A stretch of DNA of 64,000 bases from Torpedo marmorata (taxonomy: Eukaryota), in contig OZ360223.1 in assembly GCA_977017645.1 (NCBI GenBank), forward strand, positions 204,662,001 to 204,726,000, in the 5' to 3' direction. Below, piece by piece: positions 1 to 64,000 of this stretch; position 1 is the first letter of the stretch; the number at the start of each line of letters is the position of its first letter. The notes beneath the pieces were generated by a model that saw nothing but the letters and a program-made list of their open reading frames with translations, was not told the DNA's origin and made no database searches. The position numbers and the translations under genes were made by a program.

Positions 1-77
1 AAGAATTTAATGTCTTCAGGTTACTTAAGGCAGATGAGATGAACTTTAAAATCTTCAAGGTAATGAGCAAAGAAATG

Positions 78-395
78 GGAAAACACATGAGAGGGAAGGA
101 TAAAGATAAGGAAAAAGAGAGGGAACATGAGCGAAGGAAACGGCAGCGAGAGGAACAAGATAAGGCACGTAGAGAACGGGAAAGGCAGAAACGGCGAGAA
201 CAGGATGGGAAGCATTTGAAAAACTTGGATGAGAGGGAATCTAAGCGAGACTCACTGGAGGAAGGAGAGCTTCAAGAATACAAGATGGAGATAACCATTT
301 GTAATTCACCACACAGACGAGAAGGATCGATAGAGGATCGAGGTGAGGAGGAGGATTCTTCGGCAATTAAATCTCCTCAACAAACCTCCAAAAAA
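78..395 (+). pseudogene. CDK11: Intronless CDK11 (p110) N-terminal coding fragments in permuted order, captured in an LTR element
   Basis: In ORF 39-497, GKHMRGKDKDKEKEREHERRKRQREEQDKARRERERQKRREQ (78-203) matches recalled CDK11 GKHARVKEKEREHERRKRHREEQDKARREWERQKRREM. KHLKNLDERESKRDSLEEGELQEYKMEITICNSPHRREGSIEDRGEEEDSSAIKSPQQTSKK (210-395) matches KRLKNSDDRDSKRDSLEEGELRDHRMEITIRNSPYRREDSMEDRGEEDDSLAIKPPQQMSRK. No introns and no kinase domain. Confidence 0.88.
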
Positions 396-857
396 GTTGA
401 AAAGTCGTACTCCGGTTCGGTGTTCTTCATCCCCGAGAAGATCCAAGAGAGAAAGGCACCTTCCAGTACATTTAAAAGACTATGTGCAGTGACTTAAAGA
501 CTTTATTCAGTACATCGCAAAGACTATGGGCAGTGACTTAAAGACTTTGTATGTTTCCAGTTAATACATTTTAAGTTAGGTAGCGCGGGATTTATAGTTA
601 CCATGATTAGTGGAAGTTATGCTTAAATTCTCTGTAGTGTTAACATAGTTAAATTTAACTTTTATACTTATTTACCAGTAAGCACAAAACATTTTTTTGA
701 GGGGGAAGAGTGTTATGGGAACGCGCATGTGCGCGTGACGTCATATACACGGAGTTACATTGTATGATGAGGTTCAGTTTGGCACCATCTTGGCATGAAT
801 AAAGATGCTTACAGTTTTTCTCGAGTGAGGTTATTTTCAAAGGGAAAATACCCAACA
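396..857 (+). mobile_element. 3' end of a Gypsy-like LTR retrotransposon: pol tail, PPT and short 3' LTR (711-857)
   Basis: An alternative frame reads SPRRSKRERHLPVHLKDYVQ* (stop 490-492), resembling the RRSxRxRxxPxxLxDYV tail of Gypsy pol. Polypurine tract GAGGGGGAAGAG at 699-710 directly precedes TGTT...AACA (711-857), which contains AATAAA at 798-803 and TGACGTCA at 736-743. Confidence 0.75.
464..548 (+). repeat. Two-copy tandem duplication, about 44-bp period
   Basis: cagtacatttaaaagactatgtgcagtgacttaaagacttt is followed by cagtacatcgcaaagactatgggcagtgacttaaagacttt. Confidence 0.85.
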
Positions 858-862
858 ATTTT

Positions 863-984
863 ATGTAGTCAGTAGGAGAGAAGAAAGGAAGAAACCAACT
901 AAACTTGACTGCTTCACAGGGAAGGGGGCCCATAAACTTTGGTCCTAAGGGGGCCATAGCCAAAAAAATGGTTGAGAATGGCTG
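863..984. mobile_element. Right end of a hAT/Charlie-like non-autonomous element
   Basis: Ends GGTTGAGAATGGCTG (reverse complement CAGCCATTCTCAACC, Charlie-type TIR) and is followed by the hAT-like target ACCTAGAG. Confidence 0.55.
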
Positions 985-989
985 ACCTA

Positions 990-1490
990 GAGTATTGTAT
1001 CCATTTCTAGGGAGCACACTGTAGGAATGATGTGATGGGTTTAGAGAGGGGGCAGGAGAGATTGACCAGAATGATTCCAGGGATCAAGTAGTTTACTTCG
1101 GAGGGTAGATTGGAGAAGCAAAGGTTGTTCTTCTTGGAAAAGAGGACGTTGAAAGGGAATCTGTTGAAAAGAAATATTTAGAAACATGAAGAATGGGTAG
1201 AGATCAACTGTTCCCATTGGTGATAGGATAAAACATAGGAAGGTATAAAATCATTGTAGTTCATGAAGGAATCAAAAGTTCCATGTTTTTCAATTCAGTG
1301 AATGGTTAGCATTTGGCTTGGGATATGAGAGATGGAAGATTCAATTGTAGTATTCAAAAATGAATTGAATGTACTTGAAAGGAAAATTATTGCAAGGAGA
1401 GGGAAGTAGGAATTCCTGAATTGCACTTGCATGGAGCCAGCATAAATCGATGGTCTGAATCGCTTCCACTGTGTTGTTACCTTTCTGTGA
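990..1490 (+). mobile_element. Old CR1 LINE 3' fragment
   Basis: Degenerate EYCxxF...LERxQxRxTRMIPG coding remnant followed by a CR1-type 3' UTR. Confidence 0.7.
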
Positions 1491-1589
1491 TGGTGGAAAT
1501 CTGGAAATCTCTCTCCAAAAATGCTTTTCAGTCTTGGTCAACTGAACAATTAAAAAACAAATACCTAACAAATGTCCAGGCCGCAGCAT

Positions 1590-1695
1590 TGGTTACCCTT
1601 TACTTCCTTTGGATGCTGCGTGACCCGCTGAGTTTCACCAGCACATTTTTGTATAGCACTCGACCCCAGGATCTGCAGACTTTCTTGTTTAACTC
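1590..1695 (+). mobile_element. Penelope-like terminal repeat remnant
   Basis: gatgctgcgtgacccgctgagtttcaccagca...tctgcagactt resembles the tails of the Penelope copies at 11220-11298 and 21655-21755. Confidence 0.55.
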
Positions 1696-3621
1696 TAAAA
1701 GCAATGATTTCTTTAAGGCAAGGATACTTAGGGAAATGAAGCCAAAGGAGGTAAATAGAACTGAAATATTGACCAGATGTGATTTATCTGAATCGCAGAA
1801 TAAGTTTGAGGAGCCAAGTGGCCTTCTCCTATTCTTATAGAAAGAACAAGTAAATTATCTAAATGAATAAAGGATTAGTCACACTGGAAACTGTTCCTTA
1901 TTCTTTGCAGATATGTCTTCAAACCTGCTTTGAACTATGAGCATTCTGTGTTTTGTATTACATTTCCATAATTTGTGATTGTTTGTTTGTTACTTATAAT
2001 GGTTTATTAAAATCTTATGAAAACCTGACAAAGAATAATTTAAATGTCTTTGTATAATGTATAAGTGACTTTTCATAGTAGCCTATCATGTGAGGTGAAA
2101 AATTGAGGACACAATTACAATTACAGTAATATAAAAATATTCTGTTGTACTGCTCATTTTAAAAAAAAATCCCATTCCAATTATAATCATGTAGTTTAAC
2201 AACTGAGTAAATGCCCACCTATCTGGTGCTGAACCTGTTCAAATTCGTAAATTCAGGGACAGGCTACCTATTTAAGTAACCTGTGTGTTTTCCCAAACCA
2301 TTTTCTAGCATCTCAGTGTCCATTTGTTCAAGAAATAAACAAATTGTGTCATATATTGTGCTGATGCATCCTGCTGCATTTCCAGTCTTGTATCCAGATG
2401 GTTTGTATGTCTGCAATTCAAGTGTATTACTATTGTATAGGATAACAGTCCATCAAAGTGCTGTTGAGTCGAGGCCATGGGAACATCTTGCCCAAGATTT
2501 TCAACTCCAGCCAAGGGCCTCAGGCATTACTGTGTTTGCAGTCAGAGAACAAAGTTCAGTAAATGTCATCTGAATAAATTGGGACTTAGTATGTCCAAGT
2601 CTAAATATATTGGCCCTCACTGGAGCTATGTCCTTAAACCTTAGATAGGCACTAGATTTCTGCCTGTTTTTCAGTTGCAAGCATAACAAGAAAGCCTCTT
2701 TTACTCTTAAACTGGCTGTGATTGTGGACATGGGTGAAACTCTATGCATCAGATTATCACTGCTTATCCTTTTATTCTCAAATTGAAGGGACTCAAAATG
2801 AGTTAGTCTACGGGGATCAAAAATTCAGCAAGAATTGTGAATTATGTTGGTATATTTATTTTCATTATCCCTTAAGATATAAATGTTTGGCATCATAGAT
2901 AGCAGTTTATTATGAGGTATATTGAGTTGGCTGGGAATTAAAGGCAAAGGACTAAGTAAATATTGAAAAATAATGATTTCAATTGCAATTCTCAATTTTT
3001 AAAATTTACTCCTGACGATAAAGGTGTTAATTTATTTCTGTATATACTTTTTATTATCTAATCATAGAGCAGGTTTACCGGCTAACCTCTGGATAACTCT
3101 TGCTGTTATTTAATATTATTTGGTTAATTATTATTTTAACTATCTCCGGCTAAAATATGCACACATTATGATGATACATCCAAAAGAAATCAAAACAGGA
3201 TTTCATGATTCACAAGATGTTTTTGTACTTTCTACTTTTAACGTATTTTTATTAGCTCAATAAAACCTTCCTATTGTGTCAGTGCATTTGAATAAAACTC
3301 CTGGCCATGAGTGAATTACAAGCATTTCTATGTTTATTGCAGGCACTAAGTTGTCAATAAAAAGAGAATTCTGTGCCATATTTTAAAGTTATATTTAAAC
3401 CCCATGTGTATAAGGATGGAATAAAAACTTCTGCACTGCCCTGGATTTGGGGAGGAATTTGAAGTCAAACTCTGTGTATATTACTTAAACATTTAAAAAA
3501 TGAGCAGAGTTCTTTTCGTTTGAATGAGTCTGCAATATGTCTGTTTTTCCCTTGTAAAACAGTGCTTTTGGCCAATTCAAGTCTCTAAAACAGAGTGGAT
3601 GAAGTTTTAGCATTCTGCAGA

Positions 3622-3885
3622 TTAAATTTAAATTTTAAATTTAGACATACAGCACGGTAACAGGCCATTTTGGCCAACGAGTCTGTGCCGCCCAATTTAC
3701 ACCCAATTAACCTACACCCTCGGTACGTTTTGAACGGTGGGAGGAAACCGGAGCCCCCAGGGAAAACCCACGCAGACACGGGGAGAACATACAAACTCCT
3801 TACAGACAGCGCGGGATTCGAACCCCGGTCCCAATCACTGGTGCTGTAAAGGCGTTGCGCTAACCACTACGCCAACCGTGCCGCC
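3622..3885 (-). mobile_element. tRNA-derived V-SINE (HE1-like)
   Basis: Minus-strand tRNA-like head with B box GGTTCGAATCC, V-domain (GTTTGTATGTTCTCCCCGTGTCTGCGTGGGTTT), CR1-like tail and (TTTAAA)n end. Confidence 0.85.
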
Positions 3886-4737
3886 TCAAATGTAATTCCT
3901 TCTTAGTATTATCAAAGCACATGTTGTTCGAATGAAATTGTTTGACCCCATCCAACTAGTCATTTTCAGTCTAAACTTGTATTTGCATAGGACCTGAGTC
4001 AGACACTGTTTTGGAGTTAAAGGTTTAAAGAGAAACTTGGGGCAAAAATTATTTGAAGAGTTTATTATTGTACTAGTACGTGAGCATAATTATTTCCAGA
4101 GAATGCTACAAGATGATAAATGTGCATTAATGATGGTGATGCAGTCGATTAAGTAGTGGCATAATTTTCCATTTTGGGATGTTTTAAAATGTTTCAAAAA
4201 TGTTTCAAAAAAAAAGTATATCCTCTTTTGTTTTGCTGTCATCACATATAAAGGCATTATACTTACCACAAACTATACTGGTTGTCCGTAGGGGCCAGTA
4301 GAATATGACATTTGACATTGTGAGTTGCCATAATCCTCACACTGCCAGCTCAGTGTTGAATATTGAATCCAAACATAAGCATCATTTACTGAACATCAGT
4401 GATGAAACATGAATTGAATGATGTGATATTAATGATTTGTTGATTGATGACAAACTTCAATTTCTTCAACTCTTTTTGAGCTCCAGTATGGCATCAGGAT
4501 AAAGTTTTATCATGTGAGACATCAGTCTGTGTTATCCTCACTCCCTGTAACCCCTTGATGCTCTCTTAGCTAATAGAAACAAAAGCACACCTAGTAGGAC
4601 AAGTCTTGCTGCATTCTTTCAAATAATCATGTTAAAAAATAGAAAGTTCCGTCATTTGTTCATATATTAAATCCTCATTGAGATACAATAGACTCTTGCC
4701 GAGAACACCTTCTTAAAATTTTGGCATATTTATATCA

Positions 4738-4741
<4 letters not shown>

Positions 4742-4774
<33 letters not shown>
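4742..4774. repeat. (AG)n microsatellite
   Basis: Directly visible. Confidence 0.98.
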
Positions 4775-4778
<4 letters not shown>

Positions 4779-4857
4779 GGATTGGACATAATTTTGCTCT
4801 GAAACTCTGAAACTAGAACTTAAAAATCAATAAAATCATTCTTATTTTATGTTTGTC

Positions 4858-5215
4858 ATAAAACAGAAGAAGGCCATTTGGCCAATCAAATTCATGCCAG
4901 TTTCCAGGGAGGAATCCCTTTAGTGCCATTCCATGTCTCCCTATTACCCTGAAACCCCACAACCTATTCTCTCTCACACATGCCCATCAACTCCCCTTTG
5001 AGTCATCTTGCCATTAGCCAACCTTAAGAAGTCATTTCAAGTAGCCAGTTGACACACCAATACATCTTTGGGATGTGGGAGGAAACCAAAGCATCTAGAA
5101 GAACTCTATATAGTGTCAGCAGGAACATACAAGCTCCACACAGACAGTACCTGAGGTCAGGATTGAACTTGGTCACTGTGAAATAGCATTATTTACTGCA
5201 GCTCCATCGTGGTAC
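4858..5215 (-). mobile_element. Older V-SINE copy
   Basis: tgtgggaggaaacc...ggaacatacaagctccacacagacag...ggattgaac pattern as in 3622-3885, but more diverged. Confidence 0.7.
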
Positions 5216-5289
5216 CATTGCATAGTTTTTCAGTAAATTAAAAAAAAACTTTTCCTGGAATTGCACAAAGAAAAAAAAACATATCTGAA

Positions 5290-5453
5290 GTAAAGGTTCC
5301 ATTATTGTCACATAATACTACATTTAGAACATAACATACATGAAATTCTTTAACTTTGTCCAGCGCCCCTCACAGAAATGAGGCCCCAGCAAGGAGCGAA
5401 CTCACAACCCCTGGTTTACAAGACCAGTGCTCTAACCACTGAGCTATGGAGCC
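5290..5453 (-). mobile_element. Short SINE: tRNA-Thr head plus Rex-like LINE tail
   Basis: Downstream on the minus strand, GAATTTCATG...TGACAATAA matches the tail motif of the Rex copies at about 31517-31545 and 53250-53277. Confidence 0.6.
5381..5453 (-). tRNA. tRNA-Thr(UGU)-derived sequence, probably a pseudogene or SINE head
   Basis: Reverse complement GGCTCCATAGCTCAGTGGTTAGAGCACTGGTCTTGTAAACCAGGGGTTGTGAGTTCGCTCCTTGCTGGGGCCT, 73 nt, anticodon TGT. T-arm shows CpG-decay changes and the T-loop A58 is C. Confidence 0.85.
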
Positions 5454-6537
5454 ACTCTACCTTTATATCTCATTGACATAAAAAGGGCATTTGACAACAT
5501 ATAATTGAGGAGACTTGGCAGAGAATTGTGTCTTAAATGGTATTTAAACTCCTCTGAAGTAGCAAAAGAAGAACTCTTCCCTAAGAATTTCCTTGTTAAT
5601 TTTCTCTTCTTTGCCAGAACAAGGTAAGGCAAAATTTTCTTGTTCTGCTCCTGGCAGTCTGCTCAGGAGATGGTTTGGCAGGCGCATGGTAACAGAATGC
5701 CTGTCTGCTCTCTTGATTGGAAAGAGTGAATTTGATGGTACAAATGCTCCTTCAATTATGGCATTTAGAAAAAAGATCTTTAACTAAAATCTCTATTGAA
5801 GTTCATCCATTTCAATAACAGAGTATGACAGTTGCAATTATTGATTTAAACACAAGAATAAACCTAATATCTTGCATGAACATCACATCTAAATTCAGAG
5901 TATAGATAGTTCAATCTTCATTGCTGATGAAAGAGTTAACATTCCTTTTTGAATCGTTCTTCTGTCTATGGGACAGATTTGATCTGAAGATAAGTGTAAC
6001 ACCGCATGGTTTTCAAAGTTTTAGTGGACCTTTATTGCACCACTTCAATCCTGCCTTCAGATTCAGCATCAAATTTGTAAATTATTGAGCATGTTCCAGG
6101 GCTATTTCATGTTCTATGACAAACATTACATTTCATCTTGACTGTTTCAGAAATATATTATTTTTAAACTCCATCCAAGCACCACAATATCATTGTGGGT
6201 CCCCTGTGTCTGAAATAAAACACCAGATGTATCTCCCATTAAAAGAAAAACAATTACTTCACTGTTTGTAGACTATTACGACGGAATGACCAGTTAATTC
6301 TTAAACACGATACAGTGCACAAATGTAAGGTTTTTGACTGTATTTATCAGTTTTTGATTCAATTTTAAAACCTAGTGTTAAAAACCTATACATTCCTACT
6401 GCCTTTTAAATATATAATCTTGTTCCAGAATCACTTTAGTGAATTACGATTTATGAAAAAGGAGTTTCATAGAAATTTGTCTCAGAAAGGCCGAAATATA
6501 AAAATTCCATCCTCAAAACAGTGATCTCAACTTTAAA

Positions 6538-6911
6538 TTTCAGATTTCAGACTTAGATTTCAGATTTATTTATTGTTAGAGTACATACATGACATCACAT
6601 ACAACCCTGAGATTCTTTTTCCTGTGGGCAAGGCAGAATCACCACTTATTGGTAGTACAAAAAAAACATACACATGTAAACAAATAAAGAAATGTAAACA
6701 AACTGACTGTACAATACAGAGAGAAAAAAATCAATAAAGTGCAAAAGTAAGAGTCCTTAAATGAGTCCCTGATTGGGTTTAATTTTGAGGAGTCTAATGG
6801 TGGAGGGGTAGCAGCTGTCCCTGAACCTGGTGGTGCATGTTTTGTGGCACGTATAATTTTTCCTGATGGTAACAGTGAGAACGGAGTGTGTGCTGGGTGG
6901 TGTGGATCCTT
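6538..6911 (-). mobile_element. Rex1/Babar-type LINE 3' end, distal half
   Basis: KDPHHPAHTPFSLLPSGK remnant, 3' UTR and (AAATCTG)n tail; the element continues at 8962. Confidence 0.8.
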
Positions 6912-8285
6912 TCTTTTTAAAATATTTTTATTGAGAACATATATCACATATACATGATCCATAATAGACAAATAGTACATCTTTTCGTATGCATATAGTA
7001 TAACTTATAGTGCTACATAGAACTATTTTCATATAGATCACAGTTAAATTCTATTTGATTTAAAAAAATAAACTGTAATAGACACAGATAAACCCATTTC
7101 CCAATTAATCAAAATAAGAAAGGAAACAAACAAAAAAAAAGGTTTAATTTAATATTTGAACATCTAATTTTTTCTAATGTTAAATAGGACATTAAACTTG
7201 ATAGCCAATCTTCATAGATAGGAGGATTACCATCCTTCCATTTTAGCAAGATCTGTCGCCTTGCAACCAGAGAAGAAAAAGCAATCACATGTTTTTGATT
7301 ATTAGTAAGATCATGATTACCAGAATCATTTATACCAAGTATTGCTATAAATGGATTTGGATCTAATTGAGTAGCTAAAACCAAAGAAAGAGTACAAAAA
7401 ATTTTGTTCCAAAATCTAACTAACTTAGGGCACAACCAAAACATGTGAAATAATGTACCTTCATGAACATTACATCTATCACACATAGATGACATATTTG
7501 ATGAAAATTTAGCCAGTAAAGATTTCGAGTAATGAGCTCTGTGAACTACTTTGAATTGAATTAAATTATGTCTTGCACATAATGAAGAGGTATGGATACG
7601 GTCCAAAATATTGGACCACACTGAAGGTGAAAAAACTTCTAAAAAATCTCTTTCCCAAGCCTCCTTTATTTTATCCACATGCTGTATCACATTTTCTTTT
7701 AAAATGTTATAAAATACTGACAATGGTTTTGGTATATCAGGAGTGATAGTAAAAACCTTTTCTATGATTACTAACTTTAAATTTAAAGGAAACTCCAATC
7801 TCAAAGAATTTATAAAATTCCTAACTTGAAAGTATCTAAAATAATTTTTTCTAGATAAGTTATACTTATTAACCATCTATTCAAAAGTAATAAAATTAGA
7901 ATCTATAAACAAGTATTTAAATGAACATATACCGTGATCTTGCCAAATCTGGAACCCTCTATCCCCACTAGCTGGGGTAAAAAAAGGTATTGAAATTTAT
8001 TGTACTAACTATCAAGCAAAAAATTAAGAAAATTATTTGCTTTTCTGAATTGGAACCATATTTTTAACGTTTGTTTAACTATCTTGTTATTAGAAATTTT
8101 GGAATATTTAAAGGGTGAAGGCATTCCGGATATAGATACTAACGAATGTTTACCTGTAACATTCATTTCTGATTTCATCCATTTAAATCTTTCTTGATAA
8201 TTCTTAAAATGTATCCAAATATTAATAAATCTAATGTTAGCAGCCCAATAATAATTCCTGAAATTAGGTAAAGCAAAACCACCCT
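6912..8285 (-). mobile_element. 5'-truncated L1 ORF2 3' end (copy A)
   Basis: GGFALPNFRNYYWAAN near 8283; ORF 7109-7876 with CDRC...GTLFHMFWLCP zinc knuckle; AATAAA and A-rich end near 6912-6932. Confidence 0.88.
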
Positions 8286-8289
8286 AATT

Positions 8290-8961
8290 CTATTCTAACC
8301 CCTTCCTCGAATCAAGATTGCCATTTAGAAGAAAAAAAAGAGTACAAATATGGATCAAATAGCAACCTCCCGACCTCAGACAAAGACTCCTCGGAGCATC
8401 CAAATCTCTTAAATCTTCCAATCATGATAAAATTCCATGAATGGGCCCCAGATCTTTTCAAATTGAAAGTTATTGTCTTTAATGTTGTATCTAATTTTCG
8501 TTTGACTTAAACACAACATTACATCGTGTAACCACTGTGTATGCATAGGGGAGGAATCTTCTTTCCATTTCAATAGAATTGCCCGTCTGGCTATCAACAT
8601 AGTAAAAGCTAAAACTTTCTCCTGGGTTGCAGATATAAGTATATCCGGTGCTCGTGAAAATCCAAATAAGGCAATTAATGGACATTTTTGTATTTTAAAC
8701 TTAAAAATCATTGATAAAATTTGAAATATATTTCCCCAAAAACTTCCTAAATTTGGACATTCCCAAAACATATGAATCAATGAAGCTTCAAAATTTTTTA
8801 ATTTCTCACGTCAATATCAGCATAAAAAAACGAGATAATTTATGTTTAGACATGTGTACTCTATGTACCACTTTAAATTGTAATAAACAGTGCCTGGCAC
8901 AGAATGAGGAATCATTGATCAAACTAAGAGTAGAATGCCAGTCTTCATCTGAAAAAGTTAT
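8290..8961 (-). mobile_element. L1 ORF2 C-terminal fragment (copy B, a different subfamily)
   Basis: SSFCARHCLLQFKVVHRVH and IHMFWECP...IARRAILLKWK...IWGPF; homologous to copy A but clearly diverged. Confidence 0.88.
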
Positions 8962-9243
8962 GTGTGGATCCTTGATGATTGCTGCTGCTCTAGGATGGCA
9001 GTGTTCCCTGTAGATATTCTTGATGGTGGGGAGGGTATTGCCTGTGATGTCCTGGGCTGTGTCCACTACCTTTTGCAGGGCTTTACGCTCAGGGGTATTT
9101 GCACCAGACCAGACCATAATGCAGCCGGTTGGCATATTTCCACCACACATCTGTAGAAATTTGCCAGGGTTTCCAATGTCATACCAAACCTTCACAAACT
9201 CCTGAGGAAGTAGAGGCACTGACGTGCTTTCTTCACGATGCCA
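8962..9243 (-). mobile_element. Rex1/Babar-type LINE, proximal half
   Basis: VKKARQCLYFLR...LANFYRC and RKALQKVVDTAQDITG; joins 6538-6911 through the 12-bp duplication GTGTGGATCCTT. Confidence 0.8.
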
Positions 9244-9524
9244 GGTAAGCCTTCCAGTTCATTTGCTAAATAATACAACATATTGAGTGTGATGTTTCTT
9301 TTTATTGTAATAAAGAAACTTGGGTTCTTTTAAAACAACTATACTTTATTAGCTATAGACTCAAGACCGTGTGGAGGCATCCATCTTGAATCCAACCCAA
9401 GCTGCCACAAACTAGTCTCCCACTCCCTCTAGTGGTCAGGAGGATCACTAGCACTCTATCATTACATTGGGCAGTTAGAGGAATGTTATATATTGTAATG
9501 ATCTGTGAGGATTTTGAAAAAGAG

Positions 9525-9807
9525 CATTAGAACATAGAGCAGTACAGAACAGTAACAGGCCTTTTGGCTCACCATGTCTGTGCAAATCTAACTACCGGTA
9601 ATTCCATGTCCTGCCTTTAACCTGTATTCCTCTATTCCCTGCCTGTCCATGTATTGTTTAATTTTTTCTCCATAGATGTTTGTGTATCTGCTTCCACCAC
9701 CTCCCCTGACAGCATGTTCCAGGCACGACCACTCTCAGTGGGAAAAATCTTGTCTCGCAAATCTCCTTTAAACTTTCCTCTTCTCACCTGAAACCTATAC
9801 CCTCTAA
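9525..9807 (-). mobile_element. CR1 3' end
   Basis: agaacatagagcagtacagaacagtaacaggcc tail and a KFKGDLR-type remnant. Confidence 0.75.
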
Positions 9808-9809
9808 AT

Positions 9810-9915
9810 CCAAAAACACAAATGCTGGAGAAACTCAGCAGGTCAAACAGTGTCCTTTATGTAGCAAAGATAAAAATACATAACCAACATTTCGGGCTTG
9901 AACCCTTCATCAAAT
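9810..9915 (-). mobile_element. Penelope terminal repeat fragment with hammerhead-like motif
   Basis: Near reverse complement of 11158-11260. Confidence 0.8.
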
Positions 9916-10771
9916 AAATGGAAAATAATTCATGGCGCACGATGCTCTTTAGAATGCTTCAAAATGATATAGCATTATATAAGTATTATCAGGGCATTTG
10001 ATAAAATGGGCTGGTTTTGTGTTTTCAAGAGATCAGGGATAAAATCAGGAGTTGGCCATGCATCACTTCTATCAGATCATGATTGGTCTTTGCCTCAGCA
10101 CCACTTTCCTAAATCAACCCCACATTCCTTAATCTTTCCTATATTGACTACTCATTGCAGATAATACACGGCAGACTATGAATTATTTCTTAATTTCTTA
10201 ATCTTTTAAGATTAAGATTTCTTAATCTTTGAGTTACCCATCTTTTGAGGGAATTGAGAGAAAAGAACAAGGAGCAAGGCTATGTGTTTGGGTTATCATT
10301 TTCATCCTCAGTTTTATACTTAGTTCCATCTGATAAGTTATCTGATTGAATCACAGTGCTTTTACACCTCCTCAGACACGAAGCTTGAATCTTTGATGAT
10401 AGCAGAAGCAGCGTAGCTACGGGCTAACCCATTCACCATGAACTTAACCAGTTTTCACTAATTTCACTGATTTAATTCACAATACTCTATAGATTTCATG
10501 GAGTGGCTTTCCAACATCAGATTTTCATGCTAGCATGCAAACACTTCATGCTGAGTGGCCATAGCTTACTAAGCTATGGCACAGCATAGCATAACATAGG
10601 GATAAGAGAGACATTCTTCAATTCCAACTCACTAACAATGGTGAAGTATGAGTGAAAGTTATGTATGAAAACATATGTTATCCATGGGACATAAGACCAG
10701 AGAATTTGTTTTGTATGTTACCCTGCACCCTGTGTTGCAGTCTAACCTCATTGCTTTCTCTACATTGGAGA

Positions 10772-11298
10772 GACCGCAACAACAGCGACCTCCCAGTAGC
10801 CAACCATTTCAATTCCGGGTCACACTCCCACACTCACATGTCTGTCCATGGCCTTATGTACTATCCCACCCAGACTACCCGCAAATTGGAGGAGCAACAT
10901 CTCATTTTCCGTCTCGGCACTCTCCAGCCAGATGGCATTAACATTGACTTTTCTGCTTTCCACTAAACCTGCTTGTCGTTCCCTTCCCCTCCCCCCTCAC
11001 CTGTCCTTCCTGTTTTTCTCCAGCTACCTAGCCATCCCTCCTCCCCCTCTTTGCTGCTGTCCCCTCCCTCCTATCTCCACCTATCATCTCCTGCCTTTGC
11101 CACCCCCCTTCCCCCCTCACTCTTTTGTTCGGACGCTTACCGGCATTTTCTCATACTTTGATGAAGGGCTCAAGCCCGAAACGTCAGTTATGTATTTCTA
11201 CCTTTGCTACATAAAAGACACTGTTTGACCTGCTGAGTTTCTCCAGCATTTGTGTTTTTTACTTCAACCACGGTGTCTACAGATTTTCGTGTTTTACT
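10772..11298 (+). mobile_element. Penelope-like element 3' end (GIY-YIG C-terminus plus terminal repeat)
   Basis: DLPVANHFNS...RKLEEQHLIFRLGTLQPDGINIDF*, then a pyrimidine-rich tract and the terminal repeat. Confidence 0.9.
11152..11192 (+). ncRNA. Minimal type I hammerhead ribozyme-like motif (U3 variant)
   Basis: CATACT-TTGATGA-A-GGGC-TCAA-GCCC-GAAA-C-GTC-AGTTATG gives stem I, core, stem II and a palindromic ACGT stem III; predicted cleavage after 11185. Confidence 0.6.
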
Positions 11299-13149
11299 AA
11301 CCTCATTGTTTCCCTGGTAACATCTGGTACAGGGTATGAACATATTTGACTCAAAGCCAGATTTGACTCAGGGAGGCATAGATGTGACTATGAAATGTCC
11401 CCAATTCACTCTTTTTTTTTTATTTAGAGAGAATTGAATACCCCAAGATACTTTGGTTTTGAATGAGTGACACAAAATCATGGTCGATGTTTCGAGCTGA
11501 AACTCTTCCACTGATGCTGCTTGAACCGTTGAGTTCCTCCAGCAGATAGTGTTTGGCTTCAGATTCCAGCATCTGTGTGAGGCCACAAAATCATGCGCAG
11601 TTCTACTACTGGTGGTACTTTTTAACTTGCAGCACGAATCCCATCCATTTCTCCAAAAGGAGAAGAGTAGACAAACCACAGCGTAAGTCGCCCTGAGCTA
11701 TCCCACTGTTTCATACAGTCTTTAGTTGGAGGGTGATATCGGCAGAGGCCTGGGAGCACAGTGGTTGATTGGCCTCCTCACTAGAAATGGTGCATGTGGA
11801 CTGGGGAGACGAGGGAGAGGAAATGAGAAAAACATATCACAAAACATGGTAAAAAAATCTTCAACAAAGATAAGGACAGCCTTTGTCTTACTTTTTTTTT
11901 TAAATAGAGAAAACATTACAATCCACTCCTGCTACAAATGAGCTGGCCTGCTGTAAGCATCCCAAAATAGGCTCTAATTAAGGCTGCTTCATTTTATTTC
12001 TTTGGTGGGGTTATTGGCGATGGGGGGCTGGGGATGAGGATGTGGTGACTTAATTCTCTTCCCCGCAGCGACTGGTTAAGGTGAATATGTGAATAACTAA
12101 CCCGGCTAGGCACCTTCATTTTGTGGGTCACTGCTTGGGTAATGGTCTATTAATTTGCTCTATTTTCCCATGTGAGACAAACTCAATTTCTTGGGTGGAT
12201 TGTGAGCTAACTGTTGACACTGTGATTGATTGGCTGAACAGATGTTGCAGCCCACACCCCCCCACCCACCTCGAAAAAAAACTTACAGGCAGTATTTACT
12301 ATATGCTATAGTATCTGCCTCACACCATGAAAAATGACAAAACTATTGAACATTAAATTGGGTTTACAAACCCAATTTAAAATTATTATGGTAAGCTGTG
12401 TTACAGATGGGGCTGCTTGATACTCATCTTAAATAAAATAGAAATTTCTTATCACTATTATTTCAAATCGCTATAAAATGAGGAAATGCAGTGATAAATT
12501 CAATTTTTACTGATGGGTTCTGCTGTTTGCAGTTGAATGTTGCATGGCAATGTAAACACTGGATGCCTGTCAAACAAATGTTTTCCCAAATTTTGGCCAA
12601 GAGTTCAGTCTGAATTTGTCAAGGGCAAATGACGTCACTGTGTCCAAGTCTGGTGGTGCATCCGCACACAACCAGGAAACTTTTCCTTTCAGTTTGTTCT
12701 CGTCATTTTATAATCCTTTGTATTTTCAGATGTTAGTTCTATATTGTTTTGTTGTTTACTGAGGCAACCTGCTGCCAGGCATCTTCAAATGTCCTACTTG
12801 CTTCGGTGGCACCACACAAATCATCTACCTTTAATTATCCTCCTGCCACTCCATATGAGAGGAGATAATAGGGTCCAGAAAAAAGGCAGAAAGAGAAAAT
12901 GTGTGAATAATTATACGGTTAGAAATATTTCACTCTCCTGATAACGATTCCTTATCTTCTTTCCAAATGTTCTGAACTTTAAATATTTCAGTTACTGGAA
13001 ACAATAGTGGAAACTGTAACTTCTCTCAGCTTTCCTATTCTTGTATAATCCCTTATAAGAAAGACCCATAAAACTCAAAAGTATATGTATTTTTTAAAAT
13101 AATTCAGGACATCCTAAAAAAACTATATAGCTACGGTAATCCCTTACAT

Positions 13150-13865
13150 AAGATTTTTCAAGGTAAAGTTAAATAGATATTTGATAAGCAAGAGAGTGAA
13201 AGGTGACTGTGTGTGGAATCTGGAATGCAGAGTTAACGTTGTAATCAGTTCAACCAAGATCTTATTCAATGTCAGAACAGGATTGAGGGGCCGAATGGCC
13301 TACTCTTGCTCACAATTCATGTGATTATTTATAAAAATAAGTGGCAGCCACTTAGCACACAGCATGGTCCACACACTGCAAATAAATAATAACCAGATTT
13401 TTTTTGGAGATGTTGATTGAGAGATCAATATTGGCCCAGATACGAGTGAGAACACTCTTGCTCTTGTTCATACAGGGTTTCAATTTTAAATTTTATCTTA
13501 AATATGGCATCCTTAAGACTGAGGCGATAAAATAATTTCTTCACACAAGGAGTAATGAATCTTTGGAATTATTTACCAATCTTTTGAGTTCTTTCAAAAC
13601 AGAGATCAATAGATTTCTGGATAACAAGAGTATCAAAGGATATATGGATAAAGCAGGAATATGGCACTGAGGAAGAAGATTAGCCATGAATTGATGAATG
13701 GTGGAGAAGGCTTAAAGGGCTAAATGGCCTATTCCTGCTACTATTTCTTATGACTTTATCCAGCAGCACCCCCTCTGGATTATTTGTTCAAACTCTGGAA
13801 TGAGCCTTAAATCCACAAGGTTTTTTGACTCAGAGTCAAGAGTGCTAACATTGAGCCAAGATTCA
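13150..13865. mobile_element. Cluster of old CR1 3' ends (+) and a Deu-domain SINE (-)
   Basis: CR1 tails end ggccgaatggcctactcttgctc (about 13310) and ggctaaatggcctattcctgc (about 13738); the Deu-like gcagccacttagcacacagca...aatattggcc lies at 13343-13440. Confidence 0.6.
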
Positions 13866-15747
13866 CGACAATAGAACTAAAATTAAGCAATGCAAATGAC
13901 TCTTCTGTTACTGAGCAAGACTTTTTTTAAACAAAATGGGTAAATCCAACAATTTTTGCAAGATATATTGAAAGAAAAATATTCGCTCCCTTTAGTTCTC
14001 AAGCAGTCAAGGTGAGGGTACTCTCCAGATATAGCAGATAACATCCTTTATCATATTGCTTATTGCCTTGTACCTCAGCCAAGTACTACCCAAATGCTTT
14101 GCACCCAAGCAGACAGCTTTTTAAAATCCAAGCGTAAGAATATGCCACTTTACACGTATCAGTTTAGGAATGTTTTATGGAAATATAATTAAAGCTTGAG
14201 AGTGGTCTCTCCTCGAGAAAGGAGAGGTTAAATAATCTCATTTTGACATGGTTTTTAAGTTATTTTTAAAAGACAATGTCCAAATCTCTCTGCTAAGGAA
14301 AAGTTCAAGGGCTTCCATTAATTCAAAATGAAAATGACAAATTCATCTTCTGATGACAATTAAATGAAGTATATTGTAATTGATACTAATTGAGCCACTG
14401 AGAGCTATTTCTTACATTATAGTCTGCACTAAAAACTGCTAGCACAGCATATTTTTTGACGTTTTTGGGCAGCAGTGAGATTTGTTCAGTCAAGCTGCTC
14501 GAGGTTTATGGGACGCAGCAGTTCTTAAAAGAAATGCGACACGTGTATGATTAGTTAAAAATTTATATTAATGCCAGTCTCCAACATGAGCTTGCCTGCT
14601 GAGTTTTTCAGATCTCTACGGGTATTCGTTTCCACATCAAAAGGGGACCCCCCTTTAAATCAGCTCTTTTATAAATTTCATTTGGAATACAGGTAACTGA
14701 CAATTACATTTGTAACCAAAAATTTACTGCCTTCATCTGGATGTGGTTTTCTCCACATCATTTTCCAGTCAAACATCAACCGTTTGGTGCTAAAATACAG
14801 CCGTCTTTCTAACTATGACAATGTTAACACATTTAGTTCATTTAAGTAGATTTTTTTCTAATGAGGTGCTTTGTTCTTTTGCCATGCTTTACTGTTTGAG
14901 GGGTAGACATACACAGCGCACTGCACAATAATGAAGTTAATGGCATGAGACATTTGTGCCACTTTGGGGAAGAATAAAAGAAACAGGCATTAACTTTCTT
15001 TTTCGTTTGAAATCCTGAGGTTTTTTGAGTCATTTTGGCCTGCCTCCAATTACTTTCTTTTATCACCTAGTTTTTATGTTGTGGCAAGAAAGCTGTCTGC
15101 TGCTAGGGACATGAAGTGGTTGTTGCATATTCACACACTGTTATAGTGGAATAAATGGTGATTTTTTTGCAAAAAATGAAAGGCATAAAATGTTGACTTA
15201 CCAATTCATAAATATGGATTTCTATGAAGCATGTTAACAAGGCTGTTTTATCGTTTTGATTTCTCATAATGATCAAACATCTGTGAAAAATTACAATAGC
15301 TTTTAACGGCATTTTATATTTCTTTGAAAACAAAAATATTGGTTGCTACCAACAGCAAGAGAGGAAACATCTGAAAGATTACTGAGCCCAGTGTTGATGT
15401 AAATGAGCATGACCAAAATGTTGTTGAGGTAAATTGATAAACAACAGTAAGTACCATTTTAAAGCTGTGTGTGCATCAATGTATACTTTCTGTGTGTATG
15501 ACAAAATTACCTGAACATGAACTCCGTGCAAGAGGAAGCATTCTGTTTTCATGGATGCCATTGTGACATCTTCCAGATCTAAACTTACAGCCAAAGAACA
15601 ATACCAAGACAGCATTGGTAACACCTCTCTAATTTTATGCCCAAGCTCACTGCATTTCTTATGCATTGACTGGTGACCACACAGCGTATCGGTGATTTGC
15701 TGTTTGCCAACGTGTATTTTGGGGTATATTCTTGTGACTTCATTACA

Positions 15748-15990
15748 CGCTTAGCGTAGCGGTTAGCGCAACACTATTACAGCACCAGTGACCCGAGTTC
15801 GAATCCGGCACTCTCTGTAAGGAGTTTATATGTTCTCCCCATGTTTGCGTGGGTTTCCCAGGATACGCTGGTTTCCTCCCACCATCCAACACGTATGCAG
15901 TTGGAGGTCAATTTGGGTGTAATTGGGCGGCACAGGTTTAAATGGCCGGAATCACCTTCTACCGTGCTGTGAATAAAATTTAAATTTACA
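15748..15990 (+). mobile_element. V-SINE (HE1-like)
   Basis: gcgtagcggttagcgc...gagttcgaatcc head, V-domain and AT-rich tail. Confidence 0.85.
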
Positions 15991-16299
15991 AGGCATTGGC
16001 AGAACCAAAGTGGTTCTCACACACCCAAGAGCTATTGTACCAGTGGAAGGAGATCTATTTTCAAGAGACTGCAATGTTTGGTGAATCACCAGTGTACTGT
16101 GAGCATCATATCTGCTATGAGGGGCATTATTCCATTTGCATCATCTTTTTGGGGGTGGAGACATCTGATGAAGGAAGCTTGGGCCCAGGGTAGTTGAAAT
16201 TCAATTTGCAATGCTTCTTGATTACAAATAGATTTCAGGAATTCATGTGGAATACATAGGCAAACTCCATTATCAGTTGGGTGTTTCAATTAAATAGTT

Positions 16300-17400
16300 G
16301 GAGAAGGATGCATTTTAGTAAGTCATTGAACAAAGTGCCTCATGGCAAGCTGATTCAAAAGATTAAGACAAAAATGATCCAAGGTGACTTGGTAGATTGA
16401 ATTCATAGAAGACAGAGTGAAATGGTGGAAAGGTATATATCTGAATGGAGGTCGGTGACCAGGAATGTTCTGCGGGGATTAGTGCTGAGAACTCTGTTGT
16501 TTGTGGTTTATATTATAAAATATTTGGGTGAAAATATAGATGGGCTGATATCTGAATTTGCAGATGACACAAACATTGGTGGAGTTGTGGATAGTGAAGA
16601 AGGTTGTCAAAGGATACAGCAGGATATGGATCAGTTGGAAATTTGGGTGAGAAATGGCAGATGGAGTTTAATCTGGAGAAACGTGAGGTGTTACACTTCA
16701 CAAGGTAAAATATAAGGGGAATATGTATAGTAAATGGTAGGGCCCTTGGAAGCATTGATATATAGAAAGATCTTGGGGTGCAAGTCCATAGCTACCTGAA
16801 AGTAGCAACACCGGTAGATAGGGTAATAAAGAAGGTTTCTGACGTGCTTGCCCTCATCAGTTGTGGTATTGAGTATAAAAATCAAAAGGTCATGTAGCAG
16901 CTGTGTAAGAATTTTGGTTAGGCCATGTTTGGGGTATTGTGCACAGTTCTGGTTGTTTCTTTACAGGAAGGATATAAACACTGTGGTGAGGGTGCAGAAG
17001 ATGTTCACCGGGATGTTGTCCGAATTAACGTATTAGCTATGAAAACAAGTTGGATGAACTTGGATTGTTTTATCTGGAGTGTCAGAGGCTGAAGGATGAC
17101 CTAACAGAAGTATATAAAATTATGAGAAGCAGAGATAAGAAAGGTTATCAAAATCTTTTTCCTTGGGTAGAATTTTCAAATAGCAAAGGTGAGAGGGGAA
17201 AGTATTTTAAAGAAATGTGTGAGGCATGTTTTTTTTAAACGAAAAGTACTAGGTGCCTGGCAGGGGTAGCAGGCACAATAGCGATGTTTAAAAGATATTT
17301 AGATGAGCACACAAACCTGCAGTGAATAGAAGAATCATGTGCAGGCGGTGGGGTTAGTTAAATTTGGCCTCATGGTTGGCACAGACATTATGGGCCAAAG
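16300..17400 (+). mobile_element. Degraded CR1 RT fragment
   Basis: ISEFADDTNIGGVVDSEEGCQRIQQD, LVRPCLGYCAQFW and LTEVYKIMR remnants with frameshifts. Confidence 0.9.
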
Positions 17401-18462
17401 TCAGAGTGCAGAGCCTGCGATGAGCAGAATTTTTGCAAGAAGAAACTCCAAGGATGAAGAATTCCTCTGCCTATATTCTAATTCCTGAACCAGAATGGAC
17501 TTCTTTACTCCAAGACATTGTTAATGAATTATTCCTACCCTCGCTGAGTCATAGAATCTAGAATATAGGATTTGTCATAGGCGCTGCAATTTTCTTTCCT
17601 AAATTCCAGATTCCTGTCCAACCATTAATGTGTTCATGCTTACCAAATGTAGGAACCTAACCTGATCTCCATACAAATAGGTTTGTATGGCTTTAACTTG
17701 TTAAGGCATCAGTGGAGCTCTGACATTATAGTTTTGCCAACTTTTGCCTTATCATTCTTGGCTTAGACAAATCGAAAGTACTCTGAGTGAAAGGGAGTGA
17801 CAAAACAAGGAGAAATCATATTAAATTAACACTGAGTGAAAGGAAGTGCATAAGACCTACTGTACAGGTAGAAATCATATAATGGAGGCACAGTTTTCAT
17901 GCACTTGTGTTTCTGCATATGCCAGACATCTCATTTTCCCCCAAATGGGGATCTTGTTTAGGAGACAACTATTCACTCTGTGAAAGTACAGCATTGGTTG
18001 ATGAATTGGCAATTTTGTCTTGAGTAGCTTGCATTATTGTTGGGAAGGAGATAAATGGCAGATTCACCTAGTCACAGAAGATCCTTCCTTTCACTTCTGG
18101 CTTCCCATAAAGTCAGAATCAGGGGGCACTACATAGGGAGATCTCCAAAGAATAGCAGTCAATTCTTCACGCATCACGTCTGCTTCTTCTATGATGTGTT
18201 TCACTCTGTATTCCTTCCTGTAAATCTCTGCAACTATTTGACCTATTCACACCTTTCTCATGCATGTGAGTGAAAGTATGTCACATTGAAACAATGCTGT
18301 CAGGATTTTAAGGAGATTTACAGGAAGACATACATATGATAATGTGTATACTATATATTAGCTTGTAAACCTTTGATACCATTTTTGCAACACAAAATGT
18401 GTGTTATTTCTAACTTCTGAGAATCATACTCATTAGCAAAATAAAAGGAACGAATAACAAAG

Positions 18463-18718
18463 GGGCGACACGGTTAGCGTAGCTGTTAGCGCAACACTAT
18501 TACAGCGCCTGTGACCCGGGTTTAAATCTAGCGCTGTCTATAAGGAGTTTGTATGTTCTCTCCATGTCTGCATGGGTTTCCGCCAGGCAATCCGGTTTCC
18601 TCCCACCTTTAAAAACGTACGGAGGTTGTAGGTTAATTGGGGTATTTGGGCAGCACGGGCTCGTGGGCCGGAAGGGCCCGTTGCCATGCTGGATGTCTAA
18701 ATTTACATTTAAATTTAA
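18463..18718 (+). mobile_element. V-SINE (HE1-like)
   Basis: Same head, V-domain and tail as 3622-3885. Confidence 0.85.
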
Positions 18719-18774
18719 CTTGCATTATTTACTATTGCTCATCTCCCTTCAGAATATTCCACAAGTGCCTTATT

Positions 18775-20097
18775 ATCAATGATGTAGTCTTAGTCACTGT
18801 TGAAAAATGGTAATACAGTAGCCAAACTGTGAACAGCAAGCTGCCATTCCAGTAATATGATAAAGGGCAGATAAATAATGTTTTAGTTTTTTAGAATGAC
18901 GGACAGATAATGGTCAGGAATTTTTAAAAAAAATCCGTTCCTACACCTAGAAGTAGTACCATTTTAGCTTTTACCTACATTTGAAAAAGTAGATAAAGCC
19001 TTGGTTTAAAATTTCATCTTAAAGTTAACACTTCTGACAGCGCAGCACAATATCAATAGGCCTTTTCACACCGCCGAAGTTTGGCGACCCTCCTAGGACC
19101 CGGGTAAAGTTCCCAGGAAGGCTACACCTCCGGGGCCTTTCACACCGCAGCCTTACTTACCTGGTAAATCGGCAACCGGGCATTTTAAGGGAGGTCCCGC
19201 CTCCAGCAATGACATCGCAAGTGACGCGTTACACTCACAGGAAGTGTTTCTTACTAACCTTGCAAATATTTCTTCTATTTAAAAAAATCCTTTTGCTCAG
19301 CGCTGGACCGGCCAATGGGAAGCACGGAGGGGAGGGGCCACGGTCATTTGGAGGGCCCATGCAGTGCGTGCGGCTGAAGGTGGCCGGGACCGGGAGAACT
19401 GCAGCAGTGGCATCAATGCGGGATCAATGGCCGTCTTCATTACCCATAATCCCCCACGAAGCTGGAACCGCTCTGCCATTGCCAGCGCCAGGGAAACGCA
19501 GAGCGGTTCCAGCTGCGTGGGGGATTATGGGTAACGAAGATGGCCATTGATCCCGTATTGAGCCGCCGCCGCCGCCATCCTGAGCGGGCCCGTTGTTTTT
19601 TGATTTAAGTGAATAGGTGAAAGCTACAAGTTTTGCAATTTTAAAATACTTTTAATATTGTGGCTTAGTTCCCTTTGGCATCGTTAAAGTAACATTTATA
19701 TTGTTGTATCTTTTATTTCTATTGTTATTTGACGGCTTGTCAGTCAGTCAGGGGTTTTATGTGATGCACGCACGCAGGCACTGACGTCACTAATCTTACC
19801 AGGTAAGCCATTTGTGCTTTCACACTGCCAGAAGGTGATTGGCGGGTTAACTTGGCCGGGCTCCGAGAGTATCCCCCGACCAGGTCTTGGAGCCCGGTCG
19901 ATTTTGACCTGCCTTGCCCGGTTGGGACGTTTCACACCGCATGATTACCGGGTAAATTGCCCGGTTAACCCACATGTACTCGGCGGTGTGAAAGGGCTGA
20001 TTGTCACCAGAGAACCACTGGAGTGTCCGCCCTAGATCTTAGTGCTCTGGGTTCTCAAACACTAACCTTGAGTGATACCAATTGAGTCAGAGCTGAA
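18775..20097 (-). mobile_element. Deu-domain SINE remnant split by a MITE insertion
   Basis: gtagccaaactgtgaacagcaagct...catcttaaagttaacacttctgacagcgcagcac before 19058; the remainder resumes after 19998. Confidence 0.5.
19059..19998. mobile_element. About 940-bp non-autonomous DNA transposon (PIF/Harbinger-like TIRs)
   Basis: TIRs GGCCTTTTCACACCGCCGA and TCGGCGGTGTGAAAGGGCT; internal TTTCACAC repeats; GC- and CpG-rich; no clean TSD. Confidence 0.75.
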
Positions 20098-21149
20098 GTA
20101 ATTTTATATCTCTAAATATCAAATTGGAAACTGAAATTGGGCATTATTTCATTTAAGAAAAACATATTTTCTTATTTAAATATATTTTAAGAATTTTTTG
20201 AATACTTGAAGTGATCTTTATGGCCTACAACCTTAGACTTGAATTTTCCTGAGTGTGATCTCTCAGCCGCACTCGCCACTTGCATTTCCTGTAAGTCTGA
20301 AATTACTTGTGTCTGCTGTGTAAGGTTGATCTTTTTGGCTCAGATCAATCTTACAGATGAGGAGCAAGGCCTTCAGCAATGGCTAAGATTCTAACTATGT
20401 AATCAGGTAGGCCAGATCAAAACGGTTCTGGAAAACTTTGAGGGATGTCAAACCTCTGATCTCAGCTTTTAAAGCAGTTAAGGACTTTCAATCTTTCTGA
20501 AAGTCCCTCAAATTAAGAAACATGCAAACACTGTCAGAAATTAAAAATTCAGATACTTTTAAAGTTATTATTAAAAAAAATTAAAATCAACTTATAACAC
20601 TTAGAGATAATTAAAAATAAATAAGAATAAAATAACAGGTAAAAAATACGTAAGTTTAAAATTGTAAAAGTAAATGTAACACATAAACCTTTGGTGAAGA
20701 TGGGAGCAAATATTGAACCAGCGGAGTGCCTTGGTCGTGCTTTGCTCATAGCAGCTGTTGAATAAAGTTGTGTGAAACAGCAATGGTGTCGCCCAGGATG
20801 AAGAGCTGCTTGATGCTGCTCGCTATTGGAGTGACTCTCTAAGAGTGTCTCCTTATTCCTGCTTAGTAAGAGTCGCCCCGGTCAGAGGCTTTATCTGTAA
20901 ATTTGGGAGGAGGGGGTTTAATTATCTATAATATTATTGTTCGTCTTTCGGGCGGCTCCGTGGAGGGGGAGGAACCTGCAGATGCAGCGACGGTTAAATG
21001 TTTTCAAAGAATGTGACTGAAAATCAAGTAAAATGCTTTACGGTTTATATATTCATGCAAGTGAAGTTTGTTCAACGTAAGTACAGTAGAGTATTTTTTT
21101 CTTTTAAACTGTTTATTCTTAATGCAGGTGTATTAGTTTGGCATTGTAA

Positions 21150-21232
21150 GAGTAAGTCTCAAGCAACCGGAAAATACACTTACCTGGCATCTACCAATCC
21201 CCATACGTGCCAGATACCAGGGGTTTTACTGT
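21150..21232. mobile_element. Tc1/mariner (Tigger-like) MITE end
   Basis: Ends GGGGTTTTACTG followed by TA (reverse complement TA-CAGTAAAACCCC). Confidence 0.45.
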
Positions 21233-21654
21233 AACTGATGAAAACAAATGTAATTTAGCTTATTCTCACTTTTCCTCCCTGAAACCTTTCAATTGAAATC
21301 AAAATGATTAGGTTTGAGGATCCCAGAGAAGATTCTTCAGCATAAATTCTGGGTGTCCTTAGCGAGCTTCTGCAGTGCTACTGAACGCCACCCAAAATCC
21401 AGCGGCAGAGGGTAGCTGAGAAATCAGTGGCCAACTTCAGGATTTCCACGATCGTGCGTGAGTCATGACCTTATTGGTACATACGTGGTTAAATGGCAGC
21501 AGTGAAATCTGAACCACTTACCGTACTTTTCAATAACGAATATTTTATTAAAAATAAATGAATATGGAATGATGTGACAGTAGTAGGGGGCAATTTCCTC
21601 TAGAAAGGGAATATAGTTGCTTTACAGGGTATTTCTTAGGAGTGATGCAGGTAG

Positions 21655-22650
21655 GACTGAAAGTAGTGAAACACGGAAGTCTGCAGATGCTGTAATTGTA
21701 GTAAAGACATACAGCAAATGCTGGAGGAACTTAGCCGGTCTCGCAGCATCCATGGGAGGTAAAGATATATCACCGACGTTTCGGACCTGAGCACTTCTTC
21801 AAAGTTTAAGCAAAAAGTAGGCAGGCATCTCAATAAAGACTGAGAGAGAAAGGTGGAAGAATGGAAGGGGAAGGAGTCCAGACCAATAAACAAAAGGTGT
21901 TAATTGGATATGGTAAAAGGAAAGGTGAGAATTGATTTTGGCTCTGTGAAAGAAGACAGAGGGAAAAGGGGAGAGAGAGAAAGAGAGAGATAACTAGAGG
22001 AAAGGAGAAAGGGGGTGAAGATGGGGGGTGGGGTGGGACAGGTGTTTTAAAGGAAACCGGAGAAGTCGATGTTAAAGCCATCCGGCTGAAGGGTACCAGA
22101 CGGAAGATGAGGTATTGTTCCTCCAATTTGCGGGTGGTCACAGTTTGGCAGTGCATGAGACCATGACAGACATGTCAGCAAGGGAATGGGACGTGAAATT
22201 GAAATGGGTGGCCACTGGGAGTTCAAAGCTATTGCGGTGGACAAAGCCGAGGTGCTCAATGAAATTTATATCCCAATCTGTGCCCAGTCTCTCTGATATA
22301 GAGGAGACCATAATGGGAGCACTGGATGCAGTAGATGACCCCTGCAGATTTACATGAAGTGTTGCTTCACTTGGAAGGACTGTTTGGGGCCCCAAATGGT
22401 GCTGAGGGAGGTGGTGTGGGTGCAGGTGGAGCATCTGCGGTCAGAGGGGTAGGTGCCAAGGGAACGATTGGTGGGGAGAGAGGAGTGGGTGAGGGAGTCA
22501 TGGAGGGGCGGTCCCTGCGGAAGGTGGAGAGGGGAGGAGAGGGGAATATGTCTGGTGGTGGGATCATGTAGGAGGTGGCAGAAATAGCAGAGGAGGTTGT
22601 GTTGGACACAGAGGCTGGTGGGGTGGTAGGTGAGGACAAAGGGACTGAAA
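21655..22650 (-). mobile_element. Penelope-like element 3' part
   Basis: FIEHLGFVHRNSFELPVATHFN and RKLEEQYLIFRL remnants; terminal repeat with a degenerate hammerhead motif at about 21767-21808. Confidence 0.9.
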
Positions 22651-24492
22651 GTAGTCTAGCATGCAGTTTTGATTCGACTGAAATCACAGGATTTGAGATC
22701 AACAAAATCATTAGCGATTATCCCTTTTTTTTCTTTGGTAAAACAGGTTCATAGCCACATATGAAGTCAATATTTATACAGTATTTAAAATTCATTGGAG
22801 CACCTGTGCTGCAGATCCAATAAGTACTTCCATCTGGTTCTGCGTGTGAAGTTAGAACCTTATCAACTCTCTATCGTGACAAATCATGACGCACAGATAC
22901 GTAGTAAAACTAATTTATCATATGCGAACATTGCACTATGGAACCATAACAGAAGAAGAACTAGACTTTAGCAAGTATATTACACAGATAATGTATTTGA
23001 CATTAATAAACTGGTGTATAGCTCAATATCACAGATGTGGGATGCCAATAAAGTGTGACAGATTGCTTATTGATGAAATACATATGTTTGGAGTCATCAG
23101 CTTAGGCTTCCCTTACAGAATAAGGTAGATCGTTACATAGTTTAGTGTAGTGTGACTAAAATCTTTGCATGCTGTGATGAAAGAAACTGCCTGTGTTCTG
23201 GGGTATAAATAGTGGAAACTCAAAAGGAACAAAAGGACTTCAAGATGTTAATGGGTGACGATTCTGGTCACAATAAACTGTTCAGGTTAACAGCTTGATC
23301 ATAATGCAGATGGTAACATGGGGAAACCACTATGTCAAAATACCTATATGTTGCAATAAATTTATTTGTTGTTTATTTTAATAAAAGACAGTTTTTAAAG
23401 AAAAGAATCTGGACAATTTCTCATACTGTGTAAAATCATACTGACATAATAACTGTAGCAAAACAGCATGAAAAAAGCTTGCCCCAAATCTGATTGTTAC
23501 TGAAATGACAATGTGTCATTTAAGCATGGTTGGGGATCGTGAGAACGAGGGGAGACATTGATTATATTCAGTTGTTTTGGAATAAATCCAAGTGGTACTC
23601 CACCCTTTTGTGATCTAAACGAAACTGGAGTCAGAACCTCTCATTAATAACTTTTCTGGATGAATATGAATGAATTTGAAGATTTGTTTTGCAAATTATT
23701 TTTCTGACTGCATATCGTTGACACCACATCATGTATTTGCCTAAGGAGCCTTTCTCTTGAAATGTAACAAGTTTTGTAATTAGGATTGATTGCAAAGAAT
23801 TACTATCTGTGTGAATTGAGTATTTTGTTTGTTTCCTTTCTGATTGCTTATGTTGCTTAAAATCTCTTGAACTTCTTAGACCTCAGTAATTATAAATTTT
23901 GATAGAGTTCTATAACCTCTAGTTGAAAGTCAATGAATTCTGTGATAATAAAGGGGGAATTAAATTTATGCTTCCTGTGTGTCGTTTGGAAAAATCTCTA
24001 GTGTGAAATGTTTAAATGATTCTTGAGCTTCCTTTTCATAATACATGGGACCTGAGGGTGACCCATTATTTGGTTCTTCTTTTCATTTGAAATGGCACAA
24101 ATTATCCCAATGCATTGTTGAGCATCTTCTCTTTCTGGTATGTTTCTGAAAGTTGGAGATGCTAGTTAGCAACACTAGCTGCATTTCAATCCTATTCCTT
24201 GTCCGTGCAAAGCTTTGCATTGCTTCTGACATGATAAAGAATATCTAAGTACATGTCCTCTCCATTCAATCACAGCTTCAAATTTCTCTTACCTGCTTCT
24301 GCAAGCAGTGATGATGCCCACAATTAAATCAGCAGAGTCAGATAACATCACTATTGCCTGCCTGCTTGACATATGCGTGTGGAGGCGATGAAGATTGCTC
24401 TGGGTGGTCTAATTTGACAGTGTGTGTTATTCGGTACCTGTTTTAAGCCTCTTTCCTTTTTGCCAAATAAATACTCTGTAGATATTTCCAGG

Positions 24493-24655
24493 ATAAATTC
24501 TGATTCTGATTCTGATTCTGATGTTAGAGGCACTTAGGCAATTTCTGCCGGTGGCGAATCTGTCTGCCTTGCAGCAGGCAAAAAGAAATTTCATGGAATA
24601 TGACACTGTCTTATTACTATGACAATAAATTGAATCTTGAATCTTGAATCTTGAA
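24493..24655 (+). mobile_element. Rex-type LINE/SINE tail fragments with (TTCTGA)n and (TGAATCT)n
   Basis: ATAAATTCTGATTCTGA... and AAATTTCATG...TGACAATAAATTGAATCTTGAATC. Confidence 0.55.
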
Positions 24656-26559
24656 TTATCCTCTGGTCATTTCATCCCTCAAGAATTTATTTTATTTTGG
24701 TATAAGGAAGACTTTGCAAAACAATAGGAGAGTAGGAAATCTGGTTGTTTACCATCTGAAGTATCCCATAATCTGTTGGCACATTTAGAATGCTTGATTA
24801 CACTTTGAAGGAAAGTAATGCCAAGAAGAGTTAGCATTCTGACTGTGATGGCACACTATGTCTGCATCCATACCCTTTGCCCAATCCTAATCTGTAATGA
24901 ATTGTAAATGTAGATCACAACCTTGGCAGGTCCTCCAAAATTCTCCACAATCTAACCACTCAATTAGATTCTGGGCAGTTTGATTTTTATTTTTCCTGGT
25001 GGATTCTGGGGAACTCCCTGGAAGATAGTTAAAAGTGAGTACTTATCAATGAGAGCAACTGGGTTTCAGCAGTTTCAGCAGCTGTGATATATTTTTTTAG
25101 AAAATGTTTCATTTAAAAATAACACTTTAAAAATGTTCATTTTATTTATGAATAGTAGCTAGTTTAATGAAAGGACTTCATTCCAACTTCAAAGGCTTGA
25201 AACAAGAATTTTGTTTTGAAAATGGACAGCATGGTTGTAACATTATAATAGTGATGGGATTGATGTCTTTTTCTAATATCTGCAGAACAGATATATTAAG
25301 AAGAATTTTGCACAAAATAGCTCTGGCAATTTTACAATATGTTTAGATGGTAAGGGCGCAACATGCTGTGGGAAAGTGGGGAGGTTATGCAGAGGGTTGG
25401 GTCTTTCCACCTCTAAAAAATGTCATTACCTTTTGCTGTTGCTTGATGGCAAGCAGGGTCTTGGTGGGTTAAATGGCCTGCTTCCATGTTGTACCTCCTT
25501 ATGAAAATTATATACGTGTGGGGAAGAGCGTATATGGCCTTCTCACAGAACTTTGTAAACATAGTTTTAAATATTGTGCCCTTTAATCAGAATGTTCACA
25601 TGGAATTGATCTGTAGCTATTTCCCCACAGAGCATTTGTCTCATTTCATTTGCTTGAAACCCGTGTACATCAGGCTAACAGTTTGCATATATGCCATCTA
25701 TTGTATTTGTACAGTTATTACTGTTAGTGGGACAGCATTGCTGGAAACTCAATCATCACATTGATCAGGTGTTGTGTCTCTATTAAGCAAAGCCCACCAC
25801 CACTGACACCAATCCTGACAATCAATTGGTGCCTGAAAAACGGTAGAAGGCTTCAATTAACTGGCATTGATGATATTTTGAGCACACAGGTTCCCAGTGC
25901 AGGACTGTGAGACTATAGCAGCCTTGGTCGAAAGCAGCTTCCCGCCAGTGGTATTCCCAGCTTTATGACAGTTTACCTGGTCCCTGACTTCTCTCAAGCT
26001 GTAATACGATAATTACACTGAAAGCAGCAGGAGCATTAGCTTTTGCTATGAAAAGCTTTCATAATTTCCTCAGGGTCTAATACTGAACTGTAAAAACTCA
26101 CGGATATCTACCATCGCTCTCAAAGTGATGTGAATTTTGGGAGCAGATCACAACTCTTACACTATCTGCATTTCGCTCCCTGAAACAACATTGCAATTTA
26201 CTACATGTCCACCCCCTGTTGCTAAAAATTGCAGAGTAAAATGTCCACATTCTTCTAATCAACTGAAACTTTGTTCGCTCTTCCCATGAAAATCAATTTT
26301 GACTTGGAGCTGTCGTTAATCTATTAGCAAGTAATTTGCTAACACACAACAGTGCAACTACACCTGATAGGTGTAAGAATGTATATGCATTTTATGTATG
26401 AAAAAAAAGCTTGTTGGGTTTCAGATGTCAGGAATTGCCTGCGATCTATAAGGGCTCGTGTAACTTGCGCTCTTGTTTGGGCTGATCTGAGCTGCCTCTC
26501 TCCTCAAGGGGAAACTCATGTCACTTTATGTTAGCCCATACAGCTGCTGGCTGTTAAGT

Positions 26560-27260
26560 CAAACTGCACTTAGCAGAAACAGACTGAGACATTGAAACAT
26601 GGACGGTTCCTGTGTGCATTGCCCAAGAGGTGGAGGCAGAGAGGGGGCTAGCATTTTGTGTCCAAATGAGCTGAAATTACTGAAATGATAATAAATGTAG
26701 ATGGTCTGGACAAAATGAAATGATCCATCTCGGTGCATAAGCAGCACTTGAGCCGCATTCAATCAGTCTGTCAAACTTATTGCCTGGCATTTTTGTGAAG
26801 AATCTGTCCACTAAAATTTTTTGTCATTCCTATTTCCTTGTTATCAGTCTGCTCCTCAATGGCGACCGGAGATTAACAACAATTCATAGAGCACATCCAT
26901 TCCTGATAAACCTTATCCATTACTTCACGATCCGCGGGTCCATCCCATTTCACCTCAACCATTTATCATCTTTAACGCTGACAGCTAAACAGAGTGCTTT
27001 AAAATTTATCTCGGTGTGTCGACAGGGCGGATCTATTCGTCAACCTGTAGAGGTGCAGCTTAGCCTCTTCCTCTTCTTATCAGGATTCCACAGTAAAAGA
27101 TTTGGCAGAGATGCCCGATTAATCATTGGCCGCATCAATTTGCTTGATTTACTCTCTTGTGGGAAAAGGGTGTAAACACAGCGTACTGAGGCAGAGCGAA
27201 ACATAATGTGTCTGTCTATAGGAAAAACATTAGCAGATCATCCTGTCTTGTGATTGATGG
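26560..27260. promoter_or_regulatory. Candidate conserved non-coding element / enhancer
   Basis: Non-repetitive, retains CpGs, with clustered TGATAA, TGACAG, GATTAATCA and TGATTTA motifs. Inference only. Confidence 0.35.
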
Positions 27261-28730
27261 AGAAGTGAAAGGCACAACTCTGGTGGTTTAGAAAGGACAA
27301 TAAAAAGGTGAAGCTGTTTTTAAAAAAAAAATAATCAGAACAACAATTTAAGATATGATACCTCAAAGTGAACTTTGATGTTTTAATTTGCATTTACAAG
27401 TAGAAAATTGGTTATTGTTGAGGGAAAAACACCACAGTGGAAAAAAAATCATAATTATTATTACATTTAACTGAAAGTTCCTTACTGTTAATTATTTTTC
27501 TTCCCAAAATATCTCTCTCCACATTTTCACTATGTCCAGCAAGAATAGGGTTAAGCAGAAAATAACATATACAGTTTCAACAGTGGGTCAATACTGACTT
27601 GAACAAAGGTTTCATCAAGATTTAATTCTTTTCTCTCTTGCTTTCACAATGTGTCTTCGGATGTCTCTCTCACTCTGCCTCTCGCCTGCACTCAACATCC
27701 TCTTAACTGAAGTTCTTCGGCGAAAACTAAAATGTAAAAAAGGAAATGTATTCCAGTATAAGTCTATCATCTATCAAGGCACTGACAGATGGCTTGCTGG
27801 ATTGTGTTTCATTATAAAACATCGCAAGAGCCACTCAGATTCATCCTGACACGCTTTGAAAAATTCTGAAAGAATTGGCAGCCAACCTGTTAGGGAGGAG
27901 ACCAGATTAGAAATTACAGTCAAACATGCACATCTTTTTAATGCTTGAATAAATGCCATTCATAATCAACTATTTGTACATAATGGGATTACCTTCTTAT
28001 CTTTAGCAGTTTGCTTTTGTTTTCTACCAATCTACCTGATGATTCTGATTTTACACGTTAACATGTTATTATCCATGCTTCAGTTTAGCAGTTGCTATTG
28101 TGCGTTTATGATGATAGTTAATGATACTATTTGTAAAACATTTATATTTTTTGTTTTGGGTAGTTTGATTCAATGCCAGGATTCTACTTGGTTATTTCCC
28201 CAAGAATGATACAGAAGTGTCCTCTATGATTAAGCACTAGATGTTAGGAAGGAATTCAGATGAAAGGGTACTCTGACCAATCCAAGCAATCCAAATGAGT
28301 TAAGGGTGAAGAAAAGATATTTACAATAAGTTCGTAATGAAAGCAGAATTGCTCTAATGCACCAATGCTGCTCTGATATAGTTGCAACATTAGCAATCAG
28401 GGATCAACACTTTAATGTCTTTAATACCTGCTTTTACTGTAATGCCATAAACGAGCAACTATTTCACAGGATTATAGGGGTGATTGAAGACTACCTTAAA
28501 AAATGAAGGTGCAACAGTAAGCCTCAAATATCCATTCAGTTGTCTCCATTGCATTGGTAATTATCTATTGCTTGTTTCTGCATGAGCATTTCATATTAAT
28601 ATTTTGGCCTTTGCCTATGTGGCAGATAGGTATGAGCATATGCTTCATTATCACCTTAGGAAAGGAAAGACCATGTGAACTTTACAGAAAGGTGATGTAT
28701 GGGCAATTTTCCAGGATAGTTCGTTTCGAT

Positions 28731-28732
<2 letters not shown>

Positions 28733-28791
<59 letters not shown>
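28733..28791. repeat. (GA)n microsatellite
   Basis: Directly visible. Confidence 0.98.
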
Positions 28792-28792
<1 letters not shown>

Positions 28793-28794
28793 CT

Positions 28795-29100
28795 TATCGC
28801 GGTCGCGTACTTACCTTCGTCGGGAGCGGTGTTGGCCGCTGCTGATGACGTAAGCAATGCGATGCGCGGGAGTAGTAGTGCGCATGCGCGGGTGTGTTAA
28901 TCGTCAGTATATGGGTGATGAATCTCAGATGCAGGAGGAGGAGAGTGAGAGTGTCAGGATCACCCGTGTGGCAGTGAACCAATGAGAAGGTCAGAGGAGT
29001 TTAGCTGGGTGGTGTTTGGGGAGTTGAAGAATGCAATATTGTGTCTAGTGAATAATAAAAGAAAGTCGACTTGACGGTGTGCTGAAAGAAACGAGTGAGT
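28795..29100. promoter_or_regulatory. CpG-rich promoter-like patch with NRF1, CRE and CCAAT motifs
   Basis: TGCGCATGCGC at 28879-28889, TGACGTAA at 28846-28853, CCAAT at 28979-28983; minus-strand donor AAG|GTAAGT at 28809-28817 and plus-strand GA|GTGAGT at 29093-29100. Confidence 0.55.
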
Positions 29101-29714
29101 GTATTCTTTATTTGTTTGTAAGCTGTGGTAAATCAGTGCTGTTACAGACTTCACAATCTCTCCTATATTTTGCCGTATAGATTGTAGTCATACCAAAGGA
29201 ACATTGATAGCATTTTTGCCTCACTAATGCTGCCAATATCTGAGCAACTCTTCCCATGTTTGAAGGAAAAAAATAACGCTGAGTTTCTCATACTAGCACA
29301 AAGATAAAGCTGATATCACTTGAAATAGCTACAACTGATGGTTACAAAGTGGTTCATAAAAATCTACTAAGTAAGACTGAACATCAGGAAGAAATACAAG
29401 AGGATCCCTTAAAGACTTAATTTATCCCATGGACAGCTTGATTTAGTGTCATGGTTATTATAGCTTGAACTTCCATAGAATGCACCAAAACAAAGTATAA
29501 CTCATCTATATTCTGACAAAAAATATAAAATTTCAGTCATAAGTTACTTCCATTGGGTTTTCACAATCTTTTGTATTAATTTAGAGAACATTGCATTTAA
29601 GCTACTTCGATCCAAATCGGGCATGCCCCCAGACTGTATTGTCATTTTTTTTGGGAGGAGGGAAGAATAATGTGATCGGCATTTTTTACGCACCTCAATT
29701 TACCCAAAACAGGA

Positions 29715-29995
29715 TGACTTGCCAGGCCACTTTGGATACATCACATTGTTGTGGTATTAGAATTGCATGAGCCAGAATAGGTAAGGATGGAAGATTTCTT
29801 CCCCGAAAGAGCAGTGGTGAACCAGATGTGTTTTTACAATTTTCCAGTTGTTTCATAGTTACCATCACTGAAACTTTTTTAAATTCCAGATTATTAACTG
29901 AACATAAAATCCACAACTGCCATGAACTGAGGGTTTTTGAGTTTTAGTCTAAGCACCTGGGTAATTAACCCAGTAATTTGACCACTGTATTGCCA
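29715..29995 (-). mobile_element. Old SINE remnant
   Basis: ggtaaggatggaagatttcttccc...tgaaccagatg...aaattccagatt pattern resembling a recalled elasmobranch SINE. Confidence 0.5.
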
Positions 29996-31004
29996 TAGTC
30001 AATTACTGCAATCCCTTTTTCAAGTTGATACTAATTGTGTTCGTTCATATGTCTTGAACGAGGCTCATAAATTAAGATGATCCTTTTGGGCACAAGATTG
30101 CTGATAAAAAACAAAATCTTTCATTTGTATGGTCTCCATCATAAATCCACAATGCTTTCTGCACAATCTCTTGCATTGATTAAGTATTTCTGAAATGTAG
30201 GCATTGTCATAGTGCAGGAAATGGAAATGTAAATTTTCAAAAAATTTCAAAGCCATTGAATATATTGATTGGTGCTGATCAATATGACCAGTTAATTGTT
30301 CTAAATAAGTTTGAAACTTGTGTATTTAAACTTGTGTTGCAGGTGGTCAGCTGGACATGGTTAAAATGCTTCTCTTTTGCAATAAAATTTGGGTGCGATA
30401 TTAATTGAACTGCACCTTGTTGCTTCTTAAGACTTTCAGGTATTTTGTTTCAGCAAAGATATGTTTCTGTAAAACTTTTTTAAAAAAGTGTTCCATTTAA
30501 AAATTCTTGTAAATATTCTTGGTTCTTGGCAGACTTTAATTAGTTAATATGTAAATGAATTTCAGCAGAAAATTGGAAAACAAAATTCTCAATTTTGATG
30601 GAATTTGTGCCCAAATCATAGGTTGTGCCCAAAGTGAAAATTTAACCTCTCTATCTTGTCCAAAAAACAAGGTTCTTGGCTCAATGGTATCAGTGATCAC
30701 AACTCATTTTTCTTCTATCTTTAGAATGAGAGAAGATTTTCTGAAAAGTACATTGGAAACATATAGGTTGACTGACCATCTATCACTGGCTTCAGTGTTT
30801 CTCTCTGAAAGCATAATGTGTGCAAAGCGTTTGGAGTGACAAATCTTTGACTTTGATCCCACTGCAATTCCATCACTGGGAAAGAGAAATATCAAAAGTG
30901 TAAAAATCATTCTGCACATAAAAATATGAGCTAATTAAGAGTGGGAAAGTGCTGTATGTTTAAATTTAAAGTAAAGTGAATGGTACAGTTATTCACAATA
31001 CATG

Positions 31005-31557
31005 TTCGCCAGCAGCTATACTTTGTGAGGTGTTTGAGGAGATTCGGTATGTCACCGAAGACTCTCGGAAACTTCTACAGGTGTACCGTGGAGAGCATTC
31101 TGGCTGGTTGCATCACTGCCTGGTATGGAGGCGCTAAATCTCAGGACAAGAAAAAAACTACAGAGGGTTGTTAACTCGGCCTGTGACATCACAGGCTCCA
31201 GACTTCACTCCATCGAGGACATCTACATGAGGCGGTGTCTTAAAAAAGCAGCCTCTATCCTCAACGACCCCCACCACTCAGGCCATGCCCTCTTCACTCT
31301 GCTACCATCGGGAAAAAGGTACTGGAGCCTAAAGACAAGCACTCAGTGGCACAAGGACAGCTTCTTCCCTGCTGCCATCAGATTCCTGAATAATCAATGA
31401 ACCAAAGACACTGCCTTACTTTTCGTGCACTATTATTTTTATTTTTTTAAATATTTATTGTTGTAAGATGGTTTATAATATGAATGTTTGCACTATGATG
31501 CTGCCGTAAAACACTGAATTTCATGACTTGTTCATGACAATAGATTCTGATTCTGAT
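31005..31557 (+). mobile_element. Rex1/Babar-type LINE 3' end
   Basis: RQQLYFVRCLRRFGMSPKTLGNFYRCTVESILAGCITAWYG and DPHHSGHALFTLLPSGKRY...SFFPAAIRFLN; (TTCTGA)n tail. Confidence 0.9.
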
Positions 31558-34500
31558 GTTCATGGGTTTTGTGCAGTATGAACCTAACCTGCATTCTATT
31601 TTGCTTTGGCTGGAGATTTGGAAGAGATTATCCTTATTTGAAACATGGTGAGGTAGCATTTGGATCAAATGGTGTGAAAAATGTGTGGCATGTCATATGT
31701 TTACACTTTTTGGTGACGGGGTTGTAGATGAGGTGAGCTCCCTGCCCACTTCACACCAAAGGAGGTACCAGCTTCTCTTGTTTACTAAAAGACAAGAGAT
31801 TTGGTCTGTTGGTGAATCAAAGACGAATGCACAGTCATCATCTGTGGCACATTCTGTAACAATAGTTTGGGTAAAGAGAGGTCCAGCAGAACTTCCTTCT
31901 GATAGGGTTTCCTTTCCTGGTTGAGGCCATGCTGGTTTTTTTTAATCACACATCCTTGGTCCAAAGTTGCAGCAAGGATGTAAGTGGTGGAATGCATAAT
32001 TGAAAACACTACTGCATGCTTGGCTTTCTTCCTGCTTAGGTGCATTATGTACAAAAAACTCTGATTCAAATTCCTGTCGTGCGCTCTGCATGCTAGGAAG
32101 AGCTGATAGCATTCAATCAGATCGTGCATAAAAAACACGTTCCGCACAATTTAATTTCTGGACCTTTAAGTTTAAAAAAGTGTATTTCATATTGTAATAT
32201 TAATGTAAATTACTATTAGATATCATACCACATTATACCTAAAAGTAACATTCACATTTCATGGATTATTCAGAAGATACTAAAGTGATCCTTCAGGCTA
32301 TCTGCACATTTTTCAAAAATGAAACAGTCTCTAGATTTTCTAATAAGAGTACAGCATCTATTGGGAAGTTTGATTCCCTGAATCCATACCTAGAAATACT
32401 ATAACTGAACTTAAAGTATTTATGGAAGCTTTATCCAATACAATGTCTTAGATCTAATAGAATAATGATAGGAGTAATTTTTATCGAGATGGACCTTGAG
32501 GATGTACATGGAGGTAGCAACATGCAATTTTTGACAATATGAAGTAAAAATCTAATGAACCATACAAAGGCATGATTGACTTTTAGTTTATGTTATCATT
32601 CGTAGAAAAATCCAAAATGGACTGGAGAATTGCATGTTAATAAATAAAATTTATGGCATTAAGTTCTTTAACACTTTTGATTATGAACTGGTAAGGGAAC
32701 TTCATCTTTCAGATTTGTTATTTTTGTGCTGTGGTTCACAGAATGGGGTCTTAAATTGTCTATTGTCTATTGTCTAATAATAAAATACTTCATGCCATCT
32801 TCTGTATTTCCACCCTTTCACCCTTTTCACATTCTGCATTGTAATTTAATCTAAAACCTATTATGACAATGTCTGTGTACATGGATGTGTTAGAAAATGA
32901 CTTTAGTCATATTGAATTGATTGCTGCATAATTTACCTGATTCAGGTGATTAATTTGCAGATTCTGTTTTTGATGGTGCCAAGAATAGTGGAATTATTTG
33001 CAAGTTATCTGGCGAAGGTGATAAATTATGGAATACTGTTCAACCTCAGGCGACTTCATCTGAAATTAATTAAGTAAAAAAATTGGACCTTCTTCCCCAA
33101 AAAAATCAATTTTAAAAAAGTGTGCATAATACGGAGTGGTGAGGTTTTTGAGCCATTTTCAACTGCAATAATAGGCGCAGTGTGGAACTTGCAATATTGT
33201 TCAGTTTATCAACTAAACATTATTGCATGAAAATAATTCAGCAAATAGCAGAAAGTTTTACCAAGGTAAACTTTTCACCAAAAAAAGACAGGGTCATTAA
33301 GAAGGAATGCAATCCCATCATTACATCATAATTTGTGCCAATCATTACTAATCATTTGAATGCAATAAATAAAAATCAAGATTTGAAAGACACATTAAAA
33401 TAAACTTTACACTGCGACGAACATCATGCCTTCACTGCAACAGTCAGGAGGAGAGAGCTTCAACAGGTTTCTGACAAGTGCAAAAGCTCCCTTAATAGAT
33501 TCTTTTTTGGGATGGTGAAACAAAGTAGGTAACTTTTGATGCATTTATTACTTGATTGTTTCCCCCCCAAGGAAATGATGGGTTTGGAAGGTTAAAGAAC
33601 AGTTGTGTAACAGATTGCCACTAAAGCTTTCATGAACTTAAAGCAGTGTTTGTTTGTTTAGAACTTACAGCAGTCTGTACACCTGTAAGAGGCTCAGTCA
33701 TTTACATTTTGTTTTGGATCATGATCAAATTACACCAGATTTTTCCATTTACATCAGATTTTCTATATTTAGGGAGGCATGTTCTCAGAGGGGAAATGGT
33801 GAAACTGAATCACCAGATAGACTTAAACATGGGGACAGGTCTCTTAAAGGGACAAGCCACCATATTCATCTCATGGCAATCAGTTCGAGTATAAATTTAT
33901 TCTAGATCTCATTTTGTCATGATGGTATATAGTCATGTGATACTTTTAACAAAAATAAACCAGCCCCCAGATATAAATTTTCCACAACACTCGCTTGCTT
34001 AAATTTCACTATTTCTCATGTGGCCTTTGGAACAGTCACTGGAAGATTTCACGCAAGAGGTGAAGGTGACAATGCAAGGATTTAAAGTTTATCTAATTAT
34101 TAGTATACTAAAACAACACGCTAAATGTAAACACAACAAATAACAACATTAATGTGAGGAATATCAAGTTGAAGGAACACCTGCTATTCCATGAGCTGTA
34201 AGTGGCACTATATTTAAAACCTGGCAAAATATAAATCAAAATTTTAATTTACTGAAATGGAAGCTGGAGGTGTTGGCAGTTGAGTTGTGTGTGTGTAACT
34301 CTGTGCTCTTAATTAAGCCCCTTCATTGCGTTGTAATTTTGCAACAGATTCTCAGCTACGTCTCTCAGCTGGAGGGAGTATTTTACAATACTGTGCATTG
34401 CTCTTTTCTTCAGTTGGAGGCAAAGTTGAAAAATAAAGATGGAAATTTACCAGAAATCTTTTCTCCTTTTAAAATAATTATGTTTTAAATTAAACTTTGC

Positions 34501-37500
34501 ACTCTCAAGGGGGGAGAGATGGAGCAAATAACGTAAAAAAAAACAGGAATGCAACAATTGTGTTTAATTTCAGCCCTATTTTCAATATTTCCTTAATTGT
34601 ATGATATCCCGAGGAGCTGAGGGGAAGGTCACACATTGCCATGGTACTCCCAAGCATCTTCAAGGTTGTGGTTTTAGAAGGTGTTGTTAAAAACCTTTAT
34701 CAACAGTGCCTCAAGTGGAATCATCTGGGCCTTGCCTATTCATTAGTGGTCACATCTGTGCAGCAGTTCAATTACTTGAAAATAATAAGTACATTTAGTA
34801 GTGAATTAAATATTAATTAGTCTTCAGCGAGTTTCTTTTTAGCATTGGGAGCCAGAAATGGGATGTCTGGAGCACTGGTTCCTGGTGCCAGATTGAGGAG
34901 AGACAGAGAAATGTGCAAATATCTTTATTTGTTCTTACTATCTTTCTTCTCCTCTTTTTATATTCTCTCTCTTACACTCATCCCAAGGTGAAATGAAGGC
35001 AGGCTTGAGAAGAGAGGACCGGCATGATCTTGTGATTAAACAAAAGGATTCAGCCAACATGTGTAAAATTAAGTGATCAAGAGTTGATTACAGAGTATAT
35101 TGATTGTGTACTGATGGATTAAATAGAGTCGTGATCTGGGTGAGATTCAAGGGAGAGAGAATTTACTAGTTAGCAAGGAGCTGCTGGCCCAGCCACAGCT
35201 CTTCATACATTTTTGGAATAAATCTGTGGAGAATGCACAGAATTATAATCGATTATCCATTTCTCAAAGTCACTTAAGGGGCCAGAGCAACAAGCTAAGT
35301 GCGTGGGGCGACAATTCCTAGTCCATATGCATCGTCATGTGTGTGTGCTGGAGGGGTGGAAACAGCACTGACCCTGCGTGCTGCAAGCTGATGAATCCAT
35401 TTTCTTGTAGGAAATAGTTTTGACAATCCAATATCTGTGTTTCGATATGTGCCCCCCAGGGAAAAGATACTGCCCCAGTCGCCCTTTCAAATTATAGGCA
35501 TATCAGTATATCACTATCCTAACAGCCTGCCCTCCAAGTCAAGGACATAGGCGCTTAAGTGTGGTGTGAACAATTTTTTTTTTATTTTTTTTTTTAAAGA
35601 GATTTTCTCTTAGCAAAACATCTTACAAGATTTTGAATTTGCCCTACGGGATCAAATTAGATCTTGTAAGACATTGCAGGAAAGCTGCTGCAAGATTTAT
35701 AGTTTGCCTTATGGTACCCTACAGGATTTAACCTACAGAATGAGAGGACAGGATTGTGTATTGTGCTCAGTATTGCTTTATTTTGTACATTATCTCCTTC
35801 CTAATGTATCCTGATGATTTGAATAGAGCAAATTATTATTATTATTAGAAATTTCTAGCTTCCAAGCAAATAGTTCCTGTCAGAAAGAGACATAAATTTT
35901 CATTTCTGAAAAAATATTTTATTTTGTAATACAGGTACTGACATTTTTCATTGCTTGAATTCAGTATTAGAACAGCTTTCTTTTTCCTGATGACGCAGGG
36001 TGAGCGGGTGCATTTTAATGAATCGCTGGGTTATGAACTGTTTGGAACGCAGGCTACCTTTGTGATCTTCCCCTACTCAATGCCTGTTTAATTTAACTGT
36101 TGTTTGTACCTGGCCTCAGCTGCCGTGACTTGTGAGGTAACCTCTATCCCTTGAGAATGGAAAGGAGGCTGGTGTCACTGGTGGCTGCCGTTGTTGACAT
36201 TCTAAAGGTAGACCGAGAACAGCTTTAGCAAAGGCTCGAGAGCAAGAATTTTGACCAGCCTCTGCCAGGAAATAAAATTAAAACCTGGCTGGAACCTGAT
36301 CCAAGCATGGCCATTCTGAACCCAACCCATGCTTGAAGGCTTTTTTTGATGCACAACCTGAACCTAATACACAGAGTGAAGTCCTGTTAGGGCTGGGTCA
36401 GCCTTGATAGTGAAGCTGTACATTGAGAGGTAAAGAGAAGTCTCGAGGCTATTTGTGGACTGTCAGCCCTATCATGTCTCACAGTTACCTAACCCTAACC
36501 CTAATTGACTGTCCAGGCCAATTCAACGTCAGCCCAAAGAACCAGAGCCCAATTGCTTTGATGCCTGACCCAGGCTGAAGTTCACACAGGTCCCATCAGG
36601 CTCCATTCAGATAATGTGGTTTGGCCTGAGTGGACAAAGGATTTAATAGAAATAAAGATTCATTAGAAAAATATTTGAAATTACATAATAACGATGGAGA
36701 GAGGTGGCCTATTTACTCACCAGGAGAGGTGGGTTCCCCTGATATTGAGAGTATGTATTAGAAGTGAGCTAATGGTTAGATGCGCAGAAAGATCCAAATA
36801 ACATAATTTTGTATCGTTTATCCATGTTTTATGAATGTTATATGAAGAAAGTAGAGTGAGCGAATAAGTAAGATTTCCATTCAAAGAAATCCCAGGCATG
36901 TATCAGCTAATTCCTAACTGCATTGATGCATTTAATGTAGAATGTGTGCTTTATTGGAAGAGTTTTAACTATATATAGATTATGTTTACCTTTGACATAA
37001 TGCAATATCAAAATCACAAGTAGTGAAATCAAAGTATTGCTTTAGGACATCAAGACTATTATCATCTACTTATCTGAACAGTTACTGGATACATTCACAG
37101 GAAAGGAAGGTGGGATATCTTTCACAGCTATGATGAAAGCTCACTTAATAATAGGTTCCTGAGATAGGAAGGGGAGATTTTAAAGAGAAAAAAATGAATT
37201 GTAAAGGAATAAGAATTTTCCCCATCAAGAAATATAGATTGAAATATAGATTCAAACTGTGGTTTTGCAACTTCTGGTCATTGTGTCATTCCATTGAACT
37301 TGATTTTAATTTGCTATTTAAAAAAAACATCTTTACTAATGATGTTGTCCTATTATTCTCGGTCAACATATATTTCTTTATTCTGTGCAAGTGCAATGTC
37401 CCAATAACTGTAATGTAGTTTTTGTCAAATGTCTTTGGTTCATTCAAGTTAAAGAGATCCTAAATTCACATAAGACATTACCTTTCTTTCCACTTTAACT

Positions 37501-37589
37501 TTATTTGGCAATTCAGAAAACTCAGACATGAGGAACTCATTGAAAATGTACACATTTGAAGATGGAGGGGTGAACGAGAGAGAAATCAG

Positions 37590-38330
37590 AATTGGGGTAA
37601 CACGAGATATTTCTAACCGAAGGGCCAAAGTTTCCATGTTTGAAAGATTCATGCCAGTGTCAGACTTTAGCCAGATGCACATGCGATTCCGCGGTTCCCT
37701 TCATAAATTATAGTGCTGCCATTCTATACTTCAGTAAAGACAAAAAATTGCACTCCATCACCGTCTTGCCTGGCTTTTAGCGGTATTGATCACGCTGGTA
37801 CCTAGTTTACTGAGGCAGTTAAGTGTGGCATCTTATTTTGCGCTGGGATAAATGAAAAGAATATTAGTACGCTGACTTTTCATCCAGTTTTATTGAATCT
37901 TTTGAGCAGCTGCCCTTTCGTGTAATGACATCGCTGACAGGGTCCTCATTAAGGCCCAGACAGTAATTGTGATGCATCTACTGTCCGACATTTTCATTGA
38001 GTTTTAGATCTATGGAGCGGTAGGATGTATGGATTCGCTCAGTTTCTCAAATTAATACACAACTCGATCCATCAGAGCCCCTTCCATGCTCTTTCATCTT
38101 CCCTGTCCCCAGAGGTCCATATGCGGTAATGTGGAGCATCATTCTCCCAGACAACTACACAATGTCTCTTTTCTCCTGCTCCTTATTTATTCAATGTTTC
38201 TGAGCAAACACGCCAGATAAAGTTGTCAGGCTTTATTAAAGAGGCCCCTGATGAAGTATTTATGAAAATCTTAATCAGCTAGCGCCAGTCCGAGGGGAGA
38301 AAAGGCAACGGGAGTGAGCTTTGAAAAAAG
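37590..38330. promoter_or_regulatory. Candidate conserved non-coding element / enhancer
   Basis: TE-free and CpG-retaining, with TGACAG, CATAAAT, TAATTG, AGATAA and TTTATTA motifs. Inference only. Confidence 0.35.
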
Positions 38331-41300
38331 AACTAAAAGGCAAGAAAACATTAATATAGGATTGCATTGATTTCCAAGATTTAAAGAAAAATCTGCCGGT
38401 TAGAATCTCAGTGCAAATGTTCACTAAAGCTTGTTTTTAAAAATGTATTGAATTTGGTTTTTTTTTCTGTAACATTAATTGGTTCTAATTTACCATGTAC
38501 AGATTTTTGTTTGTGAAACTGAGAAAAATCTTAAGATTTGTAAGTATTTTAATATTTTTAAAATTAGTTAATTGCAAATCATGAGATCAAAGGCTTCATT
38601 TGTGGCACTGACTATCCTGAACAATGGTTTCTGTCCACATTAATCTTTAAAGGTGAAATTTAACCATCAAAGTGCCTATGCTAAATCCAATATGTAATAA
38701 TTATTATTGGTAATATGATTCTGCTTTTTACAGTTGCTTTTTTGGTTAATAGAATTCAAGGGTAATGATTAGGAGCAGTTACTTAGCTTGACATTAGGCT
38801 GGAAAAGTGACCCATATGCACCACTGAAGCTAAATTGCCCCTGGGTTCATGACCACCACTTCTGATGTACATTTAGCTACTTTATCTCAAAGTGCCCAGT
38901 AACCCTGGAAGAAAGTTACATCCTGGTGTGCCACAACAGATCAGTACCCACTATGGATGATTTTCATGTGCCCAGCACCCTGGGCTAGTCAAAAAAATAG
39001 GTTGGTCAAAATGTTTGCAAATATGTTTATGCCCAAGTGGTGATTTGACTATTGTCTAAGTTACACACTGGGATACAAATAAGACCCAGTATTGACTTTA
39101 GGATGTGAATATAAATTTTAATAGCAGTATGAAGAGCTCTGGGGTTTTCCCCCAAAAAATGGCGCAGAAACCTTTTTTTTGCTGTGGACTTTTATAGGGC
39201 TAGAAGGATCAAATAAAAAAATTTCTATGGACCAAATAATCAGTCAGTGCACTTCCTTATTCATCCTCAATCTCACCTCCCAGTGCTTAAATTTAAATGT
39301 TCACCTTCAGTGCAACTCAGAAAGGGGTTCAGTGGCTTTGTGGAACCATCGATCATCAAGCTGCCTGCAAGATCACAGAACAAAAATGTAGTTGTGACCT
39401 CATGATAGTTCAAGCCTTGCAAAGTTATCTTAATATAGGTGATATAGTCATTCAACTCACTGTATGTCCATTGAAAATGAAAATAATTAGAAACCTATCC
39501 AGTTGATTTTAACAATCAACAGCACCATGATGAGTTCTTGATAAAGATGTTGATGCTTTCTGTGAGCATATCGTATAAAGGCTAGAAACAACATTAATCT
39601 ATTAATTTTAAGAAAATAAAGGAATTTTTGACAAAGACATTAAATGTGTGAATGATATGATCTCCTGATACAATTTCAAAATCCATGTCTTTGAAATAGT
39701 TCCAGTTGTTGTAACTATCCTCTTTAATAAAATACCAATGAATAAAAGTGAAAGCCTGTTGGACATTTCATCAGATTTACAGGCTTCAATTTAAAAAAAA
39801 AATGCAAATTTGGATGTGTAGAGAACTGCTGAGATCATAGTGACAGAGCTGAACCTTGGAAGATCCAAGAGGATGATTGTCCTGATTGAAAGGGCAGCCA
39901 TCTCAAGGTAAGTATATTTTTGCAATTTAACATGGCCTGTATTTATTAATCTAATAACTGAAGGTTAAAATATGAGGCATATAGGGTTGCTACTAAGTGG
40001 AGCTTATATTGATATGATTTGATTCAATGCTGTATGCATGTGTATACAGAGACATGTTTATACAAACACTGCACTTTTACATAAAAGAATGCATGCCCAC
40101 ACTCTCATCACACATGTCTCTATATATCTGCATATACATATTTCTACAATCACACTAATTAATATCCACACTGTCATGCACATATAGAGGCACATGATAA
40201 AAAAGATTATTAAATTATGAGCTGAATGCATGATGTTCTTAGCCTTCTCAACTCTTGATACCTCATTCACTAGTTACACCTGACGACTCATTGACCGCAC
40301 CAGACTTAAGCCTAACACGTGACTAAAAGAAGATATACCAGCCAAGAAGAAGAGAAGAAATAAACAATTTTATCGATCCCAAATGTAAAAGAAAATAAGC
40401 AATAAAGAAAGATTAAAGAACTTAATCTCTACTGACTAAAAAAGGATTGTTAAAGAACTGATCTTTTTAAAATATGTATTAAAACACAATAGATAAAATA
40501 AACTCCAGTTATTACTTTAAAATGTAAATCACAAAATAACATGAGAACTTTACATTTAAAGCAGATATCAGAGATAATTTATTACTTAAATAATGAGTAT
40601 TGCCATTGACATAAGCAAAAGCTTGAATTGTGGAGTTGTTTAAAATATTTTTTATTATGATTTGGATACTATGGGGAGGAATTTTGGGAGGCCCAGATAT
40701 TTTATTTGTGATGCAGATCTTTCTTGCATTTTGGCGTATATTTTTGGTTTCTCTTCATGAAACAGTGCATCTATCATACATATATTTTGTCTGTAAATAT
40801 GTTATGGAGAGAGAAACAGAGTTAACATTTTAGATTGATGACCCTTCATCAGAACTGAACCTTTATTACTCTCTCCATAGATGCGGCAGGTGTATCCTCA
40901 AGATGTTTGTTTTTTACTTCTGTTTTCCATCATAGGCAGTTTTTGTGCAATTTAATTGTTTTAGTTATTGTTTCTTTGGTACTATTTCCTGTCAGAATTG
41001 GGATCCAACAACATCAAAAAAACAAACCCAAAACTTCAAATGCTGGATATCTGAAGAAAAATAACAAAATGTTGATAATAAATAGCTCGCAAAAGATGAG
41101 AGAATGCATTGGACAGGGATTTCCTTTGGAAATTTGAACAAAAAGATAAACAACCAAATGAATGTAACTGCAGTCGTGAAAGAGAGCAAAGGAAATCTCA
41201 AGGGGATAGAGGAAAGATTAAAAAGTTGCTAAGTTGAATAATATACAGGTAATAACGTTTTTAGGGCATTTTGTTTTTGCCCAATATCAGTGCTTATGCC

Positions 41301-43921
41301 CGAGCTTACCAATATTTCAACAAGAGACTTACAATCCAATGCTGGCACAGATGTAATCTGATAGCAGTTACTTCTAACTTGCTGTCTGTCCTGCTGGCTT
41401 CCCCTGCATTACTCCACTAGTCTCTTCATGGAGTCCAATATTTCAGTGCTAACCTCCACTCACAGCTCTTCATGACCAAGGTGTGATGTCTGGCTTCTGA
41501 ACCTATCCAGGTCAAACATAGTGCAAGTACAATAGTCCTATTCAAGTGCATGAGAAAAGTTAGCTACTTATTGAAAGATAAGGAGTATTTATATATATTT
41601 AATTCAGATGAAAAAAATTTAATATTTTTAAGGGCTTATGTGCTTTTTTCATATTTTAACTTTTTAAAAAGAAAACCATTTTGATTTCCGTTTACACTTG
41701 ATGTGTTTTTATAAGTCACTGCTAAAGGCATGCTCAAACATTCCATGAGAGGGACAGTTGGTGGGGCATTGCTGGTTGCCAAAGCTGCTCTGTGAGTACA
41801 GCCAACCATGTATAGGGCAGCCCCCATGCTGCACGATAGCACACTGATGTACTGGTCTCAGTGAAAATGAGTTGAGAATAACTCAGTAAAAAGTTTAGTT
41901 TGAGTGTTGTCCATAATTAAAGGGAAATAGAAAAAATGTGGAAATGTTAGGAAGAGTTCAGCAACTGCCCATGTGGTGAAGCATGGGAGGAAATTTGATT
42001 CCAAAGGAATAAAATTCTCAAAAATCAGAGCAAGAGCAGAAAGTAGCACTAATCTTGTCATCAGCATGATGGAAGAGTCAGAGAGGGTGTTTTCATATGT
42101 CTGATAAAAAGACAAGCACAGCGAGGGAGTTTTCAGAACAAGGTGAAAACAAACCAAAATAGAGAGAGGGTGATGATAGTGCTCGCTGCTTGGGCCATGG
42201 TAAAAGAATGAGTTTGGGGCCAAGACATTTGAGGATCTCAGAATGGCAAATAACATCAGCTGTCTTCAGAAGACTGCACGATGAGGAAAATGAAAATAAG
42301 AGAAAACTGAGTCAGTGGATATGAATGCAATAGTTATAATAAAGATTTTTGTGTTATAAATCAGAGAGATAGTGATGCCATTCACGTTACAATTACATCA
42401 CTGAACTCAACTTGGCTTTTAAGCACATTTATCTTAATTTAATTTTGTAAATCAATCTTTCTAATTTATCAATATTATATTTGTATAATGCATTTTATTG
42501 TCTCTGAATAGTTTTATTTTGTTAAAATAATCTTTTAGATTGCAGTGCCATGGAACTCTAAAATCATCCTGGATAGTACTATTCTTAGAGCAAAAACGAT
42601 TTATGTATTAATACTCTGTACTAATTGTAGCACCCTAATGATCAGATGCTGAAAAAACTCTTTCAGCTTTTTCTGAAGGTGCATTATTAAATTGAATACA
42701 ATCTATGTCTGAACTTTGCAATTGCTGTTGAGTTTTAAGGAAACTTGATTTAAGACATTACTTTGAGGTGCCAGCTTGTCTTCTCCTTTCTCCGTCTGAC
42801 TTGCTCAGGAGCAATTGGATTGACCATTTCCATTAACCAAAGCTGTGCAATTCATCGTAACATGCTATCCTCAATACACCAGAACAATTCTCTTATACCA
42901 GTGTTGGGGGAGGGAAGGGGAAGGAGAGAAAAAGCGAGAGAATGTTTAAATATGTTGTCAACTGAGGAAATTGTTTGATTCTTGTGGAATGATCATCAAT
43001 CATTTGACTGAGAATTAATGAGGAACACTGCCTTGTCCACTATTTGCCAGATTTTAAAACATCCACAGCAGTATTTTGGAACAAAATATCGCCTTTCCAG
43101 TTTCATGGAATAAAAATTGAAATTAGAGTTGGTGCTGGGGGTTGAGTATTGAGGATTAAATAATTTTTGCGTATGGTTATTGTGGTTAGAGATGTTTTGC
43201 AGGTTTGATTAAATGTTCAGAAATAGACTTACCCTTTTATAGCCTGTATAGTATAAAAAAATGAAGAGAATGCTTTCGGGGTCATGTCTAAGAGTCTCCT
43301 CTCCTCCATTCAGGCTGCTTTCCTGATGATTGCAGACAAAAAAGGATATGATTTTCTGAACTTATCACAGCATAATCTTGGCAGAGATCATGGTGGACTA
43401 ATCAATGATTATTTATCAAAGCAGATTTGATTGGTTTGTGGTTATGCGTCTGAAAAAATGTGAACTGTAAATTCAGCTGCCATGTGTGAACGATTAAAAT
43501 GTAGTCTTTCTCTATCAAAATCAACCAGGTAAATAAGGTAATGCAAGGCCTCTGAAGTGATGCAGCACCTTGCCTGCTATCTAAAACTGAAGCCAACAAG
43601 GATAATTATGAGATCACTATTCTCATGATAAACATTTTCCCAAGTTATAGAAATGATCTGACATCTTCAAATATTGTGAGGCACATCATGTACTTTGTTG
43701 GCACTTTGTTCCTTCTATTTTTCTCGTCTCTTCCTCTAGATCAGTGGTTTTCAAACTTTTTCTTTCCACTCACATACCACCTTAAGTAATCCCTATGCCG
43801 GGGGGTCACGTGATGCGAAGATAGGGAGAAGACGCTGACCCAAGGGCTCCTGGAAAAAGCAAAATTTAAAGCCATTTAAAACATTCAACTTAATATAAAA
43901 CTGAGAAATACCTTTCCCAAG

Positions 43922-44869
43922 ATGGGTAAGAAGATCAAGAACCTAATCGCTGTGGAGGAAGGGGCCTCCGGATCGCCGACATCAGCGGGTGATTCTCCTC
44001 GCGGGAGCGGCGGTTCGGGAACCTCCGGAGCCTCCGTCATGGCGCCGGCGCTGGAGCGGGTGAGTGGGGCCCCAGAACCCACGTCACAAGACATTCTGAA
44101 CGCTGTGCAAGCTCTCGCAGGTAGAATCACAAAAGAATTTCTGGGCTCGACGCCAAGTTTTCTGGGCAGGATGCCAAGTTTAAAGAGATCGCAGAGGGGA
44201 TTAAAAAGCTCAAGAGCTCCTTTGGAGTTTTAACCTCCCGCGTGGGGGAGGTGGAAGAAAAAATGGAGGGCATCCAAGAAAGGTTAGAGAAGCACGAAGA
44301 CAGCGTGGATGCCCGGAAACTGGAGAGGGACGAGATCCTAAATAAAATTGACAGGCTGGAAAACTTCAGCAGGAAAAACAATATAAGAATAATTGGTCTG
44401 AAGGAGGGGCGAGAGGGCAAAGATCCAGTGAAATGTTTTGAAGGGTGGATTCCAAAAATCCTGGGCCAAGAAAATTTTAAAAAAAACTTTATCCATAGAA
44501 AGGGCCCAGCAGATCCTCGGATCCCGGCCAGACTCAGGTCAATGACCAAGACCAGTCCTGGTGCGGTTGTTAAATCACCAGGACCGGGAAAGGATCCTAC
44601 GCGCGGCAGCCACACGTGCAAGAGAAGATGGCGGGCCCAATGATCCAGAGGGGGGGAAGGTGGTTTTTTTTCCAGACCTGAGCGTGGCCTTGGTGAAGCG
44701 TCGGAAGGCATTCGACGCAGTAAAGCGGCAACTGAGAGCGAAGGAGATTCCATATGCGCTACTCCACCCCGCGACGCTGAGGCTCGACACACCAGAAGAA
44801 GGAAGAAAATTCTTCAAGACACCCCAGGAAGCTTCAGACTTTGTTCGAAACCGTCCGAGGAGATCCTAA
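43922..44869 (+). pseudogene. L1 ORF1 (frameshifted)
   Basis: Coiled coil, then LENFSRKNNIRIIGLKEG and FFPDLS...RRKAF...YALLHPATLR, spread over several frames. Confidence 0.9.
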
Positions 44870-45342
44870 GGCTTGGAGGAAAAAAACGAGGAGAGAAGAA
44901 AGATTTTGATGGACGTTGGTTAAGGGGGATGGTTTGGTTTTTTGTAATAGTAACGTTATATTGAGTTGTGTTATATCGAGCAAATAGTGGCTTTTAAGGT
45001 AAATAATATAAATAGGTAATGAATCCGGGGGGAGTTGGGTGGTATAAAGTTAGATAGTTAGTTAGTTAATTACCGGTAAATATGCTAAAAGAGGCATCAA
45101 GTGTACCTCGTCTTGAGTGAGTTGATGGCGCCAAAAGAGTAGGGGTTATTGTTGGTGCTGGAGTAAGGGGAAGGGATACTTTCTTAAAACCGCAGTCTTT
45201 TATCGAGGGCTTTTGGGTTTTTTTTTAGCGTCATCGCCAGTACTGAAGAGATATATATATTATTGTAAAAGGGGACAGTCACACCATAGAAAAAATATAC
45301 AAAGGGGCTATGAAAATAGGATAAAACTGTGTATGTATCCAA

Positions 45343-48300
45343 ATGAATAAGACTTTAAGATTTCTTAGCTTTAATGTTAATGGATTGAATGGACCCATAA
45401 AGAGGAAAAGTCTTGGCTACAGGCAGATATAGTTTTCTTACAGGAAACTCATCTTAAAAAGCAAGAGCATGGTAAATTAAAAAGAGGTTGGGTGGGACAG
45501 ATAGCTTCATCTTCTTTTAACTCTAAAGCTAGGGGGGGGACACGGTTGTTGACTCGGCAGGAAGATATGTGATGGTACATTGTCAGATCTACTCAGAACC
45601 CTGGACACTCTTGAATCTCTATGCACCAAATTTTGATGATGAGTCATTTATGTAGGATATTTTTTTGAAAGTGGCAGAAGGATGGTAGAATATTTTGATT
45701 GGTGGGGATTTCAACTTTTGTTTGGATCCCATTCTGGACAAATCAGCAAGGACAGTTAGGAAAGTCAGGGTGGCTAAAACCACCTTGGCTTTCATGAAAG
45801 ATTTAAATCTAATAGATGCATGGAGACAGTTGCACCCTCAAGCTAGAGACTACTCCTTTTACTCAAAGCCCCATGATTCTTATACCAGAATTGACTATTT
45901 CCTGATGTCGGCACAACTAGAAGGTAGAGTGATTGAATCGGAATATCAAGCCAGACTTTTATCGGACCACGCGCCCTTGATTTTGTCTATGGTAATGCCA
46001 GATAAACAAGCTAATGTGTACAGATGGCGCCTTAATTCTACGCTGTTGAAAAGACCAGATTTCTGTAATTTTATAAGGGGTCAGATAAGTTTGTTTTGCG
46101 AAACAAACTGCCCCTCTACTAATAATAGTTTTCTAATATGCGACACATTGAAGGTGTATCTAAGGGGGCAAATAATTTCATACACCAAAAATGTCAAGAA
46201 AAATTATATGGCGGAAATAAACAATTTGGAGGGGGAGATTTTAAAATTGGAAAAGGAATACCAACAGTCGGGATCAAAAGAAAAATATCAAACTTTGGTA
46301 AATAAGAAACTTAAATATAATACTTTACAAACATACAAAATGGAGAAGGACATTTTAAGATCTAAGCAGAAATACTATGAATTAGGGGAAAGAGCACATA
46401 AGGTTTTGTCTTGGCAATTGAGGACAGAGGAGACTTTGAGGACAATTAATGCAGTTCAGTCGGGACCGGATAAGATATCGTACAATCCAAAAGAGATCAA
46501 TTACACTTTTAAACAGTTTTATGCAAAATTGTACGAGTCAGAGTCGCCAAGTGACTCAACTAAAATAGATGAGTTCCTATCCACGATTGAATTGCCAAAG
46601 TTGGACCAGGAGGATCAGATGGAATTAGGTGCCCCATTCTCCGAAGAGGAGATTGAAAAAACATTGGGTTCTCTACAGGCGAATAAATCGCCAGAAGAAG
46701 ATGGTTTCCCACCTGAGTTCTACAGAGAGTTTAAGGATCTTTTGATGCCTCTTATTATGAATGTAGTTAACCAGGCGGCGGAAACACAGACTCTCCCGGA
46801 ATCCTTTTCAACAACTATTATTACGGTTATACCAAAGGAAAATAGAGACCCATTAAAACCTTCTTCATACAGGCCCATTTCATTATTAAATGCAGACGAC
46901 AAAATAATAACCAAGGCATTGGCTAATAGATTGGGTCAATATTTACCAAAATTGATAAATTCGGATCAAGTCGGCTTTATTAAGAAGAGACACTCGGCCA
47001 ACAATTTGGGCAGACTATTGAGTATCATACATTTGGCACAATCAAAGGCAGATCCAAGTATAGCCGTGTCTTTGGATGCGGAAAAAGTTTTAGGTAGGCT
47101 GGAATGGCCTTTCTTATTCAAGGTACTGGAGAAATTTGGATTGGGAGAATCATTTATTAATTGGGTAAGAACACTCTATTACAAACCTCAGGCCAAGATC
47201 ATTACGAATGGCCAGATATCGTCGACATTCCCCTTAAGTAGGTCTAGCAGACAGGGCTGTCCACTGTCTCCAGGTCTTTTTATCTTGGCAATTGAGCCAC
47301 TGGCAGAATCTATTAGGCGGGACCCAGACATAAAAGGATTCAGGGTGGACCAGGTGGAACATAAAATTAATTTATTAGCAGATGATGTGCTGTTGTATTT
47401 GACAGACCCTGCCGAGTCCTTGGCCAGGTTGCAGACCACACTGGAAGATTACGGAATGATTTCGGGTTACAAAATCAATTTAGAAAAAAGTGAGATCATG
47501 CCGTTGACAAAATTTGATTACGGGGAATATCAACACAAGAGTCGCTTTAAGTGGCAACCAAAGGGTATTAAATATTTGGGAATAATGATTGACAATGATT
47601 TGCAAAATTTGTATAGACTTAACTACCTCACTCTGCTTGGAAAGATCGAAGACAATTTACTTAGGTGGAGGGACCTGCCCATTACTCTAGTGGGCAGGGT
47701 GAACTGCATTAAAATGAAGGTGATGCCGAGACTGCAATACCTCTTTCAGTCCTTGCCAATCCCATTGCGTGGGTCTTTTTTAAAGCACTTAACAGACATG
47801 TAAGGCAATTTATCTGGAGTGGTAAGGTCTCCAGAGTTTCCATAGAGAAGCTGACATGGGATTACAATTTGGGGGGTTTGCGATTACCAGATTTTAAGAA
47901 ATATTATTTAGCAGCTCAGTCGAGGTTTCTTTCATCCTTTTTCTCGGGGGACGATCCCCCCTTGTGGGTCCAAATTGGACTACACACCATAGGAGAGAAA
48001 ATAGCGAAGGATTTTATCTACAAATGGAACACCAAATTAATATCTAGGCGAACGGACAATCCCATTCTAAAACATATGATTAAGATTTGGCAGGAAATCA
48101 TTTAATGTACTGGAGGAAAGGTGGGTAACAAAATTTTAAACATTTGGCACCAGAAGGGACTCCGATATATTGAAGACTGTTACGAGAAAGGACAACTTAT
48201 GTCTTTTGAGCAATTGAAGAGTAAATATGATTTGTCTAATGGAACCTTCTACTTAGTCTTCAACTAAGGTCCTTCTTGAGGGATAGATGGGGTCCTACAA

Positions 48301-49000
48301 TGACCCCACCTCGGTGTAATGAAATGGAAAAGTTGCTTCGATTGGGAAATGCACCTAAATTCATATCGAGAATGTATTTCGTACTCCAAAGCGAAAGCCC
48401 TAAGCCGGGCCTACAAAGATCGAGAGAGAGGTGGGAGTTGGACTTGAGAACAAAAATTCACGAACGATGCTGGTCAGACTGGTGTTTAGATAGCAGGACA
48501 GCAGTCTTTAATGCCAGATATAGGCTGGTTCAATATAATTTCCTACACCAATTGTATCTCACACCACAAAAACTACACAAGTCAAAACCAGAAATATCAG
48601 AAATGTGTTTCAGGTGTGGGATAGAAATTGGATCCTTTTTACACTCCACTCATGTGCAAAGGTAAGGCCCTTTTGGCATGATTTAGCTAACACACTAACT
48701 AGGATTACGGGAGTAGCCTTCCCACTAGACCCGGAGTTGTATCTTTTAGGAAACCTCATGGACATAAGCAACAGATGATCTAAATTCCAAATTCAATTTG
48801 TAAAAGTTGCTCTGTCCGTAGCAAAAAAATGCATTGCAGTTACTTGGAAGTCCGACTCCCCCCTTCTCATCACTCGATGGTCTACAGAAATGTACAGCTG
48901 TATCCCCATGGAAAAAATTACATATATTCTTAGAAATAAGTACGATAACTTTGTTAAAGTGTGGCAACCATACTTGGAGCACATTGGTGATCAGTTGTAA
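45343..49000 (+). pseudogene. L1 ORF2 (APE endonuclease, RT, zinc knuckle), disrupted
   Basis: MNKTLRFLSFNVNGL at 45343, GGDFN, SDH, YRPISLLN, RQGCPLSP, LLADD and CFRC. Has stops and frameshifts, and the DAEKAFD motif reads DAEKVLG; longest open stretch 45695-47803. Confidence 0.93.
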
Positions 49001-49660
49001 TCAAACCCCTGAGGTATGGTATACTGTAATGTATAATTATTTTAAGGGTGTGGCATCCCCAAATATTTGAACAAAAGTTGTAAGCGCTGACGTTACGTTT
49101 AGTTTTTTTTTCTTTTTCTTTCTCTTCTGTTTTGGTTTTATTCTTTTTGGGTGGGGGAGGGAGGGTTAAGGGGCGTAATGTATCCTGTACTTGATACATA
49201 TGAAATTTATGTATATTCGTGATTGTTGATTAATGTTTTGTGAAAATTTTGAAAATGAAAAATAAAATATTTTTTAAAAAAGTAATCTCTATGCCATAGG
49301 TGCTCTGTGATTAGTAAGGGATTACTTAAGGTGGTATGTGAGTGGAAAGAAAAAGTTTGAAAACCACTTTTTTAATCGTACCTAATTGACTTGTTATGTG
49401 CACGGTTTCATAACTCCAAAGGAAATGGGCCAATGACAATTTTACTCAAGCAAAATATTTCAGTAACAATTGTGTCTAGAGCAGTGGTTCTCAACCTTCC
49501 CTTCCCACTCACATACCACCTTAAGTAATCCCTTACTAATCACAGAACACCTATATAGGGATTACTTAAGGTGGTATGTGAGTGGAAAGAAAAAGTTTGA
49601 AAACCACTGCTCTTGATACTGACCCCTGGTTTTAAAGGTTTTGTTGTTCCACTGCTCCAT

Positions 49661-49781
49661 ACTCATTTATTAATAGGTCAGCAATTAACAAGCTAAGCAT
49701 CCTGACACCTACTGAACACATGGCAGGCACTTATGTTCAATGTAGTTTGGCTGAACACTGGCGTTTATTGACAAAAGATTT
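49661..49781 (+). repeat. 121-bp inverted duplication, copy 1
   Basis: Exact reverse complement of 51558-51678 by manual comparison. Confidence 0.95.
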
Positions 49782-51557
49782 GACAAGTTATTGCAAAGGA
49801 GAGGTATTTTCATTACCCACTCATAATAGGGCACCAGTAAATCTATGCAGAAGCCAGAACCTTTAATTATTTTCTCTTTCCTGAGCTGGGAATGGTAGCC
49901 TCATGCTAGTGTGGTCGACCAGCTAATTGACGATGTACCAGGAACAAAACCTACGAATTAATGTGGCTTTACTAATCACGAAGATGAAAATGCAGCAGCT
50001 ATCGTGCCATCGACCCCTCCTCTCCATCCACAATTAACCCAGTGCAGTTTCTTCCACATGAGAATCCTTGTAAGGATAATTCCACCCTCTAAATCACATT
50101 AAGCTTAGTACAGTTATCTTTCTCTGCAGTCAATAAAGTGGCATCTAGTATTTGATAAATGAGCAACATTTCCACCCAGAAGATAAGTAAATCACAAACA
50201 TATCTCTACAAATAATGACTCACTCAATCCTGGTGACCACTCTACAGTCAGGCCATCTGATAAAAATGGAAACAATTTCAAGCATTCTTGGAAATGATGG
50301 GGTATGATACATTCTTATTTCGAGTGGGGAGTGTTAAGGTATAGAGTTGGAGGGAAGCGCCTAAGGATTCCTGGCCAGAAATGGGATCTTTTTAACTCCG
50401 TGGACTCATTTAAAAAGTTCTGCTCTGTGTCTGAATCAAAACCAGTGGAAGTGAGATGTTGGCGTGTGATTGGAGCAGGATTTGGACAGCTCTGGGTTTC
50501 ATAAAATTAATTGCCGAGAAAGATAAATTATGCAAGAACTGGTTGCAGGGATAAATGTGGACAGAGAAAAGTAGGAGAAGAAACTTTGCCCCACCTGGCT
50601 AGGCTCAATGTTTCCTTCTTGCACAGAGAGAGTGCTATTGCTCTTGTGCCAAAAATACATTTTTCAAAAAGTTTAAAAAAAACTCTTACATGCATCTCTT
50701 CTAGCCCTAACCTATAGCATTTGGCAGATTGTAAAGGTTGTTTCTAACAAAAGGGAATCAGATAGATTTCCTTTTCTTTTGGAGAGTGCAATTGCAGATA
50801 TATTAAACATTTTTATCATTCTTAAAATTGTTGAAAACTTTAATATTGTAGATGTTTTAATCCCAGAGGTTTTATCAATGGTCATAGCTACAGTTCAGTG
50901 CTGGAACTGAAAGTTGTGCTCCAGTTTCTGAAGTGCTTAATTTAAATTCTAACACCTGGAAAGACATCTTTTGTAATGAAATTTAATAAAGCATTTTTAA
51001 CATGAATATGTTGAGTGGAATACTGAATCCAGGGTTTAAATTCAGATGAAAATTTGTCTAAATCACTGAAAAATAATTGTTGATTTTTTTTCCTGTTATG
51101 AAACTCTTTTGAATCATTTTTAAGATGTTTGATTTTCCTCTCCTCATCACACCTCCACCCCACACCACATTGGCTAAAGTGGCAGTCTCCACTTCCCGGA
51201 CCTGATATTACTATTCTTAGCATTGGGCTTTTTTTGTTGACTCACTTTCTGATTTTCCCTCCTTCCCCCTCATGGGAAGCATCTGGCTTCTGCTCAGTGC
51301 CTTTACTTGGATGCGATGGCCAGGATCAGGAACTTGCCATGTGGAAAATCTCAGAAATGAATCTGTATCCCTGTTTAGCATATTGAACACTTCTCCAGCT
51401 GCTCTCCTCTCATATATTTCTGATCATGTTCCTATTAATCACTCAACTGACCAAAACTGTGAACAGAGCAATTTGAAAGCTGCCTTAACCCAAAACCTAT
51501 CTCTGGAAGAACAAAGCTTATTGTTTAATTTTATTTGTGTATCCTGGTGATTAGAAA

Positions 51558-51678
51558 AAATCTTTTGTCAATAAACGCCAGTGTTCAGCCAAACTACATT
51601 GAACATAAGTGCCTGCCATGTGTTCAGTAGGTGTCAGGATGCTTAGCTTGTTAATTGCTGACCTATTAATAAATGAGT
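51558..51678 (-). repeat. 121-bp inverted duplication, copy 2
   Basis: Exact reverse complement of 49661-49781 by manual comparison. Confidence 0.95.
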
Positions 51679-53230
51679 CTTTAATACAGTTCAGCTAGAG
51701 GCAGGGGATGAGGCCAAGGGTGGAGACAGCTGTTTACAGCTGTTTACATGACATCTGTTTGTGCTGGTGCATAGCTGTAACAGGATTTCCCTGCTGGAAA
51801 CGTATGTGCTTTTTTTTTGGGAGACAGTCACAGCAATTTGTATTGTTTGTGGAAGGTCTGGGACAAAAATAGAACCGAAAGTAATTTCTGGCTGGGATCT
51901 GTTTTCATTTCCCTTCAATCTTTTCTTTAAAGATTAGAGGAAATGGTTTCTGAGTGTAAATATTGTCAGTTATTTTTATCACAGAAAACTTATCATTATT
52001 GTCTGCAAGCTCTGGTGGTGTCGTATGCTATTAGTGATGGGAGAAAAAGAGATCATGATTTATTTTCCCTCCCCTCGACTTTTGAATAAAATTTGAAAGG
52101 GCTGCATACTGCAATATTGCTATTCAACTGTCTCTAATTTTAGCAAATGTGTCAATAATTGCAATATCCTGCAGCCATGGATATTTAGTGACTTGTTGGA
52201 TAAAGAATGTTAGATTTCAAAATTTAGGAACTATCAGAATAAAGCTTTGAAAGCTTGTTGGCTAAATATCATAGTACATATATATTACAATGTGACAGTC
52301 AACTTAGATATGGACTTATTTGTTGTTTGGCACTTTATTTCTTCTATCATGATGTTAGCTCATCTATGAGGCATGCTCCTTCAGTTGGTACGACACACAA
52401 GAAGCTTTTGGATTCCTTTATGTCATGTACTCCTTGTGTCCTGGAAGGAAATTTGCCTTTTGATATTGATGCCATTCTTTTCTTTCTTCTGCCTTTGACT
52501 TCCTTTGCTTCCTGTACCATCAAAGAGAAACTGTCAGATATACACGCCTCTCTGAGTCAGGTTGCAACACGGAGATTCTAGTTAAAATCAACAAACATAA
52601 TTCAATCACTTGTTCTGCTGAGCTGATGTAAATTGCTTTGAAATAGTGTCATTTGGAATTTGGAGCAGGGCGTTAGAATGTGATCTTGCAGCTGGATGAA
52701 AAGACGGTTCGAGAATTTGTTTTGCAAATTGATCAGGCCTTCCCTCATTCTATATGATGTACTGACTTTATGAGTTCCTGATTTATTGAGAATTGTAGTA
52801 TATTATCACTTCGGTGACCCTGATTAGCTCTTTACTTTTGAGATTCCAGTAATAGTATGTAGTGGCAATATTGTGATCCATAACATCTTTTCTTTGGGTG
52901 CCACATGTGATGAATATATTCTATTTGGGAGAGTGATACACTCGAGCATACTTATGATGTTTGTCACTCCAGCCGCTGTGTTGGTAATGACTTGACTTGT
53001 GCAGAGATAATGTCTGCTGTAAGTGTTCAAAGTAAGTAGACTACAATTTCAATTAACATGCAATGTTGATTTGATATCAGAGTGCTGCAAAATTGAAGCT
53101 ATATGTTCCATCTTATGGGCTTTCTCAACCTGGCACACCTGCAAATGTATTCAGAACCAGGAAGAATGCCCGAAAAGTACAGTTTACAGGGATCATGAAC
53201 TACAAGTTGCTGATTGACTTCTATTGAGTG

Positions 53231-55890
53231 TCAGAATCAGAATCAGAATTTATTGTCATGAACAAGTCATGAAATTCGGTGTTTTGCGGCAGCATCATAG
53301 TGCAATTAACATTCATATTAACCATCTTACGACATTACTATAAAAAATTATAAACAATAGTGCACGAAAAGTAAGGCAGTGTCTTTGGTTCATTGATTAT
53401 TCAGGAATCTGATGGCAGCGGGGAAGAAGCTGGCCTTGTGCCGTTGAATGCTCCAGGACAGATCCTCGGAGATGTTGACACCCAGGAATTTGAAGTTCTT
53501 GACCCTCTCCACTACTGAGCCCTCGATGAGAACTGGGTCATGTTCCCCTGACTTCCTCCTGAAGTCCACAATCATCTCCTTGGTTTTGCTGACGTTGAGC
53601 TCAAGGTTGTTGCCATTACACCATTCAACGAGCTGATCTATCTCCCTCCTTTACGCTTCCTCATTGCCGTTTGTGATTCTGCCGACAACTGTGGTGTCAT
53701 CAGCAAACTTGTAGATGGCATTGGAATTATGCCTGGCCACACAGTCATGGGTGTATAACGAGTAGAGCAGTGGACTAAGCACGCATCCTTGGGGTGCGCC
53801 TGTGTTGATAATCAGTGAGGAGGAGACGTTGTTTCCAATTCGTAGTGACTGTGGTCTTCCGATGAGAAAGTCAAGGATCCAGTTGCAGAGTGGGGTACAG
53901 AGGCCTAGAGTTTGTAGCTTCTTGACCAGCACTGAGGGAATAATGGTATTGAAGGCCAAGCTGTAGTGGATGAAGAGCAGCCGCATGTATGAATTGTTGT
54001 TTTCGAGGTGATCCAGAGCTGAGTGGAGAGCCAGCAATATTGCATCTGCTGTGGAGCGATTGTGACGATAGGCGAATTGCAGTGGGTCCAGATCTTTGCT
54101 TAGGTATGTGTTAATTCTGGCCATGACCAGCCTCTCAAAGCATTTCATCACGGTAGAAGTTAGTGCTACTGGGTGGTAGTCGTTGAGGCAGCCCACACTA
54201 CTCTTCTTGGGTACCGGGATGATTGATGCCCTTTTGAAGCAGGTGGGAACCTCTGACTGCCGCAATGAGAGGTTGAAAATGTCCGTGAACACTCCGGCTA
54301 GTTGTTTGGTGCAGATTTTCAGTACCCTGCCAGGTACGCCGTCAGGGCCTGACGCCTTGCGAGGGTTCACCCTCTTGAATGATGTTCTGATGTCGCCCTC
54401 AGAGACAGATATCACAGGGTCCTCAGCCTTTTCAGGGATTCTAGTAGGCACTGTTTTGTTCTTCTTCTCAAAGCGGGCATAGAAGGTGTTCAGCTCATCG
54501 GGTAGTGAAGCATCACAGCCGTCTATAGTGTTCGCCCTCGCTTTGTAGGCTGTAATGGCCTTCACTCCCTGCCATAGCTGGCGTGTATCTGTCTCTGTCT
54601 CTAGCTTCCTCCGGAATTGCCACTTTGCTTCAGAGATGGCCTTCCGCAGGTCGTGCCTGGACGTCTTGTAAAGATCCCAGTCCCCGGCCTTAAATGCCCT
54701 TGTTCTCGTCCTCAGCAAGTTGCGAATTCTCTGATTCATCCAAGGCTTCTGGTTGGGGAACACCCGGTATTTGCACGTGGGCACACACTCATCCACGTAG
54801 GTCTTGATGAAGTCGGTGACACCTGTTGCATATTCATTTAGGTCTATGGCTGAGTGCTTGAATATGCTCCAGTCCACCGATTCAAAGCAGTCCTGCAGAC
54901 GCTCCTCCGCCCCCCTCGACCATACTTTTGCCGTCCTCACCACTGGTGCTGTGGTCTTCAGTCTCTGCTTGTATGCTGGGAATAGAAGTACAGCCAGGTG
55001 ATCAGACTTGCCGAAGTGCGGTCGTGGTATGGCTCGGTATGCGTTCTTCACGGTGGTGTAGCAGTTGTCGAGTGTGTTGGTTCCCCTGGTCTCGCATGTG
55101 ATGTGTTGGTGGTAGTTTGTCAGTGACTTCTTCAGATTGACCTGATTGAAATCTCCCACAATGATCAGGAAGGCATCAGGATGTGCTGTCTCATGGCTGT
55201 TTATCACAGTGCTCAGTCCCTCCAGTGCCAGCCTGACGTTAGCCTGGGGCGGAATGTACACTGCGACTAGGATGATGGCGGTGAACTCCCTCGGCAGATA
55301 GAATTGGCGACACTTGATCGCCAGATGTTCCAGGTCGGGGGAGCAGGACTGGGACATGACCGTCACGTCTGTGCACCACGATGAATTGATGATGACACAA
55401 ACGCCGCCTCCCCTGGTTTTTCCAGACGCCGGTGTTCGGTCAGCACGATGGAGGGTGTAGCCCTTGGGCTGTAGCGCCGTGTCCGGAATGTCCGCGTTTA
55501 GCCACGTTTCTGTAAAGCACATCACGCAGCACTCCCTGATGACTCTCTGATGTTGAAGTCTGGCTTGAAGTTCATCAAGTTTGTTCTCCAAGGATTGTAC
55601 GTTGGCCAGGAGGATGGTAGGGAGCGGAAGCTTCAGGTCCCCGCGTCTCAGCTTAACCTGTAGCCCCCCTCTACGTCCACATGGTCGGGTCTTCTTTACC
55701 TGGCCCGTGGGTCTGCTGCTGGTCGTTCCCGCAGTGTTTAAACGGTCCGTGCGCTGTCCCTTTAAATCCTTCGCAATGTTTAAGTGTGCTGAGTGCCTGC
55801 TGACTGCGACTCCTGCAAAGTTTAACTGGCCTGTTCTCTACCATTGATAGTTTATTAAAGTTGATAGCGTCTACAGGGAGTGGTGTACCA
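53231..55890 (-). mobile_element. Near full-length Rex1/Babar-type LINE (APE plus RT) with a 3' internal deletion
   Basis: PTILLANVQSLENKL, CFTETW, GDFN, SDH, PQGCVLSPLLYSLYTHDC and KFADDTT in ORF 53651-55591, which ends at a premature stop; (TTCTGA)n tail. 3' UTR is nearly identical to the 31360-31557 copy. Confidence 0.92.
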
Positions 55891-55892
55891 AA

Positions 55893-57222
55893 GAACCATA
55901 GAACATTACAGCACAGAAACAGGCCTCCTCGGCCCTTCTAGTCCGTACCAAACCATTTATTTTGCCCAGTCCCACTCTCCTGCACTCAGTCCATAGCCCT
56001 CCATACCCCTCCCATCCATGTACCTGTCCAAATTCCTCTTAAATGTTAAAATTGAGCCTGCATTCACCACTTCAGCTGGAAGCTCGTTCCACACCCCCAC
56101 CACTCTCTGTGTGAAGAAGTTCCCCCTCATGTTCCCCCTAAACTTTCCCCCTTTCATTCTTAACCCACGTCCTCTGGTTTGTATCTCACCTACCCTCAGT
56201 GGAAAAAGCCTATCTACATTTACTGTCTATCCCCCTCATAATTTTAAATACCTCTATCAAATCTCCCCTCATTCTTCTGCGCTCCAGGGAATAAAATCCT
56301 AACCTGTATAACCTTTCCCTGTAACTCAGTTCCTGAAGTCTGGGCAACATCCCAGTAAATCTTCTCTGCACTCTTTCTATCTTATTGATATCTTTCCTTT
56401 AGTTAGGTGACCAAACCTGCACACAATACTCCAAATTTGGCTTAACCAATGTCTTATACAACTTTAACATAACATCCCAACTCCTGTACTCAATACTTTG
56501 ATTTATGAAGGCCAATATGCCAAAATCTCTCTTTACAACCCTATCCACCTGTGACGCCACTTTCAGGGAATTATGTATCTGTATTCCCAAATCCCTCTGT
56601 TCTACCGCACTCCTCAGTGGCCTAACATTTACCGTGTATGTCCTTTCTTAGTTTGTCCTTCCAAAATGCAGCACCTCACACTTGTCTGCATTAAATTCCA
56701 TCTGCCCTTTTTCAGCCCATTTTTCCAGCTGATCCAGATCCCTCTGCAAGCTTTGAAAACCTTCTTCGCTGTCCACACCTCCAATCTTAGTGTCATCTGC
56801 AAACTTGCTGATCCAATTTACCACATTATCATCCAGATCATTGATATAGATGACAAACAACAATGGTCCCAGCACCAATCCCTGAGGCACACCACTAGTC
56901 ACAGGCCTCCAGTCTGAGAAGCAATCATCCACCACTACTCTCTGGCTTCTCCCGTCCAGCCATTGTCGAATCCAGTTTACTACTTCACCATGAATACCTA
57001 GCATCTGAACCTTCCTGACTAACCTCCCATGTGGGACCTTGTCAAAGGCCTTACTAAAGTCCATGTAGACAACATCCACAGCCTTTCCTTCATCAACTTT
57101 CCTGATAACCTCCTCGAAAAACTCTATAAGATTGGTTAAACACGATCTACCATGCACAAAGCCATGTTAACTATCCCTAATCAGTCCATGGCTATCCAAA
57201 TAATTGTATATCCGATCTCTTA
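55893..57222 (-). mobile_element. 5'-truncated CR1 LINE
   Basis: GRSCLTNLIEFFE, YMDFSKAFDKVPH, SGVPQG, KFADDTK and RGNFFTQRVV, then the CR1 tail. Confidence 0.93.
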
Positions 57223-57774
57223 CAACACCAGATACTGAAGGATTTCATTTTGACCCCAATGCTCCTGCACAAATAAGTTACTCCCAAAGATAGGTTCCTT
57301 CTTCTTGGTGTGCACCATGACCGTGGAATTGAACTATTGGCACGCTGCTGGCAGAGGGCAGAGCAGAAGGGAAAGAAAGGGACCTCATAGCAAGTCATGT
57401 CTGCTACAGTATTTGGAGACTAATTATTGTGTCTAAGTAAGAAAGAATGTGGCAGCCAATCTTCTGTAAAAACATTCTTAGTAAGATGTGTCAATTATTC
57501 CAGCCAGATGGAAAATTCAGATCTGTGAGGAAACGGCATTGCCACTAGCTGTTGTGGCCTAAGGCCAGGCCTATCTTTTATGTGTCAGAAACATCATGGG
57601 TTGGATCTGTAGATGTCTCACTATTTCCTACAAAGCCTCACTACTTCTCATCCAGAGAGCACAATGATAGCTTTTTTGACAGGCCTGTCAATACACCCAG
57701 TGTTTAATTCTGCATCCCTAACCCTGCTACAAAAGGCAGATCAGAGATGTCTATCTGAATCGCCTGCAGCAAGA

Positions 57775-59205
57775 CTAATGTACAAGGCTCCTCAACTCTT
57801 GCTCTGCTTCATTGACGACTACATTGGTGCTGCCTTATGCACCCATAATGAGCTCGTCGACTTGATCCACTTTACTGCCAATTTTCACCCGACCTCAAAT
57901 TCACTTGGTCCATCTCTAGCGACACTGACCCATTGTTGATCTCTTTGTCTCCATCTCGGGAGACAAACTCTTGACAGACATCTGCTACCAACCAACCAAC
58001 CAACTCCCACAGCTACCTCGACTACACCTCTTCACATCCTGATCACTTTAAGGATTCCATTCCTTTCTCTTATTTCCTTCTTCTCTGTCGCATCTGCTCC
58101 CAGGATGAGGTCTTCCTTGCAAGATCATCAGAGATGTCTTCCTTCCAAAAACTTGGTTTCCCCTCTATCAACATCAACTCGGCCCTCACCCGCATATCCT
58201 CCATTACCCACACATCTATCTGGCCCCCTCCACCCCCAGGTGCAACAAGGACAGGATTTCTCTTGTCCTTACCTACCATCCCATCAGCCACTGCATCCAT
58301 CATATCATCCTCCACCATTTCCCCCACCTACTATGTGATCCCACCTTCCCATCTCTTCCCCTCTCCACCTTCTGAAGGGGCCGCTCCCTCCATGACTCCC
58401 TCGTCCACTCCTCCCTTTCCTCTAATCACACCCTTGGCAGCTACCCCTGTGACCACAGGAGATGCTCCACTTGTGCCCACGCCTCCTCCCTCACCATCAT
58501 TCGGGGTCCCAAACAGTTATTCTAAGTGAACCAACACTTCACTTGTGAATCTGCAGGAGTCATCTACTGCATCCATTGCTCCCATTGTGGTCTCCTCTAC
58601 ATCAGAGAGACTGGACGCAGACTAGAGGATCGCTTCGCTGAGCACCTTCACTCTGTCCACTGCAACAGCGGTGATCTCCCAGTGGCAACCCATTTCAATT
58701 CCCCGCCCTATTCCCATGCCGACATCTCTATCCGTGGTCTTATGCACTGTCAGTCTGAGACCACACACAAATTGGAGGAACAACACCTCATATTCCGTCT
58801 GGGCACCTTCCAACCAGATGGCATTAACATCGACCTCCAGTTTCGGTTAGCCCCCACCCCCTCCCTGTCTCTCTCTTTCCCTATGCCTATGTCTCCTTTG
58901 CTCACTCTATCTCTGTTTCTCTCTCCCTTTCCCTCTGTCCCCTTTCCTCCAGCTCTACATTCACAGAGCCACACCTCTCCCCTGATCAATTCTCACCTTT
59001 CCTCTCCTGTCCTATCCATGTTAAATTATCACCTTTTGCCTGCTAGCCTGTGCTTCTCTTCCTCCAGCCTTCTAATTTAGGGGTCTTTCTGCTTTTTGCT
59101 CATACCTTGACATGGGCTCAGGCCCGAAATGTTCGTTATATATCTTTACCCCCGATGGAGGCTCAAGACCTGTTGAGTACCTCCAGCATTTTTGTGTTTT
59201 TACTA
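57775..59205 (+). mobile_element. Penelope-like element (RT remnant, GIY-YIG endonuclease, terminal repeat)
   Basis: FIDDYIG; FTCESAGVIYCIHCSHCGLLYIRETGRRLEDRFAEH...PVATHFN...LEEQHLIFRLGTFQPDGINID; degenerate hammerhead at about 59101-59140. Confidence 0.92.
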
Positions 59206-59405
59206 ATGTACAACTTGCAATTTCCTTATCCTACATGCAGGCCATATGTTTCACCTCCTGGTCCCACCTCTCCGCTAACCTCTAAATTATTTTCCACTGT
59301 GTCAGTATATAAGCTGGTGGCTTGATGTATTAAATGCTGAATGACCAAAGGAACTGCTCACGCTAGCCATCGAACACTCTATTTATGAAACAATATTTAT
59401 TTATT

Positions 59406-59878
59406 GTAAAAACACAAAATGCTGGAGAAGCTCAGCAGATCAAACAGTGTCCTTTATGTAGCAAAGGTAAAGATACATAACTGACGTTTCAGGCTTGAGC
59501 CCTTCATCAAAGTATGAGAAAATGCCGGCAGGCGTCCGAACAAAAGAGTTGGGGGGGGAGGGGTGGCAAAGGCAGGAGATGATAGGTGGAGAAAGGAGGG
59601 AAGGGACAGCAGCAATGAGGGGGAGGAGGGATGGCTGGCTGGCCATCCCTCCTCCCCCTCATTGATGCTGTCCCCTCCCTCCTTTCTCCACCTATCATCT
59701 CCTGCCTTTGCCACCCCTTCCCCCCCCCTCTCCCACTCTTTTGTTCGGATGCCTGCCGGCATTTTCTCATACTTTGATGAAGGGCTCAAGCCCGAAATGT
59801 CGGTTATGTATCTTTACCTTTGCTACATAAAGGACACTGTTTGACCTGCTGAGCTTCTCCAGCATTTTGTGTTTTTAC
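59406..59878. repeat. Foldback of two inverted Penelope terminal repeats
   Basis: Arms of about 230-237 bp meet at GGGATGGC-TGGCTG-GCCATCCC (about 59628-59649). Each arm carries a hammerhead-like motif (59476-59516 on -, 59768-59808 on +). Confidence 0.93.
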
Positions 59879-59894
59879 TTCAACTACGGTGATT

Positions 59895-60087
59895 TACTTT
59901 TTAATGTTTATTTATTTATTTATATGTATATATGAATACTTGTCTTGCATATGTATTGTTTGTCTGCATGTGTGTTATGTCTGATTGTGTGTCTACATGT
60001 TTTACACTAAGGACCGGAGAACGCTGTTTCGTTGGGTTGTACTTGTGCAATCAGATGATAATAAACATGACTTGACTTGACTTGACT
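59895..60087 (+). mobile_element. LINE 3' UTR/tail fragment with (TTGAC)n
   Basis: AATAAAC followed by TGACTTGACTTGACTTGACT. Confidence 0.5.
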
Positions 60088-60214
60088 AAATAAAGAGAGA
60101 ATGTGTTTTTCATCATCACACATTTTTTCTACGACTGTCTGATCAGATTGCATATTTTGGTAATCAGATAGTAGAAGGTAATGCAGAAGGATTGGTGTAA
60201 GGGGAGGGTAGTTG

Positions 60215-60455
60215 AAAGATATAAAAGGGACCGAGGGAGCACCTTTTTCATGCAGAGTGTGGTGGGTATCTGGAATGAGTTCCAGCAGACCTAGTAGAGG
60301 CAAGAACATTTAAAAGTTATTTGGACAGATACATGGATAGGAAATGTCTAAAGGGATTTGGGCTGAATACAGGCAAATAACACAAGCTTAGGTAGACAAC
60401 TTGATCGGCATGGACAAGAGCCTGTTTCCATGCTGCATATTTCTTTGACTCTATG
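60215..60455 (+). mobile_element. CR1 3' remnant
   Basis: FFMQSVVGIWNE...YLDRYMDRK remnant and CR1 tail. Confidence 0.7.
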
Positions 60456-60844
60456 AAAGGATGAGGTGCTTCTGTGTCTTATAAATCAGAACATATCATT
60501 GGATGAAAGGAAAGGGGATTAGTAAAAAATGCTGGAAGACAGTGCCCACTGTCTCGGGTAACTGTGCCCTTTAGTGGGTGAAGCATTTGGAGATGCAATC
60601 ACTAACTTTGACCTCTCATAGTAGGCTCTTGGGGTTTGATATGTGGCCTGGACTGACACAGTTATCTTCTCCAACAGACTTTGTAATGCATGTCTCAAAG
60701 GCTTCCTGGCTTCTGAGGAACTGGAACCTTTCTACTACTTTGCACTTCCTCCACCTATAACTGCAGTGCAAAGCATTATTTTTCGTGTGACCCCTGATTT
60801 TACCTTTTCCTGTAATCAAATCTCCTCTCACACTTCTGAACACT

Positions 60845-61470
60845 AATGGATACAAACTGGCCTCTCAAACCCTTCCTCATAAGACAATCTGCTCCCTCTT
60901 GGTAATAATCCAGTAAACCTTCTCTGGATTGTTTACAACACATTTAGAGCCTTCATTAACTATTGGACACAGTACTCCAGATGAGGTCTGAACAATGCCC
61001 TATGTAATTGAACATGCAACCTTCGTAAACTGTATTCAACTTCCCTATAAATAATGATAACATTTTGTTGGGTTTCCTAATTGTTGTACCTGCTTACTAC
61101 ACACCCAGATCCCTCTGCAATCCAGAGTTCTGCAGTCTCTCACTTTTTTTTTCAATTTTCCTGCCAAAATAGACAATTTCACACCGTTGCCCTATTTGCC
61201 TTCATGACTTATTTTCTTACCTCTCTTTGCATCATCAACATATTTAGCAAACACACCTTTGGAGCTTTCAAGTTATTCATATAAATTTTTAAAAGTTGCA
61301 GCCCCAACAATGATCCTTGTGTCACACCACTAGTTATATCTTGCCAACCAGAAAAAACCTATTTGTGCCTACTGTCTGTTTCTAGCCAGGCAGCCCATCT
61401 GACATCCATTCTTTCATTTTCTACAAAAAAAAACTTTTATGCGGCAGCTTATCAAATACCTTCTGGAATT
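60845..61470 (-). mobile_element. Highly degraded CR1 RT remnant
   Basis: acacagtactccagatgaggtct (reverse complement RPHLEYCV) and ccccaacaatgatccttgtgtcacaccact (SGVxQGS). Confidence 0.65.
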
Positions 61471-62189
61471 CAAAAACATATCTATCACATTTTTTTTCTT
61501 CAATGAATATGATAAATTGGATGCATGCTCTTTAAAATAAGTTGTATTTACTCTTTGGTAATTTAATGTTTACAAAAGATTTACCTTGATCCATAAATGT
61601 GTGTTAGTTATGTAAAATAAGATTGAAAATAAACAATTTTCCTTGACTTATACAACATAACTTATCATCAATGGCTACCAAAACAAAATTTAGATTATTA
61701 CAGGAGATCAGTGTCTCTATCAATTGATGCATAATCCTATAGGGTACACTGAAAATATCTCTGTAGTTAGGATCAGCACCTTTTAGTCACATTTTGTAGT
61801 TAGCATCGTGCTCAGTTAAAAAATCAGCAGGGGCCAAAACATTAAGCTTGAACTTTTTTTTTGTTTTGATTGGAAGTGTTGCATGTGTTAGGAAACGTTT
61901 ATCACCCACGAATGATTTGAAGTGCAGTTACTGTTTTACTGGAGATATTTGTCATCACACTGGGATGGCTAGTATCCTTTTTGCCAGAAAAACATGCCTG
62001 TCCAATGACTCACTGTTCCAAAATTGTGAGATAATGAAGGAAAATCCAAAAAATATATGTTTGCCGTTGACTGATTAAAAAAATAACTAGGAACAATGGA
62101 AAAACACTGATCCATGTATGGATACCATTCTTCTTGATACTTAGAACAAAAGGTTTTCCAGCTTCTCATTCTTTGCTTCTTAAATTGAA

Positions 62190-62380
62190 CCTGGAAAGGG
62201 CTGCCAGATGCAGTAGTGGAAGCAATACGATGTTAGCCTTGAAGAGATTTTTAATAGATATATGAATATGCAGGGTATGGAGGGGTATGGATCGTGTGAA
62301 GGTAGAAAAGATTAGTTTAATTTGACATTGTGTTTGGCACAGATATCATGGGCTGAAGGACTCATCCCTGTACTGTTATA
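62190..62380 (+). mobile_element. CR1 3' remnant
   Basis: atatgcagggtatggaggggtatgga...atcatgggctgaagg tail. Confidence 0.65.
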
Positions 62381-62560
62381 TGTGCTGGGATAATGGACTG
62401 TTCAAATGTTGAAAGTTCATGTCCAATAATAAGCTTGATAAGTACACTAATATAGCAATTATTATCTGAAGAGCGAGAAGTTGGGAAACTTTTCACTTTT
62501 CAATGGGTGACTTTTAGTATGGTACTTTTGCAATAATTTTTGTATTTTTTTTCAAATCAG

Positions 62561-62690
62561 GTAAGAAGAAAGCAACTCTGTTTGATACTCAAGCTCCAAT
62601 ATGCCCCATCTGTCAGGTACTGCTTCGTCCAAGTGAACTACAAGATCATATGGAACAAGAGCTGGAAAAGCTCACTCAGAGCAACATATG
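62561..62690 (+). CDS. RNF220: Internal coding exon of E3 ubiquitin ligase RNF220 (equivalent to mammalian exon 3)
   Basis: Acceptor tgtattttttttcaaatcAG (AG at 62559-62560) and donor GTATGA at 62691. The phase-1 exon translates (x)KKKATLFDTQAPICPICQVLLRPSELQDHMEQELEKLTQSNI, matching recalled RNF220 CKKKAAALFDSQAPICPICQVLLRPSELQEHMEQELEQL. The ORF track shows a different frame here. Confidence 0.95.
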
Positions 62691-62751
62691 GTATGATGTC
62701 TTTACTTTTTATTTACTCTTTTCAGGGTCATAGCATTGAACAATTTGCAGG

Positions 62752-62752
<1 letters not shown>

Positions 62753-62821
<69 letters not shown>
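62753..62821. repeat. (CA)n microsatellite
   Basis: Directly visible, about 60 nt downstream of the exon donor. Confidence 0.98.
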
Positions 62822-62823
<2 letters not shown>

Positions 62824-63714
62824 GAGCATGGGGGATACATTATAGTGAACTATCATGGAAGCAGGCAAGCTGATAAGATTTACACACAGATTATCAGTGT
62901 TGTCAGTGGTGATGGAGTGCACTTGCACCCAGTCACTCAGGCTGAGTTGGGATTGAAATGAACATCTATTACAGATGAGTTAAAGACTCTGCTTTGGTGT
63001 GTCCTTTGCAGCATCACTCATTGCCTGCATTTTTCACTTGGTTTACTTGTTTTATTTTGAATTTTCCTACTGATTTGCTTGGGTTAAATAAAATGAATAA
63101 TAGGAGAATTTCACCAATTTTATTTTGCGTGAGGCAGGAATGTTATACTGTACTAAACAGTAACCAGTAATTTGTGTGAAATGACTAGTGTGAAGTTTGC
63201 TAATGGGTAGTTTTAGTGTTTTAACTTGTCGATCGTTGCAGAGAGCTGAATGACACAGTGATATATTTGTCATTTAACTAGAGAATTGGCTACTGATTCT
63301 GAATATGAACCAACAATGTAATCATTCAGATTTGTTTTCAGAGGCTTTTTGTGTTTACATTCCATTTTGACAGTGTGAGAATATAGTCTTTAAATTGATC
63401 GCTAAATTCTGCTTGCTAGAGACATAAATTGTAAAAATCTGGACATCCAACTGGCTATCTTAAATCCATGTATGCAATGAAACTGTCCAACCAAACATGT
63501 CTCTATTGCCACGGCAATCTTGTGCAAGATATAAACTTTATTTATCACGCACCTTTTTAAAAAAAAGCTGTATTGAATCAGAATAGACCAATGTGTTTTA
63601 TTGTGTTATGTAGGAATAAATGCTGCATTTAACACACAGCTAACTGGCTCAGATGTTGTTTGGTCAAAACTCCTATTATGTTTTGAAAGGACATTTATAT
63701 TTAGGTGCTGAGGT

Positions 63715-64000
63715 ACATATAACCATATAACACTTACAGCACAGAAACAGGCCAGTTCGGCCCTTCTAGTCCATGCCGAACACCTTATCCCACCTAGTCC
63801 CACTGACCCGCACCCGGCCCATAACCCTCCATACCTTTCTCGTCCATATACCTATCCAACTTTTCCTTAAACATTAAAATTGAACCTGCATCTACCACTT
63901 CGGCTGGAAGCTCGTTCCACCCTCCCACCACCCTCTGAGTGAAGAAATTTCCCCTCATGTTTCCTCTAAACTTTTCCCCCTTCAATCTCAATCCATGCCC
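63715..64000 (-). mobile_element. Young CR1 3' end (runs off the window)
   Basis: LKGEKFRGNMRGNFFTQRVVGGWNELPAEVV; tail similar to 55893-56170. Confidence 0.9.

Follow-up and report, generated by a model that had tools for sequence, protein, structure and literature searches.

Swapped CDK11 coding pieces beside a putative LTR-element 3′ end in the genome of Torpedo marmorata

The first 857 nucleotides of the window (the whole 64,000-nucleotide stretch of Torpedo marmorata DNA analysed here, contig OZ360223.1, positions 204,662,001 to 204,726,000) hold two pieces of CDK11 coding sequence, A and B, followed by a stretch laid out like the end of an LTR element (Table 1). Piece A extends on its 5′ side past the window edge at position 1. 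Searches with 61 CDK11 queries recovered no further CDK11 pieces in 411-64000, and none of the 61 matched anything within 411-857.

Table 1. Features of the CDK11 copy and the adjoining element-like sequence (window coordinates)
Feature	Positions	Strand	Description
Open frame	3..497	+	Spans both pieces (A, B) plus roughly 28 codons of the element tail read out of frame
CDK11 piece A	1..200	+	3′ part of a cassette exon (3-77) joined without an intron to the exon that follows (78-200)
Non-colinear A/B junction	201..203	+	One CAG codon; in frame; mid-exon on both sides
CDK11 piece B	204..410	+	Final 7 codons (204-224) from the first coding exon, then downstream coding sequence; mid-exon end
CDK11/element junction zone	390..410	+	From sequence and alignment
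Pol/integrase C-terminal-like tail	411..492	+	Frame 1 (...RRSKRERHLPVHLKDYVQ), stop at 490-492; from translation
Tandem duplication, 44 bp	464..551	+	Spans the pol-like stop; 90% identity between the copies over 41 nt
AT-rich 3′ untranslated stretch	552..698	+	Ends in a T-run; from sequence
Polypurine tract (PPT), 12 nt	699..710	+	Abuts the LTR-like unit
Putative 3′ LTR, 147 bp	711..857	+	TGT...ACA, imperfect terminal inverted repeat, TGACGTCA at 736, AATAAA at 798
Candidate 3′ half of target-site duplication	858..862	+	ATTTT; from sequence only

The CDK11 part derives from a batoid gene. Among the best 120 of 762 protein matches, the closest were CDK11 of skates, sawfish and stingray (E down to 2e-34), which bears out the initial annotation of this stretch as CDK11 N-terminal coding sequence. 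Piece A (bases 3-200) is identical at 61 of 66 residues to amino acids 187-252 of Pristis CDK11 (P0003), and piece B (bases 204-410) at 57 of 68 to amino acids 83-150 of the same protein, or at 58 of 68 to each of the Hemitrygon (P0005) and Leucoraja (P0001) proteins. Additionally, the copy shows three diagnostic residue states (RLKN-type, no DK insertion, GKHM) that are combined in 9 of the 61 named cartilaginous-fish proteins listed, all from skates, a stingray or a sawfish.

The swapped order of the pieces, which the initial annotation did not state, is the one unusual feature of the locus. Piece A precedes piece B in the copy, whereas B precedes A in 60 of the 61 named cartilaginous-fish CDK11 proteins among the matches listed, and the sole exception is missing one of the pieces. 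The two do not overlap in parental coordinates. The CDK11 identity, the batoid source, the swapped order and the drift described below form the observed part of our explanation.

Exon limits were drawn from isoform pairs of annotated proteins and not from gene sequence. On these limits, introns are absent from the copy at about 77/78, where the cassette exon joins the next exon, and at about 224/225, where the first coding exon joins its successor (isoforms P0033 and P0045); no AG acceptor immediately precedes either position in the window sequence. Thus, we conclude that the template was probably a spliced RNA, in keeping with the intronless CDK11 sequence reported earlier. The ends of the pieces appear to fall within exons: A stops at amino acid 252, 9-10 codons short of the inferred end of its exon (about 261-262), B begins at amino acid 83, about 36 codons after the inferred start of its exon (about 47), and the 3′ end of B, within 390-410, likewise lies mid-exon, as do all visible CDK11 ends on the isoform evidence.

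Positions 3-77 form part of a 42-codon CDK11 cassette exon present in 14 of the 119 named matches listed, all from cartilaginous fishes (P0003, P0012, P0032-P0036, P0044, P0046, P0051-P0053, P0056 and P0059), and in none of the 58 named matches listed from other vertebrates. The copy therefore keeps an isoform known here from cartilaginous-fish proteins only, and its presence suggests that this isoform existed in germ-line or early-embryo cells.

Downstream of CDK11, the sequence 411-857 presents in turn an integrase-C-terminus-like tail, a stop, a short untranslated region, a PPT and an LTR-like unit, a layout that fits a Ty3/Gypsy element without env. The window keeps no reverse transcriptase or integrase core of this element, and the 149 ORFs of at least 72 codons beyond position 3000 gave only LINE domains and low-complexity matches and no other LTR-element domains. 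The tail carries a motif that resembles the C-terminus of a Gypsy integrase, and the element is probably of Gypsy type on that basis, although Pfam, protein sequence searches, the Atlas and a literature search gave the motif no support. One protein search with the tail returned a single candidate and none at E<=10; another gave one unnamed 2128-aa protein, 45% identical over 23 aa, which counts neither for nor against the assignment, and the best Atlas match (0.80), also unnamed, is a lead only. For 411-857 as a whole, Pfam, protein and Atlas searches yielded nothing usable on similarity to any LTR family, and a literature search on the LTR ends found no support. The earlier statement that CDK11 runs straight into a Gypsy-type pol tail thus stands in part: a tail-like sequence does follow, but in frame 1 against frame 3 for CDK11, which means that the two do not make a CDK11-pol fusion protein, and the Gypsy label is unconfirmed. 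The two copies in the tandem duplication at 464-551 differ at 4 of 41 positions, which would make them about as old as the CDK11 drift if each diverged by about 5%.

The PPT (699-710) and the 147-bp TG...CA unit (711-857), followed by ATTTT, are placed as they were in the initial annotation. A composite LTR-end pattern (PPT, TGT, AATAAA and terminal inverted repeat), composed after the element had been seen, had 711-857 as its sole match when both strands of the window were scanned, and occurred once in 60 shuffled plus strands. The unit has a CpG observed/expected ratio of 1.11 against 0.37 for the window, and CpG density falls at its end: 26 CpGs lie in the first 857 nt and 9 in the 1143 nt that follow (Fisher p 2e-4), which supports 857 as an edge. 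At 723-743 the unit is rich in CpG and includes a perfect TGACGTCA palindrome, which is presumably CRE-like. A looser form of the LTR-end pattern gave a second site at 27747 that was rejected on inspection as a chance match.

The view that 711-857 is not an LTR, or that the join is an assembly artefact, draws on the failure to find either a family match or a partner LTR within the window; no second copy of the 147-bp unit occurs anywhere in the 64 kb. However, the rarity of the composite pattern in shuffles and the CpG step at 857 make this view highly improbable. Additionally, the copy differs by about 4-6% from all sampled CDK11, and so is not a misjoined live gene unless the host gene is unusually divergent.

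Also to be weighed is an origin by non-LTR (L1-type) retrotransposition, or as a rearranged CDK11 pseudogene fragment, inserted into or beside an older LTR element. LINE reverse transcriptases are present in the window, and a run of six A's at 390-395, in the junction zone, could have primed internally. These A's are, however, CDK11 coding sequence, and CDK11-like codons continue to 410; the longest A-run in 396-710 is 4, so that a poly-A tail is absent, as was noted at the outset. Like an L1-type processed pseudogene, the locus is a copy of spliced mRNA without introns, but it differs from one in having no poly-A, in not being anchored at the mRNA 3′ end, in its swapped order, which such an origin does not explain, and in its LTR-type flank. 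The remaining parts of the element match an internal replacement. We regard an L1-type or rearranged origin as very unlikely. The earlier proposal of capture inside an LTR element rather than an L1-made pseudogene accordingly fits the mid-exon ends, the missing poly-A and the LTR-type layout of the 3′ end, while the searches above gave no homology to a family.

In our best reading, a non-autonomous LTR element resident in a batoid genome is preserved here by its 3′ end, and spliced CDK11 RNA has taken the place of its internal region. The PPT and LTR-like end lie 300 nt downstream of the CDK11 part, and the residual element (about the last 27 pol-like codons, the untranslated region, PPT and LTR) is as expected for such a replacement. 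The anatomy of the locus and the literature together point to an LTR element and to template switching, and we consider LTR-mediated retroposition of spliced CDK11 RNA with one extra template switch, taken to include a swap during later replication, to be the probable explanation. Counted against it are the 5′ LTR, primer-binding site and target-site-duplication partner, which are not visible within the window, the searches that matched the tail and LTR-like unit to no family, and the position of the pieces, which lie where a circle running from the first coding exon to the exon of A would place them.

Under LTR-mediated retroposition, reverse transcriptase would first have copied the LTR, PPT, 3′ untranslated region and pol tail, in its own direction of travel, and then jumped to CDK11 mRNA mid-exon at about 395-410. 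It would next have copied CDK11 back into the first coding exon, giving piece B, before a second jump at 201-203 to CDK11 RNA lying further 3′, whether in that molecule or in a different one, from which piece A would have been copied. Alternatively, the swap may date from a later round of the element's replication. The first of these jumps would fall in the zone 390-410. There, either CDK11 continues with one codon inserted at 396-398, or the switch took place at about 395 within an imperfect stretch common to both templates; as microsimilarity at a switch point this zone is suggestive only.

This account has close parallels in the available text of Tan et al. 2016, where partial mRNA copies take the place of an LTR element's internal ORFs through template switching, switches fall at short similar stretches (microsimilarity at 25 of 29 Drosophila junctions), some events involve more than two switches, and the products can spread as non-autonomous elements (PMC5131818). 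There the process is known in zebrafish, chicken, mouse and fly, and an LTR origin is given for 5 of 7 zebrafish retrocopies (PMC5131818). The present locus resembles those retrocopies in that partial spliced mRNA replaces ORFs, without poly-A and with mid-exon ends. It differs in that both pieces stem from a single gene, with their order swapped, and in that the host is a cartilaginous fish, whereas the multi-switch cases described in that text joined different genes (PMC5131818). A literature search covering few subscription journals found no LTR retrocopy in cartilaginous fish, no CDK11 retrocopy with an LTR and no exons scrambled by template switching. As an LTR-mediated retrocopy, the locus extends a known process to cartilaginous fishes.

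The swapped order also offers a small natural test, in which sibling copies could separate a second switch on linear mRNA from reverse transcription of a circular template. Such a template would be a CDK11 circle in which the exon of A, or one further 3′, is back-spliced to the first coding exon, and the element could have packaged it; reverse transcription across the back-splice site would yield the swapped order, and the join would later have been lost in an in-frame deletion, which for the smallest circle comes to about 135 nt (about 45 codons). Dong et al. 2016 defined circRNA-derived pseudogenes by an exact non-colinear back-splice join and reported little poly-A and LTR sequence nearby, leaving the mechanism of circRNA retroposition open (PMC4897178). 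Non-colinear order and lack of poly-A, both seen here, are marks of such pseudogenes; the mouse circRFWD2 copies are accompanied by MMERVK10C LTR sequence, and exon 2 is the acceptor in 4 of 5 named high-confidence circles (PMC4897178). In our locus, B begins within the first coding exon, every visible stretch of CDK11 falls inside such a circle, and A and B do not overlap.

The junction between the pieces argues the other way. Lying mid-exon on both sides, with 9-10 codons missing at the end of A's exon and about 36 at the start of B's, it rules out an intact back-splice, and a clean back-splice was rejected on this ground. We therefore do not file the locus as a circRNA-derived pseudogene: the order is non-colinear, but the exact back-splice join is absent. 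The circular template needs an additional deletion placed over the join, and the only CDK11 circle described in the papers listed is a human one of 49.6 kb and not a short circle (PMC6368736, PMC9730599). On balance, a circular template is possible but doubtful. The mouse circRFWD2 copies with MMERVK10C-int share with our locus the non-colinear order, lack of poly-A, adjoining LTR sequence and an earlier piece from the first coding exon; the circRNA-derived pseudogenes differ in being mammalian and ERV-associated, with an exact back-splice, whereas the junction here is mid-exon on both sides.

A fuller version, in which a Gypsy-type element of a ray packaged circular CDK11 RNA, reverse-transcribed it and gave rise to a product that multiplied as a non-autonomous family, seems to us unlikely. 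If a circular template were nonetheless involved, the locus would be a circRNA-derived retrocopy outside mammals with the PPT and LTR of the responsible element still attached, and template switching in an LTR particle would be a route of circRNA retroposition, the question left open by Dong et al. (PMC4897178). That selection, as an added layer, also kept the permuted RE/RD-rich ORF is barely credible.

The CDK11 frame has stayed open. Frame 3 is open over 3-497, exactly as first reported, with 136 CDK11 codons uninterrupted by frameshifts and an in-frame join of A and B; the last stretch of about 28 codons is read-through into the tail. The claim that the CDK11 pieces are in frame with whatever lies upstream is correct in that the frame is open from position 3, but 3-77 is itself CDK11, and the claim therefore gives no information on any gag or pol fusion. 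Batoid states aside, the copy carries 14 substitutions and one extra codon relative to the orthologues, and its distance of about 4-6% from every sampled CDK11 is the implied neutral divergence. Many of the substitutions fall on sites invariant across all aligned orthologues, with L to S, P to S, D to E and H to Y among the changes at residues invariant in 61 of 61. Some of the 14 may be specific to the host lineage rather than to the copy. Drift appears lower in A (4 of 66) than in B (10 of 68), a difference that is not significant (p 0.16).

Selection was judged from amino-acid proxies only, namely stop count, BLOSUM sum and D/E excess. The frame would remain free of stops under neutrality with a probability of 0.25-0.43; as an open frame is thus expected in 25-43% of cases, its openness does not show function. 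The summed BLOSUM score of the changes lies within the neutral expectation (p 0.30-0.40). D/E swaps make up 4 of the 14 changes (p 0.002-0.017, for a class picked post hoc), and this excess, with the in-frame join of A and B, hints at constraint or at an unsampled host lineage. Taken together, the residue changes suggest that the copy is now drifting, and a function is unsupported.

An ORF that is or was under selection, encoding a charged RE/RD-rich peptide that aids the element or the host, for example via splicing, would agree with the 136 open CDK11 codons, the in-frame join, the lack of frameshifts and the excess of D/E swaps. A precedent exists in crocodilian ERVs, which, in the available text, hold captured host ORFs under purifying selection, with KIT-ligand in CrocERV29 and nectin3 in CrocERV31 (PMC4299795). 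Those captures resemble ours in placing host mRNA within an LTR element of a non-mammalian vertebrate, but they are described there as almost whole, colinear ORFs that retroviruses carry in several copies and that purifying selection maintains (PMC4299795), whereas a short permuted fragment is found here.

Against selection, the copy has altered residues invariant in all 61 orthologues, the overall severity of its changes matches neutrality, the frame could well have stayed open by chance, and an annotated chimeric protein was not found among the matches listed. None of the 22 matches of similar length, 10 of them unnamed, covers more than 48% of the query, so that no protein spanning A and B was found among them; the best 120 of 762 longer matches likewise showed no chimera by name, their names being only CDK11/PITSLRE, hypothetical or uncharacterised. 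The absence of a chimeric protein among the matches listed is a weak test of the mobile family suggested at the outset, of which the window shows a single copy, since such copies are seldom annotated. The protein of 3-494 gave no match in a PDB sequence search, and neither it nor the tail had a significant Pfam domain. We judge a selected ORF improbable, and the carrying of a working RE/RD-rich domain finds no support, near-invariant residues having been altered.

Beyond the element, GC content ranges over 31-53% in 2-kb bins, and LINE remnants are abundant. Those at 44125-48919 (+), 53651-55837 (-), 56648-57394 (-) and 7109-9078 (-) carry reverse transcriptase, endonuclease or zf-RVT domains, two of them with ORFs of more than 700 codons. 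Searches did not bear out the idea that an L1 remnant occupies 858-2000. At 1895-1945 (+), about 1 kb 3′ of the LTR, a pyrimidine-rich stretch that ends in AG at 1909-1910 resembles a splice acceptor. ARAGORN and Rfam (61 bits) both identify a tRNA-Thr(TGT) at 5380-5453 (-), either a real gene or a tRNA-derived repeat. Perfect 121-bp inverted repeats at 49661-49781 and 51558-51678, about 2 kb apart with no Pfam match between them, are possibly the ends of a young non-autonomous DNA transposon. Finally, 59406-59878 holds a MITE-like palindromic repeat (92%, about 470 bp) with partial relatives at 9812-9914 and 11028-11275.

Follow-up and report, generated by a model that had tools for sequence, protein, structure and literature searches.

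The 64,000 nucleotides of Torpedo marmorata DNA analyzed here (contig OZ360223.1, positions 204,662,001 to 204,726,000 of the forward strand; hereafter the window) begin inside a copy of a non-autonomous Ty3/Gypsy LTR retrotransposon, in which the internal open reading frames are replaced by cargo derived from host genes. The element is 2549 bp long and starts 1692 nt upstream of the window (5' LTR at G000:C22:204660309), its two LTRs have diverged by 8.8%, and its 5-bp target duplication is exact. The parts that fall within the window are the following:

1 to 78, plus strand: CDK11 cassette exon 4b, nt 49-126, 95% identical to a native C60 exon with AG/GT ends
79 to 201, plus strand: CDK11 exon 5, nt 1-123, spliced to exon 4b, matching the native exon at 123/123 positions, its 3' end in a microhomology tract
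202 to 224, plus strand: remnant of CDK11 exon 2 (nt 96-130) minus 12 nt lost privately, likely the former back-splice site, 123 nt shorter
225 to 340, plus strand: CDK11 exon 3, whole and spliced, 96% identical to native
341 to 396, plus strand: CDK11 exon 4, nt 1-56, 95% identical to native, ending in microhomology with the integrase tail
397 to 710, plus strand: 3' internal region of the Ty3/Gypsy parent, a sequence also found 3' of the integrase gene in 7 of the 10 autonomous-type loci fetched
within 397 to 710, plus strand: last codons of the integrase with the stop at 490-492, then 3' untranslated region
699 to 710, plus strand: polypurine tract, directly before the 3' LTR
711 to 857, plus strand: 3' LTR, 147 bp, TG..CA
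858 to 862, plus strand: right copy of the 5-bp target-site duplication, the same 5 bp preceding the 5' LTR

The exon 4b piece starts 11 nt upstream of the window, where it is joined to PRC1 sequence, and the element carries upstream of CDK11 the PRC1 5' untranslated exon followed by spliced coding exons up to codon ~255, named by homology and mapped to the native PRC1 on C76. The joins between CDK11 exons in the window are all spliced and introns are absent, therefore the source was RNA. A single open frame at 63-491 spans both CDK11 blocks and shows, as the sequence-only reading had noticed, a GKH...RREQ block before a KHLKN...QTSKK block; among named proteins it is closest to the CDK11B of rays and sharks, and no Pfam match was found in the window's own frame. 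The native order is indeed the reverse: this genome and the ray and shark proteins have the blocks the other way round, as does a native-type contig (X1) of a related organism. The segment takes in cassette exon 4b in addition to the two blocks first described and, rather than the lone retrocopy that it had been taken for, it is cargo of an amplified LTR retrotransposon. The frame of the window copy is broken by an insertion in the PRC1 part, and the copy, a decayed family member, shows no sign of function. The PRC1 part of this element has taken up a 245-bp insertion (L001:1158-1402, ~280 to 40 nt before the window) that includes a 5S rRNA-like sequence (Rfam RF00001, E 5e-8), is 96-97% identical to repeats in the CDK11 introns and is likely a 5S-derived SINE.

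Querying with window positions 60-400 gave matches at the best 40 of 290 candidates, that is, at 39 other loci with 90-93% identity. Family members are recognized by the 147-bp LTR, a conserved motif after the 5' LTR, which may match a serine tRNA and is a candidate primer binding site, and a purine tract before the 3' LTR. Target duplications of 5 bp are exact in 15 of 28 loci with two LTRs and agree at 4 of 5 bp in 4 others, several of the missed ones being boundary errors. Rearranged 5' parts were observed in L004 and L075, both with exact target duplications (LTR straight onto PRC1; leader inverted), and in one element a unit of ~60 nt at the junction of exons 3 and 4 is present in four tandem copies (L074:3706-3941).

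The parent is an element of ~5.1 kb exemplified by L099, which encodes in this order gag with a zinc knuckle (CCHC), protease, reverse transcriptase (RT), RNase H and integrase (PF03732 and PF00098 (weak), PF13650, PF00078, PF17917, PF17919, PF17921 and PF00665), and is assigned to Ty3/Gypsy on the basis of domain types and order. L099 is the autonomous-type partner, with a 90% identical LTR and a place in the same clade, although the L099 copy itself is broken; the parent family is large, with 2307 candidates for one stretch of pol. In a tree of LTR plus leader, with rows from 31 of 35 loci, L099 and the locus L056, described below, group with all 19 PRC1-CDK11 copies with 99/99 support.

The native CDK11 gene lies on the minus strand of G000:C60 in this 6.2 Gb genome, exons 2-5 occupying G000:C60:1361000-1331780, and its C-terminal region is single-copy, matching C60 only. 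Native exons measure 130 (exon 2, which holds the ATG), 116 (exon 3), 125 (exon 4), 126 (exon 4b) and 151 nt (exon 5), all bounded by AG..GT; the numbering presumes one non-coding exon upstream, and exon 1 was absent from the matches to two short motifs over 110 kb. Cassette exon 4b is present in annotated isoforms of Pristis (P0008) and Chiloscyllium (P0064). Its reality rests on these isoforms and on the splice signals, because contigs of related organisms that include it match on one side over just under 31 letters, which is too short. When three element copies were compared with 90 kb of the native locus, matches fell at exons 2, 3, 4, 4b and 5 only.

A circle made of exons 2-5 is predicted to measure 648 nt (522 without exon 4b). 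Since this length is a multiple of three, the ATG lies inside and no stop is met in its frame through two turns, the predicted circle could support rolling translation. Inverted repeats flank it, as ~260-bp pairs of 82-83% identity between the 19-kb stretch that precedes exon 2 and intron 5; these are not specific to the circle, because other CDK11 intron pairs have as many inverted repeats or more, some of them longer.

As the sequence-only reading had supposed, the join between the two CDK11 blocks lies off the exon boundaries and at a similarity: in the family, exon 5 nt 123 is followed by exon 2 nt 96. The last 28 nt of exon 5, up to its donor, and the first 95 nt of exon 2 are thereby left out, and the break falls at an 11-nt repeat with 5 further nt in common, the sole exact repeat of at least 11 nt in the exon 2-5 circle. 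A 25-nt pattern across this junction is found at 214 places in the genome at ≤2 mismatches (control 0). The start of exon 2, missing from the family, is found at three places, namely the native gene and two loci, L055 (C22:134.33 Mb) and L056 (C76:18.99 Mb), in which the last base of exon 5 abuts the first base of exon 2; a pattern over this exact join retrieves these 2 loci (control 0). No more than these 2 copies retain the exact join. In L055, exon 4 is joined to PRC1 and to integrase at the same points as in the family, and at a site in exon 2 this copy keeps the native base, the derived one being present in 27 of 34 copies. Since the exact exon 5|exon 2 join survives in L055 and L056, the mid-exon junction of the family is most likely a later, in-frame deletion of 123 nt across the back-splice. 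The window copy, which does not hold the exact join, is shorter than it by 123 + 12 nt, the 12 nt being present in 22 of 22 other aligned copies.

Two origins had been offered for the permuted order, a template jump and a circular RNA followed by deletion. Taken alone, the shortened junction would favor the jump, and the microhomology behind that proposal is real; the exact joins favor the circular RNA and a subsequent deletion. A mid-exon junction with clear microhomology had also been put forward as refuting a circular origin, a rule that turns out to be misleading because that junction appears to be secondary.

The boundaries of the cargo carry further information. L056 contains no PRC1: its LTR, leader and gag and pol remnants lead into exon 4 from nt 54-57, after which come the rest of exon 4, exon 4b, the full exon 5 and exon 2 up to nt 63, where the copy is cut, so that its 3' switch point is not visible. 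PRC1-type copies are missing 35 nt of exon 4, which are present in L056 and the native gene only. At the other end, the exon 4 piece stops at nt 53-56 in most copies having it. Microsimilarity is found at three switch junctions: a common A-run between pol and exon 4 in L056, 9-10 of 11 nt alike between exon 4 (nt 56) and the integrase tail, and 7 of 8 nt alike between PRC1 and exon 4. With nt 56 as the point of entry and nt ~57 as that of exit, the cargo would amount to one turn of the 648-nt circle, assembled from different copies, as no single copy holds the whole turn. Entry and exit lie in one A-rich tract and the circle has 5 A-rich sites, hence their coincidence has a chance of ~1 in 5 if A-runs are preferred (~1% if switching is uniform). 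No substitution was found that is common to L056 and the family but was absent from the gene at the time of capture. The L056 locus (C76:18.986-18.988 Mb) starts at LTR nt 27 and has similar ~60-nt sequences on both sides, which look as if the fragment entered by a route other than integrase.

Taken together, these data make it very probable that the CDK11 cargo was captured from a back-spliced circular RNA of exons 2-5 through RT template switching. In the proposed mechanism, minus-strand synthesis would quit the integrase tail at the 9-10/11-nt match to exon 4 nt 46-56, and RT would enter the co-packaged circle at exon 4 nt 56. It would then copy exons 4, 3 and 2, the back-splice, exons 5 and 4b and the remainder of exon 4 to nt ~57, where the circle would already have been cut by RNase H and the template behind the enzyme destroyed; degradation of the template behind RT by RNase H is established retroviral biochemistry. 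A return of RT onto the element at the A-run in pol would give the state seen in L056, and replacement of gag-pol and 35 nt of the circle by the 5' part of a PRC1 mRNA would give that of L055. A 123-nt deletion between the two 11-nt repeats may then have removed the back-splice, the deleted form being amplified in trans, after which the window copy would have inserted, dropped 12 nt more and decayed. We give the strict one-turn mechanism a chance only a little better than even. The same narrow preference applies to the fuller version, in which exactly one turn was copied, the RNase H cut at the point of entry sets the length, and the family keeps the whole series of stages (the circle by itself, the circle joined by PRC1, loss of the back-splice, gain of more mitotic mRNAs).

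Other templates could be imagined. A linear RNA with repeated exons, arising from a tandem duplication of exons 2-5 since lost or from trans-splicing and captured by the same LTR switching, would yield an identical exact exon 5|exon 2 join, and no circular form was observed here. This is nevertheless improbable, since it gives no reason for entry and exit to meet at exon 4 nt 56/57, and the native locus, checked for block order and internal duplication in the present-day assembly, has a single exon 2 and a single exon 5. We consider still less probable a microhomology jump from exon 2 to exon 5 on linear CDK11 mRNA, with the exact-join copies as separate events or later recombinants. It draws on the 214 copies with a mid-exon junction at the 11-nt repeat and 5 common nt, and conflicting characters and LTR swaps do show recombination between copies; however, L055 combines the exact join with the family's own junctions of exon 4 to PRC1 and to integrase, one deletion accounts for the family more simply, and a back-spliced RNA would be needed anyway because a splice-exact join cannot arise by such a jump.

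The lack of introns and the 95-100% identity to host exons would also suit a solitary processed pseudogene of a circRNA or mRNA made by a LINE, a hypothesis with next to no chance of being right: the copies have paired LTRs, a polypurine tract, an integrase tail and a 5-bp duplication outside the LTRs, there is no poly(A) after the CDK11 part, and hundreds of copies have identical junctions. The element structure common to the copies refutes it. As to RNA evidence for the circle, no contig piece among those listed from four runs, which belong to two related organisms, spans the exact join; contigs drop rare forms, and this result speaks neither for nor against the circle.

CDK11 and PRC1 are not the only host genes concerned. 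Eleven more distant PRC1-bearing loci were fetched (L059-L069), and pieces of TPX2 and POLR3F were recognized by Pfam in 2 of the 3 scanned; in distant PRC1-bearing loci a coiled-coil piece sits between the exon 5 and exon 2 remnants, and nothing matched it as a donor at E 1e-10. A sub-family with different LTRs (L065:3389-5700, L068:3060-4432, L064 and L067) gained TPX2, the coiled-coil piece and POLR3F almost in full, in frame with the PRC1 and CDK11 remnants, and L068 has a 496-codon single frame running through the PRC1, CDK11, TPX2, coiled-coil and POLR3F pieces. TPX2 and POLR3F were captured later, by sub-families. A second coiled-coil cargo, with no convincing Pfam match, lies within the POLR3F piece at L060:4600-5230 and L069:4660-5430, and the 5' region of the elements (e.g. 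L055:130-526) contains GC-rich tandem units in variable number, 70-84% identical to the PRC1 first exon. PRC1, TPX2 and CDK11 act in mitosis, and the mitotic cargo likely reflects RNAs that are abundant in cells with an active element. In the amplified forms, all 8 of the 8 junctions that link identified host pieces keep the frame (approximately P = 0.002, counted after the fact), where 5-8 nt of microhomology between these exons would lead one to expect 0.46-0.51 per junction; the amplifying lineages are possibly selected for an open frame.

Concerning the age of the copies, the divergence between cargo and host exons is 2.3-9.2% in a set of 45 copies and 4.5% in the window copy. Private substitutions comprise 96 synonymous, 300 replacement and 18 stop changes (neutral expectation 24, 72 and 5%), and frameshifts result from 47 of the 57 private small indels: individual copies decay neutrally. 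Among shared substitutions 19 of 53 are synonymous versus 96 of 414 private ones, a borderline difference (P = 0.06). Shared small indels shift the frame in 6 of 10 cases, some being alignment artefacts at junctions and two being common to L015 and L035; since these two copies share frameshifts, amplification does not strictly depend on an open frame. In a related organism, a 1131-nt contig (X4 record 17) links the integrase tail to permuted CDK11 and PRC1, with ~9% of letters different, and a second related contig (X2 record 10) bridges permuted CDK11 and PRC1; no run listed as containing the sequence is recorded as RNA, the runs are guessed to be RNA, and the contigs are no proof of transcription. 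Because these contigs carry permuted CDK11 together with PRC1, the deleted form of the junction likely predates the split from the related organism.

If the one-turn reading with its preserved series of stages is true, it would supply the missing mechanism for circRNA-derived pseudogenes, most such captures would be masked by later deletions, these elements would be a fossil record of germline circRNAs and mRNAs, and selection possibly keeps one long open frame in amplifying lineages. The present case also indicates that a circRNA was likely present in the germline or early embryo of a cartilaginous fish, and it predicts cargo that is one circle long, with the circle opened where there is microhomology, in an LTR element. 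The diagnostic back-splice junction can disappear from 99% of copies.

TRIM and LARD elements are non-autonomous LTR elements, and in retrozymes the element's own RNA is circularised by ribozymes. The family described here shares with retrozymes (PMC11722881) a non-autonomous LTR element linked to circular RNA; unlike in retrozymes, its cargo is likely a host back-spliced RNA. The closest case is that of Dong et al. 2016 (PMC4897178), who described 33 high-confidence circRFWD2 pseudogenes in mouse, with LTR enrichment in the flanks and MMERVK10C-int sequence nearby, and called the mechanism mysterious; the present family likely provides a mechanism for writing circular RNAs into genomes, left unexplained at that time. 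Both have a non-colinear exon junction in genomic copies, occur in many copies, lack poly(A) and are associated with LTR sequence; in contrast to the mouse pseudogenes, here both switch points lead into a named parent, the cargo has an apparent one-turn length, intermediates are visible, the host is a cartilaginous fish and the carrier a Gypsy element. Because 214 of the 216 junction-bearing matches lack the exact join, a junction-matching pipeline like that of PMC4897178 would miss these copies.

The literature search, in which subscription journals were thinly covered, returned no report of this family or of circRNA capture inside an LTR element. Capture of linear mRNA by LTR elements through template switching at microsimilarity has been described by Tan et al. 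2016 (PMC5131818), and the cases given in the available text resemble ours in the partial cargo replacing internal ORFs, the microsimilarity, the multi-gene chimeras and the further amplification as non-autonomous elements. They differ in having linear mRNA templates, one template being likely circular here, and in that one lineage has here gathered pieces of at least 4 identified host genes; the words 'circular' and 'circRNA' have 0 occurrences in the main text of PMC5131818. The maize element Bs1, according to the same source, is likewise a non-autonomous LTR element with several transduced host-gene fragments, for which the available text describes no circular template; compared with Bs1 and with TRIM/LARD elements, the present family measures 2-3.8 kb with 147-bp LTRs. 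Within what these sources present, the case joins two known kinds, combining the circRNA hallmark of PMC4897178 with the workings of PMC5131818.
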